A DNA stretch of 55,526 nucleotides from assembly GCA_002708695.1 (NCBI GenBank), contig PAOZ01000044.1, positions 1 to 55,526 on the forward strand. The letters are read 5' to 3'. Positions 1 through 55,526 of the stretch are shown here, in pieces (the stretch's first letter is position 1; the number at the start of each line of letters is the position of its first letter). Position numbers and translations under genes: made by a program. Under the pieces are notes generated by a model, which saw nothing but the letters and a program-made list of their open reading frames with translations, did not search any database and had not been told where the DNA came from. Source of the DNA: Methanobacteriota archaeon (GTDB lineage: Archaea; Thermoplasmatota; Poseidoniia; Poseidoniales; Thalassarchaeaceae).

Positions 1-1340
<1,340 letters not shown>

Positions 1341-1425
1341 TTAGTCGGAAGACCTTGTTTCTTTTTTTTTCATCGGAATTTATCTCTACATTATGATTAA
1401 ACAGGTATCGCTAGTCGGCGGTCTA

Positions 1426-2226
1426 ATGCCTCTCCCAAAAGTGTGTGTGACTCTTTCGGGTAACACTTTGGAAGAGATGCTAGAAGATGCTGCTTTGGCG
1501 ACAGCTGCTGGTGCAGATTTAATCGAAATTAGATTTGATAATCTTTGGTTGAAAAAAGTCGAAGTAATTGAAGAGGTTCAAGGCGATGAACAACGAAAAA
1601 GCAAGTCAAAGAAGTGGGAGTACCTTCCTATTCCCTTGGAAAATGTGAATGTGGATTCATGTATTGCTGCATTCAAGACCGGAATCACAATTCCCTATAT
1701 TTTTACTTGTAGGCCTAGACGCCAAGGAGGACATTTTCCAGGCGAAGAATCTGGAAGAATAGCCATATTGGAGAGTGCGATTAAATCTGGTTCTCCATTT
1801 ATTGATCTAGAAGTAGATATTGATTCTGATGAGCGTATGAAATTAATTTCTCTTGTTGACGATTCTACAAAGGTTATTGCTTCAGAACATGGTGGATCTC
1901 CTCCAGTAGTTGACGAGATACTTAGTCAAATTGATCAAATGTCATCTATGGGTTCTATTGTCAAGATTTGTTATCGTTTGACAACGAAGGGCGGTGCGTT
2001 GAGGGTATTGGAAGCTGCTAAATTGGTAGGAGAACGTGAAGATGAAGGCCCTGAAATCTGTATAATGGGTATTGGTGAGGGTGGAGATTGGTCGAGAATT
2101 CATGCACCTATTCTTGGCTCTTCATTAGTTTACTCAACAATGGAGGATTCGTTTGATGTAATCCGCCAAGGAAGAATAAATTTTGAAGATTTATTGATTG
2201 CTTGGGATTTATTAGAATATGAATAA
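1426..2226 (+). CDS. aroD: Type I 3-dehydroquinate dehydratase
   Basis: ADLIEIRFD, IFTCR..QGG, FIDLE, SEH (catalytic His), IVKI (Schiff-base Lys), MGIGEGGDWSRI. Start placed at the second Met (MPLPKVCV). Confidence 0.85.
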   Translation: MPLPKVCVTLSGNTLEEMLEDAALATAAGADLIEIRFDNLWLKKVEVIEEVQGDEQRKSKSKKWEYLPIPLENVNVDSCIAAFKTGITIPYIFTCRPRRQGGHFPGEESGRIAILESAIKSGSPFIDLEVDIDSDERMKLISLVDDSTKVIASEHGGSPPVVDEILSQIDQMSSMGSIVKICYRLTTKGGALRVLEAAKLVGEREDEGPEICIMGIGEGGDWSRIHAPILGSSLVYSTMEDSFDVIRQGRINFEDLLIAWDLLEYE

Positions 2227-3120
2227 TTAATCTTCATTCCTATATGCGCTAGGTATGTTTTGAGAATTTTCTACCATTGGCATTAATTCTAATTCTACTC
2301 CGCTATCGTCCCAATCTCCTTTTGCATATTTTTGATGGATGAAAATTGGCGCAAGGAGTACCATCAGAGGGAGAGAACAGCAAATCATGTAAACTGAGGT
2401 TTTAGGTAACAATACACGTTCTTCTACTAAAACTACAATCTGGGCAACCATATTTTGCCCCCTTGATGGAGCATCATTACTTCTTGAATTGTTTTTTGCA
2501 TCAAGAACTAGATACATACTATCATCATTTCCTGTTCCAAAAATTCCTTGCGAAGACGAACTTCCTCCATCTTCAAACGTTACAGAAAAATCGATATTTC
2601 TAGTATTTTCATATGCATGTATATCTCGATATGGTATCCATCCAAAAAATGAAAATAACGAGGGACTTACATTTTCCTCATCATCAAATGTATCGTCCCA
2701 TCTGTACCGATCATAATCGAGGTTTTCCATTAGGTATACATCTGCTAGAGGGTCTCCACTAACTGTTTGATTAGGTGCAGATGCAAAACTAACACAAAAT
2801 GTATACCTATATCCTTCAACCATTTTCATTCGAATTGCTGTATATGCTTGGTCTGAAACGTTAACAGATGTGACAAAGCCATTGGTTAATGGGCCAAGAT
2901 CCCCTCCTACGGAAAATGCTTCACTGAAGAAGAAATCTTCTCCCTTTATTTGATTATTTCCAGTTTCAATCAACTCTGCATCTTCTCCCCATTCAGGAGT
3001 AGTTTGTCCAGTAAGGGAACACGCTGAGGCCGCATTGACGTTTTCAGAGAATTGGGCACCTGATGGAATAAGCAAGGAAAAAACAATTATGAATAGAGGA
3101 AGAAAACGCCCACTTTTCAT
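2227..3120 (-). CDS. Hypothetical exported protein with C-terminal membrane anchor
   Basis: N-terminal signal-like hydrophobic stretch and C-terminal TM (VYMICCSLPLMVLLAPIFI). Starts 6 nt after the upstream gene's stop. Confidence 0.75.
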   Translation of the reverse strand: MKSGRFLPLFIIVFSLLIPSGAQFSENVNAASACSLTGQTTPEWGEDAELIETGNNQIKGEDFFFSEAFSVGGDLGPLTNGFVTSVNVSDQAYTAIRMKMVEGYRYTFCVSFASAPNQTVSGDPLADVYLMENLDYDRYRWDDTFDDEENVSPSLFSFFGWIPYRDIHAYENTRNIDFSVTFEDGGSSSSQGIFGTGNDDSMYLVLDAKNNSRSNDAPSRGQNMVAQIVVLVEERVLLPKTSVYMICCSLPLMVLLAPIFIHQKYAKGDWDDSGVELELMPMVENSQNIPSAYRNED

Positions 3121-3126
3121 TAAATT

Positions 3127-6100
3127 TCATCTCCGTCTTGAACCGACTGGGCGCACATATCCTGAATCACTACTTCGCCTATCTTCTCTGTCGAGGTTTT
3201 TCGGTTTTGTAGGTGGAGTATGTTGATCCATCCCGAGGATCCCTCCTTCTGTTTGAACTTCTGTGACATCATAGGTTGGTTGTTCATCAACCGCCTGTTC
3301 TTCTTCATTTGGTTGTCTCATTACTAACCAACCTAGAATTAATACAACTGCGACCAAAACTAGAATTAGCCAACTACTTCCATCGCTTGGTAGTAAATCA
3401 CTTAGTTCAAAGTCAGATAGAGATCTAGGTCCACTGTCATCGTTATCTGCAACTTCAATCTGGAAAGCTTTGATTGTACATGCATCTGTGTCATCACAGA
3501 CCATGGCAATTACGGTATATTCTCCGGATTCATTCCAACGTAAATTTGGCACCTCTGTAGAGATAATCCAATCATTTTGAAAATCTCCATCTTCATTCTC
3601 ATCAATCGATGGGTCAATATCCCAATATATCGTTAATTTATCGTTTAAAGCCTGATTTGGGTCATTATCTGTAATGCCATCAGAATCACTATCGCTCAAT
3701 ATGTCAGTGTCTCTAAATGCAGATATTCCCGATTTTATATCTTCATCTTCAACTGATAAGAGTAGAACAACTGATGATCCCAAATCAATTTCTTCTTCAA
3801 ACAGTGTATCTACAAGGATAGTAGGCGGAGTGCTAACATGTACTATCCGATGAGTTTGATTTGTATCTCCTGTACCATACCCGTCTCTTACTGTGAGAGT
3901 AACGAGATAACTACCAGGTAACGTGAATGTGTGCCAGATATTTTCTCCTGATGAAATAGGTGATGCATCTCCAAAGTTCCATGAATAAGATGTAATTCCA
4001 TTCCAACTTGGTGAGTTTTGATCAGGGTTATTCATCCCTTCAAATTTAGGATCGGCATCTCTTGAACCGCTTCCTGAGAAATATATTGGAACACCAGCTT
4101 TCACAAAGATACCTCCATCAGAGGCCAATGGATGCCAGAATTCGAATTCACTGATATTTTCACTAGGCGAAGTTACTAATTCTCCATTCAATGATGCTTC
4201 ATATGCAGTCATCACTGGCAATGGTAACGGATTTGCAATAGAAATGAGATATGATTTGAGATGTGATTCTAGTCCTAATTCGTCAATAATGAGTAATGAG
4301 ACAGTGTAGACACCCGGTTCTAGGAAAGTATGTACTACAGCACTTTGATTTGTTACTGGTTCTTCTCCTTCAATAGACCAAATTGTAGTCATTGCAGAAT
4401 CATCTCCATCAGGGTCGAATGAAGTGCTTTGGAAGGTATATTGTGTAGATACCGTACCGTCGGAAGGCCTTGAAAATAAAGCAACAGGTCTTTGATTCAA
4501 TACATTGACTGTGATGCTTGTTGTGCTTGTATTTCCATCATCATCAGTAACGCTAAGGTTGACAATTTTAACTCCAGACGTTCTCCATGCGACAGAAGGC
4601 GAAATCTGTTCACTAGTACTTTCTGTAAATGGTGAGAGTTGATTTAGTATTCCTCCTTCTAAGTTTACAGTTTCATCAAATGACCAAGTTACATTCTGGA
4701 TAATTCCATCATCGTCGACAAAAATTTCGGGCATTGTTAGGGGAGTCAGAGTGTATGTTTCCAAAATCTCATCAAAAATTAACCTCGGTGGTCGGTTTAG
4801 TATTGTGATATTTACTTCTAAATAAGAGGTGTGAATTCCATCTGAAACTGTAAGATTTAGCACATTCAACATCCCTTCGGAAGTTCCGACTAACCAAGCA
4901 TGATCAATTTCTACTAATCCAGTTCCACTGACAATCCTTCCATCTCCAAAGTTCCATGTGAAAAGTAATCCTTCATCTGGAACATTATCTTCTGTTGATC
5001 TCGCATCAAACAAAACTCGTTCGTTAGTTCGAAGGCTTAATCCATCTTTTATGTTGATTCCTTGTACTGTTAAGCCAATGATGGGATCAGAAGTATCGTT
5101 TACAGTTATATCCCAAATAACTGGATCAGATATTGCGCCACCTCTATCTTCAATTCTCGATTCAACGGTATAGTTTGATGCAACTATCCATTCATGAATT
5201 GGATTTTTCAGTCCAGAGAATGTCCCATCTCCGAAATCCCAAGAATAAGCAACAGGAGTTTCATTTTGACTGTATGTTTCGTTATCTATGCTGAATCCCC
5301 ATTCATCATATCCTGATCCGTAGAATTGTAGTCCAAGATAGGTTTGTGTAGCATTTGCTGCAGCATTACTTGCCGCAACTGGTTTCATGTTTGTTAAGTA
5401 AACAGGTGCAGAGATCGCTTCGTCAACTAAGGTCTGCCCATAGTTTCGTAATTCCACATCAAATTCCCAATTTCCGTCTTCTGGAACTGTAAAGAAAATA
5501 CTTGATTCAACCTCTATTCCATTTCCTGCTGCAACTTCGTATTCTATTGAATCATACAAAATATTGTCCTTGAATGCATGGACAGTTATATCAAGAATTT
5601 CAAAAAATGCAGTAGAATTCACTATTGTAGTTAGATTAACTGTGTCGGGACTGCCATTCAAATCTCGATCTATTGTTGATGTGGATCCAATACGCACAGT
5701 AGGTGGCTCTGAAATTAGAGCGGCAGTGACATCTACAGTTGCGGTAGGATATGCCGTAGATCCTCCGCTAAAACCGCAATTAGGGAATGTGTAATCACAA
5801 TCATCAACGGAACTCGCATACCATGTAATCAGATACGCATCATCCGTTGTATTTCCAAAACCTTCTACAACTCCAGTTCCAACTCCTGTGCCTGGATCGA
5901 ATCTTAAATCAAGTGTAGACCATGTTTGTGCAGCAGTGTCCTTTACTACAAGAATTCCATCAAATCCGAATTCTGAAGGCGTGACCATCACATTCAGAGG
6001 TGCACCAGTTCCTGACGAGAATCTCCAAGCTCTGACCCCCCATCCTTCCATATCATGATTTTGACTTGTGTATAATGAGCCCCAATTAAAGTTTTGATCA

Positions 6101-7272
6101 GTTAACTGTAATTTACAAAATGCTGAACCACTACAAGTCCCTCCCATGTCTATGTTGGAAAAACCGTACCGCCCTTGTTGACTGTCTAGCACTGCTGCGG
6201 CAGTGAAATTTGCAAAAATTTCATCCATAGTAGTGCCGATATTTGCAGGGGAACCGGGAACAGGATTTCTTGCTAGATTTTCTATTGAAGTTCCTCCTGT
6301 GGCAGTATCTGCAACCAAGCTTTGAATGGCTTGTCCTCCCCCAAACTTGTCTGCAAGATATAACATGAAAAGGAATCCTGCTCCATAGTCGCAATCTGCA
6401 CGTTGATTCCACCATCTTACACTACAAGACGCATTTGATGTCCATCCGTTGCTATGGCCAATCAACGTGCCTTCCGCTCCGAGGACTAAGAATGCCGCCA
6501 TATCTGCATTGCCTTCATCTATCCAGGCATATTCTAATGGATCTCTAGCATTATGTAGGAGATGTTGAAATTCGTGAGCAAAAATTACATTTCGCCATCC
6601 TAAGTCATCACTATCGACGAAAATAGCTTCTCTAGAGGTAGCAATTCCTGGTGAAAAATAACCCCCTATATTTGCTGGTCCATCTATTGCTAAAATGACA
6701 ATTTCAACCTGACAATTATTGTCTAGGTCTGAGGGGTTTCCAAAATAAGAAGTAACTGTGGGATAAATTGAATTGTCCCATGTAGATGCAATATCGTTGA
6801 TTGTAGTAGATGGAATATTGACTCCATTTTCAACAATAATTGCTGCTGATGACGTCACACGTTCGACTTCGGCAGCAATGTTTCCTCCAGCAGTAGGCAT
6901 GGTAACACTATCTCCTTGGTTCCAAGCATTTTCGCATGCTCTTGCTTGAGAGCGACTTTGTTTTGACAAAAATTCTGGGCTGAATGGCATGACCAAATCT
7001 GGCATATCTGCATCAATCCATTGATTCTTGAGATGTCGTGTTGCTGAGAAAACGGGGTCACCGGACGGGGTAGATAGATACGATTTACCAATCTCCTCTC
7101 CATCAAAATTGGAAATAGTGCCAGTAAATATTTCCGCCTCATCTTCATTGTTATCAGCAATAGCAATCATTGGAAGAAATGATACAAATAATAGCACAAT
7201 AACGAGAGTGTAACTTAGAGACCTCTTTTGGCGAATCGTAATCGACGTACCGCTCTGTGACATATCTATCAT
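3127..7272 (-). CDS. Large surface-anchored zinc metallopeptidase (M30/M6-like) with multiple PKD domains
   Basis: Signal peptide, AHEFQH (HExxH) plus downstream WIDEGNAD, repeated WDFGDG/WNFGDG PKD motifs, C-terminal TM and short cytoplasmic tail. Confidence 0.8.
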   Translation of the reverse strand: MIDMSQSGTSITIRQKRSLSYTLVIVLLFVSFLPMIAIADNNEDEAEIFTGTISNFDGEEIGKSYLSTPSGDPVFSATRHLKNQWIDADMPDLVMPFSPEFLSKQSRSQARACENAWNQGDSVTMPTAGGNIAAEVERVTSSAAIIVENGVNIPSTTINDIASTWDNSIYPTVTSYFGNPSDLDNNCQVEIVILAIDGPANIGGYFSPGIATSREAIFVDSDDLGWRNVIFAHEFQHLLHNARDPLEYAWIDEGNADMAAFLVLGAEGTLIGHSNGWTSNASCSVRWWNQRADCDYGAGFLFMLYLADKFGGGQAIQSLVADTATGGTSIENLARNPVPGSPANIGTTMDEIFANFTAAAVLDSQQGRYGFSNIDMGGTCSGSAFCKLQLTDQNFNWGSLYTSQNHDMEGWGVRAWRFSSGTGAPLNVMVTPSEFGFDGILVVKDTAAQTWSTLDLRFDPGTGVGTGVVEGFGNTTDDAYLITWYASSVDDCDYTFPNCGFSGGSTAYPTATVDVTAALISEPPTVRIGSTSTIDRDLNGSPDTVNLTTIVNSTAFFEILDITVHAFKDNILYDSIEYEVAAGNGIEVESSIFFTVPEDGNWEFDVELRNYGQTLVDEAISAPVYLTNMKPVAASNAAANATQTYLGLQFYGSGYDEWGFSIDNETYSQNETPVAYSWDFGDGTFSGLKNPIHEWIVASNYTVESRIEDRGGAISDPVIWDITVNDTSDPIIGLTVQGINIKDGLSLRTNERVLFDARSTEDNVPDEGLLFTWNFGDGRIVSGTGLVEIDHAWLVGTSEGMLNVLNLTVSDGIHTSYLEVNITILNRPPRLIFDEILETYTLTPLTMPEIFVDDDGIIQNVTWSFDETVNLEGGILNQLSPFTESTSEQISPSVAWRTSGVKIVNLSVTDDDGNTSTTSITVNVLNQRPVALFSRPSDGTVSTQYTFQSTSFDPDGDDSAMTTIWSIEGEEPVTNQSAVVHTFLEPGVYTVSLLIIDELGLESHLKSYLISIANPLPLPVMTAYEASLNGELVTSPSENISEFEFWHPLASDGGIFVKAGVPIYFSGSGSRDADPKFEGMNNPDQNSPSWNGITSYSWNFGDASPISSGENIWHTFTLPGSYLVTLTVRDGYGTGDTNQTHRIVHVSTPPTILVDTLFEEEIDLGSSVVLLLSVEDEDIKSGISAFRDTDILSDSDSDGITDNDPNQALNDKLTIYWDIDPSIDENEDGDFQNDWIISTEVPNLRWNESGEYTVIAMVCDDTDACTIKAFQIEVADNDDSGPRSLSDFELSDLLPSDGSSWLILVLVAVVLILGWLVMRQPNEEEQAVDEQPTYDVTEVQTEGGILGMDQHTPPTKPKNLDREDRRSSDSGYVRPVGSRRR

Positions 7273-7323
7273 CCTACATCGTTATGATGTCGTATTTAAG
7301 TCTCGATGGAGCGTGGTTCGTAC

Positions 7324-8313
7324 ATGCGCACTCGGGGCACTATACTGGCAGCACTCATCCTCCTGTCCATGATTATACTCAGTCAGTCTTTGAACCCCCC
7401 GATGATTAGTTCAACTGAACAGATGAAATTTTATGCGAATTCAGACCAGAATGAACCAGAAGAAATCAATTGGGAATTAATACAAAGTATCTCTAAAGAT
7501 TCAATAGTTTTCACTCAGGGACTAGAAATACATGATGAGATAATCTATGAGTCAGGAGGGTTATACGGACATTCATCAATCAGATCATTTGACCTCAATT
7601 CAGGGGTCCTCATTGAGACATTAAATATCTCTTCTGAATTATTTGCTGAAGGATTAACCATTTATGAGGGTGAAATCATCCTCCTCACTTGGAAATCGGG
7701 TAGAGTACTAAGATATTCAATGGACTTTGAAAGCAACAATGAATCGGTAATTCCAGGCGAAGGGTGGGGAATTTGTTCATTAAATGATAAATTTGCGATT
7801 TCAGATGGCTCATCCAAGATAACTTTCAGAAATCCTACAGATTTGATGGAAATATCATCAATAGATGTCAAATTAAATGGTGAATCGTTAGACAAAATTA
7901 ACGAATTAGAATGTGTAGGTGACAAGATATATGCAAATAGGTGGTACGATAATCGTATTTTTGAAATAGATATTGAATCAGGAATAGTTACGGCAATCTT
8001 TGATTTTTCATCATTGGTTGATGAACATGGTTCCTCCACTAGTGGCGAAGTGTTGAATGGAATTGCTTTTGATTCTTCATCGGGCGATTTTTGGATTACA
8101 GGTAAGAATTGGTCGAATTTCCATCGAATATCAATCGTTGTTGAAGATAACACCCTAATTGATAATTTTCAAGTGACTTACTTGATTGGAATTTTGATTA
8201 CTTTTGGCATAGTTTTCCCCTTCTTAGGTTTCTTTTTCTATTCTATCAAGGAACCGAAGGGGATTCAAGCCTTGACTACCCTCGGTAGGTTAGGGGGGGC
8301 GCCAAATGGATGA
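7324..8313 (+). CDS. Glutaminyl-peptide cyclotransferase (plant/bacterial beta-propeller type), membrane anchored
   Basis: FTQGL, YESGGLYGHS, FAEGL, LTWK, GEGWG, SDGSS, INELE, VLNGIA, TGKNW motifs; N- and C-terminal hydrophobic helices. Confidence 0.9.
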   Translation: MRTRGTILAALILLSMIILSQSLNPPMISSTEQMKFYANSDQNEPEEINWELIQSISKDSIVFTQGLEIHDEIIYESGGLYGHSSIRSFDLNSGVLIETLNISSELFAEGLTIYEGEIILLTWKSGRVLRYSMDFESNNESVIPGEGWGICSLNDKFAISDGSSKITFRNPTDLMEISSIDVKLNGESLDKINELECVGDKIYANRWYDNRIFEIDIESGIVTAIFDFSSLVDEHGSSTSGEVLNGIAFDSSSGDFWITGKNWSNFHRISIVVEDNTLIDNFQVTYLIGILITFGIVFPFLGFFFYSIKEPKGIQALTTLGRLGGAPNG

Positions 8314-9163
8314 AGATGAAGAGATTATTTCCGTTCGTGTAGTTGATGAATTTGATGATTTAGAAGCTGAACTAGATGGAAATTCAGATGAAGTCATAGT
8401 AGATTCTTCCGATATTCGCGAGGAAGCTAGTGAAATTGCAATTAGAGCAATTCATGATGGTTTGGAATTTGGCGGTAGCCTTTCTTCAGTACGTAGATCT
8501 GCAATTGTTCTTATTATCGCTGGAAGTTTACTTGGACTGTGGTTTGGTGTTCTTTCAATTGCCGCAGACCCTTCAGATATTTTAGGTGAAAATAATCAAG
8601 ATATGAATGCAGATCAGACGATTTCAGGATTGATTGTCACTGAAATTTTGGATGATGAGAATGGAGGCGATACTCCTCAAGGAATTGAAGTTCATTTATT
8701 GGATAGTTTTGGAGATTTTATTGATAGACAATTCACCGACCAAGACGGTCGTTTTCAATTTTCTAATTTAACCACTGAAGTAAGAATTATTGAAGTACGA
8801 TCAGAGGGCAATATTACCGAAAGAAGAATATTAATTCCTGGCGAAGTATCTCAGTTAACTATTACTTTAAGGTCGGGAGACGGTACCAATGAAGACGATC
8901 TTCGTTTGGCTAGTAATTTACAGGATAGCGTTACGGTAGCAACAATTACCGCTTTCTTTACTGTATTTTCTTCAGCATTAGGTTTTGGAGCAGCAATGGA
9001 GACTCTAAGAGGAAATTCATACAGGAGGGCACAATGGCTTTCTGGATTAGCCCTTTTTAGTAGAGGCGGAGTATTTATTGGTCCAGGATTGATTTTAGGA
9101 GGAATGGCTCTAAATCGTCTCGCTAAGCAGCAGTTCTCGGACCAAATGGAACCCGAGGAGTGA
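8306..9163 (+). CDS. Membrane protein with carboxypeptidase-regulatory-like (Ig-like) domain
   Basis: TM, then TDQDGRFQFSNL...IEVRSEG motif, then further TM helices. Overlaps the upstream stop. Confidence 0.65.
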   Translation: MDEDEEIISVRVVDEFDDLEAELDGNSDEVIVDSSDIREEASEIAIRAIHDGLEFGGSLSSVRRSAIVLIIAGSLLGLWFGVLSIAADPSDILGENNQDMNADQTISGLIVTEILDDENGGDTPQGIEVHLLDSFGDFIDRQFTDQDGRFQFSNLTTEVRIIEVRSEGNITERRILIPGEVSQLTITLRSGDGTNEDDLRLASNLQDSVTVATITAFFTVFSSALGFGAAMETLRGNSYRRAQWLSGLALFSRGGVFIGPGLILGGMALNRLAKQQFSDQMEPEE

Positions 9164-9167
9164 AGTC

Positions 9168-10517
9168 ATGTATCTGATTACTCTTGAAGGTGGAGATGGT
9201 TCTGGAAAGGGGACCGCCACCAAGATGGTGGAAGAAATTTTGCTTAAGGAGGCATCATTTTCTTCTGTTGAAGTAACTGCGGAACCTAGAAGAAACCATC
9301 CATTAGGTAAACTGGCCGTTGAATCTGTTCGAACTGGTGATGCAGGTCCATTACAGGAGGCCGGATTTTTTGCTGCGGATCGTTTAGATCATTCACACAT
9401 GTGGATTCGTCCTAGATTGGCAATGGGTTCAGCAGTAATATCTGAAAGGAATGTACATTCTTCATTGGTCTATCAAGGGATAGTTGGCGATTTGGGTTTG
9501 GATCAGGTTGCTAGACTTAATTCTGGGGCAATGATCCCTGACCTGACAATATGGTTGGATTGTGATCCAGAGGTTGCATTAAAGAGAATTAATCAGGGTA
9601 CTTTAAGGATGGAGACAATGAATAAAACTGAATATTTTGAGACTGATGAATTTCAGAAAAAAATACGTTCTGGATTCCATAGTTTACTGGGTGGAACTGT
9701 TCCAATGCCTCCTCCTTTCAATCAGGGAGAAATTGTGGGGCCAATTATGAATCATGGGACTGAAGGTGAATTAGAAGAAAAAATACGCCATACTATCCGT
9801 CGATTCCTCAATTCAAGACCTACTCCAAAAAATGTAAGTTTACAAGAAGTTGAATTGAATTTAATTCGTAAGTGCATTGATGCAAATGATGGTCAACAAA
9901 CACTAGACGTAGGTGCCTCTCCTAGTAAAGATCATGAAGATTGGCTTCAAGGCGAACCTCCTTGGAAGATAATTTCCAATGCTGTAAAGATATATTCAGA
10001 GGCTTGGGGTTCAACAAACCCTAAACTCGCCTCTACTGTTCCTAAGGTAGCACTTTCCGAGACAGTATTTTCGATCATTGGGACTCTTAGTATCATTTCA
10101 TCTGCAGATGTAAAGCAACTTCGTTCTGCTTTGGGGTCAGTGCGAACTGTTAGTCATAGGCATACTCAGAGAATGATTCAATTTTTAGACGCTCAACAAT
10201 GGATTAGAAGACATCGTACAATCTTGGGTCGTGAAGCACCAAGATCTGAATTAAGACCTGATTGGCAGGCGTTTGGTAAACTAGCGTTGTTGTTGGGTCC
10301 TCTTCGTTCTAGATTGCATGCATGGCATCGCAAGGCAGGTCCTTCACCTAGATGGAAAGATGCATTAACCCACATTCTGAGAGAGGGTGAGGATTCCACA
10401 ATTTCATCTGCTGAATTGTGTATTCAGCGATTTGATATTATTGGATCTGGGGGGTCGAAAGGTAATGAAATACCTGCAGATATCGATGAATTTAGGCGTT
10501 GGTATCGTGGAGATTGA
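9168..10517 (+). CDS. tmk: Thymidylate kinase with long C-terminal extension
   Basis: ITLEGGDGSGKGT P-loop, TAEP, FAADRLDH, ERNVHSSLVYQG, PDLTIWLD; about 230 extra C-terminal residues. Confidence 0.85.
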   Translation: MYLITLEGGDGSGKGTATKMVEEILLKEASFSSVEVTAEPRRNHPLGKLAVESVRTGDAGPLQEAGFFAADRLDHSHMWIRPRLAMGSAVISERNVHSSLVYQGIVGDLGLDQVARLNSGAMIPDLTIWLDCDPEVALKRINQGTLRMETMNKTEYFETDEFQKKIRSGFHSLLGGTVPMPPPFNQGEIVGPIMNHGTEGELEEKIRHTIRRFLNSRPTPKNVSLQEVELNLIRKCIDANDGQQTLDVGASPSKDHEDWLQGEPPWKIISNAVKIYSEAWGSTNPKLASTVPKVALSETVFSIIGTLSIISSADVKQLRSALGSVRTVSHRHTQRMIQFLDAQQWIRRHRTILGREAPRSELRPDWQAFGKLALLLGPLRSRLHAWHRKAGPSPRWKDALTHILREGEDSTISSAELCIQRFDIIGSGGSKGNEIPADIDEFRRWYRGD

Positions 10518-11276
10518 TTATTCCTCTTCCTTTACCTGAAAACGTGCCTCACCAGGAAGTAATACTTCCCAAGCTCCTTTGAATTCATTAGGTCGAGCAC
10601 TTAGACTTGCTACAAATACTAGACCTAGAGCAATTCCAAATCCTAATCCTGTGACCAAACGCAATAAATTATTGGATTCGTAATCCGTAAGTAATTGAGT
10701 AAATCCATCTATCCCCATAGGGATAATTAAGACTGCTGCAAAGCATAGACTTGTAACACCTCTTAGGTTTTTTTGATACACTATTTCTAACCATTCGTCG
10801 GGAAAAATCGATAGAAATGTATCTCTTAAAGTCCATCTGTTATGCCCCACTCGTCCAAAAATAGCCGCTCCAATTACAACTCCTGCAAATATCCCTACAT
10901 CTCTAGCACAAAAGGCGAGTTGATTTCCATTTATTTCCCATGATCTGTAATGTTTCTGATGACAATTAAGGTCCGCAAATCCATATGTAAAAGCCCAGAT
11001 TGGATTTAATTCAGACCAAGCAAAATAACCGCCGTGGGCTGATTGATTATGTCCTAATTTTGAACCTTCAGGCCAGTCATTATTTCCCCATCCCGTACTT
11101 CCATCTTGAGTCATGTAATCAATGGCATTTGCTCTACCGGATAGTTCGGGGATTGAATTCGATGGAAGAGCAATTGGAGCTAAAAATACAAGAAATAGGT
11201 ATCCTCCAAAGAAACCGGCAATGTAAATTGACATTTTTCTCTCTCTTTCACGGTCTTGCCTACCGTTTCGGAGCAT
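10518..11276 (-). CDS. DUF2085-like membrane protein
   Basis: CHQ...RS...GNQLAFCARDVGI and PMGIDGFTQ...YESNNLLRLVTG motifs. Start uncertain (11276 chosen; ORF track gives 11336). Confidence 0.8.
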   Translation of the reverse strand: MLRNGRQDRERERKMSIYIAGFFGGYLFLVFLAPIALPSNSIPELSGRANAIDYMTQDGSTGWGNNDWPEGSKLGHNQSAHGGYFAWSELNPIWAFTYGFADLNCHQKHYRSWEINGNQLAFCARDVGIFAGVVIGAAIFGRVGHNRWTLRDTFLSIFPDEWLEIVYQKNLRGVTSLCFAAVLIIPMGIDGFTQLLTDYESNNLLRLVTGLGFGIALGLVFVASLSARPNEFKGAWEVLLPGEARFQVKEEE

Positions 11277-11366
11277 GGTTAAACCACTCGCTCTTATGAT
11301 TTGAGTTTTAGGCCACTTGTTATCCGAATACATCATACGGTGACGCTTAGAGTATAGGGTGATAAG

Positions 11367-12143
11367 ATGGCGCTAACCTATAGGGAGATGCTCTTCCTTT
11401 CATTGTTTATAGGTTGTATTTTCTCCACTATGGGGTTCTTTTTGGCCGTTTTTGCAGGGGGGATAGATCAAGTTGATCTTTTTTCAGCAGGTCGAGTAGG
11501 ATTGGTGGTTGGAGTTACTGCATCTATCGTGATTTTTACCTATGGAGCAGTTTCTCGAATGTTGGGGTATGAAAAAGCACAGCCTGTTGACAGAAAGGAT
11601 ACCTTGGAATCTCTTCGTTCGATTTTACATCCAGTTGAACTCCAAGCGGTTAGCAATAATATTCCTTGGTCTGTGGGAAGACATGTAACAAATTCAGCAG
11701 GAACTCCTACTATTGACCTTCATGAAATTGATATTAGAGGCGCTGATACAATTGTGAAAATTTTACTTCAAAACCGAGATGATTTGGGGAGAGTTCGTTT
11801 GATTATTGGTAGTGGCCGCGGTTCTGATTCTGGAGGAGTAGACAATACGGTAGCAGAGCATGTAACTTCCAGATTACGGCGTTCTTCTTCTAGTCATGGC
11901 TGGCAGTATATCGAAAAACGCTCTAATATTATGCTCAGGCCGATGGGTCGCCCTCCTTCAAAAGCAGAATGGATTAGACGATTTGTAATTGGAGTAATTC
12001 CTATTGCGGGGTCTCTCGCTTTTGCTTTCAGAGATCTTGCAGGATCTGCTTCTGGAGCATCAGAAAGAGGCTTTGTTTTTGGTTTGATTATTGGTTTATT
12101 GGTTACATCAATGATGGCATCACATAGGGATCGAACGGGTTAA
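11367..12143 (+). CDS. Membrane-anchored Smr-domain protein
   Basis: Two N-terminal and two C-terminal TM helices flank TIDLHE...VRLIIGSGRGS (Smr DxH and GxG motifs). Confidence 0.65.
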   Translation: MALTYREMLFLSLFIGCIFSTMGFFLAVFAGGIDQVDLFSAGRVGLVVGVTASIVIFTYGAVSRMLGYEKAQPVDRKDTLESLRSILHPVELQAVSNNIPWSVGRHVTNSAGTPTIDLHEIDIRGADTIVKILLQNRDDLGRVRLIIGSGRGSDSGGVDNTVAEHVTSRLRRSSSSHGWQYIEKRSNIMLRPMGRPPSKAEWIRRFVIGVIPIAGSLAFAFRDLAGSASGASERGFVFGLIIGLLVTSMMASHRDRTG

Positions 12144-13216
12144 TGTTCACTCGACGGGTTGATGTGCATCCTAGTGTAGTGGACTTCGTGGCATCAGTCA
12201 GAGTTGAGGTCGAGCGTCTTTCCCACAAGGACGTACGTCAGAGACGTCGAGCGATTAGACATTTGTTTGAATTAAATGATCCATTTGCTTTATCTGGTTT
12301 TTTACAGTTTCTTGATTCAGATGACCAATGGTTTGTCGACCAATCAATAGAAGCAATAAGAAGATGGGATAAAGGAGAAAGTAAAGAATTACTTGAAAGA
12401 GTTTCAAATCATAAATCTAGTCAAATACGTCTTCTTTCTTTAGAGATATGTGGTAGATATGATGATGTTAGTTTAATTTTATCAAACTTAAGAATTGATT
12501 CTGAACCAGAAATACAAAAAAGAGCATGGATTACCTCTTTGAAACAGTATCCTGATGCTCAATTCAAAGAGATTTTTGATGAGGGATTAAATTCTAAATT
12601 TGTAAATGTAAGAAAAACAGTTATTGAGAGTGCAAAAAAAAGAGGTATGGACGAGATTATAATCAAAGGGTTAGATGATTCTGCCCCAATTGTAATTTCT
12701 AAATCAATTGAAGCATTGAGTTCTGAGTCATTGGAAATTGGAAGAATTCGAGATTTTCTTTCTCATTCTTCATCTTTAGTTCGTTCAACCGCGTTTCGTC
12801 GACTTCATTCAGCAAATCAATTGTCAATAGAAGATACAAAAACGATACTTTCTATCCATTCTACTGAAACAATGGAAGCAATCATAGATGTTTTTTCTGG
12901 TACTTTAGATTGGGCATCGGAGGAAATTCTTCACTCATTGAAAGAAGTACCTTCTGATTCTTTGATTCCAAGATTAATTCGAAATTCTCCTAGGGATGAG
13001 GTTGATATTGTTCGAGCAAAGTTGTTACTTGGAAATTGTAATGATTTTCGAAAGATGAGATATTTAGAAGATTTAATTGGGCGGGATTTTGGAAACGAAA
13101 CATTATCTGCAGTAGTCAAAATTTCAGAAGAAATAGATGAAGAACCTGTGAAATCAACGGCTATTGAAGTTCTTCGAGATAGGGCCATGTTGGGAAAAGG
13201 AGGGATTAGTGAATGA
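12143..13216 (+). CDS. HEAT/ARM-like alpha-solenoid repeat protein
   Basis: Repeated L..L.(H/D)....VR..A patterns; TAATG coupling to the upstream gene. Confidence 0.7.
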   Translation: MFTRRVDVHPSVVDFVASVRVEVERLSHKDVRQRRRAIRHLFELNDPFALSGFLQFLDSDDQWFVDQSIEAIRRWDKGESKELLERVSNHKSSQIRLLSLEICGRYDDVSLILSNLRIDSEPEIQKRAWITSLKQYPDAQFKEIFDEGLNSKFVNVRKTVIESAKKRGMDEIIIKGLDDSAPIVISKSIEALSSESLEIGRIRDFLSHSSSLVRSTAFRRLHSANQLSIEDTKTILSIHSTETMEAIIDVFSGTLDWASEEILHSLKEVPSDSLIPRLIRNSPRDEVDIVRAKLLLGNCNDFRKMRYLEDLIGRDFGNETLSAVVKISEEIDEEPVKSTAIEVLRDRAMLGKGGISE

Positions 13217-15018
13217 GAGAGATTGTGCATAGATTGGATGTTTCTACAAGAGATGAACAGAGATTTCGTTCAGAAATTGAAATTTCAAATCCGGTGGGCT
13301 CAAAATTAATTTTAGCATTCCCAAGGTGGTCCCCTGGTTCATATCTTATCAGAGAGCCTAGAAGACTGGTACATGATATGAGAGCTTGGGCGATGATTTC
13401 TGGAAAGAATATAGATTGCAAAGTAGATCGCAGAGGTCCTGATGAAATTCGAATAAATATACCAAAGGGAACGAGTTCTATGCATGTTGAATGGTTCGCC
13501 TTTGGAAATGACCTTAGTGTGAGAACTAACCACATCGATTCCAGTCATTTCCACATGATTCCTTCTGCTACGTTCCCACGTGTCATGGCAGGTTCAAATC
13601 ATTCTGAAGGACCTTATGTGGTTGAACTTCTGCATCCTAATAATTGGTCTGCTACAACGCAATTGAAGCAAGTTGAAAGATTAGATGAAGGAGATTTTGT
13701 CCGATCAGTATGGAAAGCCGAATCTCGTGATGCATTGTATGATGGAATAATTGAAGCCAATGCAAATGAAGAGATTATTTTCAAAGCAGGAGGCCGTAAT
13801 TTTAGACTCAAACTTTGGGACGCAGGAGGGGTGAAAATCGAATCTGATAGAGTTGATTTTTTGATAAATTCGATGAGAGAACTGTTTTCAGAATTTCATG
13901 CTTTATTTGGAGAACCACCATGGGATGATTATGCTGTGATTCTACATTTAACTGAGAAAGCGAGAGGAGGATTAGAGCATACTGGCAGTCAGTCTAGCCA
14001 AATGCGTAGAGGTTCATTAGATCCAGGAGATAAAGAAGCATGGAGAGATTTAATTTCTCTTATTTCACATGAGTATGTTCATGCTTGGAATGTTAAGCGC
14101 CTTCGTCCAAAAACATTTGATGATTATGATTTATCTCAAGAGATGCATACTGATTTATTATGGTGGTTTGAAGGAGTAACTAGTTGGCTTGGAGATATGA
14201 TTTGTCTCCGTAGTGGAGTTTGGTCAGATGAGGATTGGTCTGCGGATCTAAAGAGAAAATTGTCACGTTTTCATACCATGTCAGGATGGGATCACCAATG
14301 TCTTTCTGAATCAAGTTTTGAGTCTTGGTATCATTTATACCGCCCTCATCCACATTCTGCTGAAACTACGATCTCATACTATCTTCAGGGAGAAATTGCA
14401 GCAATGTGCATGGATTTAGAATTAAGAAAGAGGACGAAAGGAAAAATTGGTTTAGATAATGTCATGGTTGATTTATGGAAATTACATGGATTACATATTG
14501 AAGGCGATTCAGGTTCAGGAGGTTCTGAACCTAGAGCTATTGTCGAAAAAGACATAGTTTCCTCAATGAATAGGTTAAGCAAGGGTCGTTTAAACAGCGT
14601 AGTAAGAAAATTGGTACACGGATTAGGTGCCCCTGATATGCAAGAATGGGCCAAAGCAATGGGGAGAAAACTTGACCCAGTTGATGCAGATGAATATGTG
14701 GGTTGGATTGGAGTTCAACTTTCCGAATCTCCTTTGCGTGTGAATAAATTCTTAGCAGGAAGTCCTGCAAGAGATAAGTTACAACCTGGTGATGAAATTG
14801 TAGCTGTGAATGGGAGGAGAACTCGCAAATCATCTGATCTGAAGGGGGCATTACGAGGGCGTTCAGATCAAGACGTATCCTTTACCATTTCAAGAAGAGG
14901 AGGAATGATGACTTTTCTAATCACTCCCAAGAAAGATCCTCTTCATCCTGTAAATATCTCTGGAGCAGGGAATCGTTTGTGGAAATCTTTTTCTGAATCT
15001 AAACAAGAAAAATCATAG
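13213..15018 (+). CDS. M61 family metallopeptidase (glycyl aminopeptidase-like) with C-terminal PDZ domain
   Basis: PRWSPGSY, GGLEH, SHEYVHAWNVKRLRP, LWWFEGVTS, ISYYLQG; PDZ-like GSPA...LQPGDEIVAVNG. ATGA overlap with the upstream gene. Confidence 0.92.
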   Translation: MREIVHRLDVSTRDEQRFRSEIEISNPVGSKLILAFPRWSPGSYLIREPRRLVHDMRAWAMISGKNIDCKVDRRGPDEIRINIPKGTSSMHVEWFAFGNDLSVRTNHIDSSHFHMIPSATFPRVMAGSNHSEGPYVVELLHPNNWSATTQLKQVERLDEGDFVRSVWKAESRDALYDGIIEANANEEIIFKAGGRNFRLKLWDAGGVKIESDRVDFLINSMRELFSEFHALFGEPPWDDYAVILHLTEKARGGLEHTGSQSSQMRRGSLDPGDKEAWRDLISLISHEYVHAWNVKRLRPKTFDDYDLSQEMHTDLLWWFEGVTSWLGDMICLRSGVWSDEDWSADLKRKLSRFHTMSGWDHQCLSESSFESWYHLYRPHPHSAETTISYYLQGEIAAMCMDLELRKRTKGKIGLDNVMVDLWKLHGLHIEGDSGSGGSEPRAIVEKDIVSSMNRLSKGRLNSVVRKLVHGLGAPDMQEWAKAMGRKLDPVDADEYVGWIGVQLSESPLRVNKFLAGSPARDKLQPGDEIVAVNGRRTRKSSDLKGALRGRSDQDVSFTISRRGGMMTFLITPKKDPLHPVNISGAGNRLWKSFSESKQEKS

Positions 15019-15408
15019 TAATTGTTGCAATGAGAAAAATTGCTCAGGATATTCTGATTGAAGAATATGTTTGCTTGTTTTAGGAGGATATAATTCGCCT
15101 TTTTTCGCTGCTTCAAGTATTGAATCTTTGGTGATATTCATTTCTTCTTTACCTTGCCACGCTTTTACACTTATTGAATCATCTTGTAAGTAATTTATTT
15201 CTATTGCGGGAATTAGATTTATTCCTAACTGTAATGCTGAATGATATCTATGGTGTCCATCAAGAATTGTTTTTGTATCTTTGTCTACTAGAATTGGGAT
15301 ATAATAACCTTGAATTTTTTCTACATGTTTAATCATTTTTTGAAGATTTTTTTGTTTAATTTCTTCATGAGGACGGAGATCTTTGACATCAACTAATGTA
15401 ATCTCCAT
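15013..15408 (-). CDS. ParB/Srx-fold protein, minimal SerK/SbnI-like
   Basis: LRPHEE, PILVD, ILDGHHR, and C-terminal TKDSILEAAKKGELYPPKTSKH resembling the SerK (P/S)PKTTRH tail. Confidence 0.75.
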   Translation of the reverse strand: MEITLVDVKDLRPHEEIKQKNLQKMIKHVEKIQGYYIPILVDKDTKTILDGHHRYHSALQLGINLIPAIEINYLQDDSISVKAWQGKEEMNITKDSILEAAKKGELYPPKTSKHILQSEYPEQFFSLQQLL

Positions 15409-15490
15409 GTGACTCTCAAATCTCTTTGATACAAAATTCCTTGTGCTAATTGAGCGGTCATTTCATTTGAATTGGCTTAGACGACAGGAT

Positions 15491-16795
15491 ATGTCCTCGG
15501 ATTCCCCGTCATCTGATATTGAGGGAATTTCTCTTTGCCCTATTCATTTGAATTTATTGGAAAATCTAGATTCTTCTGTAAAAATGATTTTTTCAAACAT
15601 TTCCGAAAGTGGTTTTTCGATATGGATTGTTGGAGGAGCGGTTCGAGATTCTTTGGCAAATATTACTGTTAATGACATAGATCTTGCAACTGATGCGACA
15701 CCTTCTCAATTGATGGAAATTTTCCCGTCATCAATTCCTACTGGAGTCAATTTTGGAACAATTACAATCCCTTCTGATGGAAAATTTGGTGATATCCAAA
15801 TTACTACATTGAGGAAAGATGGTTCTTACTTAGATAGAAGACGCCCTGAATCTGTAAGATTTGGTACGTCATTATTAGAAGATCTCAATCGAAGAGATTT
15901 CAAAATAAATGCAATGGCCATAGACCCTATCAATCTTCAATTTTATGACCCTCATTGTGGTAGAGATGACCTTGATTCAGGAATATTATCTGCTGTAGGG
16001 GAGCCATTTGAACGATTAGATGAGGACGGCCTTAGAATTTTGAGAGCTTATCGTTTCATGTGCCATGATTCTGGGCCGTTTAAACCAGATGAAAATCTAG
16101 GCAAAGCCTTGGTTGATTCAGTAGGGAATTTGGGCTCAATCTCTAGAGAAAGGATTTGGATGGAATTCAGCAAGATTCTAACTTATTCTAATGTATACAA
16201 CGTTCTTCAAAAAATGGTAGAAGATGGAGTTATGGATTTTATAATTCTTGGATGTAATGATATTCCTTCTGTTGATGATTGTTATATCGAAGGAATAAGT
16301 AGGTATGATTTGATGATTGCACGTCTTTCATTATTGCTCAAATCGGTTGAAGAAGAAAATGTTGAGGAGATATTGAATCAATTGCTTGTACCAAATAAGG
16401 TTCGAAATTCAGTGATTTCAATTAGGGGGCGCATTGGTATTACCCCTAATCCCGAAAGTAAAGGATGTCTCCGGAGATATCGGATGGAATTGAGTGATGA
16501 TTTGTTTTCTCAATTATCTGCGGAAAGGGGGTTTTCTGCACAAATTTCTGATGAATTACGAACTGCATTGAGTGTTTTACCACCACTAGTAGGAGGACTT
16601 GAACCATTGATTAGTGGTAATGAAATAATTTCTCGCTTAGGTATTGAACCAAGTCCACTTCTTGGCCAATTAAAGCAATGGTTATTTCGTATACAGGTTG
16701 AAAACGATCTTCCTGATTCAAATTCTATTTGGGAAAAAGTGGAATCACTTGGATTCAAAGGTCAGCCTTTGGGAGAATACAGAATGTGGGTATAA
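15491..16795 (+). CDS. cca: Class II (bacterial-type) tRNA nucleotidyltransferase / poly(A) polymerase family protein
   Basis: VGGAVRD, DIDL, TTLRKDG, EDLNRRDFKINAMA, EDGLRILRAYRF, SRERIWMEF. Confidence 0.85.
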   Translation: MSSDSPSSDIEGISLCPIHLNLLENLDSSVKMIFSNISESGFSIWIVGGAVRDSLANITVNDIDLATDATPSQLMEIFPSSIPTGVNFGTITIPSDGKFGDIQITTLRKDGSYLDRRRPESVRFGTSLLEDLNRRDFKINAMAIDPINLQFYDPHCGRDDLDSGILSAVGEPFERLDEDGLRILRAYRFMCHDSGPFKPDENLGKALVDSVGNLGSISRERIWMEFSKILTYSNVYNVLQKMVEDGVMDFIILGCNDIPSVDDCYIEGISRYDLMIARLSLLLKSVEEENVEEILNQLLVPNKVRNSVISIRGRIGITPNPESKGCLRRYRMELSDDLFSQLSAERGFSAQISDELRTALSVLPPLVGGLEPLISGNEIISRLGIEPSPLLGQLKQWLFRIQVENDLPDSNSIWEKVESLGFKGQPLGEYRMWV

Positions 16796-17317
16796 TCACA
16801 ATTCTGCTAGATAATCCACATAATCTTCAGAACTCAATAAATCATCGTAATCAAATCCGTCATGAGGTCTAATAATTACAAACCATCCGTCACCGTATGC
16901 TTCTCGATTAACATAATGTGGATTGTTTTCAATTTCTCCGTTCATGCTCATTATTGAGCAAGCGAAAGGAGATAAAATATTCAAATTATCAAATTCACAT
17001 TGAAGTCCAACTAAGTTATCATCCGTAGAGAGTTCACCCATGGCTACAGCAGCCTCCTCCTCATCATCTGTTGTTGTTGTAATCATATCTTCTTCATCGG
17101 CGTGTTCATCGTCAGATGCTATCATGAATTCACTCGAATCGGTGATATTGGGTAGAGTAACCTTTAGGATTTTACCATATTCAATCCTTACAAAGTCTGA
17201 AACACCTACCTTATATTCCTCGTGTTCGTCTTTTGGTCCGCTGATTAAGTGGAACCAAAGATGTTCCTCGGTATACCTTCTACCTACTGCTATGCTGAAT
17301 TCATCCTCGTCGCTCAT
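16796..17317 (-). CDS. Glycine cleavage H-protein-like, lacking the lipoyl lysine
   Basis: YTEEHLW, VGVSDF, SPFACSIMSMN..IENNPHYVNREAYGDGW match GcvH, but the ESVKA motif reads QCEFD. Confidence 0.8.
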   Translation of the reverse strand: MSDEDEFSIAVGRRYTEEHLWFHLISGPKDEHEEYKVGVSDFVRIEYGKILKVTLPNITDSSEFMIASDDEHADEEDMITTTTDDEEEAAVAMGELSTDDNLVGLQCEFDNLNILSPFACSIMSMNGEIENNPHYVNREAYGDGWFVIIRPHDGFDYDDLLSSEDYVDYLAEL

Positions 17318-17435
17318 GTACTAGCCTCATGGCGGCGCCGTTGCAATCAAATTTCAATTATTCGTTTATTTTGTACTTTTTTGATGTGGAATTTTATCCG
17401 AACCATTCACAAAGAGAGCGTTACTGGAGAGGGCC

Positions 17436-18611
17436 ATGGACTTCAAAGAAACCGAAGAGCAGACGATGATCCGAGACTTGGTTAGAGACTTTGCTGAATC
17501 TGTTTTGGCACCGACTGCTCTTGAACGAGATCGAAATCAACAACCTCCTACGGAAGAATGGGCTCAGTTTATCGAATATGGCTTACATACTTGTACCATC
17601 CCTGAAGAATATGGCGGGACTCCATTAGATGATATTTCTGAAGCGATTATTGTTGAGGAACTTTCTCGAGTCGACCCCTCTTTTGGTGTATTTTACTGTG
17701 TACATGTGGGCCTTTGTAGTATGACAATTACTTTGCATGGCAACGAGCAACAGAAATCCAAGTATCTCCCTATGCTCGCTTCTGATAAGTTGGGAGCATA
17801 TTCTCTTTCTGAAGCAGGTGCAGGAACAGATGCTGCTGCAATGGTTTGTAAGGCTAAACTTTCAGAAGATGGTAGTCATTATCTCTTGACTGGTGAAAAG
17901 ATGTGGGTAACTAACGGAGCCAGTGCAGATATTTTTGTTTTATTTGCTAAAGATGTTGACCATCCTGATTATGGGGTGAAGAGGCACGGTGGGACTACTG
18001 CTTTCATTGTAGAGAAAGATTTTGAAGGATTTTCAGTCGGAAAGAAAGAGGATAAACTGGGTATTCGAAGTAGCGATACCTGTACATTAGTACTGGAAAA
18101 TTGTAAAGTTCCAGTTGAAAATGTGCTTAAGGAATCTGGAAAGGGTTTCCCTATCGCAATGAATGCTTTAGATAACTCTAGAATAGGTATTGCTGCTCAG
18201 GCATTAGGAATTGCTCAGGGGGCTCTCGATGCCGCAGTAAAATATTCTCATGAAAGAGAAGCTTTCGGAAAACCTCTCGCTTTCCATCAATCAATTGGTA
18301 ATTATCTTGCAGATATGGCTACTCAGACTGAAGCTGCTAGAATGATGGTTTACCGTGCTGCTTGGGCAAAAGAACAGCATTATCACCACGGCGGACGACG
18401 GCATACGAAGGAAGCTAGTATGGCTAAACTATTCGCAGGCGATAATGCAATGTGGGTAGCAGAAAGAGCCGTTCAAGTTCTCGGAGGTTATGGTTATACA
18501 ACTGATTTCCCTGTTGAGAGATTTTTCAGAGATGCTAAAATCACTCAAATTTACGAAGGAACACAAGAAGTACAGCGAATTGTGATTAATCGATCACTTG
18601 GTGATTCTTGA
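17436..18611 (+). CDS. Acyl-CoA dehydrogenase (short/branched-chain type)
   Basis: YSLSEAGAGTD, GEKMWVTNG, KLGIRSSDT, RIGIAAQALG, VQVLGGYGY, RDAKITQIYEGT. Confidence 0.95.
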   Translation: MDFKETEEQTMIRDLVRDFAESVLAPTALERDRNQQPPTEEWAQFIEYGLHTCTIPEEYGGTPLDDISEAIIVEELSRVDPSFGVFYCVHVGLCSMTITLHGNEQQKSKYLPMLASDKLGAYSLSEAGAGTDAAAMVCKAKLSEDGSHYLLTGEKMWVTNGASADIFVLFAKDVDHPDYGVKRHGGTTAFIVEKDFEGFSVGKKEDKLGIRSSDTCTLVLENCKVPVENVLKESGKGFPIAMNALDNSRIGIAAQALGIAQGALDAAVKYSHEREAFGKPLAFHQSIGNYLADMATQTEAARMMVYRAAWAKEQHYHHGGRRHTKEASMAKLFAGDNAMWVAERAVQVLGGYGYTTDFPVERFFRDAKITQIYEGTQEVQRIVINRSLGDS

Positions 18612-18693
18612 TTCAGTAGAAAATGATGATGACGAAATGAAATATCCTAATCGAGCTATTACTAGAGAAGAGAATTCAGAATCTACTGAATAG
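18601..18693 (+). CDS. Possible 30-aa small ORF (VILDSVENDDDEMKYPNRAITREENSESTE)
   Basis: Open frame fills the whole gap after the acyl-CoA dehydrogenase; its TAG abuts the convergent stop of the HMG-CoA synthase gene with zero gap. Confidence 0.3.
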   Translation: MILDSVENDDDEMKYPNRAITREENSESTE

Positions 18694-20238
18694 TTATTCG
18701 ACCCATCTGTATCGTCGTTCTCCTGGAAGACCGCCGTCTACTTCTCTAATAAGTGCAAATTCTTGACTAGGTTCAATGATTGATTCAGTAGTGCTTCCGC
18801 GATGTAGTGCTTCGTAGTCGTCGCTAAGTATTGGTCTGCGAAGATCCAATCTTTCAAAGAGAAGGAATCTAGATGCAATTTCTTTCCATTTAGGTTGGAT
18901 TATTCCTTCGAAAACCTTTGCTTTTGCTCCAGAACCATATCCGCATAGTCCAATCCGTTGTCCTTCGATTGAATTGTTTTCTTCATAATCACATTCCAAT
19001 GATGACATTAAAGCTAGAAAAATTGATCCAGTATACTGATTTCCGATTAAACTAGAAGCTCTCTGTCCACGTTCAATCCTTTCATCTGCAAATTTACGGA
19101 ATGCTTGAGTTTTTGAAATGGCTCTTCTATAACTGTCATTGGCTTTGTCGAATTCGGAAATTCCCTCAGGCGTATCCTCAAAATCTTCAATTAATGGTTC
19201 TACTCCAATTTCTTCAACAATTTCTTCCCAAATAGGGGTTCCTCTTCTGTCATGCCTGAAAACATCTGGAAACATTCTCTTTCCTTGGAAAGCATATGGG
19301 AGATGCACAATAATCCGTTTCCATTGTTCAGTTAATATTGGGTCATTATCGGAATCTAAACGACCGGTTCTTTGTGCCTTTCCATGGAAATCAATGAATG
19401 CCTGTTTTACTGATTCCATATAACAACGATTAGAAAATTGTCCATCAAAAACAGGTGTGTCTCTATGAATTTTCAATGTATCTTCGGCAAACAATTCATC
19501 ATTAGACATTTTAGATCCTCTAAGATTTCGCATCATTCGTTCACTAAGTCCAGACTTGAATGATTGACCAGTTTCTCGTGCTAAGTCAAGCACTCGTTCG
19601 ATAACGTTCTTGACCGGAACTTCTCTTCTTGGTTTGAAGAAGTCATGAACTGGAGTTGTGGAAACGCCCCAAATATCTGGAATCACCAATAATCTAGGAT
19701 TTGCTCTGATTAAGATACCTCCTCCTCCAGCACCTTGAGTATATTCTCCACTGGATTCCATGTCATATTTCGCATTATCACTAAAAACAACAATTCCAAT
19801 TCTTTCTTCTTCTTCTCCGCCTCTAGCAACCCAGTCTAGTGTGTTGTGTAGTGCATCAACTGCGCCAATACATGCAAAAGTCATGTCGACTACATCACAA
19901 TTTCTGAAGCAATCGGGTCCGAATTGTTTTGCATATCTCTGTTGAAGCATATCGATGATATATGTCGCAGTAGGTTTTGCACCATCTAGGGCAGATTCAG
20001 TTCCGAGGTATATTCTTCCGATTTGAGATGGCGATAATCCATTTCTATCTATTAGTCGAGCTACAGCATTAGCGCCCATAGTTGCTGTATCTTCGTGAGC
20101 ATCCGGAATTGCCATTGCATTAAGCCCAAGTCCTTTATTCAATTTTTCAAAGTCTGCACCACGAAATTTCGCAAAATCTTTCATGTCGAAATATAAGCGG
20201 GGGAAATGAATAGCGAAATCATCAATGCCTACGTCCAT
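18694..20238 (-). CDS. mvaS: Hydroxymethylglutaryl-CoA synthase, bacterial (MvaS-like) type
   Basis: GTES, FACIG (catalytic Cys), GEYTQGAGG, DFFKP, HLPY (His), GNQYTGS, YGSG. Confidence 0.9.
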   Translation of the reverse strand: MDVGIDDFAIHFPRLYFDMKDFAKFRGADFEKLNKGLGLNAMAIPDAHEDTATMGANAVARLIDRNGLSPSQIGRIYLGTESALDGAKPTATYIIDMLQQRYAKQFGPDCFRNCDVVDMTFACIGAVDALHNTLDWVARGGEEEERIGIVVFSDNAKYDMESSGEYTQGAGGGGILIRANPRLLVIPDIWGVSTTPVHDFFKPRREVPVKNVIERVLDLARETGQSFKSGLSERMMRNLRGSKMSNDELFAEDTLKIHRDTPVFDGQFSNRCYMESVKQAFIDFHGKAQRTGRLDSDNDPILTEQWKRIIVHLPYAFQGKRMFPDVFRHDRRGTPIWEEIVEEIGVEPLIEDFEDTPEGISEFDKANDSYRRAISKTQAFRKFADERIERGQRASSLIGNQYTGSIFLALMSSLECDYEENNSIEGQRIGLCGYGSGAKAKVFEGIIQPKWKEIASRFLLFERLDLRRPILSDDYEALHRGSTTESIIEPSQEFALIREVDGGLPGERRYRWVE

Positions 20239-20319
20239 GCTATCATCCCGTCGGCGAACTCATATGTTATGAATAGATGTCCTAAAATTAACTTGTAAGT
20301 GTGAAAAGGGGACTCTTGA

Positions 20320-21465
20320 TTATTGCCCCGTCATTTCGTTTACAGCATCCAATAAAATAGGATTATTGGTAAAATATTCCTCTATGGGTGCAAGAATTTC
20401 TGCCAATCCATGGGCTACAGCCATTTTTGCATCGAATGGATGCACTGAATCATTTCCTATAGCTTCAATCAGTGCATTAAGATCTGACCAAGATGAAGGT
20501 TCTCCAAATTCTGGTTTTGGATTTACATATAATTTCTCGTTCCTAGGCAAAATCACATATTTTGCAATTTCAAATACAGGTGAATCGGGATTACCTGGCT
20601 CAAGGAATGCTTTACGAAACTTCTTTTCCAATTTCTTTGGACTATCGTGAAGCAATACTGCATTATTTGGGTCTGATTTTGACATTTTATGGTCGAACGA
20701 ATCCATTCTTCCACCTCCTCTTCCCTTTAATCCTGACAACATAGGTGTGTGGATGCATGTTGCTTTTATCCAATGGTTTCTATCTCCTACTTCTCTCATG
20801 TACATGTGTGCTTTTCGTTGGTCCATTCCTCCGAATGCGATATCCACATCTAACTCAAAAATATCTGCCGCTTGCATTGCAGGGTAGAAGAAAGCCGATA
20901 AATCATCATCCGAGGAATCTTCGCTTCTTCCCATAATACTGAAAGTTCTTCGTGCTCTTGAAAGACTCATTCCCTTTGAACACCGAAGAACTCTTTCCCA
21001 ATATTTTCCTGAATCCATTAATTGACTAGCTTTCATGAAACGTATTTGACCGCCTTTGTCACCTTCTTCAGGGAATCCAAGAAGAACTCGAAATACTTCT
21101 GACATATACTCTCCAGCAATGGAGATTTTGTCCATATCTCTGCCGAACTTGTCATTTACCCAAGCATGCCAATCTGCTAAGAAAACAAGTACGTTCACAC
21201 CGTTATCTAACATTTTTCTGATTGTATCTGCGAGTATTATCCATCCTAGATGTGCTTTTCCACTTGGCTCAAGTCCGATATATGCTCGTAAAACATCATC
21301 TCCACCATGCGACTTTTCTCCATTCATAACAGATATTACATGTTCCAGTCCTACTATTTCTTCAACTCCACTGAACATAGAAGCGATTCGTTCTCTATTT
21401 TCGGGAGTTAGTTCTGAAGACCCCTTAGTCTCCTGAAGGAGCCTTGCGAAATCCTCTGGGCTCAT
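20320..21465 (-). CDS. tyrS: Tyrosine--tRNA ligase (archaeal type)
   Basis: YIGLEPSGKAHLGW, LADWHAWVNDK, YPAMQAAD, GGMDQRKAH, KMSKS. Confidence 0.95.
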   Translation of the reverse strand: MSPEDFARLLQETKGSSELTPENRERIASMFSGVEEIVGLEHVISVMNGEKSHGGDDVLRAYIGLEPSGKAHLGWIILADTIRKMLDNGVNVLVFLADWHAWVNDKFGRDMDKISIAGEYMSEVFRVLLGFPEEGDKGGQIRFMKASQLMDSGKYWERVLRCSKGMSLSRARRTFSIMGRSEDSSDDDLSAFFYPAMQAADIFELDVDIAFGGMDQRKAHMYMREVGDRNHWIKATCIHTPMLSGLKGRGGGRMDSFDHKMSKSDPNNAVLLHDSPKKLEKKFRKAFLEPGNPDSPVFEIAKYVILPRNEKLYVNPKPEFGEPSSWSDLNALIEAIGNDSVHPFDAKMAVAHGLAEILAPIEEYFTNNPILLDAVNEMTGQ

Positions 21466-21475
21466 CGGATTTACC

Positions 21476-21991
21476 TCATTTATTCAGCAACTTCGATAAT
21501 TTTTCACCGCGTCCAGCGGCTTTGGTATTGTCGCCTGCTTCAAGCGCTGCTTCAATTTCTTGGATTAATTCCTCTGCCTTGTCAATAGTCTCTTGGGGGA
21601 GATTCTTTGCTAAAGTCATGAAATGTTTTGCGGCTGAAATAGATGATTTTGCCTTATTCGCCTTTTTCCCCCATTCTTTTGCTTTATCTCCGCGTTTCTT
21701 TGAGTCATATCCTGTTGACTCGTCTAAAAATTGGGTCCAACGTAATCTGTCTTCACGTGCTGATTTCATGGCATCCGCGTTTGAGAAATCTGGTTTTTCA
21801 TTATCTACCTCTACAATTAGGGCGTCTCCTAGATAATGAGCTTCGATACTTTTCATTATTCCATGAGATCCTCTAAATGCGTTTTCTCCAGTCGATTCTA
21901 CGTTGTCAAAATATTTCTTTGCTAATTCAGCCAATCCGCCACTTGCTGTGACTTCCTTGACCTTACCTCTAGTCGTCGAGAAGCGTTCCAT
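21476..21991 (-). CDS. Conserved archaeal hypothetical protein (DUF5611-like) with helical C-terminal extension
   Basis: WTQFLDESTGYDSKKR motif; GGAGG RBS before ATG at 21991. Confidence 0.65.
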   Translation of the reverse strand: MERFSTTRGKVKEVTASGGLAELAKKYFDNVESTGENAFRGSHGIMKSIEAHYLGDALIVEVDNEKPDFSNADAMKSAREDRLRWTQFLDESTGYDSKKRGDKAKEWGKKANKAKSSISAAKHFMTLAKNLPQETIDKAEELIQEIEAALEAGDNTKAAGRGEKLSKLLNK

Positions 21992-22069
21992 GTCCCCTCC
22001 GGTGTAGAGGAAGGACTTGAATCCTCCCCGAGTTCTCAAATTTAGATTGACCGTTCACATGATGAAGTC

Positions 22070-23308
22070 ATGCGTCTACCGAGGGGCATGGGGCGAGGGC
22101 ATCGGCAAGTGGTCTTAGCCCTGATGATGACCTTCTTTTTTGCTTCTGTTCAGGCAGAATCAGTCGTCGAATCGAATACCTTAGTTTCTATTTCGGAGGA
22201 CCCAGTCTTCCTCAACGCTCTTGATTCAAACGATAAGGAATCGTTGGCGGTTGGAGATGATGGCGTTGTTTTCTTAATTCCCAATGACGACCCAGAATCA
22301 TCTGTTGAATTGGATTCAATAACCGATCAGAATCTTAATGCATTAGATTTCCATCCTTCTGGAAATGCCTTTATTGTTGGAGATACAGGAAGAGTTCTTC
22401 GATATGATTACCAAGATCAACGACTCTCCAATGTGTCTGGAACTGGATTGGTAGAAATTAGCACATTAACTGCAGTAGCATGGAATACCAATGGAGCTTG
22501 GGCCTATATTTCTGCGGATTCGGGTAGAATTTGGAGATTCCGTTCTTTGGTCGATGGAGGAGAGATGTATGCATTGGAAAATACTCGAGAGAGTTCTGTA
22601 ACTGCGATTGATTGTCATCCTGTTGTTCGACTTTGTGTAGTTTCTACCGAATCAGATGGAATAGGAATTATTGATGATAATCATGAACTCATTTGGTTAG
22701 GCGGAGGAGCAGTAATTTGGAATGATTTGGAATGTGGCTCTGGGAATATTGCTGTTTGTGTTGCTGTAGGTTCTAATCGCAATATTGGAACAATTCGTCT
22801 CGATGATTCTACTCAGGGCGAATCAATTTTGGATGCAGTAATTCTTAGTAATCTATCTGGAGAATTTACAAAAATTTGTGGCCATAGTGAAAATAGAATG
22901 ATGATTGCTACAATTCCGTTCGGTTTAATTGATCATCGTCCTGAATCTGAAGAATCATTTCCTTGGTATGATCATGTAGATGCTGCAAATCAACATCTTG
23001 ATGTTGTAACTCGCCCGATTGTTTGTACTTGGAGTACAACAGAGGCCGAGGGATGGATTTTGAATTCTAGAGGTAATGCAATAAATTTCGTTCCAATTGA
23101 AATTGATGATCCTTTGCTTACTAGTCTAGCTGGCTACGCTTTGGCTGTTGTTGTTGTGATTAGCGTACCTGGAATTGTCTTGGGATTAATTTTCATGAAT
23201 AGCCCTAAAATGCAGGCTTCATACAATAGATGGAGACGAAATCGTAAGGGGATTGAACCTTCTTTGAAAGATAAGAGAGAGCAAAGGAGGAAGCGCGACC
23301 GGTCATAG
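22070..23308 (+). CDS. Secreted beta-propeller protein with C-terminal membrane anchor
   Basis: Signal peptide, repeated AVGDDG/IVGDTG and ALDFHP/AVAWN blades, C-terminal TM followed by a basic tail. Confidence 0.7.
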   Translation: MRLPRGMGRGHRQVVLALMMTFFFASVQAESVVESNTLVSISEDPVFLNALDSNDKESLAVGDDGVVFLIPNDDPESSVELDSITDQNLNALDFHPSGNAFIVGDTGRVLRYDYQDQRLSNVSGTGLVEISTLTAVAWNTNGAWAYISADSGRIWRFRSLVDGGEMYALENTRESSVTAIDCHPVVRLCVVSTESDGIGIIDDNHELIWLGGGAVIWNDLECGSGNIAVCVAVGSNRNIGTIRLDDSTQGESILDAVILSNLSGEFTKICGHSENRMMIATIPFGLIDHRPESEESFPWYDHVDAANQHLDVVTRPIVCTWSTTEAEGWILNSRGNAINFVPIEIDDPLLTSLAGYALAVVVVISVPGIVLGLIFMNSPKMQASYNRWRRNRKGIEPSLKDKREQRRKRDRS

Positions 23309-23367
23309 TCAATCATCGGTAAGGTTCAAGCGGCGCTCTCAAAGGCGATACACTAGGAGAGTTAGAG

Positions 23368-24543
23368 ATGGCGTACGAAGCCTTGGATTTCTTTGATGTA
23401 GACAAAATGCTGAATGAAGAGGAGATTATGCTTAGAGACATGGTCCGAGATTGGGTAGACGAAAAGGTAATTCCTAATATTGAAAAGGCATACAATGAAG
23501 CCTATTTCCCTGAAGAATGGATCAAAGATTTAGGCGAAATGGGTGTTCTAGGAATGGTCGTTCCCGAGGAATACGGGTGCGCTGGAATGTCATACACCGC
23601 ATATGGTGTTGTATGTCGAGAATTAGAGCGTGGCGATTCCGGTTTGCGTTCTTTTTGTAGTGTCCAAGGGTCTCTTTCCATGCATCCAATTCACAAATTT
23701 GGTACAGAGGAACAGAAACATAAGTATCTACCAAAAATGGCCACAGGAGAAATCATTGGTTGTTTTGGTTTAACAGAACCAGATTATGGCTCCAATCCTG
23801 GTGGAATGGTCACTAAAGCAGAGAAGGTGGATGGAGGATATATCTTGAATGGAGCAAAGATGTGGATTACAAATGGAACCGTCGCAGATATCGCGATAGT
23901 TTGGGCAAAATTAGATGGCGTAATTCGAGGATTTATTGTAGAAAAGGATGATGAAGGATTTAGTGCGCCTGAACAAAAAGGAAAACATTCTCTTCGAGCC
24001 TCTGTAACCTCTGAATTGGTGCTTCAGGATGTATTCGTTCCTGAGGATAGATATTTGCCTGGCGCTAAAGGTCTAGGTGGTCCATTTTCTTGTTTGAATC
24101 GGGCTCGTTATGGAATTGCTTGGGGCTCAATTGGTTCTGCTCAGGCTTGTTTTGATGCGGCCAAGAAATATTCAATGGAAAGAATTCAATTCGACCATCC
24201 TATCGCTGCATATCAACTAATTCAAATGAAACTTGCAACTATGCTTAGAGAAATTACCAAAGGACAACTCCTAGCTTATCATCTTGGACGAAGAGTCGAT
24301 GAAGATGATTGGTTCCCTGAAATGATTAGTTTAGCGAAAATGAATAATGTTGACATTGCTCTCGATATCGCTAGGGTTGCTAGAGATATTCATGGCGCCA
24401 ATGGAGTTACTGACGAATATCCAATAATGCGTCATATGAATAATCTTGAATCGGTGAAAACTTACGAAGGAACTCATGACATTCATAATTTAATTCTAGC
24501 TCGCCATATCACTGGCATCCAGTCTTTCACTCGAAAATTATGA
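23368..24543 (+). CDS. gcdH: Glutaryl-CoA dehydrogenase-like acyl-CoA dehydrogenase
   Basis: ELERGDSGLRSFCSVQGSL, GCFGLTEPDYGSNP, SLRASVT, CLNRARYGIAWG, NLESVKTYEGTHDIH. Confidence 0.88.
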   Translation: MAYEALDFFDVDKMLNEEEIMLRDMVRDWVDEKVIPNIEKAYNEAYFPEEWIKDLGEMGVLGMVVPEEYGCAGMSYTAYGVVCRELERGDSGLRSFCSVQGSLSMHPIHKFGTEEQKHKYLPKMATGEIIGCFGLTEPDYGSNPGGMVTKAEKVDGGYILNGAKMWITNGTVADIAIVWAKLDGVIRGFIVEKDDEGFSAPEQKGKHSLRASVTSELVLQDVFVPEDRYLPGAKGLGGPFSCLNRARYGIAWGSIGSAQACFDAAKKYSMERIQFDHPIAAYQLIQMKLATMLREITKGQLLAYHLGRRVDEDDWFPEMISLAKMNNVDIALDIARVARDIHGANGVTDEYPIMRHMNNLESVKTYEGTHDIHNLILARHITGIQSFTRKL

Positions 24544-24551
24544 GGGATTAA

Positions 24552-25178
24552 ATGCGCCCTGCCGTTGATGTTTTCAGTGAATGGGCAGATATTGGTAAAG
24601 ACGAAGGAATGGAAAGAGGACATACACCTGCTGTTCAAGAGATATTGGATGCTGCATTTGATGCGATGCCATCAGAATCGATAGAAAGAGGGTTCTCTGC
24701 AATTGATGCAGGTTGTGGAAATGGATGGGTAGTCAGATTATTTTCTAGACTCGAAAATTGTTCCATGGCACTTGGAGTTGATGGTGCAGAATCAATGGTG
24801 TTAAGAGCATTGGAGAAAGATCCTGAAGGGAAGTATTTTCATGCTAATCTAAGTACATGGTCTCCTCCAGAAATGGTTGATTTAGTTCATTCAATGGAGG
24901 TTTTGTATTATCTGGATGATATTCCCGATTTTTTGAATCGAGTTAGAGAAGAATGGTTGGTTTCAGGAGGTATTCTTGCTTTTGGAGTAGATCATTATGC
25001 AGAAAATAAGGATAGTTTGGATTGGCCAGAGAAGGTAGGAGTTCGTATGGCGACTCATTCTGAACAAGAGTGGGCATCTATGATTCAACAGGCAGGCTTT
25101 GAAATTTTGAAATGTTTTAGAGCCGCTACCAATGATAATTGGGCCGGAACATTGTCTTTTATTGCCCGAAGAATATGA
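24552..25178 (+). CDS. Class I SAM-dependent methyltransferase
   Basis: IDAGCGNGW, GVDGA, SMEVLYY motifs. Confidence 0.9.
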   Translation: MRPAVDVFSEWADIGKDEGMERGHTPAVQEILDAAFDAMPSESIERGFSAIDAGCGNGWVVRLFSRLENCSMALGVDGAESMVLRALEKDPEGKYFHANLSTWSPPEMVDLVHSMEVLYYLDDIPDFLNRVREEWLVSGGILAFGVDHYAENKDSLDWPEKVGVRMATHSEQEWASMIQQAGFEILKCFRAATNDNWAGTLSFIARRI

Positions 25179-25235
25179 AAATATTGACGATTATTCAATG
25201 CGTGATGATTATGAAAGGGAACTCATGGGCGTCTC

Positions 25236-26996
25236 ATGGCCGCACAGCCAAAGTCCCCCGAGGCGGTTCTTCTTACCAATTTGGATAATAATATTGAGAG
25301 CGACTCTTCCTCAATTTTTCAATTACTTACTCATTTTAAAATTAACATGATTTCTCTTGATTGGGTAAGAGGATTTTCACTAAGAAAGATGGTATATTCG
25401 CTATCTGTGTTGTATATCTTTTGGATGTTTGCAAAACATGGTGTCAAGGCCTTGATGGTGACTGAGAAATACCTACCTGTTGTATCGGTAATATTCCCCG
25501 CAGATTTTGCTCCCGCTGTATTGATTGTGGTTGGATTAATTGATATCAGTATAGCGTGTATGTTACTTGTTCGCAATCAACCATGGGTTTTGATTTATGC
25601 TGGTATTTATCCCTTCATTCCATTGAGCCTAACTTTTATCGCTACAGGTGAACTTGAATTGTTTGGAAAATTTTTGATATTCTCTCTATCAGTTTTTGCT
25701 TTATTTGCTGCCCCCGTAGAAACTAATATCATCGAATCGTTTTTTTCAAGCAGAGAGTATACTCCTAAGCGACTATTAGCATCATTAAGTGTTGCCATTT
25801 TACTTATTCTCACTTCCACATTATCTGTGTATTTTGTTGCTAATTCATCTGATGGAGTAGTGGAAGAAATTTTGGTTGAAGAAGATGATTGGAGAACCTA
25901 CTCAGTCGTTGCTCCAATAGATACTGGAATCAATGTCTATCATGAGCATTTTATCCTAAATGAGACCCTTCCTGATTGGTTATTAGAGGGTCTTGGAGTA
26001 ACGATGTGGTGTAATTTGACCCTTGAAGGAACTTGGCAGGAGCGTTACGAGGCTGATCAGGAATCCTGCTGGGATATCATTACTTCTACAGACATTGTCT
26101 ATTTCTTAGGTACACGAATTATTGGTACAACTCCTGATGATGGAACTGATATACCAATCTTAGACGATCCTTCAGATGGGCATGGTACTGCAGTAACTGG
26201 AGCAGTTTTGGATGCAAATCCCGATGCAATAATTTTCTTTGTTGAAGGATTCAGTGATGCTGCAGTATTAGCTGCGGCCAATCAACCACTAGTCGATATT
26301 ATTTCGACCTCATTTGGGCCAATAGGTAGTGTACCAGTATCAGGTATAGAAGACGCAACTAGGGTTGCAGTAGTTGAAAATCATAAAGTTCACACCGGTG
26401 CAGCTGACAATTCTCCTTCTCCTGCTGTTCAAGACTCTACAGCTGGACCTCCTTGGTCAATAGGTATTTCTGGTTATGCAGAAGAAGGCGATGATCAAAA
26501 GGAGATAATGAGTGGTTCGTATCCAGATATTGCTGCTGATTGGACACAAATGTTACCTAATCATGATGACATAGATGGTTATCATGAGACTTCAGGGACC
26601 TCATTTGCAACTCCTAGGACTGCGGGAATTCTCAGTCTTGTATTGACTCAACTAAGAGATTTAGGAGAGGATATGGGTTCAGGAGCATCTTCTGAAAGAG
26701 ATGGTTTGTTAGTCAATGGCACTAATCTTTCAGTTTCTAATCAGAATCTTAGAGAGGCATTGAATCTCTCGGCTTGGTATCCTGGTTTTTCTACATGGGA
26801 TCCTACTTCCGGTACGGCTCCAATCTCGCCTATTGCTCCATGTACTCAAGTAGGTTGGGGGGTAGTGAATATGTCTAATGTGGAACCTATGTATTCACAC
26901 CTAGCTGGCATTGAATTAATGCCCAATCGTCCTTCTGATGTAGTTGCCTGTATGGAAGCGAATCAAGCCATTCGTGAAGCGTATTGGGGTGATTAG
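25236..26996 (+). CDS. S8 (subtilisin-like) serine peptidase with multi-TM N-terminal domain
   Basis: Catalytic triad motifs IDTG, GHGT, SGTSFATP; first ~200 aa contain about five hydrophobic helices. Start uncertain. Confidence 0.82.
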   Translation: MAAQPKSPEAVLLTNLDNNIESDSSSIFQLLTHFKINMISLDWVRGFSLRKMVYSLSVLYIFWMFAKHGVKALMVTEKYLPVVSVIFPADFAPAVLIVVGLIDISIACMLLVRNQPWVLIYAGIYPFIPLSLTFIATGELELFGKFLIFSLSVFALFAAPVETNIIESFFSSREYTPKRLLASLSVAILLILTSTLSVYFVANSSDGVVEEILVEEDDWRTYSVVAPIDTGINVYHEHFILNETLPDWLLEGLGVTMWCNLTLEGTWQERYEADQESCWDIITSTDIVYFLGTRIIGTTPDDGTDIPILDDPSDGHGTAVTGAVLDANPDAIIFFVEGFSDAAVLAAANQPLVDIISTSFGPIGSVPVSGIEDATRVAVVENHKVHTGAADNSPSPAVQDSTAGPPWSIGISGYAEEGDDQKEIMSGSYPDIAADWTQMLPNHDDIDGYHETSGTSFATPRTAGILSLVLTQLRDLGEDMGSGASSERDGLLVNGTNLSVSNQNLREALNLSAWYPGFSTWDPTSGTAPISPIAPCTQVGWGVVNMSNVEPMYSHLAGIELMPNRPSDVVACMEANQAIREAYWGD

Positions 26997-27468
26997 CGTT
27001 ATTTCTGGAATTATTGCATCAATCAATGTTAATCCAAAGGGTGGTGTCCCCAAGTTCCCTATTGAATCAACTAAACTTTGTTTTACAGGAGTTGAAGGGG
27101 ATCGTCAGAATGATCTCAAACACCATGGTGGGCCTGAAAGAGCAGTTTGCATTTATTCATTGGAGTTAATTGATGCATTAATTCACGAGGGCCACTCAAT
27201 TAATGAGGGAGCAGTAGGAGAGAATCTGACCATTTCAGGTATCGATTGGTCGAGATTAAAATCAGGTTCTATTTTGTCTATTGGTGAATCTGAAATAGAA
27301 ATCACCTATTCTGCAACTCCATGTAAAACAATTGCACATGTATTTTCTGATTCCTATTTTTCACGAATTAGTGAAAAAAAACATCCCGGTTGGTCTCGTT
27401 TCTATGCTCGTGTAATAATCGAAGGTACAGTGAAAAAGGGCGATATTGTACAATTCATTGATAGGTGA
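26989..27468 (+). CDS. MOSC-domain protein (YiiM-like)
   Basis: GGVPK, GVEGD, HHGGPERAVC, GENLT, PC, GWSRFYARV...G.VKKGD. GTG start overlaps the upstream stop. Confidence 0.88.
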   Translation: MISVISGIIASINVNPKGGVPKFPIESTKLCFTGVEGDRQNDLKHHGGPERAVCIYSLELIDALIHEGHSINEGAVGENLTISGIDWSRLKSGSILSIGESEIEITYSATPCKTIAHVFSDSYFSRISEKKHPGWSRFYARVIIEGTVKKGDIVQFIDR

Positions 27469-27474
27469 GATTAG

Positions 27475-28299
27475 ATGTCTAATGATCAACCAAATGTTGT
27501 GAAAGGCACAGAAGATGTATTGGATAAGATTGCTGATAGGTTATCTACTCCTTGGCCATTAATATGGGGTCTTGCATGGAAGCAAAGACATTTTCTTGGA
27601 GGAAATTGGTTCCTGATTCATATCTTGATTTTTGGATTAATTGGTATCGCCTTTCCATATTTTTCTTCTAATCAATTTGTTGCAGCCAATGGTGTAACTG
27701 TGTGGGACCCAGAGATTGCAATAGATCGATTAATTCCAGTTATTCCGTGGATGGTCGTCCCTTACATGGCATTATATCTTTACTATCCAGTGACTTTGTT
27801 TTGTACACCTAAAGATGACGTATCTCGATTAGAATTGATAGTAGGTGTGCAAATGCTTTCTTTAGCAACATTAGGTTGTACTGTAATTTTCCTTGTTTTA
27901 CCAGTAGAAATTGATATGCGTGACCAAATACCAAGTGATGTTCTGCAGGGAGATGGGTTGTACAGTACTCTTTTTTCATATATGCATGCAATGGATGAAC
28001 CATGGAATGCTTGGCCCAGTATTCACATTGCTCACTCTTACTTTTTGACAAGGTCAATTAGTAGATGGATGAAAATCAGATCTGCTGAATCTAGATTAGT
28101 TAAAGGATTTATTTCACTTGTATGGATTGAATTTTTCTTACTTAGCATTAGCACCATGACAACGAAACAACACTATGTATGGGATCTTTTTACAGGACTG
28201 ATTGTAGGAATTATTGGTTGGAAAATTGCTATCAGAGCATTGGAAAAAATTAGGAAATTACCTGAGGAAAAATTACACCCTTATCCTGAAAATCATTGA
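27475..28299 (+). CDS. PAP2-superfamily membrane phosphatase/phosphotransferase
   Basis: IDRLIP, D.PWNAWPSIH, STMTTKQHYVWD motifs; multiple TM helices. Confidence 0.82.
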   Translation: MSNDQPNVVKGTEDVLDKIADRLSTPWPLIWGLAWKQRHFLGGNWFLIHILIFGLIGIAFPYFSSNQFVAANGVTVWDPEIAIDRLIPVIPWMVVPYMALYLYYPVTLFCTPKDDVSRLELIVGVQMLSLATLGCTVIFLVLPVEIDMRDQIPSDVLQGDGLYSTLFSYMHAMDEPWNAWPSIHIAHSYFLTRSISRWMKIRSAESRLVKGFISLVWIEFFLLSISTMTTKQHYVWDLFTGLIVGIIGWKIAIRALEKIRKLPEEKLHPYPENH

Positions 28300-28373
28300 A
28301 ATTGAAAATTTTATTCAAGCCTAATCTTGATAGAGGCGTTTTCATTCGCCGGTCTAACAGAGAAGGTGAGATC

Positions 28374-29135
28374 ATGGATATAGCCGTTCTAATCAAGTAC
28401 GTCCCGGACACAACTGCAAAGATTTCCATTAGTGGTGGTCGAGTTGATGAATCAAATGTTAGTAAATGGTCAATTAGTCCATTTGATGAGTATGCTCTTG
28501 AAGCGGCATTATCCATGAAGGACACTTCTGGTGCGAAGGTAACTGCAATTACTTGTGGCCCCGCACGTTCCGAAAAAGGACTTAGAGATGCAGCAGCTGT
28601 TGGTGCTGATGCACTAGTTCATATTGTAATAGATGACCTTATGTCATTAGATTCAACAAAAATCCAAGGATTATTGGCAGCAGCTGTTAAGCAGACCGGA
28701 GCTGAAGTTGTTTTCTGTGGAAAACAGGCTGCTGATACCAACTCAGGAAGTACTGGCCCTGGTGTTGCCGAATTAATTGGAGCCGCTTGCGTAACTAATG
28801 CTTCAGAAATTTCTGGTGAAGGAGGCGTATTTAGTGTATTGCGCCCTGCCTCTAATGGTTCAGAAAGAGTTGGTGTTAGTGCACCTTGCGTAGTTGCTTT
28901 TGACAAAACAACATCCGAGTTAAGAAGGCCGAATGTGAAAGGAATAATGATGGCTAAGAAGAAACCGATAGAATCGATGGACTCAGATTCATTGGGAGTT
29001 GATGTTTCAGGTTCCTCTGCTACTATTAATTCTCAATCTCCTCCAGATGAAAAGGCTCCTGGTCAAATGTTCGAAGGTGCAGATAGTATCTCGGAAGTAG
29101 TTCAGAAACTCAGGAATGAGGCAAAGGTGCTCTAG
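28374..29135 (+). CDS. etfB: Electron transfer flavoprotein beta subunit
   Basis: IKYVPD, SPFDEYALEAA, CGKQAADTNSG, RRPNVKGIMMAKKK; GGTGAG RBS before 28374. Confidence 0.95.
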   Translation: MDIAVLIKYVPDTTAKISISGGRVDESNVSKWSISPFDEYALEAALSMKDTSGAKVTAITCGPARSEKGLRDAAAVGADALVHIVIDDLMSLDSTKIQGLLAAAVKQTGAEVVFCGKQAADTNSGSTGPGVAELIGAACVTNASEISGEGGVFSVLRPASNGSERVGVSAPCVVAFDKTTSELRRPNVKGIMMAKKKPIESMDSDSLGVDVSGSSATINSQSPPDEKAPGQMFEGADSISEVVQKLRNEAKVL

Positions 29136-29146
29136 GTGGTGTAATA

Positions 29147-30064
29147 ATGGAAATAACAATAATTGCTGAAACAAATGATAACGGATTACATCCTGTAACT
29201 TCTCAGATGGTTGCTGCTGCAACATCTCTTGGAGCAAGCCCTACAATTCTTTGTCCCGGTGGCGTGGGTACAGATTCTGCAGCCTCTATTGAAGGAGTAG
29301 GGGCCGTAATTGGAGTTGAAGGAGATTGTTTTGCTTCTTTTGATGGTGGTGCTTGGTCCTCCGCTTTGAATAGCGCAATTTCTGGTGGCACTGTTTTCAC
29401 CGCTGCCACTGCAAATGGTCGAGAGGTTGCATCTCGTGTAGCTGCTTCCCGAGGGATTCCAGTAATTCAAGACGCAACTGGAGTTTCCGCTGGCTTAACC
29501 ATTTCACGTCCAATATATTCTGGAAAGGCAATGGAAGAAGTCAACGTTTCAGGAGATTGTGTAGTTAGTATCCGCCCTAATGCGTTCAGCCCCTCTGGAA
29601 CAGGTGGTACTGCATCAGTTTCTACTGTTAATCACTCCTCCGATGTTTCTGTAACGGTAATGGAGGCCATTGCAAAAGCGAGCGAGCGTCTAGATGTTTC
29701 AGATGCAGATATTGTAATATCTGGGGGTCGTGGAATGGGTAATATCGATAATTGGGCTCAATTGGAAGCAGTTGCAGATCAGATTGGTGCTGCTGTTGGA
29801 GCTTCAAGAGCAGTAGTGGATGAATGGGGACTATCTCACAGTATCCAAGTCGGTCAAACTGGAAAGGTAGTAACTCCTACTCTTTACATTGCAGTTGGTA
29901 TTTCGGGTGCAATTCAACATCTTGCTGGAATGCGGTCTTCGAAATATATTGTTGCAATAAATAAAGACGCAGACGCTCCAATTTTTGGAGTTGCAGATTA
30001 TGGTATTGTAGCAAACTGGGAAGATGCATTACCTGTATTGAAGGATGCTTTGTCTTCTCTTTGA
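29147..30064 (+). CDS. etfA: Electron transfer flavoprotein alpha subunit
   Basis: RPIYSGK, VISGGRG, GASRAVVD, QVGQTGK, GISGAIQHLAG, AINKDADAPIF. Confidence 0.96.
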   Translation: MEITIIAETNDNGLHPVTSQMVAAATSLGASPTILCPGGVGTDSAASIEGVGAVIGVEGDCFASFDGGAWSSALNSAISGGTVFTAATANGREVASRVAASRGIPVIQDATGVSAGLTISRPIYSGKAMEEVNVSGDCVVSIRPNAFSPSGTGGTASVSTVNHSSDVSVTVMEAIAKASERLDVSDADIVISGGRGMGNIDNWAQLEAVADQIGAAVGASRAVVDEWGLSHSIQVGQTGKVVTPTLYIAVGISGAIQHLAGMRSSKYIVAINKDADAPIFGVADYGIVANWEDALPVLKDALSSL

Positions 30065-31723
30065 TTATTCTAGCAAAACGTCGAATGAATCGTCAGGTTC
30101 TCCTCCGCCTTCTATTTGAATTGATACCGAATCAGATGACGCCATTCCTTTATCACTTAGGATACTTAGAGTAAATTGATGAGTTCCAGGCTTTAGCCTA
30201 ACCTTCAGTGCAGGTGTATCTCCAATAGGTTGACCAACAGAATCTCTCCATTCCCATGTTTCTATTTCTCCATCTGTACATTGAGAACTTCTCCCATCTA
30301 ACGTTACCATTGCGGTCCCATCTTCTTCAACTTCAATCGTCCTATCTTCTCCTGCGTCAGCAATTGGGGGTAGAGCACTAAATGAATCATCATCGATGAT
30401 GCCCTCTAGAAGTTGATCTACACCCTCATTATTGGCTATGTCTTTGTCTTTAGAATCAACTTCTTCTTCTAATTCAGATAACAAATCATCCAATTCATCT
30501 TCGCTTGCTTGATTCGTTCTATAGATTTCCATTTCTTCTTCTGTGAGTAAATCTTCAATTTCTTCAAAATCTTCATTTGATGCATTTTCATTATTTTCTA
30601 ATGCATCAATAAATTCTGTACCTTTGGCTCCCCCAATTGCGCCTCCGAATAAATCTTGATCATTGATTAGAAGTGCATCATCATCATTTACCTCAAATCG
30701 TTCTGAATCAGGATCATACAAATCAATTCGATCAATTCGAGTGTAATCGTTTCGATTATCTCCAGAGATTGCAATCATTCGCCCTCCCGAATCTGATGAT
30801 ACTCTTTCTACTAGTCCAGGATGCTCTACCGACCAAGCTTCTTCCATCGGTGCTAGAAATCTACGTAGATGGAACCATGATCCTACAATAATATCATCAT
30901 CATGGGGCCTCACATCTTTCACTTCGTATCCTGTTTTTGCCCATAAAATTGGTTCTTTTTTTCCAATTTTATGTTCTTCTACATCTCCATTTTCCATGCC
31001 CACCAGAATTCCTTGTGTAGTCCCAAAAAGCACAGATGCATTAGATTCTATTTCAACAATATGTAGTGATTCACCGTTGCTTGAAATACAATCTAGTGCA
31101 ATTTGGGGCGTTTCTGAATTAGTAAGTCCATTGCATTCAGATGCAAAAACCAGTACTCCATCTGGTCGAAATGTCATTGCTGTGATCCTATCTCCTTCTG
31201 GAGATCTTGGTTCTCTTGTCATGATAACTTTGCCATTGCTAGAGATTAATTCAACCACACCTGTATCATCCGCTACTGCAAAAGCCCCTCCGTCTGCCCT
31301 TATTGCTGAGAGGATGTATTGTCTTCCTGTATGCCGATAAATTTCATTCCCATCTCTATCAAAAAGAATAGCATTTCTCATACCATCTATTATCAAGAAA
31401 CGAGTCCTCTCAATGGTTCCAACTAGATGTTCAATTCCTCCAGCGCCATCAATTCTCCAAAGAATTTCTCCATCTGATGAAATACAATGAGCATCTCTTG
31501 AAATTGTGCCCACTAGAATAGAATTATCTGTAAGACATAGTAGATGATCTACTTCTTCTTCAAGATCAAGTGATATTGGATGATTCTCTTCATCCAAAAT
31601 TAGTCGGTGTAGTTTACAATCATCGTCCGTCCAAACCAACAAATTGCCATCGCGAGAAAGGTCACAAGCCCTAACTCTACTCTCACACGGGATCCTACGA
31701 CGGGCCTCTATGCGATGTGGCAT
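30065..31723 (-). CDS. Beta-propeller (WD40-like) protein with acidic linker and C-terminal PKD-like domain
   Basis: Repeated blade motifs, D/E-rich linker, PPIADAGED...VTLDGRSS...WEW...GTHQFTL; no signal peptide. Confidence 0.7.
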   Translation of the reverse strand: MPHRIEARRRIPCESRVRACDLSRDGNLLVWTDDDCKLHRLILDEENHPISLDLEEEVDHLLCLTDNSILVGTISRDAHCISSDGEILWRIDGAGGIEHLVGTIERTRFLIIDGMRNAILFDRDGNEIYRHTGRQYILSAIRADGGAFAVADDTGVVELISSNGKVIMTREPRSPEGDRITAMTFRPDGVLVFASECNGLTNSETPQIALDCISSNGESLHIVEIESNASVLFGTTQGILVGMENGDVEEHKIGKKEPILWAKTGYEVKDVRPHDDDIIVGSWFHLRRFLAPMEEAWSVEHPGLVERVSSDSGGRMIAISGDNRNDYTRIDRIDLYDPDSERFEVNDDDALLINDQDLFGGAIGGAKGTEFIDALENNENASNEDFEEIEDLLTEEEMEIYRTNQASEDELDDLLSELEEEVDSKDKDIANNEGVDQLLEGIIDDDSFSALPPIADAGEDRTIEVEEDGTAMVTLDGRSSQCTDGEIETWEWRDSVGQPIGDTPALKVRLKPGTHQFTLSILSDKGMASSDSVSIQIEGGGEPDDSFDVLLE

Positions 31724-31779
31724 GAATACGGAATAAACCCGTGGGCTTTAGCGCTGTTCCTCATTCGTACCATACTGAA

Positions 31780-33318
31780 TCATTCTTTATTGTGAATCTC
31801 AATAGTTTCGTCAGAATCGTTTTTCTTTATTTTTGCATTATCATTTCTAGCACCTTCAACTGATGCTAAATATTCTGGAGTAATTGTTCCACAAACATAT
31901 TCTCCAGTAAAACACGAAGTATCGAATTGATTTACTACTCCATTTCCTGCATCGATGACTGCATTTTGTAAATCTTCTAGTGATTGGTAAATTAGCCAAT
32001 CAACTCCTATGGCATGCATAATTTCTTCATTGGTTCGATTATGCGCAATATATTCTTCTTTTGCAGGCATATCAATACCATACACATTAGGATGTAAAAC
32101 AGGAGGTGCAGCGCTAGCAAAGAAGACCTCCTTTGCACCCACGTCCCTTGCCAATTGTACAATTTTCTTTGATGTGTTTCCTCTAACAATACTATCGTCG
32201 ACAAGAAGCACTCTTTTTCCCTCAAATTCATGAGGTATTGGATTCAATTTCTTTCTTACACTATCTTTTCGAATTGCTTGACCAGGCATAATGAAAGTCC
32301 GGCCGACATATCTATTCTTGACAAATCCCTCTCGGTATTCTACACCTAATGTTCGAGCTACTTCCATTGCGGAAATTCTTCCACTATCTGGTATTGGCAT
32401 TACTACATCAATTCCATGTTCTGGATTCTCTTCGATTATTCGATTTCCTAATTTTTCACCCATTTTTATTCTTGCACCATATACAGGTATTCCATCGATT
32501 ACGGAATCAGGTCTAGCAAAATATACATGTTCGAAAATACATGGTTTCAAAACTGGAGATGGATGACAAATACGCCTTCTAATCAGTCCTTTTTCATCTA
32601 CGAATACAGCTTCTCCTGGTTTAACATCTCCAATGATTTCACAACCTAAAGTAGTTAGAACTACACTTTCAGAAGCGAAAACATGCGTTTCTTCTCCATT
32701 ATTGTCTTTCCTTACTCCATGTATTAATGGGCGAATTCCGAAAGGGTCTCGGAATGCCAAGATTCCATATCCCGATAACATACTTACGGCTGCATATGAT
32801 CCATTTACGCGTGAATTCAACCTCTCTATTGCATCAAATAGGTCTTCACAGTCGAGATATAGTTCTCCTTCAATTTGCGTGGCTTGAGTTCTACCAAGTT
32901 CACTAGCAAGTATATTGAGTAGGATTTCTGAATCGCTGTTTGTATTTACATGTCTTCTATCTTGGTGGATTACCTTTTGCAATAGTTCTTCTGCATTGGT
33001 TAAATTCCCATTATGTGCTAGGGCCATCCCATATGGGGAATTTGTGTAAAATGGTTGTGCCTCTGCTGATGAAGAAGAACCGGCAGTAGGATAACGGACA
33101 TGTCCAATGCCCATATTTCCGCCTAACATGTCCATATGATGTTGTCTAAAGACATCATTTACCATGCCATTGGATTTTCTTTGGTGAAATCTTTCTTTGT
33201 CGCATGTAACTATTCCCGCAGCATCTTGTCCACGGTGTTGTAAAACTAGTAGACCATCATACAGTTGTTGTCTAACTTCTGCCTCTTCCGGACCGAGGAT
33301 ACCAATAATGCCGCACAT
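31780..33318 (-). CDS. purF: Amidophosphoribosyltransferase
   Basis: MCGIIG (N-terminal nucleophile Cys), LQHRGQD, GHVRYPT, HNGNL, YFARPDS, VDDSIVRGNT. Confidence 0.97.
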   Translation of the reverse strand: MCGIIGILGPEEAEVRQQLYDGLLVLQHRGQDAAGIVTCDKERFHQRKSNGMVNDVFRQHHMDMLGGNMGIGHVRYPTAGSSSSAEAQPFYTNSPYGMALAHNGNLTNAEELLQKVIHQDRRHVNTNSDSEILLNILASELGRTQATQIEGELYLDCEDLFDAIERLNSRVNGSYAAVSMLSGYGILAFRDPFGIRPLIHGVRKDNNGEETHVFASESVVLTTLGCEIIGDVKPGEAVFVDEKGLIRRRICHPSPVLKPCIFEHVYFARPDSVIDGIPVYGARIKMGEKLGNRIIEENPEHGIDVVMPIPDSGRISAMEVARTLGVEYREGFVKNRYVGRTFIMPGQAIRKDSVRKKLNPIPHEFEGKRVLLVDDSIVRGNTSKKIVQLARDVGAKEVFFASAAPPVLHPNVYGIDMPAKEEYIAHNRTNEEIMHAIGVDWLIYQSLEDLQNAVIDAGNGVVNQFDTSCFTGEYVCGTITPEYLASVEGARNDNAKIKKNDSDETIEIHNKE

Positions 33319-33367
33319 AGGTATTCAAAGGGTGCTTGTGTGGTCGCCTTATGGTTATTGAGCAAAA

Positions 33368-33550
33368 TCACTTGCTACCAATTAATCGGTTTCTCTTTGA
33401 CCATTGATATTTACGTCGTCGAGCAGTAACTCCATATCCGCAGGATGAACAAGCACGTTTTTGCTTGTGATATGAATGCCGGCCGCAACGTCGGCAACGG
33501 AAGTGGACAATCTTTTGGCGCTTACCAAAGGATGGAGTACCCTTACTCAT
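33368..33550 (-). CDS. rpl37e: 50S ribosomal protein L37e
   Basis: [32 protein letters not shown]; GAGGTGA RBS. Confidence 0.97.
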
Positions 33551-33669
33551 GTGCTCACCTCGACAGCCTCGCGACCTAACCCGTTCTTATGAGGCTTGCC
33601 GAAGTGAAATGTTTGTTTTTCTTCCAATATTATCGAATGTTTTGAATCCTAATTGTATGACTGAGTTGT

Positions 33670-35643
33670 ATGGGTATGGTACATCGGGCTCTAGTGGTCT
33701 CTCTTCTTTTTCTTTTAGTCCCTCTTTCTAATGTTTCAGCAGATGAGGTTGAGTCAAACGATTTTTCGTGTGATTCTGAAGTAGTTAACGCTGGTCAAGA
33801 AATAGAATGTACATTAGATCTTAGTGCTATACAAGGAGTATCTTCACTTCGGTTTGAATATTTCCAAGAAGGAAGGGAGGTCGAAGATTTTTCTGTGCTT
33901 TCATTAGGTACATATCATTCTTGTTCAGTTTTAGATAATGGTTCTGCTATTTGTTGGGGGCGAGACAATGAAGAACAATTGGGAGACGGCGGGGGAAATT
34001 CGTATCATCAAAGACCCGAAGCATCAATCATATCCCCCGATGATTCTAATTTTCAAGCAATTTATGCTGCGAGTTTCCGTACTTGCGCTCTAACTTCTTC
34101 CGGTTCGTTATACTGTTGGGGGGATAATACCGAAGGACAAGCAGGAGATGGTACCACAAATCGTTATTCAAATCCAGTAATGCCTGCCAATATACCTCTG
34201 AACAGATCAATTGTTACTGCAGGGGTGGGAAGGACGCATACGTGCGCCATATTAGATGATGGATCATTGATGTGTTGGGGCAAGGATTCTAGCGGCGCAT
34301 TAGGCAATGGAGAAGATGAGACTTCTTCCCAATATTCTCCTGTTAATGTAGAACTCCCTGCTAATAGAAAATTAGTCGATGTAGGCGTTGGTTATGATAA
34401 TACTTGCGTACTTTTTGATGATGGAGGTATAATGTGTTGGGGGCAAGATCGTGAAGGCCAAAATGGAGATGGAGGAAGTAGTTTAGCCACATCTTCTCCT
34501 GGTTCTAATGTAGCTTTACCAGAAGAAAGATCTGCGGTTTCTCTTTCCGTTGGTGCCCAGCATTCTTGTGCGATTTTGGATAATGCTTCCCTTGTCTGTT
34601 GGGGTTGGAATGGTTATGGAACAATAGGTGACAATACCACTGTAAATGCCCACGTCCCAGTATTTGTTGAATTACCTGATGGAGCGAAAGTCATAGATGT
34701 AGATGCAGGAATCCACCATACGTGTGCAGTTCTCGAAAATCAGACAGTAAATTGTTGGGGAAGGAATTGGATGAGAACAGTAGGTGGAGAAGGCCCTTAT
34801 TCGAAAAATACGAAAGTGCTTCTTCCTAGGCATGTTGAAGGTACATCTTCGGTAGTAAAGGTAGAAACAAGTGAACGTCATACTTGCACTCTAGCAGAAA
34901 ATGGTACGATTAGTTGCTGGGGTCAAGGTGACCAAGGTGCCCTTGGAGTTGGTACTTGTTGCCATGATTATAGTTATCCAATTCAATTGGATTGGTCAAC
35001 ATCTCCTTTTGCTCCTTTGTCTGGTCCTGCACCAATTGGGGACTGGGCATCTTCATCCATGAGGGGCCAAATAGAAAATCCCACAGATGGTGAATGGAAT
35101 TTCAGTGTATCAGTCCCCGAGTCTGCTGAATTAGGAAATTATTCTGTAGAAATCACGATGTTAAAAATTGGAGGAATTCGTACTACAATAGTGCTTGAAA
35201 ATGTAATTGAAATCATTGGTGTAGATTCTGATCGAGATGGAATTGTGGACACAGAGGATGCCTTTCCTTCTGATCCTTCTGAAACAAGCGATATGGATTC
35301 AGATGGAGTGGGGGATAATTCGGATGCTTTCCCATCGGATCCAAATGAATCTGCGGATTCTGACTCTGATGGTGTAGGGGATAATTCGGATGCCTTTCCC
35401 GACAATTCAGGTGAAACAACTGATTCTGATGGCGATGGAGTCGGAGATAATACTGACGCTTATCCATATGATGCTACAAGAATCAATCCCTCTTCTCCTT
35501 TGATGATGTATGCTCCAGTAGGAGCCTTAGTTGCATTATTGCTAATTGTCATGGCCCTTCGAATGGTGTTAAGAGGACCTGTGGAAGATAAACCTGAGAA
35601 GAAGTCAAGATGGAATCGCAAGAATCCCGATCGTAAGTTTTGA
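33670..35643 (+). CDS. Surface protein with RCC1-like repeats, Ca-binding TSP3-like repeats and C-terminal anchor
   Basis: About seven HTCA..DG.L.CWG...G.LG repeats, DSDGDGVGDNSDAFP repeats, signal peptide and C-terminal TM. Confidence 0.88.
   Translation: MGMVHRALVVSLLFLLVPLSNVSADEVESNDFSCDSEVVNAGQEIECTLDLSAIQGVSSLRFEYFQEGREVEDFSVLSLGTYHSCSVLDNGSAICWGRDNEEQLGDGGGNSYHQRPEASIISPDDSNFQAIYAASFRTCALTSSGSLYCWGDNTEGQAGDGTTNRYSNPVMPANIPLNRSIVTAGVGRTHTCAILDDGSLMCWGKDSSGALGNGEDETSSQYSPVNVELPANRKLVDVGVGYDNTCVLFDDGGIMCWGQDREGQNGDGGSSLATSSPGSNVALPEERSAVSLSVGAQHSCAILDNASLVCWGWNGYGTIGDNTTVNAHVPVFVELPDGAKVIDVDAGIHHTCAVLENQTVNCWGRNWMRTVGGEGPYSKNTKVLLPRHVEGTSSVVKVETSERHTCTLAENGTISCWGQGDQGALGVGTCCHDYSYPIQLDWSTSPFAPLSGPAPIGDWASSSMRGQIENPTDGEWNFSVSVPESAELGNYSVEITMLKIGGIRTTIVLENVIEIIGVDSDRDGIVDTEDAFPSDPSETSDMDSDGVGDNSDAFPSDPNESADSDSDGVGDNSDAFPDNSGETTDSDGDGVGDNTDAYPYDATRINPSSPLMMYAPVGALVALLLIVMALRMVLRGPVEDKPEKKSRWNRKNPDRKF
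35224..35470 (+). repeat. Coding tandem repeats (~69 bp, 23 aa) of TSP3-like DxDGDGVGDNxDAFP units
   Basis: GGGGATAATTCGGATGC(T/C)TT(T)CCC recurs 69 nt apart; about four units at protein level. Confidence 0.8.
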
Positions 35644-35646
35644 TTG

Positions 35647-36072
35647 TCATTTGTCCATTGCTAGAAGAGGATCTTCCTCTTCTTCTCTTCCAGTAGCAAT
35701 TGCTAGAACAGTGAACAAAACAATCGCTGCACCCATTGCGAATCCTGCCCATTGAATTGTAATTGTAGCTAAGTTTCCTCTAGGTAATCCTCCACTCAAT
35801 ATTTCGACTAATCCTAATCCTCCTATTGATAAGAAAAGAAGAGTAATTGTTTGGAGAATCGGGGCATTTCCTCTGTGTAAAATGCTTGTACTGGAAGTAG
35901 CTAGAATCAACCATATGGCTGTCATAGACATTACAGATTTGAGCAGAATATCTTTCACAATTTCTTGTGTTTCCTCTATACTCCATTTTGCAATCCATCC
36001 AATTATTACAGTAACAAGAATAAATGAAATGAAGATGCTTAGTAAGGAGTTACTTCTATTCATTATTTTCAC
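35647..36072 (-). CDS. Hypothetical four-TM membrane protein
   Basis: Four hydrophobic helices; overlaps the upstream gene's stop. Confidence 0.7.
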   Translation of the reverse strand: MKIMNRSNSLLSIFISFILVTVIIGWIAKWSIEETQEIVKDILLKSVMSMTAIWLILATSSTSILHRGNAPILQTITLLFLSIGGLGLVEILSGGLPRGNLATITIQWAGFAMGAAIVLFTVLAIATGREEEEDPLLAMDK

Positions 36073-36820
36073 CTACTATATTTGCGTCAAGATGACGTTT
36101 TACAATCATGTGTTCTTCCTTTGTTGAGGGAGAAGTTGTTTTGGGTAGCTTAGCATTTCGTTCAATGAGTACAGTTGTATGAAAAGAAACCCATAGTGCA
36201 ATGATAATTCCCAAAATTGTGCCGATAAATGATTTTAAGGAGTCTCCTATTTCTTCGAAATTTTCTGATGATGAAATCGCCAATAGAGCAATAGAAACAA
36301 TAGATAAAGAAATTGTTGCTATTGCTGCTAACCATCTTTTTTCTCCTATGGAAATAACTACTGTTGTCCCTATCGCGCCAACTATAGATGTCCCAATTAG
36401 TAAAGAAGAAATTGCAACGTTGTTTAGAGCAGCTACTTGGATCGGTAGTTCTTCAGGTTTCAAAGATAGAGCAATTATCCATCCAATTGAAATGGTCATT
36501 AGAATTGTACCTCCTCTTCTCCAATTCTTTGGAATTGGACCTACTGGGCTTGGCCCTCCAAAAATTGCTAGGCATGATCCTATGATGTATGTCAATGTTG
36601 GAATTGATAGATGAACTAGAGCTTCTGCAGTTTCAACAGGTCCTCCGTTACTATCTGCGCCAATTATATTCGCCGTTCCCGCAATACCTGCTAGTACAAG
36701 AATAGTCATTGGAGTAGCAACCTTGTAGGTTTTGGTTTCTTTTCGATGAAGATGCATCGCCATTACTCCTGGAATTCCTGCATAAAGAAGCAACCAGAAG
36801 GCCACGGTAGCCCAATCCAT
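36056..36820 (-). CDS. Hypothetical multi-pass membrane protein
   Basis: About seven hydrophobic helices; GGPSPVG loop. Confidence 0.75.
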   Translation of the reverse strand: MDWATVAFWLLLYAGIPGVMAMHLHRKETKTYKVATPMTILVLAGIAGTANIIGADSNGGPVETAEALVHLSIPTLTYIIGSCLAIFGGPSPVGPIPKNWRRGGTILMTISIGWIIALSLKPEELPIQVAALNNVAISSLLIGTSIVGAIGTTVVISIGEKRWLAAIATISLSIVSIALLAISSSENFEEIGDSLKSFIGTILGIIIALWVSFHTTVLIERNAKLPKTTSPSTKEEHMIVKRHLDANIVGENNE

Positions 36821-36950
36821 GATTTTCGAAACTCTGTTAAAGACATGAACATTGATGCCATTTGAGCCTATATTGGCATTGTATTGCCGTTATTTCACCG
36901 CGACACGCTCAAATAGGGGCCGATGGTCGCCGAGATGCTACGGAGGTGAC

Positions 36951-37238
36951 ATGATGGTTAAGATGCCGCGCAAGGTGATGAGATACAGCCCTGCTGCAGG
37001 TCGTCACACCGAACACACCGTAGAGCGTGTCAAGAAGAAGCGCGCATCTGAACTAAAGTGGGGTCAGAGACGTTTCCGAAGAGTCACAGCAGGTTACCGA
37101 GGTTTCCCTCGTCCTAAGCCCGAGGGTCGTGAGAAGCCAACCAAGAGAATCAATTTAGTCTACAGATGCACTGAGACTGGCAAGGCTCACTCCCCAGCAG
37201 GGCAGAGGGCAAAGAAGTTTGAACTTGTAGACAAGTGA
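36951..37238 (+). CDS. rpl44e: 50S ribosomal protein L44e (eL42)
   Basis: KMPRK...HTEH...ASELKWGQRRFRR..GYRGFPRPKP.GREKPTKR; GGAGGTGA RBS. Start at 36951 or 36954. Confidence 0.96.
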   Translation: MMVKMPRKVMRYSPAAGRHTEHTVERVKKKRASELKWGQRRFRRVTAGYRGFPRPKPEGREKPTKRINLVYRCTETGKAHSPAGQRAKKFELVDK

Positions 37239-37248
37239 GGTGGAAATA

Positions 37249-37419
37249 ATGGCTGGTAAATTTCTTCGAATTGTTTGCAAAGACTGTGCAAATGAAACAG
37301 TGATTTTTGAGCGTGCTTCTACAGTAATCAATTGTAGTGTTTGTGGCGCAACTCTCGCTCAACCTGCTGGAGGAAAGGCATCCTTGGTAGGCAGTGAGGT
37401 CCAGGAAATCCTTGAGTGA
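37249..37419 (+). CDS. rps27e: 30S ribosomal protein S27e
   Basis: Below the ORF-track cutoff. Translates MAGKFLRIVCKDCANETVIFERASTVINCSVCGATLAQPAGGKASLVGSEVQEILE; canonical position between rpl44e and eif2a. Confidence 0.96.
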   Translation: MAGKFLRIVCKDCANETVIFERASTVINCSVCGATLAQPAGGKASLVGSEVQEILE

Positions 37420-37433
37420 TCGGGGGCCCTTAG

Positions 37434-38225
37434 ATGTCTGATGATGATATTCAGTATCCCGAAGAGGGAGAATATGTTGTAGTCACTGTATCAAGTATTG
37501 AGAAGAATGGGGCATATCTCGACCTAAATGGATTTTCAGATGAAATACGAGCATTTGTCTTCGTTGGAGAGGTAAGTTCTGGATGGGTAGCTAGAGTTAG
37601 GGATCATATTCGAGAAGGACAACGAACTGTTGCTAGAGTAACTAAAGTTCGAAAAGATAAGCGTAGCGTAGATGTGTCCATAAAGTCAGTTAGCGATGAA
37701 CGACGAAGAGATACACTTCAAGATTGGAAGAATGAACAGAGGGCGGCTCAACTTCTGAAGATTGTTGCTGAACGAAACAATTGGACAGATTCCGAATTAG
37801 AAAATATGAGTTCCGAGTTAGAACAGACATTTGGAACACTTTACGGTTCATTTGAGGAGGCTGCAGCTAATGGTGAGATACTTACAGAAATGGGTTTCGA
37901 AGGCGACTGGACTTCACATCTAATCGAATTAGCTTTAGAAAATATTGTTCCATCTAGTGTGACAATTCGAGGTCGAATGATGATTGAAGTATGGGATGAT
38001 GAAGGTGTTGAATTAATCAAAAAAGCCCTTATAGGTGCTGAAGAAACATCATCGAAGGAAGATGAAGTAGAAGTTTCATGTTACTACGATGGGGCTCCTG
38101 AATACCGAGTCGAAGTTGTAGCTCCTGACTACAAGTTGGCAGAAAAGGCATGGGTATCTGCGCAGAAAACCGTTGAAGACATGGTTAAGACTGCTGGTGG
38201 TTCAGTCGAATGCTATCGAGAGTGA
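37434..38225 (+). CDS. eif2a: Translation initiation factor aIF2 alpha subunit
   Basis: YPEEGEYVV S1 domain, EVSSGWV, VDVSIK, WKNEQRA, YDGAPEYR..APDYK; synteny. Confidence 0.95.
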   Translation: MSDDDIQYPEEGEYVVVTVSSIEKNGAYLDLNGFSDEIRAFVFVGEVSSGWVARVRDHIREGQRTVARVTKVRKDKRSVDVSIKSVSDERRRDTLQDWKNEQRAAQLLKIVAERNNWTDSELENMSSELEQTFGTLYGSFEEAAANGEILTEMGFEGDWTSHLIELALENIVPSSVTIRGRMMIEVWDDEGVELIKKALIGAEETSSKEDEVEVSCYYDGAPEYRVEVVAPDYKLAEKAWVSAQKTVEDMVKTAGGSVECYRE

Positions 38226-38297
38226 TACTCTAACCCCCCTTTCTACCCGAATGTTTCTTGAGCCCTCCCGAGAGGAACGCGTAGAACAGGTGTTGGA

Positions 38298-38516
38298 ATG
38301 GGGAGAAGTAATCTACAGAAATGTCCTGAATGTTTTCGCTATTCTCTCGCACCTATCTGTCCTGATTGTGGCGCCACAATGAGAGCTGCATCTCCTCTAA
38401 AATTCTCTCCCGAAGACCGCCAAGGAGAACGTAGGCGTCAACGTAAAGGAGTAGGTTCTGGATCTTGGTCCTCAAGCCTTCCTTCTATTGAGAAAACAGG
38501 TGGTGAAGAAGAATGA
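38298..38516 (+). CDS. nop10: H/ACA RNP protein Nop10
   Basis: KCPEC.RYSL...CPDCG...ASPLKFSPEDRQG.RR; synteny. Confidence 0.92.
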   Translation: MGRSNLQKCPECFRYSLAPICPDCGATMRAASPLKFSPEDRQGERRRQRKGVGSGSWSSSLPSIEKTGGEEE

Positions 38517-39274
38517 ATCGAACAGAAATTCATTGGATAAATGAAGCCGATTATCTTCCTGAAAGAATGGTATTCATCGAAGCTCTTCCAGGAGTGGGGA
38601 ATGTAGGTAAAATCATTGTTGATGCTATGATTGAAGAGCATGAATCGAATTGTCTTGCATGGATTATGCATCCTGATTTCCCCCCTCATTCAACAATGAA
38701 AGATGGGCTTTTATGTCCGCCTAGGATTGAAATTCATCAAGTATTACTTCCTATGGGTCTTTCAGTAATTGTTCTAACAGGCGATTCTCAACCATTAACA
38801 CCTACTGGACAATATGAGGTGGCTGATAAGATATTGAGAATGTTAGACGAAGCAGATGCAGAACTTCTTTTGATTCTCGTTGGCCTTCAGGCTGATGTCG
38901 AAGAAAGATCCATCCATCTAGTTTGTTCTGATGCTGATACTCGTGATGCCTTTGCTGAAAGAGGAGTTACCGCTTCAACAACTGCTCCTGAAGCAGGAAT
39001 GATTGGTATGGCAGGATTACTAGCAGGCATGGCTCCGTTAAGATCTGTTCCAGCCGCTTGTGCTGTTGCTGAAACCTTAGGATCAACTGTTGATGTGATT
39101 ACTGGGCAACGATTAGCTACTTGGGTAGAAGAAAATCTTGGTATTGCATTAGAAATTAGCATAGATACTACTGAGAGTACAGCAGAACGAATACGCAGAG
39201 AAATTGCATTTGATTCTACTGAACTAGATTCATTGTTGAATCCATCTGAACCCTCACCCGAGTTCTATGTTTAA
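38513..39274 (+). CDS. PAC2 family proteasome assembly chaperone
   Basis: EALPGVGNVGKI, DFPP, LTGDSQP, GQYE, IGMAGLL, AET; usual position after nop10. Confidence 0.9.
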   Translation: MNRTEIHWINEADYLPERMVFIEALPGVGNVGKIIVDAMIEEHESNCLAWIMHPDFPPHSTMKDGLLCPPRIEIHQVLLPMGLSVIVLTGDSQPLTPTGQYEVADKILRMLDEADAELLLILVGLQADVEERSIHLVCSDADTRDAFAERGVTASTTAPEAGMIGMAGLLAGMAPLRSVPAACAVAETLGSTVDVITGQRLATWVEENLGIALEISIDTTESTAERIRREIAFDSTELDSLLNPSEPSPEFYV

Positions 39275-39475
39275 TCATCCTCCTGATGAAACAATAATTG
39301 TACCAAGTTCCACGTCTGAATTTATTTTCGTTGAATGTGGTACTATTTTTTCTTGATGGGTAACAAGTATAGTACTCGGAAGAACACCAATTTTATCTAA
39401 AATTTTGTCAATAGTAACTCCTGCTTCTACTTCAACATCATGAGTTACACCCTCGACCTCGATTCGCACCATCAT
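39275..39475 (-). CDS. MoaD/ThiS-family ubiquitin-like small archaeal modifier (SAMP-like)
   Basis: 66-aa beta-grasp-like sequence ending in IVSSGG. Confidence 0.85.
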   Translation of the reverse strand: MMVRIEVEGVTHDVEVEAGVTIDKILDKIGVLPSTILVTHQEKIVPHSTKINSDVELGTIIVSSGG

Positions 39476-39565
39476 ATGCTTGCGTGATACTACCTCAATT
39501 CAGTCTTTACCACTGGACAACTGTCTAGTGAGGCTTATGACGAGAAGGCAGGTGGCTTGAAACCT

Positions 39566-39648
39566 GCCGAGATCGCATAGCCCGGTATTGCGGTGGATTC
39601 GAAATCCACTGTCCCTTGGACGCGGGGGTTCAAATCCCTCTCTCGGCG
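39566..39648 (+). tRNA. tRNA-Ser(CGA), no intron, CCA not encoded
   Basis: Acceptor GCCGAGA/TCTCGGC plus G discriminator, anticodon arm GTGGA-TTCGAAA-TCCAC, long variable arm GTCC-CTT-GGAC, T arm GGGGG-TTCAAAT-CCCTC. Confidence 0.96.
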
Positions 39649-39695
39649 CTTATCCCACCAGCAGAACTGTAATACAGTAATAATTCGAATAAGAT

Positions 39696-39812
39696 ATGGA
39701 ATTACAACAGATTGTTTCCGTTTTCATATGTTGCGGAGTTCTTCTGGCCTTTCCATTGGTGTATCTACTCCCCCCACTTCTTGATTCTATGTTTTTAGAA
39801 CAAGAATCTTGA
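39696..39812 (+). CDS. Possible 38-aa single-TM small protein (MELQQIVSVFICCGVLLAFPLVYLLPPLLDSMFLEQES)
   Basis: ATG-TGA frame in an otherwise empty gap; clear hydrophobic helix and acidic tail. Confidence 0.5.
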   Translation: MELQQIVSVFICCGVLLAFPLVYLLPPLLDSMFLEQES

Positions 39813-39855
39813 ATTTCTTGTCTGATGATCATTTTACCTCTTTAAGTCATAAGAA

Positions 39856-40494
39856 TCATTCTTCACTATGAATTTTATTGAATTGTCTGCCCGCCATAGA
39901 TCCTGCTTCATATGGTTCTATCTCATGATCGACAATCAAGTGACGTAGAACCAAATGTCGAGGCATTTTCTCTCCACAAACAGGACAGTCAGCTATAGGC
40001 ATTAATTTCCGACCTAGGAATTCATCTCGTCCTTCTTGAGTCATCAATTTTCTAAGAGTTCGCAATCCAGCAAAAAATAGAATGAACAATAGACAACATC
40101 CACCGCAAGCGAAACCACCGATTGTACTAGAGACTCTTGGGTCCTGTGTTAGGTAAATATCGAATTCTTGATTTCTTGTATCAGAATTTGAAGAAGAATT
40201 CCAATCAATAGTTAACTCTGCGAATTGTCCAGCAACTAATAGTGATATATTTTCTCCATGATCTTCAGGAAATACATCTAGTGTAATACTGTAAAATCCA
40301 GAATAATCGGTAATTGTTTGCAAGTTTGAATTAAGATCACAAACGTCATTTCCTGAACATTGGATAACAATTGGTTCATTTGTTAATGGCATATTGTCTT
40401 GAGTATACACTTTCCCATATACTTCATACTCTTCAGCAGTAACTAACGGAGCGAGGAAAATTATTACCAAAAGGGATAACAATAGGGTGCGCAC
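39856..40494 (-). CDS. Single-pass membrane protein with extracellular Ig-like domain and cytoplasmic C2H2-type zinc finger
   Basis: Signal peptide, TDYSGFYSITL, TM (GGFACGGCCLLFILFF), then CPVC-x11-H-x4-H. Confidence 0.72.
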   Translation of the reverse strand: MRTLLLSLLVIIFLAPLVTAEEYEVYGKVYTQDNMPLTNEPIVIQCSGNDVCDLNSNLQTITDYSGFYSITLDVFPEDHGENISLLVAGQFAELTIDWNSSSNSDTRNQEFDIYLTQDPRVSSTIGGFACGGCCLLFILFFAGLRTLRKLMTQEGRDEFLGRKLMPIADCPVCGEKMPRHLVLRHLIVDHEIEPYEAGSMAGRQFNKIHSEE

Positions 40495-40557
40495 ACTAAT
40501 TCCAGTCTCTAATCATGCATCAAATGATGTATTATTCTTGATGCGGGTGAAGAGTCC

Positions 40558-41142
40558 TCATTCTGCCATTCTTCGTGAAATAAACCAGATACAAAACACA
40601 ATGGAAGCGGGCAATAAGTTACAGACTACTAGACCTAAATTTTGAGCCATATCCCAATCCTCAGGTTGAGTCGGGATGTCTACCTCGCAACCATACATCG
40701 GATCATCTCCACACTTCCATTCTCCGCCTTCTTGGGTATATACTGTGAAGGCGACAGAGTTGAAGACGGCTGGTCCAATGAGTATCAACAAAGCTACACC
40801 TATCAGCATTGAAGAACGAATTGGTTTTTTCAAATTACCATTGTATGCGGTGAAAGCGAACGGCGCCGCACTTAGAAGACCGATCATAATCATGAACCAA
40901 TTCATAGGATTCCCATTTTCATTAAATCCTAGTTGAGGCCCTAGGTATGAGTCCACCAATAATCCAAGATAGAGTAAAGAGAGGGTGAGGATACCTAGTA
41001 TCCATAATCCTGTTAGAGCGATTTTCGCTATCTTATTCTCAAGGCGCAGGAATATCCAAGGTGAGACTACGATGACGATGGCTGAAATCCACTTGATGAA
41101 TTCAATGGCAACCTTATCTCCTGGAGACAAACCAAAAATCAT
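40558..41142 (-). CDS. Hypothetical multi-pass membrane protein
   Basis: Five hydrophobic helices and an extracellular-looking C-x7-C loop. Confidence 0.7.
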   Translation of the reverse strand: MIFGLSPGDKVAIEFIKWISAIVIVVSPWIFLRLENKIAKIALTGLWILGILTLSLLYLGLLVDSYLGPQLGFNENGNPMNWFMIMIGLLSAAPFAFTAYNGNLKKPIRSSMLIGVALLILIGPAVFNSVAFTVYTQEGGEWKCGDDPMYGCEVDIPTQPEDWDMAQNLGLVVCNLLPASIVFCIWFISRRMAE

Positions 41143-41184
41143 GAATCAATCCAACCTCATTCACTCAATAGTTTTAATGTATCA

Positions 41185-44100
41185 TCATCGCATTTCATCT
41201 TCTTTTTGCATGTCTTCTACAACAAGATAAGTTTGATTTTCAGGCATAGCTTCCATTGAAGATAGCTGTTGTTTCCTTGCTTCAAACATATCATCGAGTT
41301 CTACCCTAAGTCTTTCCAATCGGATTCCTTGATGTGGGCCTATTAGTCTCAGCATTAGGGCATATTCACTATCTAATGCAATTTCTTCTAATTCATCACG
41401 TGATGTGGCATTTCGAAGTCTTTGTTCAAATCGAGAAGTTCTTTTATTTCGAGTAAGGAATCCAAATGCAATCCAAATGAACAAAGGAATTCCCCCCATC
41501 ATTCCAATCAAATCCCATGCTCCAAGTCCAACTGTTGTACCAGGTACTACGATTTCAAATGGTTCAACTGGCATACTTAATGCATCTCGGGAATCAGTTC
41601 TTTCTCGGTCCTCAACTGCATCAGACCATCCATCTCCATCATCATCAGTATCTTCGTTATCTCCCAATCCGTCTCCATCGAAATCAAAACATTCTGTAGG
41701 ATCTTCAGGAAATACATCTGGATTCAATCCCTCATCCATACAACCATCAGCATCAAGATCACCAGGACTTGCAAATTTCGGAAGAATGTCGATGGCATCT
41801 ATGAATCCATCATTATCAAAATCAAACAGATGAAGGTCAGGTTCTGTTCCAGATTGGTTATCTCCTAATCCGTCTCCATCAGCGTCTTCCCATTGAGTAG
41901 GATTATCTGGAAACAAATCAGCTAATCTACCGCCTAGGTTATCGCCCCACCCGTCGCCGTCTCTATCGGAATGTTGGGTTGCATCTGTAGGGAATTTATC
42001 GGGATTAAATCCTGTTTGATTATCTCCAAAACCATCTCCATCTATATCTGACCATTGACTCGAATCATTTGGGAACTTATCTGCTCCACTTCCTGTAGGA
42101 TTATCTCCAAATCCATCTCCATCAGAATCTAATTGTTGTGATGGGTCAAATGGGAAGTCATCTGCGTTATTTCCTATACCATCTCTATCAGAATCTTCCC
42201 ATTCATTGGGGTCATTCGGGAATTCATCTCCTCTTTCTCCAAATGGGTTGTCCCCAAACCCATCTCCATCTGAATCTGAGTATTGAGATTCTTCATTAGG
42301 AAATACATCATCCTCGTCTGCAACTCCGTCTTTATCGGAGTCCTTCCATCTGGTGGGATCGTCGGGGAACTGGTCGCCTTCTGAACCAAATGGATTATCT
42401 CCATGCCCATCGCCATCTCTATCTGAATTTTGAGTTGGATCAAGGTCGAATGCATCAGCATTATCTCCTACTCCATCAAAATCGAGGTCACTCCATTCTG
42501 AATTATTGTTCGGAAAAGGGTCACGAATATCTGGCCTTGTATCTCCGTCGGAGTCCACACATCCCTTTTCGTAAGCATAACTCGAATTGCCTGCCTCTCG
42601 TGGGCACAAGTCTTCGTAGTCTTCGAATCCATCACTATCATCATCAAGATCCTCCAGAGCATCCATGCAACCATCAGAATCGAGATCGTTTGTTGAGTTT
42701 GAAATCCAACCGGTTAAACCCTTTGAACATGAATCTCCATAATCCTCCATGCCATCGTTATCATCATCTGAATCTTCAGAAGAATCCTCACAACCATCGC
42801 CATCATGATCGAACAAAGTAATAGATTGGAAACCAAGAGGAGAGAAACGACAATCGTCTAAAATATCTAAGACAAAGTCATTGTCAGTATCATCGTCATT
42901 GATGTCAGGGATTCCATCTCTGTCATAATCGGAAGATAGTTTAGTCAAGAATACATCAATGTTCCCAATACCCCCAGAAGATTCATCTCCAAATACTAAA
43001 TTTCCATTGGATTCTCCACCAACGTAGATATTTCCAGCACTATCATTTCCGATATGGGAACCTCGAGCACTATCGTAGCTTCCGCCTGAAAGACCCCATA
43101 CAGAAGATGTAGACTGGTTGAATTTCAGAAGAAATACATCACTTCCTCCGCCTGACGGATTGAGTGATACCGAACCCATGGAAAATGTTCCTTCAAATTC
43201 GCCAGTAACCAAAAATCCTCCATCCGAGGTTGCAAGAACATCATGTGCAATTGAACTGCTTCCAGAATCAATTTCTAGTGCATTCACCCAATATCCTGTT
43301 GAATTTAATTCGGCGACAAATCCATGTTGGGTACCTCCGGTACTGAGTGAAGAGCCCCCTAATTCCAGATATCCATAGAAATATCCTGCCGTGTAAACAC
43401 TTCCGTTTCCATCTACTGATATGCTCTTAATCGTTGAGCTACTGGTAGGAAATGATGCCGTAGAGAACCACTCATAAACACCATTTGAATCAATTTTAAG
43501 AGCAAACAATCGCGCTGTACCTGAATAATAATTCATATTTGTGCCATTGACATTGATTGAAAGAGAACCAGAAAAGTACCCTCCTAGGAATAGATTATCA
43601 GAATAATCCAACTCTAAATCTTCAATATGGAAATTGCCATTTGAGGGATAGAAAGTAAATTCAGTCTGAGTTAGGCCTGATTGATCAAAACTCAGGATTT
43701 TATTTCCATTAGAAACTAATAATTCACCATTTGATTTCAAGGCAATATTCGTTTCTGCGTTAGTAGGAGCATCCAACTTAGATGCCCATTCCCATACTCC
43801 ATTGGGTAATAATTTACCAATATATCCATCTACAACTGACAATGAGATATTATCGAAATAGTATGTTCCAGTTCCCGCAGCTGCATACAGATAGGTACTC
43901 TCATTCGAATCAACTTCAATTGAAATCTGTGAGTATGTACTCCCAGTTATTCTAGGTGTATGTTGATTTCCTGAAACTGTATTTATCCAGTCACATGTCC
44001 CATTCTTGTTTATTTTTGCAACGAATACTGCGTTCGCTGACGACCAATAATTTGGGGCCATGTACCCAGTACATGTATCAATCACAATTGATGACTTGAA

Positions 44101-44346
44101 AGACCCAGATATGATTACGTCTCCATCAGGGAGCACAACCATTTCTCCGATATTATCGTCATCAGATGACCCTCCAACCGTCAGCCATTCCCATGCTTTA
44201 CGATCTGTTGAGGATGAATCGTATCTGTGATCTAGTGATTTGAGTCCTCTCATTTCTTCATACTCAAAGGCAATAAGAGTAAACGATGCAAGCAAGAGAA
44301 TTAGAATCGAGAGCATTGCTCTGATACTCGCCCTTCGTCCTACCAT
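41185..44346 (-). CDS. Large surface protein: beta-propeller repeats plus long TSP3-like Ca-binding repeat stalk and TM anchor
   Basis: D..GN.Y.GG.F.G / DVFL.K blades, then many DSDGDGFGDN..G..D.FP.DP.QW units, then a C-terminal TM. Start placed at MVGRR to avoid overlap with the upstream gene. Confidence 0.85.
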   Translation of the reverse strand: MVGRRASIRAMLSILILLLASFTLIAFEYEEMRGLKSLDHRYDSSSTDRKAWEWLTVGGSSDDDNIGEMVVLPDGDVIISGSFKSSIVIDTCTGYMAPNYWSSANAVFVAKINKNGTCDWINTVSGNQHTPRITGSTYSQISIEVDSNESTYLYAAAGTGTYYFDNISLSVVDGYIGKLLPNGVWEWASKLDAPTNAETNIALKSNGELLVSNGNKILSFDQSGLTQTEFTFYPSNGNFHIEDLELDYSDNLFLGGYFSGSLSINVNGTNMNYYSGTARLFALKIDSNGVYEWFSTASFPTSSSTIKSISVDGNGSVYTAGYFYGYLELGGSSLSTGGTQHGFVAELNSTGYWVNALEIDSGSSSIAHDVLATSDGGFLVTGEFEGTFSMGSVSLNPSGGGSDVFLLKFNQSTSSVWGLSGGSYDSARGSHIGNDSAGNIYVGGESNGNLVFGDESSGGIGNIDVFLTKLSSDYDRDGIPDINDDDTDNDFVLDILDDCRFSPLGFQSITLFDHDGDGCEDSSEDSDDDNDGMEDYGDSCSKGLTGWISNSTNDLDSDGCMDALEDLDDDSDGFEDYEDLCPREAGNSSYAYEKGCVDSDGDTRPDIRDPFPNNNSEWSDLDFDGVGDNADAFDLDPTQNSDRDGDGHGDNPFGSEGDQFPDDPTRWKDSDKDGVADEDDVFPNEESQYSDSDGDGFGDNPFGERGDEFPNDPNEWEDSDRDGIGNNADDFPFDPSQQLDSDGDGFGDNPTGSGADKFPNDSSQWSDIDGDGFGDNQTGFNPDKFPTDATQHSDRDGDGWGDNLGGRLADLFPDNPTQWEDADGDGLGDNQSGTEPDLHLFDFDNDGFIDAIDILPKFASPGDLDADGCMDEGLNPDVFPEDPTECFDFDGDGLGDNEDTDDDGDGWSDAVEDRERTDSRDALSMPVEPFEIVVPGTTVGLGAWDLIGMMGGIPLFIWIAFGFLTRNKRTSRFEQRLRNATSRDELEEIALDSEYALMLRLIGPHQGIRLERLRVELDDMFEARKQQLSSMEAMPENQTYLVVEDMQKEDEMR
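41600..42930 (-). repeat. Coding array of degenerate TSP3-like DxDGDG repeats
   Basis: Many DxDxDG(x)GDN units in the translation. Boundaries approximate. Confidence 0.75.
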
Positions 44347-44383
44347 GTGTGGAGAGGGAGGCAGTATAGAAATGAAGGATTCG

Positions 44384-45244
44384 CTACTGGTTTTTCTCAA
44401 TACAATAGGGGCAATGTTTCTCAATCACATAATCTTCTGATTTTTGTTCCTCTACTGAAAGTGGATTTCGACATTCAAAACATAGTACATGGTCACTTTC
44501 TTCTAATTCTGGAGTGATGGACACTCGTTTATCGAATACGAAGCAATCTCCATTCCAATGTGCTCCGCCACATTCTTTGAAGTAACCAAGAATTCCTCCT
44601 TTGATTTGGTATACATTTTCCCACCCTTGATTTTCCATCACCACACTCGCCTTTTCACATCGGATACCGCCTGTACAAAACATTACTACAGGTGTTGATT
44701 TGTCTTGTTCTAATTTCTGAGTAGATTCCGGAAATTCACGAAATGATTTGATGTCGAGATCAATGGCGTTTTCGAAAGTACCAACTCGTAATTCGTAGTC
44801 GTTACGCGTGTCTAACACCATCACTTCTTTTCCTTCGTCTAACCATTTCTTGAATTCTTGAGGTTCAATGTATTGTCCTGTACGTTCTGCGGGCCTAATT
44901 TCATCCATACCCAATGAGATAATCTCATTCTTTAGACGAACAAGCATTCGCTTGAATGGCTGGTATTCAGAGTAGGAGATATGTAGTGGAATACCTTGTA
45001 AACGCTCGTCTTTTTCTAAATATGTTACATACTGGTCTATTGATTTCTGTGTGCCAGCTAGAAAGAAATTGATTCCATTATGGCTGAGTAACACCGTTCC
45101 TTTTAGTCCAAGTTCTAGGCAGTGTTCTAGCAATGGTGCCCTTAATGCATCTCTATCAGGAAGATCGATGAATCGATATCCTGCGATATTGACATAAGTT
45201 TCCGTGTCGAGCATACTCGATGCAGATACACTCTCCGCTACCAT
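44384..45244 (-). CDS. trhO: Rhodanese-domain protein of the TrhO/YceA (UPF0176) family, putative O2-dependent tRNA U34 hydroxylase
   Basis: YRF, LKGTVLL..GIN, F.RM.VRLK.EII, LDTRNDYE..VGTF, FCTGGIRCEKA, GGILGY, G.CFVFDKRV, C..C...CPYC. Confidence 0.82.
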   Translation of the reverse strand: MVAESVSASSMLDTETYVNIAGYRFIDLPDRDALRAPLLEHCLELGLKGTVLLSHNGINFFLAGTQKSIDQYVTYLEKDERLQGIPLHISYSEYQPFKRMLVRLKNEIISLGMDEIRPAERTGQYIEPQEFKKWLDEGKEVMVLDTRNDYELRVGTFENAIDLDIKSFREFPESTQKLEQDKSTPVVMFCTGGIRCEKASVVMENQGWENVYQIKGGILGYFKECGGAHWNGDCFVFDKRVSITPELEESDHVLCFECRNPLSVEEQKSEDYVIEKHCPYCIEKNQ

Positions 45245-45480
45245 CGCTTATCGGGTATAGCCGCTTCTTCTTCAATGGAACGGAAATCAGATACAACTGT
45301 CCATGCTTCAATTTGATTTTCTACCCATTGTGATTTCTCTGAATTCATGTGGTTAAATATGCCACATGAACAGACAAATTTCCATGATCTTCTTCGATTT
45401 CCTAACCTCACTCTTGTTACATTTACATTCCATCTCCCACATTTGCATCTCCATATGCATGGTTTTTTCTCTCTATCCAT
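45238..45480 (-). CDS. Small putative zinc-binding protein (CKCG...CSCG)
   Basis: Two CxCG motifs; stop overlaps the trhO start. Start uncertain (45480, or up to 45594). Confidence 0.5.
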   Translation of the reverse strand: MDREKKPCIWRCKCGRWNVNVTRVRLGNRRRSWKFVCSCGIFNHMNSEKSQWVENQIEAWTVVSDFRSIEEEAAIPDKRW

Positions 45481-45747
45481 ATTTGTTTCATATCTTATTC
45501 GCCGTTTTCGGGAGGCAAGTGTGATTGAGTAAGGCATTCTAATTCGATTTGTTCCGAGTGTGCCTTTCCACCAAGGACTAAGTTTTCTCATCAATCCATC
45601 TCCTTCTACCTCTTTGGAAGCAGAACTCGACTACCGTTTGATTCACCATATGGAGCGTATGAATGGAGAGAGGGAGTTCGAGAAAGATGCTGAATGTGAT
45701 TTTTCATCCTGCGTCAAGTCTAACTCATTGGCTGTTACTGGCAGCCT

Positions 45748-46338
45748 ATGATGGCAGCAATGCAACGCTTCCGTCTTTTTTCGATTTTGTTGTTAATTCC
45801 AAGTATGCTTTTGCCTGTATATCTAAACGGTCCACGATATCTATACCTATATGCGACTCAGTGGTCAATCGAATTAGCAACATTTGCATTGTTAATCGGA
45901 TATTTACATGAACGATATCCTAAATGGAATTTAGAAAAGATTGCCAGTGCATCTCTTGGAGCCGCAATATATCTTGCATTGGGTACAATGGTAGGTTTTT
46001 GGGTTGCCTTTGCTAGAGTTTATTTTCCCTTAATAAGCACATATTGGATTGTTGCACTTACTTGGAGCCACATTATTCCACAAGTGATTTTGTTAATCAA
46101 TTTACGATTTTCTAATATTCAAATAAGATTATGGCACGGTTTTCTTGGAGCGATTATTGCTACAATTTACTTGCTAATCGATTGGTATAGAGTGGTCATA
46201 AATGACTTGCCTACAACATACGAATTTTTGAGTTGGGAAGCAAGTGATTCTTTTATCAAATCCTCATTTTTCGTTTTGGGTTCGATACTCGTTTACATCC
46301 TTGTAATGAGGGTAAATTTACGGTTTCCAGCTAGGTAA
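45748..46338 (+). CDS. Hypothetical multi-pass membrane protein
   Basis: About six TM helices with Y.TQWS, H..P and Y.FL.W motifs reminiscent of the FAR-17a/AIG1-like family (tentative). Confidence 0.65.
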   Translation: MMAAMQRFRLFSILLLIPSMLLPVYLNGPRYLYLYATQWSIELATFALLIGYLHERYPKWNLEKIASASLGAAIYLALGTMVGFWVAFARVYFPLISTYWIVALTWSHIIPQVILLINLRFSNIQIRLWHGFLGAIIATIYLLIDWYRVVINDLPTTYEFLSWEASDSFIKSSFFVLGSILVYILVMRVNLRFPAR

Positions 46339-48171
46339 GTTTTCATTTTCTTGTAATCGTAGAATACTCGTTCCGGGAATACACTTGACTTGTTTCCTTC
46401 TCGCAAACTCGCCAGGTTCAGCGTTAATGATTGCGATTATATCTCCTCTATTCACTCCATTTGATGTCTCAGGAACATTCATTTTGAATCCGATTACATT
46501 GATTACGCCCGTATGGTCAATCATTGTGATAGACCATCTATCTGAATATCGGCCATCTGGTAAAGTTCCCTTTTGGGATTCTACTGACCAAACTCTGCCT
46601 ACAACGTTAACCCTCGGGTGTATCTCGATAATTTCGATATCTGTTGGAAGTGTTCCTTCTGATAGTTCAATACTTGCATATTGGTCAATTGAAATCTCTG
46701 TTTTACCTCTCCATAGACTTGGTAATCCTCCACGAACTCTGACTTTAACTCCCTTGCGAAGAGATCTAGTTACATTTTTTGGGGCTGTATTCCAAGCATT
46801 TTTTACAGTGACATTATCTAGACCCTGTCTAAGTTCGAATTCAAAAATCACGCCACCATCTTGTAATTTCGGCTCTCGTGGCATTGAGAAAATTTCTCCT
46901 TCTAGATCTACTCGTGTTACTATGTCATTGACGGGAGTTAAGAGTAATTCTCGACCTTTGATTTGAACGGTCTTGTTATCGGGAAGTAGTGCGTCATGGC
47001 CTCCATTCGGACATAATGCCACATATGGACACGTTTTGCAACGTTCAGTAACAACTTCTGATTTTCCTACGAGAATACCTCCTTCTTCAAAATAGTAAAT
47101 TGGACTTGGATTTGGAGGGGCATCATCTTCAGATTTCACGTCTGTTAGAATTTTGTACATTTCTTCCATTTCTTTACTAATTTTGATCAATTCATTTTCA
47201 TCAGGAGCGTCCACTATTTTTCTTCGCCCTGGTCCCAAATACCAGATTTCAAGCCCATCAACAATTATTTCTCTAGAATGCGTTTCCCACCATAGCCATG
47301 AATAAAGTCTCAATTGTTCAGAATACAATCTTGATCGGTCATTATTTCCCATAGATGCTTTAAGATCAATAATCCTAATTTTCCCATCCCATCGATATAC
47401 TAAGTCATATTCTCCCTGAAACCATTGCTCTGGATGAATTGTTTGCATCGAGAAAGGGCGAGCATCTGGATCAACAAACCATGGCCTTGCTATAGCCCAA
47501 GATTCGCTCCAAGTTATCGAACCTGTACTAGCTTCAGGAGGCACATGTGTTCCCGAATTTGAGAATCCATCAGGAGCAGGAAATTCACCTCTATCTCCCC
47601 CCTTTCTCCAATTCTTTAGAGCATCATTGGTAAGATTCGAATGACAATTTGCCACTTCTTCCAAGTGAAGATCTATTCCGCGATGAGCCATTTCAATGAT
47701 TTCATTACGATCTAAGTTTTCTGCCCCTCCAATTCTATGAGGGCTAATTAACCAGTTCATTAGTGCTTCATCAGTACACCTTTCCACGTGTGCGTCTATT
47801 CTTGAATGAGCCCATTTTGCTAACTCATCTAGGTCTTTAGGCTGGTTTTTTTCAGAAATTACATCGAGTGTTGGTCCTAACCAACCTTCTTCACTATCCA
47901 CTAAATCTCCATGTTCGTTTAATGGCGAGACTAGAACCCTATCTGGTGAATCGACATGAATTAATGCTGGTGTTTCTCTCAAGACCCTTGATACACATGA
48001 TTCAACTGCATTTCCCCTAACAATTGCAGAGGGCAACGGCTCTTTGATCTTGAGATGATATTGCATCCAGTATTGACGCGGACAACTGTCCCATGCTCCT
48101 ATTTTTGATGCGGAAAGCCGATCCCAACCTTGGACCACAACGTCCTCGGGCGCTAGTATAGTAACCGGCAT
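46318..48171 (-). CDS. PD-(D/E)XK (Cas4/AddB-like) nuclease fused to two OB folds, paralog B
   Basis: LSASKI..WDSCPRQY, GEYDLV, IIDLKAS, QLRLY, CKTCPYVALC; C-terminal OB-like segments (RVNVVGRV...MIDHTGVINV). Confidence 0.82.
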   Translation of the reverse strand: MPVTILAPEDVVVQGWDRLSASKIGAWDSCPRQYWMQYHLKIKEPLPSAIVRGNAVESCVSRVLRETPALIHVDSPDRVLVSPLNEHGDLVDSEEGWLGPTLDVISEKNQPKDLDELAKWAHSRIDAHVERCTDEALMNWLISPHRIGGAENLDRNEIIEMAHRGIDLHLEEVANCHSNLTNDALKNWRKGGDRGEFPAPDGFSNSGTHVPPEASTGSITWSESWAIARPWFVDPDARPFSMQTIHPEQWFQGEYDLVYRWDGKIRIIDLKASMGNNDRSRLYSEQLRLYSWLWWETHSREIIVDGLEIWYLGPGRRKIVDAPDENELIKISKEMEEMYKILTDVKSEDDAPPNPSPIYYFEEGGILVGKSEVVTERCKTCPYVALCPNGGHDALLPDNKTVQIKGRELLLTPVNDIVTRVDLEGEIFSMPREPKLQDGGVIFEFELRQGLDNVTVKNAWNTAPKNVTRSLRKGVKVRVRGGLPSLWRGKTEISIDQYASIELSEGTLPTDIEIIEIHPRVNVVGRVWSVESQKGTLPDGRYSDRWSITMIDHTGVINVIGFKMNVPETSNGVNRGDIIAIINAEPGEFARRKQVKCIPGTSILRLQENENLPSWKP

Positions 48172-48201
48172 AGTATCGATTTTGGCTGGGGGGTATTGAA
48201 C

Positions 48202-49962
48202 TCAACTATTATTTTCAATCAATTCTAGAATAGTTTGTTTGTTAATTTGAATTTGAGGAGTCCCTTCTCTCCATCCCAATTCTCCATGATGTACAATCAA
48301 TTTATCTCCAATGTTGAGGGATTCAAAGGCCCTAGAACGATTCGAACCAAAAGCGGCAATTTCGATTACACCAGTTCCATCCCAAAGGTGAATTGAACGA
48401 ATTGTCCAGGGGCGACCGTTATTGGATATACCCTGATTTTTACCCATGGACACAACTTGACCCGAAACACTCGCTCTTGTGGGAATTAATCCTAATCTCG
48501 TCCAATTTTCATTATCGTGATAATTTACCAATTTGGTTTTACTATCTAGGAAAAGATGAGGAGTTCCTCTGAAAATACCCGGATTGGCATTGATAATTCC
48601 TATTTCTCCAATCCAATTTTCAGGATTTACTACTCCCTCTTCAGTTTCTTCAATTGTAATCCTAGTGTTTCCAGCTTTGAGAGTAGCAACTCTGACTAAT
48701 TCTCCGTATGAATTCTCCATATCGTGCCAAATATTATCTATAGAACCTCTTACTGAGAGCCTAGAAGGTAAATTATTTATGGTAATTACATTTTCTGGAA
48801 TTTCGAATTCCATGGGTGGAAGGAATTGTCTTGTAGCCCTATTTTTCGGATCGGTTGAATATCCACAAACTTCGAGTCCCTTACAATGTGGACAATGTAA
48901 CGGATGCCCTTCTGGCGTTCCATTATTAGATAACCAACTCCAATCTTGTTCTTGCACTTTTTCCATTTCGTCTCTTATTGCCATTAGACGCAACTTTTCT
49001 GAATCCATCTCCGATTCAGAAAGGATTGGAATTTCATGAATATGTCCGTCTAGCAGAAACCACCCTGCCAATGAGTCAACTTGTTGTTCATCGGGAGAAC
49101 GAGTTTGATTCCACAGCCAATGGTAGAAATTGACTTGAACTTCTAAGTTAGGTTGTGGTTTTCCTTTACCCATGCCTGATTTAATGTCAACAATTGTAGC
49201 ATTTTCTCTCCACCTGTGGACTAAATCCATTTCTCCTGATGCCCAACCTTCTGGGTGATGAATACGTTGTGCTGAAGAGATTCTTGGATCTTTCATCCAT
49301 GGTCTAGAAATTTCCCATGCTTCCCACCATGAAATTTCCTCTCCATGCTCAAGAAATCCCAGTGAAGATTTTTCTCCTGGTGCGGATTTCCATCTGGGTG
49401 CAACTGTTTCAAACGGATCACCATTTTTTCTAAATTTTTCAAGATGTGGCCCACCTCCTGATTCAAGACATTTTGAAGCTTCAGAAATTTGCATTTCTAA
49501 TGCTGCTCCGATTTGTTTTTGAATTGTCTCAATTTCAATATCTTCTGCGCTTTTACCTTTCATTTTCCAAGAGGTTTTTTCCCACTCAATCAAAAAATTA
49601 CTGTATACGTTTTCCGCTAGTGCTGGAATTAGTGAAGATAACCATTTTTGTATTCCTTCTAAAGAATCTATTTTTTCTGTTTCAACTTCATCATGGTTTT
49701 GATTTTCTTGGTATTTCAAGAATGAAGCAACACCATGTGGCAATGATCCATCATTTGGGGGGCTTTCCATTAGTAAACCAACTACTGCATCTTCAAGCAA
49801 AATGCCAAGAATCATGCTTGGTCTAACTGCTCCTCTCAAGCCTATTTTTCTTTTCACCATCCATGATCTTGGACATCTTTGCCAATTCACTAATGAACTT
49901 CCACTAAGCCTATTTCTTTTTCTTCTTCCAGCACCGCCAAATGGAGGGTTATTTACTGGCAT
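48202..49962 (-). CDS. PD-(D/E)XK (Cas4/AddB-like) nuclease fused to two OB folds, paralog A
   Basis: LSGSSL..WQRCPRSW, GEMDLV, IVDIKSG, QVNFY, CPHCKGLEVC; OB-like RASVSGQV...LWDGTGVIEI. GAGGTGA RBS overlapping the ABCE1 stop region. Confidence 0.82.
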   Translation of the reverse strand: MPVNNPPFGGAGRRKRNRLSGSSLVNWQRCPRSWMVKRKIGLRGAVRPSMILGILLEDAVVGLLMESPPNDGSLPHGVASFLKYQENQNHDEVETEKIDSLEGIQKWLSSLIPALAENVYSNFLIEWEKTSWKMKGKSAEDIEIETIQKQIGAALEMQISEASKCLESGGGPHLEKFRKNGDPFETVAPRWKSAPGEKSSLGFLEHGEEISWWEAWEISRPWMKDPRISSAQRIHHPEGWASGEMDLVHRWRENATIVDIKSGMGKGKPQPNLEVQVNFYHWLWNQTRSPDEQQVDSLAGWFLLDGHIHEIPILSESEMDSEKLRLMAIRDEMEKVQEQDWSWLSNNGTPEGHPLHCPHCKGLEVCGYSTDPKNRATRQFLPPMEFEIPENVITINNLPSRLSVRGSIDNIWHDMENSYGELVRVATLKAGNTRITIEETEEGVVNPENWIGEIGIINANPGIFRGTPHLFLDSKTKLVNYHDNENWTRLGLIPTRASVSGQVVSMGKNQGISNNGRPWTIRSIHLWDGTGVIEIAAFGSNRSRAFESLNIGDKLIVHHGELGWREGTPQIQINKQTILELIENNS

Positions 49963-49972
49963 CTTTTCACCT

Positions 49973-51739
49973 CTATGATGAATAAAAATATTCTCCAGAT
50001 GACTTTTGTTCTCGATCTTTCCTACTATCTGGTTTGTTGATTCTAGGTCTCTTAGAATCTTGGTCTCTTCTGAATGTAATTCCTACATTCTTCAGGAATC
50101 GATTCATCCCATTTCTTAGATGGAGTGGGCCGATTGCCTTTCCATTTACTCCACCTTCTCCTTCAAAGACTAGAAGTGAATCACTAACAATGTCGATGAA
50201 GTAAATATCATGATCTATTACCATTGCAGCTTTTTCTTTCGATACCATTGTTCTTCGAATAGCCTTTGCTGCTTCCATTCTAGCATTTGCATCTAAATGG
50301 GCAGATGGTTCATCTAGGAGGTAAATATCTGCATCTTTTCCCAAACAGAGAACAATCCATACGGCTTGTAATTCCCCGCCCGATAATTTTCTTGCTTGAA
50401 GTTCAAGGAGTTGATGTACATTTAATGGCCTTACAACCTTTGTTTGAAATTCTCCTGAGTGCCATGCTCTTCCTAATTCAGTATCTAACCATTCGCGTAC
50501 TGTTCCATCGAAATTTGCTTTAACGTGTTGTGGTTTGTATGAAACTTTAGCATCCATTGTAGTCCATCCACTGTCTGCTTCAATTTCTCCAGCCAACATT
50601 TTCACCATGGTTGTTTTACCAGTTGCATTTGGTCCAACAACTCCAACAACTTCTGCAGAATGAACGGTACCATCTTCGGTATTTAGAGTGAATTCTCCTA
50701 GATTTTTCACTAAGTCTCCCCATTTAAGAATAGGATCTCCAATTTCTTCTGAACGAATTCTACCTGTATGGAAGTTAATTGGTTTGTCTCTAATTCTCAT
50801 ATTTTGTTCAACAAGGTGCCCATCTAAGTAGGCGTTTATTGCAACCCTAGTTGCTCTTGAGGGAGTAAATATTCCATAACCTGCTCTTTCCCCATATACA
50901 ATGTGGACTTGGTCGCACAGAACGTCTAGAATTGCTAGATCGTGTTCAACAACAAGCACCCTTCGACCCATTTCTGCTAAGGATTGAATGATTTTAGTCA
51001 CTCTCATTCTTTCATGAATATCAAGGTAAGAAGTTGCTTCATCAAAGAAATACACATCCGCTTCTTTGAGTAAAGTTGCACATATCGCCACACGTTGTAG
51101 TTCTCCACCTGATAAATCACCAAGTTTACGATCCATAAGGTGAGTAATTCCCATTTCATTGGCCCATTTTTCTACTTCGTTGCGTTCATCTACTCTTTCC
51201 AAAAGTTCGCTAACAATTCCATCGAAAATCTTTGGTAGTTTGTCAACATACTGTGGTTTTACTGCAACTTTAACTCCTGATTCGGCTACTTTTTCTAGAT
51301 AATCTCTTAGTTCTCCTTTGGGATAATTTTCGATAATTTCATCCCATTCCTTTTCCTCTCTCCAATCTCCAAGATTTGGTTTGAGAGCTCCTGAAAGAAT
51401 CTGGACAGCGGTTGATTTTCCCATTCCATTTTGTCCAAGAATTCCAATAACTGCTTCTTCTCTAGGGGTAGGTAATCGAAAAACTCTGAAACCATTCTCT
51501 CCAAAACAATGAGTTAAATCCGTATCGAGTTCTTGGGGGATATTGATCAAAATTACAGCATCTCCAGGGCAATGTTTTGCTCTGTTAAGGCAGACTGGAC
51601 AAGCCGTCTCTAGAATCTTACATTTTTTGTCTACCACTTGAATACATTCGCTACCACACATTCCTGCATATTTTTGTAAATAAGCGAAAGCAGGCATGTT
51701 TGGAGCACACCTGTCTTCAAGTAAAACTGCAACCCGCAT
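49973..51739 (-). CDS. rli: Ribosome recycling ATPase ABCE1 (RLI)
   Basis: Two NBDs (GQNGMGKST/LSGGELQ/FFDE and GPNATGKTT/LSGGELQ/LLDEP), VKPQY, C-terminal ITFRRD...RPRINK.DS..DREQK..GEYFY. Confidence 0.96.
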   Translation of the reverse strand: MRVAVLLEDRCAPNMPAFAYLQKYAGMCGSECIQVVDKKCKILETACPVCLNRAKHCPGDAVILINIPQELDTDLTHCFGENGFRVFRLPTPREEAVIGILGQNGMGKSTAVQILSGALKPNLGDWREEKEWDEIIENYPKGELRDYLEKVAESGVKVAVKPQYVDKLPKIFDGIVSELLERVDERNEVEKWANEMGITHLMDRKLGDLSGGELQRVAICATLLKEADVYFFDEATSYLDIHERMRVTKIIQSLAEMGRRVLVVEHDLAILDVLCDQVHIVYGERAGYGIFTPSRATRVAINAYLDGHLVEQNMRIRDKPINFHTGRIRSEEIGDPILKWGDLVKNLGEFTLNTEDGTVHSAEVVGVVGPNATGKTTMVKMLAGEIEADSGWTTMDAKVSYKPQHVKANFDGTVREWLDTELGRAWHSGEFQTKVVRPLNVHQLLELQARKLSGGELQAVWIVLCLGKDADIYLLDEPSAHLDANARMEAAKAIRRTMVSKEKAAMVIDHDIYFIDIVSDSLLVFEGEGGVNGKAIGPLHLRNGMNRFLKNVGITFRRDQDSKRPRINKPDSRKDREQKSSGEYFYSS

Positions 51740-51798
51740 TTTTTCATCTCCTATGTCTTCACTATTGGTAATTACCTGCCAAATCAGGGCTCAGAGGT

Positions 51799-53037
51799 TC
51801 AAAAGAATGTTAAGAATCTATGGCGGATGTATAGACTCAAAGCGAGTGTGATTTTCTCTGCTTTATTTAATCGGATTCGTTCAGAGAAAACATCACCTTC
51901 AACTCGATTTATCTTTTTTAGAATAGAACGATATAGCCCCATCATAATCGCTGGACTATACCTCATTTTTGGTTTTAGCATTGGAAGTAATCCCAATGCT
52001 CTGTCCCTATATACCTCAATTCTTTCAATAAATTCTTTGACAAATGGATTCCATCCAGGATGGTCTTTTAGTTTTCCTTCAAGAACATCTTCAGGTTTAA
52101 TTCCATGTCTCGCTAAGTCATCTATCGGAAGATATATTCTTCCACGATCAGCATCTTCTTGTACATCTCTCAATATGTTTACCAATTGCATGAAAACTCC
52201 CCAAGCTTCTGCATGCTCGCGTGCGGCTGCATCTTCATATCCATATATCTCAATACAAACTAGACCAACTGTAGATGCAACCCTGTAACAGTATTTGTAT
52301 AAATCTTCAAAAGTTTCGTATCTATCTCTGAAGAAATCGTCTTCCATTCCAGTGATTAAATCGTCCATATGTATCTTTGGAATTCCGAATCTTTGAACTG
52401 TATCTTTTAGTGCTAAGAATATAGGATCTGTGGAGGCAAGATCATTATACGCAGTTGACAATTTCTTCCTAAAGAAGTATAGTTGAGCCATCTTATCCAT
52501 GAAACTATGTCTATCTACCACAGGGACTCGTTGAATCATCTCTTCTAGTCTGGCGATGTATTCTTTTGCTTCTGGATCTTCAGCTCCATCAGAGCCAGGA
52601 AATAAGTCTCTGTAATCTCCATCAGCAATATCATCCGCTCTTCTGCAAAATGCATAATATGCGCACATTGCTCTTCGCTGTTCGTCAGGGAGATATTTGA
52701 AGGAATGGTAAAAGTTTGCTGCTTCTCGAATTGTGAGCGCTTCACAGTAGTCATAGGAAGTGTTGACAATAAATGGAGGAATTTCCTTTTCGGACCAGAC
52801 TGGGGCATCTATACTATCAAATGGATTGGATAGCACTTCTCCAGATTTTGTAACTCCCATAAATTTGGCAGATGCACGTAGAGCATCAAATGCAGTAACA
52901 CTTACTGCACGGACTGCTTCAGAGGTAAGTTCAACTGCTGATCTTAATGAGCGTATGCCTTGCTCATCTCGATTTTCATTTTCTAGAGGGGCTTCAATAG
53001 TGGTCTTTGATGCCACCTGACGTACCGTCTCGCCCAT
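51799..53037 (-). CDS. Phytoene/presqualene-diphosphate synthase (CrtB/HpnD-like) with N-terminal extension
   Basis: NFYHSF..LP..RRAM..YYAFCRRADDIAD, YCYRVASTVG, MQLVNILRDVQED..RGRIYLP. Confidence 0.88.
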   Translation of the reverse strand: MGETVRQVASKTTIEAPLENENRDEQGIRSLRSAVELTSEAVRAVSVTAFDALRASAKFMGVTKSGEVLSNPFDSIDAPVWSEKEIPPFIVNTSYDYCEALTIREAANFYHSFKYLPDEQRRAMCAYYAFCRRADDIADGDYRDLFPGSDGAEDPEAKEYIARLEEMIQRVPVVDRHSFMDKMAQLYFFRKKLSTAYNDLASTDPIFLALKDTVQRFGIPKIHMDDLITGMEDDFFRDRYETFEDLYKYCYRVASTVGLVCIEIYGYEDAAAREHAEAWGVFMQLVNILRDVQEDADRGRIYLPIDDLARHGIKPEDVLEGKLKDHPGWNPFVKEFIERIEVYRDRALGLLPMLKPKMRYSPAIMMGLYRSILKKINRVEGDVFSERIRLNKAEKITLALSLYIRHRFLTFF

Positions 53038-53116
53038 CTGAATCGAGTTGAACAGACTGCTGTCCTATATCAAAGGGTGCGATTGTCGCTTAGTTTCTTT
53101 TGATTCGGCTAACATT

Positions 53117-54127
53117 CTATTTTTTCCGATTTTTTTTCAGTAGACGGCGTGTTCCACCAGGGGTAATTGAACCAATAATTGCAGAAGTCATTAATCTCTT
53201 GACAGTTTTTCTTGGAACTTTAACTGGTTCATTTGAATCAAGAACATTGTTCGTGCGAAGTAGATTTACAGTTTGTTGACCAATTAGGATTGGTAATAGA
53301 CATGCAATTTTTAGTCTTATTTGTCGTTTTGGCAACATCAGAATGTATTGTTCAGCGGCATCGATATGTCCTTGCGTAATATCAAGTAGAGATTGATATA
53401 CGGGTGAAAATTTTTCATAATTAGATGCATCAAGTAATTGGCTAGGCTCTAGATTCACATCTTCTAATAGTGGTTTGGGGATGTAGCATCGTCCGAATGA
53501 TAGATCCTCTGGGATGTCTCTCAGGATATTTATCATCTGTAGGGCTTTTCCAAATCTAATGCCATGTTCAAACATTATTTCACTGGTGGGTCCATCAACA
53601 GATACAATATGGGCTAAAGTCATGGTGGTCCAAAATTCCCCAACACAACCAGCAACACGATATGCATAATCATCCAATTCTTTTTCATTTTCTAAGGAAG
53701 AAATTTTATCAGAATCATTTGCTGGGCCAAATCTTTGGAGATCTAGAGTTTGTCCACTGATTATTATTTTAAGACAGCGACGCATATGTATTCTATCATT
53801 TTCGGAAATTGAATTGAATGCATTAAGTGGTATGTCGACATTCTCGAGGAGTTCTTTTTCAGAGGGGTTTGTTTGTAAAGAAGAAAGGTGCGACAAATCG
53901 CCCATTTCTTCGCCATCGTGACTGGTTACTCTGTCCCAAGCCTCCAATGCACTAAGAAGTAAATCCACTTCTCCAGTTTTTGAATCTGCAATTGTGTCTG
54001 CTACTCTAGCTAGCAGATATAGAAGGCCAACTTGTTTTCGAATAGACTTGGGTAGAACTTTTAGGGTAAGGAAGAACGACCGTGAAGTCTGTTCTAACAG
54101 AGTATCAGCAGATGAGTCAATCAGCAT
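53117..54127 (-). CDS. Squalene-synthase-like head-to-head prenyltransferase
   Basis: TSRSF, YLLARVADTIAD, YAYRVAGCVGEFWT, FGKALQMINILRDIPED..GRCYIP. Confidence 0.85.
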   Translation of the reverse strand: MLIDSSADTLLEQTSRSFFLTLKVLPKSIRKQVGLLYLLARVADTIADSKTGEVDLLLSALEAWDRVTSHDGEEMGDLSHLSSLQTNPSEKELLENVDIPLNAFNSISENDRIHMRRCLKIIISGQTLDLQRFGPANDSDKISSLENEKELDDYAYRVAGCVGEFWTTMTLAHIVSVDGPTSEIMFEHGIRFGKALQMINILRDIPEDLSFGRCYIPKPLLEDVNLEPSQLLDASNYEKFSPVYQSLLDITQGHIDAAEQYILMLPKRQIRLKIACLLPILIGQQTVNLLRTNNVLDSNEPVKVPRKTVKRLMTSAIIGSITPGGTRRLLKKNRKK

Positions 54128-54254
54128 GGCCTCACTCTCACTTAATCAGGAGTGGCATTTGTTATTGACACTGTAGGGTCATTTGACTAATAAATTCACA
54201 TCATTTGGGGCGAATTAATGAAGAAGCCTCTACTCGACGGGTTGAGCGGTTGCT

Positions 54255-55526
54255 ATGCAGTGCGGAACTTGTGGCGAGGAGATTCCTAGCGATTCCCTAT
54301 TTTGTCCAGAGTGTGGGGCTCGTCAGAACGCTAGCGGCGGAGACATGCAAACTCCTCCTGCCCCTGTTCCTGAACCAGTTAGTGAAACCCCAATGGACCC
54401 ATCCGCATTTCAACAAACTGTCAATGCTCAAGGAATGATGGGTCAAGGACAAATTCAGCCCAACCAAATAGATCCTCAAAGGGGTGCCCAGAATTTCCTA
54501 TCGTCTCTTGCAGCAGATATGACTGGCCAACCATCTCCTTCTCCTCAACCTGACCCTTCACGTTCAGCACAGGATTTGGTTGTAGATGCTATGGCTGAAG
54601 CAGATAGGGAGAAAAAGGCGAATGCTCGTTCTGCTTGGCTTTCGATGAATCAACAAAGCGCTTCTGATTTACTTAATGCCGTTGGTGCTGTTCAAGGCGC
54701 TCCTAACATTGATCGTTCTTCTACTTCATTAGATGAAGTAGAGCCATTCAATCCACCTCCACAAAATCGTGTATCTTCTTCTACAAATTTACCCTCAGAC
54801 ACACTAGTAAGGAGGATGGTAGAGGTAGCTGTTCGTCGAGTTGGTAGGAAGAGAGGAGTAGGTGTTGAAACTCCTCAAGTAAAGGCAGAAGGGTCTGTTA
54901 TTAGAGTAAATGTAACCTACATTGATGATGGCCGTGTTTTGGATAATCCTCCAGAACTTCATGGGGCGTTTGAACATGCAATTGATACTGAAATCCGTCT
55001 AAAGGGGTACGATGTAGATTTACTACTTGCGTTATTCCGTAGTAAGGATGGTGAAATTTCCTTTTCTTGGGGAGAGGAGCCAGATACTGCTGCTGTTGAA
55101 GATGATGAAGAAATATTCGAATGCGGAGCTTGTGGAGGATTAGTTCGCGATAGTGACCCCTCTTGTCCAACTTGCGGTGCTGAATTCCTTGATGAAGATG
55201 AAGAAGAGCCTGAGCCAGAACCATCTCCTAGAGGGGGCCCATCCGGAGGCCCTAGGGGTCCTAGCCGAGGCGGCCCACCTGGGGGCCCCAAGGGTCCCAG
55301 CCGAGGAGGTCCATCTGGAGGAGGCCCTAGAGGTCCTAGCCGAGGAGGTCCATCTGGAGGAGGCCCCAAGGGTCCTAGCCGAGGAGGTCCACCTGGAGGC
55401 CCTAAGGGTCCTAGTCGAGGCGGTCCACCTGGAGGCCCTAAGGGTCCTAGTCGAGGCGGTCCACCTGGGGGCCCTAAGGGTCCTAGTCGAGGCGGTCCAC
55501 CTGGGGGCCCTAAGGGTCCTAGTAGA
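54255..55526 (+). CDS. Double zinc-ribbon protein with long RGG/Pro-rich repeat tail (runs off the window end)
   Basis: Not in the ORF track because there is no stop. MQCGTCGEEIPSDSLFCPECGARQ..., later FECGACGG...CPTCGAEF, an acidic patch, then repeats; 424 open codons to the edge. Confidence 0.85.
   Translation, partial: MQCGTCGEEIPSDSLFCPECGARQNASGGDMQTPPAPVPEPVSETPMDPSAFQQTVNAQGMMGQGQIQPNQIDPQRGAQNFLSSLAADMTGQPSPSPQPDPSRSAQDLVVDAMAEADREKKANARSAWLSMNQQSASDLLNAVGAVQGAPNIDRSSTSLDEVEPFNPPPQNRVSSSTNLPSDTLVRRMVEVAVRRVGRKRGVGVETPQVKAEGSVIRVNVTYIDDGRVLDNPPELHGAFEHAIDTEIRLKGYDVDLLLALFRSKDGEISFSWGEEPDTAAVEDDEEIFECGACGGLVRDSDPSCPTCGAEFLDEDEEEPEPEPSPRGGPSGGPRGPSRGGPPGGPKGPSRGGPSGGGPRGPSRGGPSGGGPKGPSRGGPPGGPKGPSRGGPPGGPKGPSRGGPPGGPKGPSRGGPPGGPKGPSR
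55230..55526 (+). repeat. GC-rich coding tandem repeat, 8 units of 36/39 bp encoding RGGP(P/S)GG(G)P(K/R)GPS
   Basis: Units read directly from the sequence; the last four are nearly identical at DNA level. Confidence 0.92.

Follow-up and report, generated by a model that had tools for sequence, protein, structure and literature searches.

A conserved pair of paralogous genes

The window, by which we mean the whole 55,526-nucleotide stretch of Poseidoniales DNA that was analysed, contains two adjacent genes in the same orientation; these genes and all features given below with coordinates are located on the reverse (-) strand. The upstream paralogue, gene A (48202..49962), encodes a protein of 586 aa with a nuclease domain and two OB folds, and the downstream paralogue, gene B (46318..48171), encodes a protein of 617 aa. 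A preliminary description had placed two co-oriented paralogues of about 600 aa and of shared architecture here, and the open reading frames were recovered at exactly these coordinates together with all of the quoted motifs: A contains ISWWEAWEISRPWMKDP and HPEGWASGEMDLVHRW, and B contains ITWSESWAIARPWFVDP and HPEQWFQGEYDLVYRW. The two proteins are paralogous over their full lengths, with 25% identity and a BLASTP E-value of 7e-37, far beyond chance. No helicase family from Pfam or NCBIfam was matched by A or B, and none was present in the scanned neighbours, as the description had also claimed. We detected neither a fusion of A and B, the single long frame being an artefact of a run of Ns, nor longer homologues.

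Upstream of A is a co-oriented gene for a twin-ABC ATPase (49973..51739), in which Pfam ABC_tran matches two stretches (E = 1e-36) and which we read from its domain pattern as the ribosome-recycling ATPase ABCE1. In the window, the end of this gene is separated from A by 10 nt and A from B by 30 nt. The gene order ABCE1-A-B was retained at all 17 paired loci examined across the families of Poseidoniales, A and B being adjacent wherever both occur (17/17 loci), and the gene for eIF2-alpha is another conserved neighbour. The survey of pair conservation that had been proposed thus upheld a conserved, co-oriented pair. A role in DNA processing does not account for this tight and conserved linkage to the gene of the ribosome-recycling ATPase.

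Nuclease domains and cysteine motifs

The nuclease domain of A, as delimited from an AF2 model, Foldseek matches and invariant columns, covers residues 1-385 (48808..49962) and contains an N-terminal cysteine (CPR), G53/E57, a helical insert and the motifs RPW..DP, GEMD, DIK, QxxxY and CxxCx5C. In B, the alignment, residue counts over 77 sequences and an AF2 model place the domain at residues 1-400 (46972..48171), including C30, E57, D256, D269, K271, Q286, Y290 and C378/C381/C387, with a helical insert at about residues 66-230 in which W140 is invariant and C176 nearly so. Both proteins exceeded the gathering cut-off of 22 bits for PDDEXK_1 (PF12705), A with 34.8 bits (E = 2.2e-8) and B with 59.8 bits (E = 5.1e-16). 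The residues E57, D256, D269, K271, Q286 and Y290, which make up the PDDEXK_1 catalytic motifs (an acidic residue in the first helix, D, (D/E)xK and QxxxY), were invariant in all 77 sequences (35 A, 35 B and 7 from single-copy genes). The RecB-type active site reported earlier for both proteins, GE(M/Y)D, D(I/L)K and QxxxY, was accordingly found in A as well as in B.

Also as reported, both proteins have the CPR cysteine near the N-terminus and the CxxCx5C motif. Across the family, this pattern of four cysteines was complete in every B sequence (35/35) and every single-copy sequence (7/7), whereas among the A sequences all four were present in 18 of 35, the fourth in 21 of 35 and none in 3 of 35. 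An Fe-S cluster is predicted for the family from its relatives, and since some A proteins have lost the ligands, A may work differently from B.

The AF2 model of the A nuclease domain (pLDDT 88.5, pTM 0.88) gave its best Foldseek matches to eukaryotic Dna2 (5eax/5ean; 5eax, E = 4.3e-4 over 346 columns) and ACE1 (9iac, E = 6.9e-4), followed by AdnAB (7sjr_A, E = 9.1e-4) and AddB (4cej_B, E = 3.7e-3), with Cas4 and MGME1 also among the best matches. The similarity is modest, with E-values of 4e-4 to 4e-3 and query-normalised TM scores of 0.30-0.38. As far as the cited accounts go, Dna2 is a RecB-type Fe-S nuclease whose substrates are ssDNA ends and whose function is coupled to OB folds of the RPA type (PMC4716839), ACE1 is an ssDNA endonuclease and partner of Argonaute (PMC12094033), and all six matched proteins are nucleases of ssDNA or ssDNA ends (PMC4716839, PMC12094033).

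A C-terminal tandem of RPA-like OB folds

Two C-terminal OB folds had been proposed for both proteins, and this was borne out for B by structural modelling and for A by Pfam together with the A/B alignment. The AF2 model of full-length B (pLDDT 86.7, pTM 0.83) has two beta-barrel domains, at about residues 401-503 (46663..46971), where the assignment rests on the modelled beta strands and on Foldseek matches to tandem OB folds, and 521-607 (46351..46611), with a Pfam PF01336 match at 521-595. The best PDB matches of the model were tandem-OB proteins, among them RPA70 DBD-A/B (1jmc/1fgu/4gop), Teb1 AB and POT1 (E = 1.5e-9 to 1e-6). By profile comparison, the first fold of B matched crenarchaeal SSB structures weakly (E = 0.07-0.09), and the second matched the replication factor A structure 8aa9 (E = 1.7e-6); together with the RPA70 matches, this identifies the folds as RPA-type. 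In A, the boundaries of the first fold, at about residues 385-482 (48517..48810), are inferred by transfer from B through the A/B alignment, and the second, at about residues 497-582 (48217..48474), contains a PF01336 match at 516-577 and a weak NCBIfam match to replication factor A at 498-559. The single PF01336 (tRNA_anti-codon OB fold) match in each protein scored about at the cut-off of 27 bits (A, 26.9 bits, E = 4.5e-6; B, 26.7 bits, E = 5.4e-6).

Distribution and evolution of the gene family

The family was present in 148 of 151 sampled genomes assigned to Poseidoniales by their record titles, including 58/58 genomes of high quality and 22/22 genera, and was not found elsewhere in the phylum outside the order. 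A search at E <= 1e-3 yielded 480 homologues for B, and 41 homologues were found for A; three of the four weak matches of B outside Poseidoniales turned out to be RPA genes once fetched. The genome from which the window derives has two copies of the family and no more. Comparisons with orthologues from the same genus gave dN and dS values of 0.147 and 1.15 for A and 0.119 and 1.38 for B, and the resulting dN/dS ratios of about 0.13 and 0.09 indicate that both genes are under purifying selection.

The tree separated a clade of A sequences (14 rows) from a clade of B plus single-copy sequences (21 rows), each with 100% support. The single-copy genes, found in seven genera of Thalassarchaeaceae (the family to which the window belongs) where a B-type gene occurs alone, form one clade (support 99) nested inside the B clade, and at 7/7 loci they are located behind a radical-SAM gene and unlinked to ABCE1. 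The topology indicates a single loss of A, the B type being retained in every Poseidoniales lineage. Judged from these sequence patterns, A and B appear to be housekeeping genes that are carried on the chromosome and inherited vertically within the order.

Genomic context of DNA maintenance and defence

Of the genome-maintenance functions whose co-occurrence had been suggested for a survey, RPA is present, a canonical multi-OB protein being encoded elsewhere in 60/61 Poseidoniales genomes, and NurA (0/64 genomes) and the Mre11 family model (0/61; control positive in 13/14 genomes) gave no matches; for Rad50 there were just weak partial matches on SMC/ABC frames. A long UvrD-helicase ORF occurs away from A/B in 60/61 genomes. 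In the five genomes examined, this ORF comes after an AddB-like one and has a PD-(D/E)XK domain at its C-terminus, and there it constitutes the AddA half of an AddAB-like pair. RadA was detected in 5/5 Poseidoniales genomes searched, as was Fen1. With RPA, RadA, Fen1 and an AddAB-like pair present, no vacant pathway is left for A/B to fill.

The absence of a CRISPR context held up: there were no array-like repeats within the window, and Cas1 was found in none of five genomes searched, including the window's own (control positive in 7/14). Piwi was likewise found in 0/5 genomes, with a control that was positive in just 2/14, and no relatives of A/B were found on viral contigs. PADLOC gave only weak, domain-level matches of A/B to Cas4 and DruK (best E = 5.5e-7).

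Comparison with characterised nucleases

Our literature search found no description of a nuclease joined to two RPA-like OB folds, in agreement with the earlier statement that the architecture does not correspond to a characterised system. The nuclease belongs to the known RecB/Cas4/Dna2 superfamily, and its fusion to an RPA-like tandem appears to be an uncharacterised design. Dna2, to which the A nuclease domain showed its closest structural match, has its active site in a tunnel that ssDNA has to thread, and the resemblance seen here is one of overall fold. C-terminal to the Dna2 nuclease lies an SF1B helicase domain, and RPA is recruited in trans, whereas the C-terminal half of A/B lacks a helicase and consists of two RPA-like OB folds in cis. 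With the bacterial AddAB and AdnAB the pair shares two paralogous genes, RecB-type nuclease domains and the AddB-type 1+3 cysteine pattern, but those proteins are 1100-1600 aa long, compared to about 600 aa, and have UvrD/SF1 motors where A/B have OB folds; furthermore, the genomes with A/B also encode the separate AddAB-like pair.

Cas4, solo Cas4 and ACE1 have the nuclease superfamily, the motifs and the cysteine pattern in common with A/B, which show weak profile matches to TIGR00372 and PDB 4r5q. However, the TIGR00372 scores of 26.7 bits for B and 14.7 bits for A are far below the cut-off of 65 bits, the A/B proteins are three times larger, with the two OB folds and an insert of helices that spans about 150 aa, and they occur without cas genes, arrays or Argonaute, as judged from the Cas1 and Piwi searches in five genomes and the repeats in the window. 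The C-terminal half resembles archaeal RPA, with RPA70 DBD-A/B and replication factor A as best matches, but no Pfam zinc ribbon and no third or fourth OB fold were matched, and the best NCBIfam RPA/SSB scores were 15.8-17.5 bits against cut-offs of 188-1147.

Proposed function and alternatives

We consider it somewhat better than even (probability about 0.55) that A and B are motor-less, Fe-S-bearing nucleases that process ssDNA ends in chromosome maintenance, with B as the core and A as an accessory protein. The N-terminal domain, a PD-(D/E)XK nuclease domain of the RecB/Cas4/Dna2 type, would be metal-dependent, stapled in B by a 1+3-Cys Fe-S cluster and joined rigidly to the RPA70-like tandem of two OB folds. 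The tandem may grip a stretch of ssDNA and deliver its free end to the active site, such that ssDNA tails, flaps or gaps would be trimmed or degraded by a protein that has no motor and leaves unwinding to other enzymes. DNA rather than RNA is the predicted substrate, given the relatives. As to polarity, the analogy with Dna2, Cas4 and AddB and the placement of the nuclease ahead of the OB tandem in the chain make 5' ends the more probable preference. B would work without A; A would be an ancient paralogue, catalytically intact, and might act as a partner of B or take a different substrate or polarity. The pair would serve replication-associated or recombinational DNA maintenance beside the AddAB-like machine, RadA, RPA and Fen1, replacing none of them.

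An obligate, pseudo-symmetric and motor-less heterodimer similar to AddAB/AdnAB, acting as the cell's resection enzyme for double-strand breaks with one strand per subunit, seems unlikely. It would fit the ancient co-oriented paralogues, adjacent at every locus with both, the catalytic residues retained in A and B, the AdnAB- and AddB-like fold and the results for NurA, Mre11 and Rad50. However, pairing is not obligatory because A was lost in one clade, of which seven genera have B by itself; the conserved paralogous pair of the preliminary description is supported. The absence of a fused gene and the loss of Fe-S ligands in many A proteins also count against the heterodimer. Since the AddAB-like pair is present in the five genomes examined, and the long UvrD-helicase ORF is nearly universal, A/B are not needed to explain end resection, and that proposed role is weakened. 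Quite doubtful is a broader version, in which A and B form a pseudo-symmetric two-nuclease machine without a motor but with four RPA-like OB folds, in effect a Dna2/RPA chimera that handles both ssDNA polarities at forks or breaks, arose as the lineage discarded Mre11-Rad50 and NurA, and has its expression wired to the ribosome-recycling ATPase gene. If true, archaeal genome maintenance would gain a new enzyme class, confined to a lineage that is one of the most abundant among ocean archaea, and its wiring would make DNA-end processing follow the growth state.

A nuclease for defence, which like solo Cas4 or ACE1 would degrade incoming or viral ssDNA or make guides for another system, is suggested by the Cas4-family similarity, by ACE1 among the best structural matches and by solo Cas4 genes being common outside CRISPR loci, according to the part of the literature consulted (PMC5704561). 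We nevertheless regard it as rather improbable: the genes are nearly universal and vertically inherited among fixed housekeeping neighbours instead of being patchy in variable islands, Cas1 and Piwi were not found in the five genomes (the latter with its weaker control), viral copies were not detected, and the PADLOC matches were weak; the defence role suggested earlier is thus not supported. Very improbable, finally, is a nuclease that targets RNA in concert with the ribosome-recycling ATPase, for instance to degrade mRNA from stalled ribosomes, with OB folds that bind RNA. The closely spaced ABCE1-A-B order on one strand, the eIF2-alpha neighbour and the generic PF01336 matches are in its favour, but every close relative of the nuclease domain by structure acts on DNA, the OB tandem resembles proteins that bind ssDNA or dsDNA as well as replication factor A, and in the single-copy clade the gene is unlinked to ABCE1.

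Poseidoniales are an uncultured lineage and among the most abundant planktonic archaea. Their genome-maintenance toolkit appears to differ from that of textbook archaea, with no Mre11 or NurA found and weak Rad50 matches, a bacterial-type AddAB-like pair and an order-specific nuclease-OB family. In eukaryotes, directing nuclease polarity needs Dna2 plus RPA in trans, and a RecB/Cas4/Dna2-type nuclease with its own RPA-like tandem would offer a compact natural system in which to examine how OB folds set that polarity. The split between paired and single-copy genes inside one family provides a natural experiment on the contribution of the second paralogue.

Two adjacent nuclease genes with C-terminal OB folds

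Two adjacent genes, here called A (48202..49962, 586 amino acids) and B (46318..48171, 617 amino acids), were confirmed as open reading frames on the minus strand at the positions given in the preliminary description, and every motif quoted there was found in their translations. They are separated by 30 nucleotides and are the sole copies of their family in the source assembly, which is 70% complete. The proposed paralogy was upheld by a full-length BLASTP alignment with 25% identity (E 7e-37). The PDDEXK_1 model of Pfam matched A with 34.8 bits and B with 59.8 bits (cut-off 22), and one PF01336 OB fold was found in each protein with a score around the cut-off; the Cas4 and replication-factor-A models of NCBIfam gave sub-threshold matches only. 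A scan for promoters and terminators near the genes yielded no more than the shuffle expectation, using a model of the sigma-70 type that is unsuited to archaea.

We modelled B with AlphaFold2 on a 44-row alignment mixing A- and B-type proteins (pLDDT 86.7, pTM 0.83). The model contained two beta-barrel domains, at about residues 401-503 and 521-607, and its best matches in the PDB were tandem-OB DNA binders (E 1.5e-9 to about 1e-6), including RPA70 DBD-A/B (4gop, 1jmc, 1fgu, 9pd4), Teb1 AB, POT1 and HIN-200. This agrees with the OB folds previously proposed for the C-terminal regions, which are predicted by the model to form a rigidly packed, RPA-like tandem. A profile of the family matched replication factor A structures via the second OB fold (E 1.7e-6) and the Cas4 structure 4r5q via the N-terminal motif (E 0.0024).

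The nuclease domain of A (residues 1-385) was modelled separately (pLDDT 88.5, pTM 0.88). Its top match was Dna2 (5eax, E 4.3e-4, 346 columns), followed by ACE1 (9iac, E 6.9e-4), AdnAB (7sjr, E 9.1e-4) and AddB (4cej, E 3.7e-3), with Cas4 and MGME1 next in order. There were seven matches at E<=1e-3, with query-normalised TM-scores of 0.30-0.38, indicating that the kinship of the nuclease domain is clear but distant. In the available text of the respective sources, Dna2 is described as an ssDNA-end-dependent nuclease for which RPA sets the polarity (PMC4716839), and ACE1 as an endonuclease for ssDNA with homology to nuclease domains found in bacterial repair complexes (PMC12094033). ACE1 is an Argonaute-associated enzyme of the Cas4 family.

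Conserved residues and selection

The domain identities of A and B are established, and the active site is intact in both. For a dataset of 77 sequences, consisting of 35 A proteins, 35 B proteins and 7 products of single-copy genes (B-type genes in genomes without A), we counted residues in the numbering of B. The residues E57, D256, D269, K271, Q286 and Y290 were invariant, as were D234 and the R229-P230-W231 signature of the family. The putative Fe-S ligand pattern is complete in B: all four cysteines, C30, C378, C381 and C387, were present in 35/35 B proteins and in 7/7 single-copy proteins. In A they are eroded, with C30 in 29/35, C378 and C381 in 32/35 and C387 in 21/35, and three of the 35 A proteins lack all four.

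Against orthologues of the same genus, A had a dN/dS ratio of about 0.13 and B one of about 0.09; both are rough values because dS is near saturation. The invariant active site and the low dN/dS ratios argue that both genes are maintained as active-site-intact proteins, as judged from their sequences.

A further cysteine, C176, lies in a helical insert outside the four canonical Fe-S ligands and is kept in 76 of the 77 sequences (within 46972-48171 in B and 48808-49962 in A). Most members of both paralogues start with the residues MPV.

Distribution of the family

The family is vertically inherited, near-universal in the order Poseidoniales and under purifying selection. Searches with B and with A alike recovered it from 148 of the 151 sampled genomes of the order, including 58/58 high-quality genomes and 22/22 genera; the three genomes without it are 83-88% complete. 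When 301 genomes of the phylum Thermoplasmatota were sampled, 62 of the 63 genomes of the order matched, as did the source genome, and no match was obtained in the sister family of the same class (0/8 genomes). The rest of this sample gave four weak partial matches only (E 4e-5 to 6e-4), three of which were the RPA genes of the respective genomes.

When 1.84 billion representative proteins were searched with a profile, 750 matched at E<=1e-3, 65 of them at E<=1e-30. About 30 of the matches were full-length (550-670 amino acids), and most others were fragments. None of 48 pattern matches on viral contigs was a relative. We also searched for longer or fused forms of the family and found none; a frame of 1175 amino acids that joins A to B (G130:C13:4247-7774; locus L084 1247-4774) spans 100 N and is an assembly-gap artefact. 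An origin of the pair from other PDDEXK_1 genes of the source genome was rejected, the similarity to these being only distant.

In databases, members of the family are named 'hypothetical' or 'PD-(D/E)XK nuclease family protein'. Full-text searches combining the terms Cas4, OB-fold, Marine Group II, Mre11, RPA and Dna2 found no published description of the architecture, and the main text of a paper on Cas4 phylogenomics, as far as available, contains the term 'OB-fold' 0 times (PMC5704561). The family is real, conserved and uncharacterised, with familiar parts and a plausibly familiar chemistry.

Four rare GC-rich relatives of 402-477 amino acids (P0227, P0237, P0246, P0286; for example at locus L077 82-1362) share the nuclease signature of the family; their insert is shorter, and their C-terminal part is a single OB-like domain. 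For these, a scan of genome contigs returned Poseidoniales loci only and a scan of the phylum just 7 weak matches outside the order; none of the four was detected outside it in the phylum sample. Scans of metagenomes gave one contig of 3.6 kb with uninformative neighbours.

Gene order and duplication history

The co-oriented pair is conserved across relatives. In 17/17 loci with both genes (13/13 and 4/4 in two sets), a twin-ABC ATPase gene, read as ABCE1 from its domain pattern (49973-51739, minus strand), is followed on the same strand by A and then B, and genes for PAC2 and eIF2-alpha converge downstream in most of the 13 loci of the first set. In the window, the ATPase gene and A are 10 nucleotides apart. 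Only a single gene is present in seven genera of the family to which the source genome belongs, Thalassarchaeaceae, in genomes of 1.3-1.6 Mb. Both B (about 42% identity) and A (about 28%) match this one gene at the same place. All seven single-copy loci have a radical-SAM gene upstream, and ABCE1 was found in the flanks of none of the seven.

In a quick maximum-likelihood tree built from 35 proteins, A (14 rows) and B plus the single-copy genes (21 rows) formed two groups, each with 100% support. The single-copy genes formed one clade (support 99) nested in B, and this clade was the sister (98) of B from the genus of the source genome and one other genus. The split between A and B and the position of the single-copy clade indicate, at the level of this phylogeny, that the duplication is older than the order's radiation and that A was lost once. 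In that clade, B is independent of A.

Two adjacent paralogues of squalene/phytoene synthase (PF00494, E 2e-71 and 1e-48; 51799-53037 and 53117-54127, minus strand) are located upstream of the ABC ATPase gene, and synteny of the two is seen in several related loci as well.

DNA-maintenance genes of the order and alternative roles

NurA was found in 0/5 and then in 0/64 genomes of the order, compared to 76/237 genomes elsewhere in the phylum. An Mre11 protein query, taken from a nurA-herA-mre11-rad50 operon of Thermoplasmatota, had no match in 61 genomes of the order, and the Mre11 family model gave 0/61 with a positive control in 13/14 reference genomes. The Rad50 model produced weak partial matches only, on SMC and ABC frames; its zinc-hook model gave 0/5, with a control positive in just 3/14. 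HerA-type DUF87 was found in 0/3 genomes of the window's family and in 2/2 of the other large family, and RadA was present in 5/5 genomes.

With these absences, A and B might be taken as the stand-in for a missing Mre11-Rad50/HerA-NurA resection machine. This reading was downgraded when an AddAB-like pair was found in 5/5 genomes examined, consisting of a first frame of about 1220-1280 amino acids with PDDEXK_1 and a second of about 1620-1680 amino acids with a UvrD helicase and a C-terminal PDDEXK_1. In the source genome the pair lies outside the window (G000:C36:21737-30264; locus L088 1737-10264) and encodes 1228 and 1616 amino acids with an overlap of 10 nucleotides; a long UvrD frame was present in 60/61 genomes of the order. 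Because of the AddAB-like pair, the argument that A and B must be the resection enzyme falls, and the role in end resection suggested earlier is weakened. Several other families of the phylum have neither NurA nor A and B, so there is no one-to-one complementarity between NurA and the pair. It appears that in this order a bacterial resection set has taken the place of the archaeal one. It is improbable that A and B form a machine of two nucleases and four OB folds to which some of the lost archaeal resection functions have passed. Replacement of RPA by A and B was rejected, since a canonical multi-OB RPA frame of 565-600 amino acids was present in 60/61 genomes, besides small SSB-like genes. 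Likewise, DHH proteins in 46/61 genomes and Fen1 in 5/5 show no clean complementarity with A and B, which argues against a replacement of RecJ/GAN or Fen1.

Among the DHH-family proteins, those of about 470-500 amino acids, the size of RecJ/GAN, were confined to the other large family (29/29), and genomes of the window's family had a form of about 330 amino acids only, or none (14/29).

Comparison with known systems and putative mechanism

The preliminary observation is confirmed, and its interpretation, a helicase-less nuclease pair carrying its own ssDNA-binding modules, is partly supported. Both proteins belong to the PDDEXK_1/RecB-like superfamily. They differ from Cas4 in score and in the lack of linkage to cas genes, from AddAB and AdnAB in having no motor, from Dna2 in having no helicase, and from RPA in their scores and in that a separate RPA is encoded. 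Neither Cas1 nor Piwi was found in five genomes (0/5 each). By analogy, the closest working model for A and B would be the nuclease half of Dna2 or AddB, to which the DBD-A/B of RPA has been added in cis. The OB tandem would bind ssDNA and hand an end to the nuclease, which may trim ssDNA tails, flaps or gaps made by other enzymes, possibly with a preference for the 5' end, as in Dna2, Cas4 and AddB.

Other features of the window

Seven in-frame units of 36-39 nucleotides, rich in Gly and Pro codons by sequence, are located at 55209-55502 on the plus strand, inside an open reading frame (54255..55526) for a protein with N-terminal zinc ribbons. They are a coding repeat, and their assignment to a CRISPR array was rejected. 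A protein of 1079 amino acids (41185-44424, minus strand) has many Asp-rich DxDxDG-like repeats and a hydrophobic stretch at the C-terminus, and the direct DNA repeats found at 42020-42277 fall within its gene; it is likely a surface protein.

Follow-up and report, generated by a model that had tools for sequence, protein, structure and literature searches.

The window, the whole 55,526-nucleotide stretch that we analysed, carries on its minus strand an open reading frame (49973..51739) encoding a 588-amino acid protein whose N-terminus is identical to that quoted in the first-pass annotation. The main parts of the gene are as follows.

49976..51739, minus strand: ABCE1/RLI coding sequence, 588 amino acids, with the stop codon at 49973-49975 (assigned by NF009945 and by the AF2 model compared with 3bk7)
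50780..51514, minus strand: nucleotide-binding domain 1 with the helix-loop-helix insert and hinge 1, approximately residues 76-320, catalytic motifs intact
49976..50737, minus strand: nucleotide-binding domain 2 with hinge 2, approximately residues 335-588, catalytic motifs intact

The protein matched the NCBIfam equivalog family NF009945 with 754.8 bits (cut-off 469), covering model positions 2-590 of 592, and Pfam PF00005 matched it in two stretches. The AF2 model has a pLDDT of 87.6 and, with the N-domain included, a TM score of 0.91 to Pyrococcus abyssi ABCE1 (3bk7). In an alignment of 65 sequences the Walker A, signature, Walker B and H-loop motifs are intact in both ATPase domains, and the residues K108, S210-E213, D233-E234, H266, G369, K375, S453-E456, D476-E477 and H510 vary little or not at all, which bears out the first-pass description of two intact ATPase domains. 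A search for a second, canonical ABCE1 returned none, with a single match above the cut-off in the genome itself (a 57-contig assembly, 70% complete) and one match in each of the relatives with the same form of the protein that are 90-94% complete. The genome also encodes SufB and SufD and hence retains Fe-S assembly.

It is the N-terminal domain that departs from the family, and its features are listed here using the canonical numbering of the eight cysteine ligands of the two [4Fe-4S] clusters (copies with the same rebuilt domain are referred to as derived, and the eukaryote-type copies are described below).

51548..51739, minus strand: remodelled N-terminal ferredoxin-like domain, residues 1-64, corresponding to the recombination cassette (alignments, AF2, drop in identity and weak Foldseek matches)
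51707..51709, minus strand: Cys11, canonical ligand 1 of the former cluster I, invariant in archaeal copies and lost in 9 of 48 eukaryote-type copies
51656..51658, minus strand: Cys28, the sole new invariant cysteine, proposed to replace ligand 4 at the former cluster II site (alignments; codons TGT and TGC)
51644..51646, minus strand: Cys32, the pre-existing cysteine of an 'ECI' motif, proposed as fourth ligand of the retained site (alignments)
51620..51622, minus strand: Cys40, a variable hydrophobic position (C/F/W/I/V) in strand 39-42 and no ligand candidate (alignments)
51590..51601, minus strand: Cys47-Pro-Val-Cys50, the positions of canonical ligands 5 and 6 in cluster II, where helix 48-55 begins (alignments, AF2)
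51581..51583, minus strand: Arg53, invariably Arg at the canonical ligand 7 position, with six different codons in use (alignments, codons)
51569..51571, minus strand: Cys57, with Pro58 after it, canonical ligand 8 of the former cluster I; 9 of 48 eukaryote-type copies lack this cysteine

A HMMER alignment to P. abyssi ABCE1 (3J15_B/3BK7) placed ligand 1 at C11, ligands 5 and 6 at C47 and C50, and ligand 8 at C57, with ligands 2, 3 and 4 replaced by P16, L21 and A25 and ligand 7 by R53. This is the same set of replacements (P, L, A and R) as had been read from the sequence by hand, and MAFFT, which displaces ligands 2-4 by a few residues relative to the HMMER mapping, agrees that they are absent. 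Of the eight-cysteine pattern CX4CX3CX3CP ... CX2CX2CX3CP only ligands 1, 5, 6 and 8 thus remain; the first of the two bacterial-type ferredoxin motifs is gone and the second is cut to CX2CX2R...CP. Neither of the Pfam families Fer4 and Fer4_RLI was detected in this ABCE1, and the only Pfam match to the N-terminal 97 amino acids was PF04068 at E=2.7 over residues 1-13 (a canonical sibling of the same family, L058, matches PF04068 with 41.8 bits and PF00037 with 27.4 bits). The extra cysteines that had been pointed out at positions 28, 32 and 40 differ in kind. C28 is indeed new and invariant, C32 is already present in canonical genomes of the order (the mammalian ABCE1 equivalent reads 'LCIEV'), and position 40 is occupied by C, F, W, I or V among derived copies, so that six of the seven cysteines of this protein are invariant.

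Comparison of the derived copies indicates a domain under constraint. Across 38 archaeal copies, with identity as low as 51%, C11, C28, C32, C47, C50, R53 and C57 never change, and the same holds for the 42 distinct N-termini obtained from 121 proteins; A17, Y20 and L21 are new invariant hydrophobic residues, and the neighbouring H56 varies (H, R, L, N or Q). The cysteine codons alternate between TGT and TGC. The median dN/dS is 0.10 (21 pairs), which is purifying selection and agrees with the earlier view that the gene is not decaying. We counted the derived form in 159 genomes out of 401 from the order, representing 15 of 26 genera, and the domain in 476 protein clusters; all eight cysteines are kept in 31 of the 31 other genomes examined from the phylum. 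No intermediates between the canonical and derived forms were found, as the weaker matches (E 1e-15 to 1e-24) proved on inspection to be the full derived form. Eleven studies contributed 20 marine or seawater runs in which the derived stretch is also present (it should be noted that gene parts lacking contig cover in runs X2, X19 and X20 are uninformative), and two RNA libraries yielded contigs over 51567-51737 and 51636-51737, which do not amount to proof of transcription. The distribution is restricted to marine archaea of the order and marine eukaryote-type sequences, with which an adaptation to oxic, iron-poor seawater, as suggested earlier, is compatible.

In the AF2 model the N-domain consists of strand 2-6, helix 16-24, strands 33-36 and 39-42, helix 48-55 and strand 62-66, predicted with moderate confidence (pLDDT 73-85), and a predicted helix stands where the loop around cluster I would otherwise be. 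This predicted topology fits a beta-alpha-beta-beta-alpha-beta ferredoxin. Foldseek searches with the isolated domain returned ABCE1 FeS domains as the best matches and ferredoxins next, all of them weak (best E 0.016, TM 0.44-0.60).

The N-domain and the remainder of the protein have different histories. The ATPase bodies track taxonomy and the N-domain of approximately 190 nt does not; monophyly was rejected for the bodies that carry the derived domain (p-AU 8e-84), identity falls only across the N-domain stretch, and the combinations of cassette and body are genus-specific and reproducible. This discordance argues for replacement of the cassette by recombination, and the sequence comparisons indicate that, within the order, homologous recombination across approximately the first 190 nt has repeatedly exchanged the canonical domain for this one. 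Intergenic identity also drops between two canonical genomes, so that a fall there does not mark the 5' breakpoint of the cassette. We note that neither the mobility of the cassette nor its sharing with eukaryote-type ABCE proteins figured in the first-pass annotation.

A profile search placed the remodelled domain on divergent eukaryote-type ABCE proteins as well (P0129-P0200 and P0277-P0282), where it is homologous to the archaeal domain and has the common pattern CX16CX3C...CX2CX2RAKxCP. Phylogenetic analysis separated 48 eukaryote-type and 38 archaeal derived domains from 87 canonical domains with a branch support of 100%. The bodies of these proteins are not archaeal: 15 long ones form their own clade (support 97) outside the archaeal clade (98), the three that were tested against solved structures scored best with yeast or mammalian ABCE1, and the proteins have N-terminal extensions and very long branches. 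On the contig of one eukaryote-type gene there are also genes for an inositol polyphosphate kinase and, in split form, for a histidine phosphatase. All 48 eukaryote-type copies have C47, and 46-47 of them have C28, C32 and C50; Pro48 is not conserved (A, L, M, S or G), and, in contrast to the archaeal copies which keep both, C11 is lost in nine copies and C57 in nine others, never both in one protein. Further searches with individual eukaryote-type sequences gave seven matches in a homologue search with residues 1-95 of P0152 and three loci in metagenome contigs searched with P0159; a metagenome contig search with P0282 gave 71 pattern matches, none of them confirmed, and an ESM Atlas search with a eukaryote-type N-domain gave no usable match.

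When flanking sequence was included in the tree the eukaryote-type copies formed one side of a 99% branch, a result biased by the flanks, which are native in archaea. With the cassette columns only (52 columns and a poor, quick tree search), neither the constraint that the archaeal copies form one clade (p-AU 0.999) nor that the eukaryote-type copies do so (0.993) was rejected, so that transfer between archaea and eukaryotes could have gone in either direction. Individual residues hint in opposite directions, with the Glu before C32 matching canonical proteins of the phylum, and Lys12 and Val35 matching canonical eukaryotes.

In the reading that we lean towards, this gene would be the cell's single ABCE1, with ATP-dependent ribosome splitting together with aRF1 or aPelota as its predicted role, and its product a working ABCE1 with a rebuilt N-terminal wedge in which cluster I is lost and one predicted Cys4 metal site stands at former cluster II. 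The ferredoxin-like beta-alpha-beta-beta-alpha-beta fold would be retained without holding two [4Fe-4S] clusters. At the former cluster I site, where ligands 2 and 3 are gone, a longer amphipathic helix (A17, F18, Y20, L21 and Y24) probably fills the space; at the former cluster II site, C47 and C50 are kept, and C28 and the pre-existing C32 may have been recruited to give a CX3C...CX2C Cys4 site, with the invariant R53 where ligand 7 would be. The wedge would then be pushed out as ATP drives the two nucleotide-binding domains together, and would swing into the subunit interface with its function presumably unchanged. It is conservation and the logic of the ferredoxin fold that suggest this site, and a single Cys4 site is the more economical explanation because C28, C32, C47 and C50 are nearly invariant in divergent copies and C11 and C57 are each sometimes lost. 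The conservation of C32 is not specific evidence, since it is also conserved in canonical proteins as a non-ligand. The invariance of C11 and C57 in all archaeal copies is unexplained by a one-site model. Candidates for the metal are a single [4Fe-4S] or [2Fe-2S] cluster, or mononuclear Fe or Zn, among which the sequence does not discriminate; an Arg at the ligand 7 position would be awkward beside a cubane and may indicate a smaller metal centre or none. A Zn2Cys6 binuclear cluster was also considered and dropped, as only the second half, CX2CX6C, fits the Zn2Cys6 motif.

The first-pass annotation had counted two remaining ligands per cluster and inferred a factor that is Fe-S-free, or stabilised by Zn or a disulfide. 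To call the protein Fe-S-free goes further than the near-invariance of the CX3C...CX2C set, even in divergent eukaryote-type copies, would allow. A metal-free domain with a hydrophobic and aromatic core, in which the cysteines serve packing or hydrogen bonding in a cofactor-free ABCE1, corresponds to this Fe-S-free reading; it is the likeliest of the alternatives, and we regard it as unlikely: half of the ligands are gone, including ligand 7 to Arg, there is no Fer4 model match, A17, Y20 and L21 have become invariant, and C11 or C57 is dispensable in eukaryote-type copies. What such a domain does not readily account for is that C28, C32, C47 and C50 are conserved in very divergent copies in the manner of metal ligands, which would be unusual for packing residues, and that the pairing of CX3C with CX2C is common in Cys4 sites. 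A true packing position, residue 40, swaps C, F, W, I and V freely and the four cysteines do not.

We consider it improbable that the domain is a redox switch, in which ribosome recycling is adjusted to oxidative stress through reversible disulfides of C47-P-x-C50 and/or of C28...C32 or C11...C57 in place of metal binding, even though a CPxC motif stands at the start of helix 48-55 and a disulfide occupies the lost cluster site of monocluster ferredoxins. Reactive oxygen species are faced by the surface-ocean Marine Group II archaea (PMC10783094), which would also favour a switch of this kind. Yet Pro48 is unconserved in the eukaryote-type copies, and C11 and C57 are lost independently and hence form no obligatory pair. 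Stable cytosolic disulfides are also unusual in mesophiles.

Retention of two [4Fe-4S] clusters, bound through C28, C32 and C40 together with non-cysteine ligands (Asp, Glu or His), is very improbable. The protein does have seven cysteines, and clusters with non-cysteine ligands are known in other proteins, but only six cysteines are invariant and C40 is not among them, H56 varies, the cluster I loop is replaced by a predicted helix, and site I is left with C11 and C57, each dispensable in some eukaryote-type copies. Finally, that the feature stems from misassembly, misbinning or gene decay, for which the fragmented and incomplete assembly might speak, has a negligible probability given that the same domain is common to so many genomes and protein clusters and to independent runs of several studies, and given the low dN/dS, the intact frame and the reproducible genus-specific combinations of cassette and body; the pattern is not unique to this assembly and is no assembly error.

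A wider scenario, which we offer as possible but rather doubtful, is that a cluster-poor or cluster-free wedge arose once, was exchanged between marine eukaryotes and the planktonic archaea of Group II, and swept at least 15 archaeal genera as a cassette of approximately 190 nt, sparing 4-8 iron atoms and the oxidant-sensitive delivery of clusters. In this scenario the cassette would have swept because it frees translation's one universally essential Fe-S protein from iron and from that delivery. In yeast, ABCE1 is described as a prime target of oxidative stress through its dependence on an oxidant-sensitive cluster supply (PMC3442406). If the scenario is true, the two [4Fe-4S] clusters of ABCE1 would be dispensable for ribosome splitting, and if iron demand or oxidant sensitivity is lowered, ocean plankton would provide one more example of metal sparing. 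A natural single-copy ABCE1 with half the ligands, among the most abundant surface-ocean archaea, is a ready-made test of the role of the clusters, and the spread of a 64-residue cassette in a core translation gene, together with its presence in eukaryote-type proteins, is a rare case of domain-level exchange in the information-processing core. Our literature search found no paper treating both ABCE1 and Marine Group II.

Canonical ABCE1/Rli1 is of the same family, length and architecture as this protein (N-domain, nucleotide-binding domain 1 with helix-loop-helix insert, hinge and nucleotide-binding domain 2), with the same predicted ferredoxin-like N-domain topology and with ligands 1, 5, 6 and 8 in common. 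Reviews describe eight cysteines, two clusters and an essential domain as the rule for ABCE1 (PMC6088178 and PMC3442406), the two [4Fe-4S] clusters being described throughout archaea and eukaryotes (PMC6088178), whereas this protein lacks ligands 2, 3, 4 and 7 and any Fer4 or Fer4_RLI match, and has C28 and R53 as new invariant residues. The residues that contact h44/uS12 in Sulfolobus solfataricus (K15, N17, E19, P25, R28 and S29; PMC7196836) fall here within the rebuilt stretch, and function could therefore differ. uS12 itself is essentially alike in seven derived and six canonical genomes, and no consistent compensating change was found in it, which speaks for a wedge that suits the ribosome in its usual form. 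Among the Foldseek matches to the isolated domain were chains of monocluster or otherwise reduced ferredoxin-like domains (1vjw, 1siz, 2waq_D, 2pa8_D and 4ayb_D), all weak (E 0.35-1.7). Monocluster ferredoxins and the ferredoxin-like domain of subunit D of archaeal RNA polymerase, which have no sequence relationship with this domain beyond the fold, are likewise cases in which a two-cluster fold has been reduced to one cluster or none and has kept a structural role. Monocluster ferredoxins retain the site bound by ligands 1, 2, 3 and 8, whereas the conserved set here points to the other site, with ligands 5 and 6 joined by two putative recruits.

The ABCE1 protein of the window matches the NCBIfam equivalog NF009945 from end to end (754.8 bits; cut-off 469) and has two ABC_tran stretches in Pfam, and neither a Fer4_RLI nor a Fer4 domain was found by Pfam in the full protein; for residues 1–97 alone, the sole hit was PF04068 (E = 2.7, covering residues 1–13). 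As a control, the canonical ABCE1 L058, which belongs to the same taxonomic family, was matched by both PF04068 (41.8 bits) and PF00037 (27.4 bits). A HMMER alignment with P. abyssi ABCE1, whose structure is solved, pairs the eight canonical cysteines with C11, P16, L21, A25, C47, C50, R53 and C57, which reproduces the mapping of the first-pass annotation in which ligands 2, 3, 4 and 7 are replaced. Both ATPase domains had been called intact, and their catalytic motifs are indeed invariant or nearly so. An AlphaFold2 model from a 65-sequence input (mean pLDDT 87.6; 73–84 in the N-domain, residues 1–64) compares to P. abyssi ABCE1 3bk7 with a TM of 0.91 across 596 columns. The gene and its neighbours are:

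46318-49962, minus strand: a tandem pair of paralogues (617 and 586 aa) immediately downstream of ABCE1; both combine a PD-(D/E)XK nuclease domain with an OB-fold at the C-terminus
49973..51739, minus strand: ABCE1/RLI ORF, 588-aa product
51799-54127, minus strand: a tandem pair of squalene/phytoene synthase family members (412 and 336 aa), directly upstream of ABCE1
54255-55526, plus strand: ORF running off the window end, with an extended array of nearly perfect GGP(K/R)GPSRGGP repeats and two zinc-ribbon motifs

The squalene/phytoene synthase pair ends only 59 nt from the ABCE1 start, which suggests that these genes and ABCE1 are co-transcribed.

ABCE1 was detected in 149 of 151 genomes of the order, and the N-termini read fall into two discrete forms: canonical, with eight ligands plus an additional 'ECI' cysteine, and derived, with the pattern C11-x16-C28-x3-C32-x14-C47-x2-C50-x2-R53-x3-C57-P. 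A search of 401 genomes of the order with residues 1–64 gave bimodal E-values (counts made by hand), with strong matches (E<=1e-15) in 159 (112/200 in family f1, including the window's own genome, 47/199 in f3 and 0/2 in f2), weak matches (about 3e-4 to 1e-2) in 78 and none in 164. All 53 sequences read from the strong group are derived, and all 23 from the weak or no-match group canonical. The derived form occurs in 15 of 26 sampled genera, and ten genera (g6, g7, g9, g10, g12, g15, g16, g17, g18 and g19) hold both forms. Elsewhere in the phylum, all 31 genomes read (11 + 20), including the only genome sampled from the same class, keep the eight ligands. We note that the all-derived f1 genera g4, g5, g9 and g13 have small genomes (about 1.2–1.6 Mb) and the all-canonical g2, g3, g8 and g11 larger ones (about 1.8–2.2 Mb), a contrast confounded by phylogeny.

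Residues invariant in 38 derived N-domains, with identities down to 51%, include C11, P13, A17, Y20, L21, C28, C32, I33, I42, E44, A46, C47, P48, C50, R53, A54, C57 and P58. Among the extra cysteines listed earlier (28, 32 and 40), C28 is thus a fixed feature of the derived form; C32 is already present in canonical proteins of the order and in mammalian ABCE1 ('LCIEV'), and C40 is not conserved, position 40 being C, F, W, I or V. In an alignment of codons 2–64 from 26 sequences, the six cysteine codons all switch between TGT and TGC and Arg53 uses six different codons; dN/dS over the 21 pairs with unsaturated dS has a median of 0.10 and a maximum of 0.17, bearing out the view that the gene is not decaying.

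When 1.84 billion representatives were searched with a profile built from the 38 derived domains, 218 proteins matched (E<=1e-3). Below the archaeal copies, and above the canonical domains, were about 50 eukaryote-type representatives with N-terminal extensions, the same remodelled domain and a linker of the 'LPSNL..TTHRYG.N.FKLHGLP' kind, as in mammalian ABCE1 (source labels: one eukprot, one merc and one JGI name, 'translation initiation factor RLI1'). Three of these tested score higher against yeast/mammalian than archaeal ABCE1 (484 vs 421, 404 vs 364 and 454 vs 396 bits), whereas the window protein prefers the archaeal (560 vs 488 bits). Fifteen long eukaryote-type bodies form one long-branched clade (support 97) outside the archaeal clade (98), and a fully supported branch of the N-domain tree separates all 86 derived domains from 87 canonical ones, and the domain is therefore common to the archaea and to eukaryote-type proteins with bodies unrelated beyond family level. 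The latter (P0129–P0200, P0277–P0282, L147, L148 and L149) make up a diverse ABCE family with a cysteine-poor N-domain and fast-evolving bodies in their own clade; it is apparently undescribed, and our literature search found nothing on cysteine-depleted ABCE1 and no paper combining 'ABCE1' and 'Marine Group II'. A 7.8-kb contig with a low coding density carries one such gene next to an EF-hand ORF and genes for inositol polyphosphate kinase and histidine phosphatase, the last of these broken across reading frames. The 2.8-kb L147 contig ends in a GC-rich ORF (L147:2330-2755) resembling a plant-type [2Fe-2S] ferredoxin, of composition sharply unlike the ABCE part, and may be a chimeric transcript assembly.

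Across 48 distinct eukaryote-type domains (P0211 was left out because it is canonical), C47 is retained in all 48, C28, C32 and C50 in 46–47 and R53 in about 37. C11 is replaced in nine (V, A or L) and C57 in nine others (A, T or S), with no joint loss among the 48. This retention makes CX3C...CX2C the durable cysteine core. In the ferredoxin fold the residue after helix 1 points toward the site of ligands 5–7, which would place C28 and C32 with C47 and C50 at the former cluster II site; C11 and C57 would then be left over from cluster I, where the AlphaFold2 model predicts a nine-residue helix in place of the wrapping loop. The site would hold Zn, Fe or a cluster; a metal-free N-domain is a less likely reading.

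Trees of the ATPase body, and of NBD1 and NBD2 separately, track family and genus rather than N-domain type (quick IQ-TREE searches; support by SH-aLRT only). Derived g16, g17 and g18 proteins adjoin canonical proteins of their own genus, the 87-sequence body tree has 13 changes of N-domain type, and a tree constrained to group all 53 derived bodies is worse by 746.7 log-likelihood units (p-AU 8e-84). In the body, the derived g18 protein L093 shares 86% identity with a g18 canonical protein and 74% with a g16 derived protein; in the N-domain the corresponding figures are 34% and 97%. Between same-genus genomes with different forms, nucleotide identity is 80–88% in the upstream gene, 30–50% from roughly -100 to +190 and 65–85% beyond, whereas canonical pairs keep 80–86% throughout the N-domain. 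The simplest account is that homologous recombination has replaced the first ~190 nt repeatedly, both inside each of the two large families and from one to the other. One g15 clade, whose sequence is closer to f1 until about alignment column 312 and to f3 afterwards, has imported NBD1 as well.

Chimeric assembly is an unlikely source of this mosaic because each combination of derived N-domain stretch and body recurs in several species-level genomes. Nor is the pattern unique to this assembly, and error can be rejected: besides the 159 genomes, 476 clusters of a large protein collection match the N-domain (E<=1e-3), and the stretch was found in 20 marine or seawater runs from 11 studies, one independent DNA run covering all 30 bins. 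Among the matches listed (120 of 476 clusters) plus the window protein, all 42 distinct N-termini are derived and lack a precomputed Fer4 domain; source names there include 'Candidatus Thalassarchaeum sp.', 'Euryarchaeota archaeon' and 'Candidatus Thermoplasmatota archaeon', in agreement with the first-pass assignment to Marine Group II. In two RNA libraries of a single study, contigs span 51567-51737 with 3 differences and 51636-51737 with 2, which is compatible with transcription but no proof of it.

The family search found no second canonical ABCE1 in the window's own genome (57 contigs, 69.9% complete), where one match exceeds the cut-off and the runner-up scores 95.6 bits. Thirteen genomes 90–94% complete with the derived form (G061, G007, G009, G019, G025, G039, G069, G143, G032, G034, G040, G054 and G062) have a single match each. 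SufB and SufD are present in the window's genome and Fe-S assembly is therefore not missing. Genome G011, with a derived ABCE1, has a further 192-residue fragment (residues 395–586, 77% identity) at a contig end (G011:C8:6325-6900), which might stem from another gene copy, from strain heterogeneity or from contamination. Two genomes of f28, a different family in the phylum, have in addition to their canonical ABCE1 a divergent ABCE1-like match with 41% identity that starts at residue 56 (G192:C39:47576-49159 and G231:C8:55428-57002).

No consistent change in uS12 was seen between seven derived and six canonical genomes, and we would therefore expect an unchanged wedge function with an altered cofactor load. 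In the S. solfataricus post-splitting structure (PMC7196836), the FeS domain swings to h44 and uS12 following NBD closure, with R2, K15, N17, E19 and K59 contacting rRNA and P25, R28 and S29 contacting uS12. Compared with these contacts, the window protein keeps R2 and a basic residue two before C57, and the remaining contact residues map to the rebuilt stretch.
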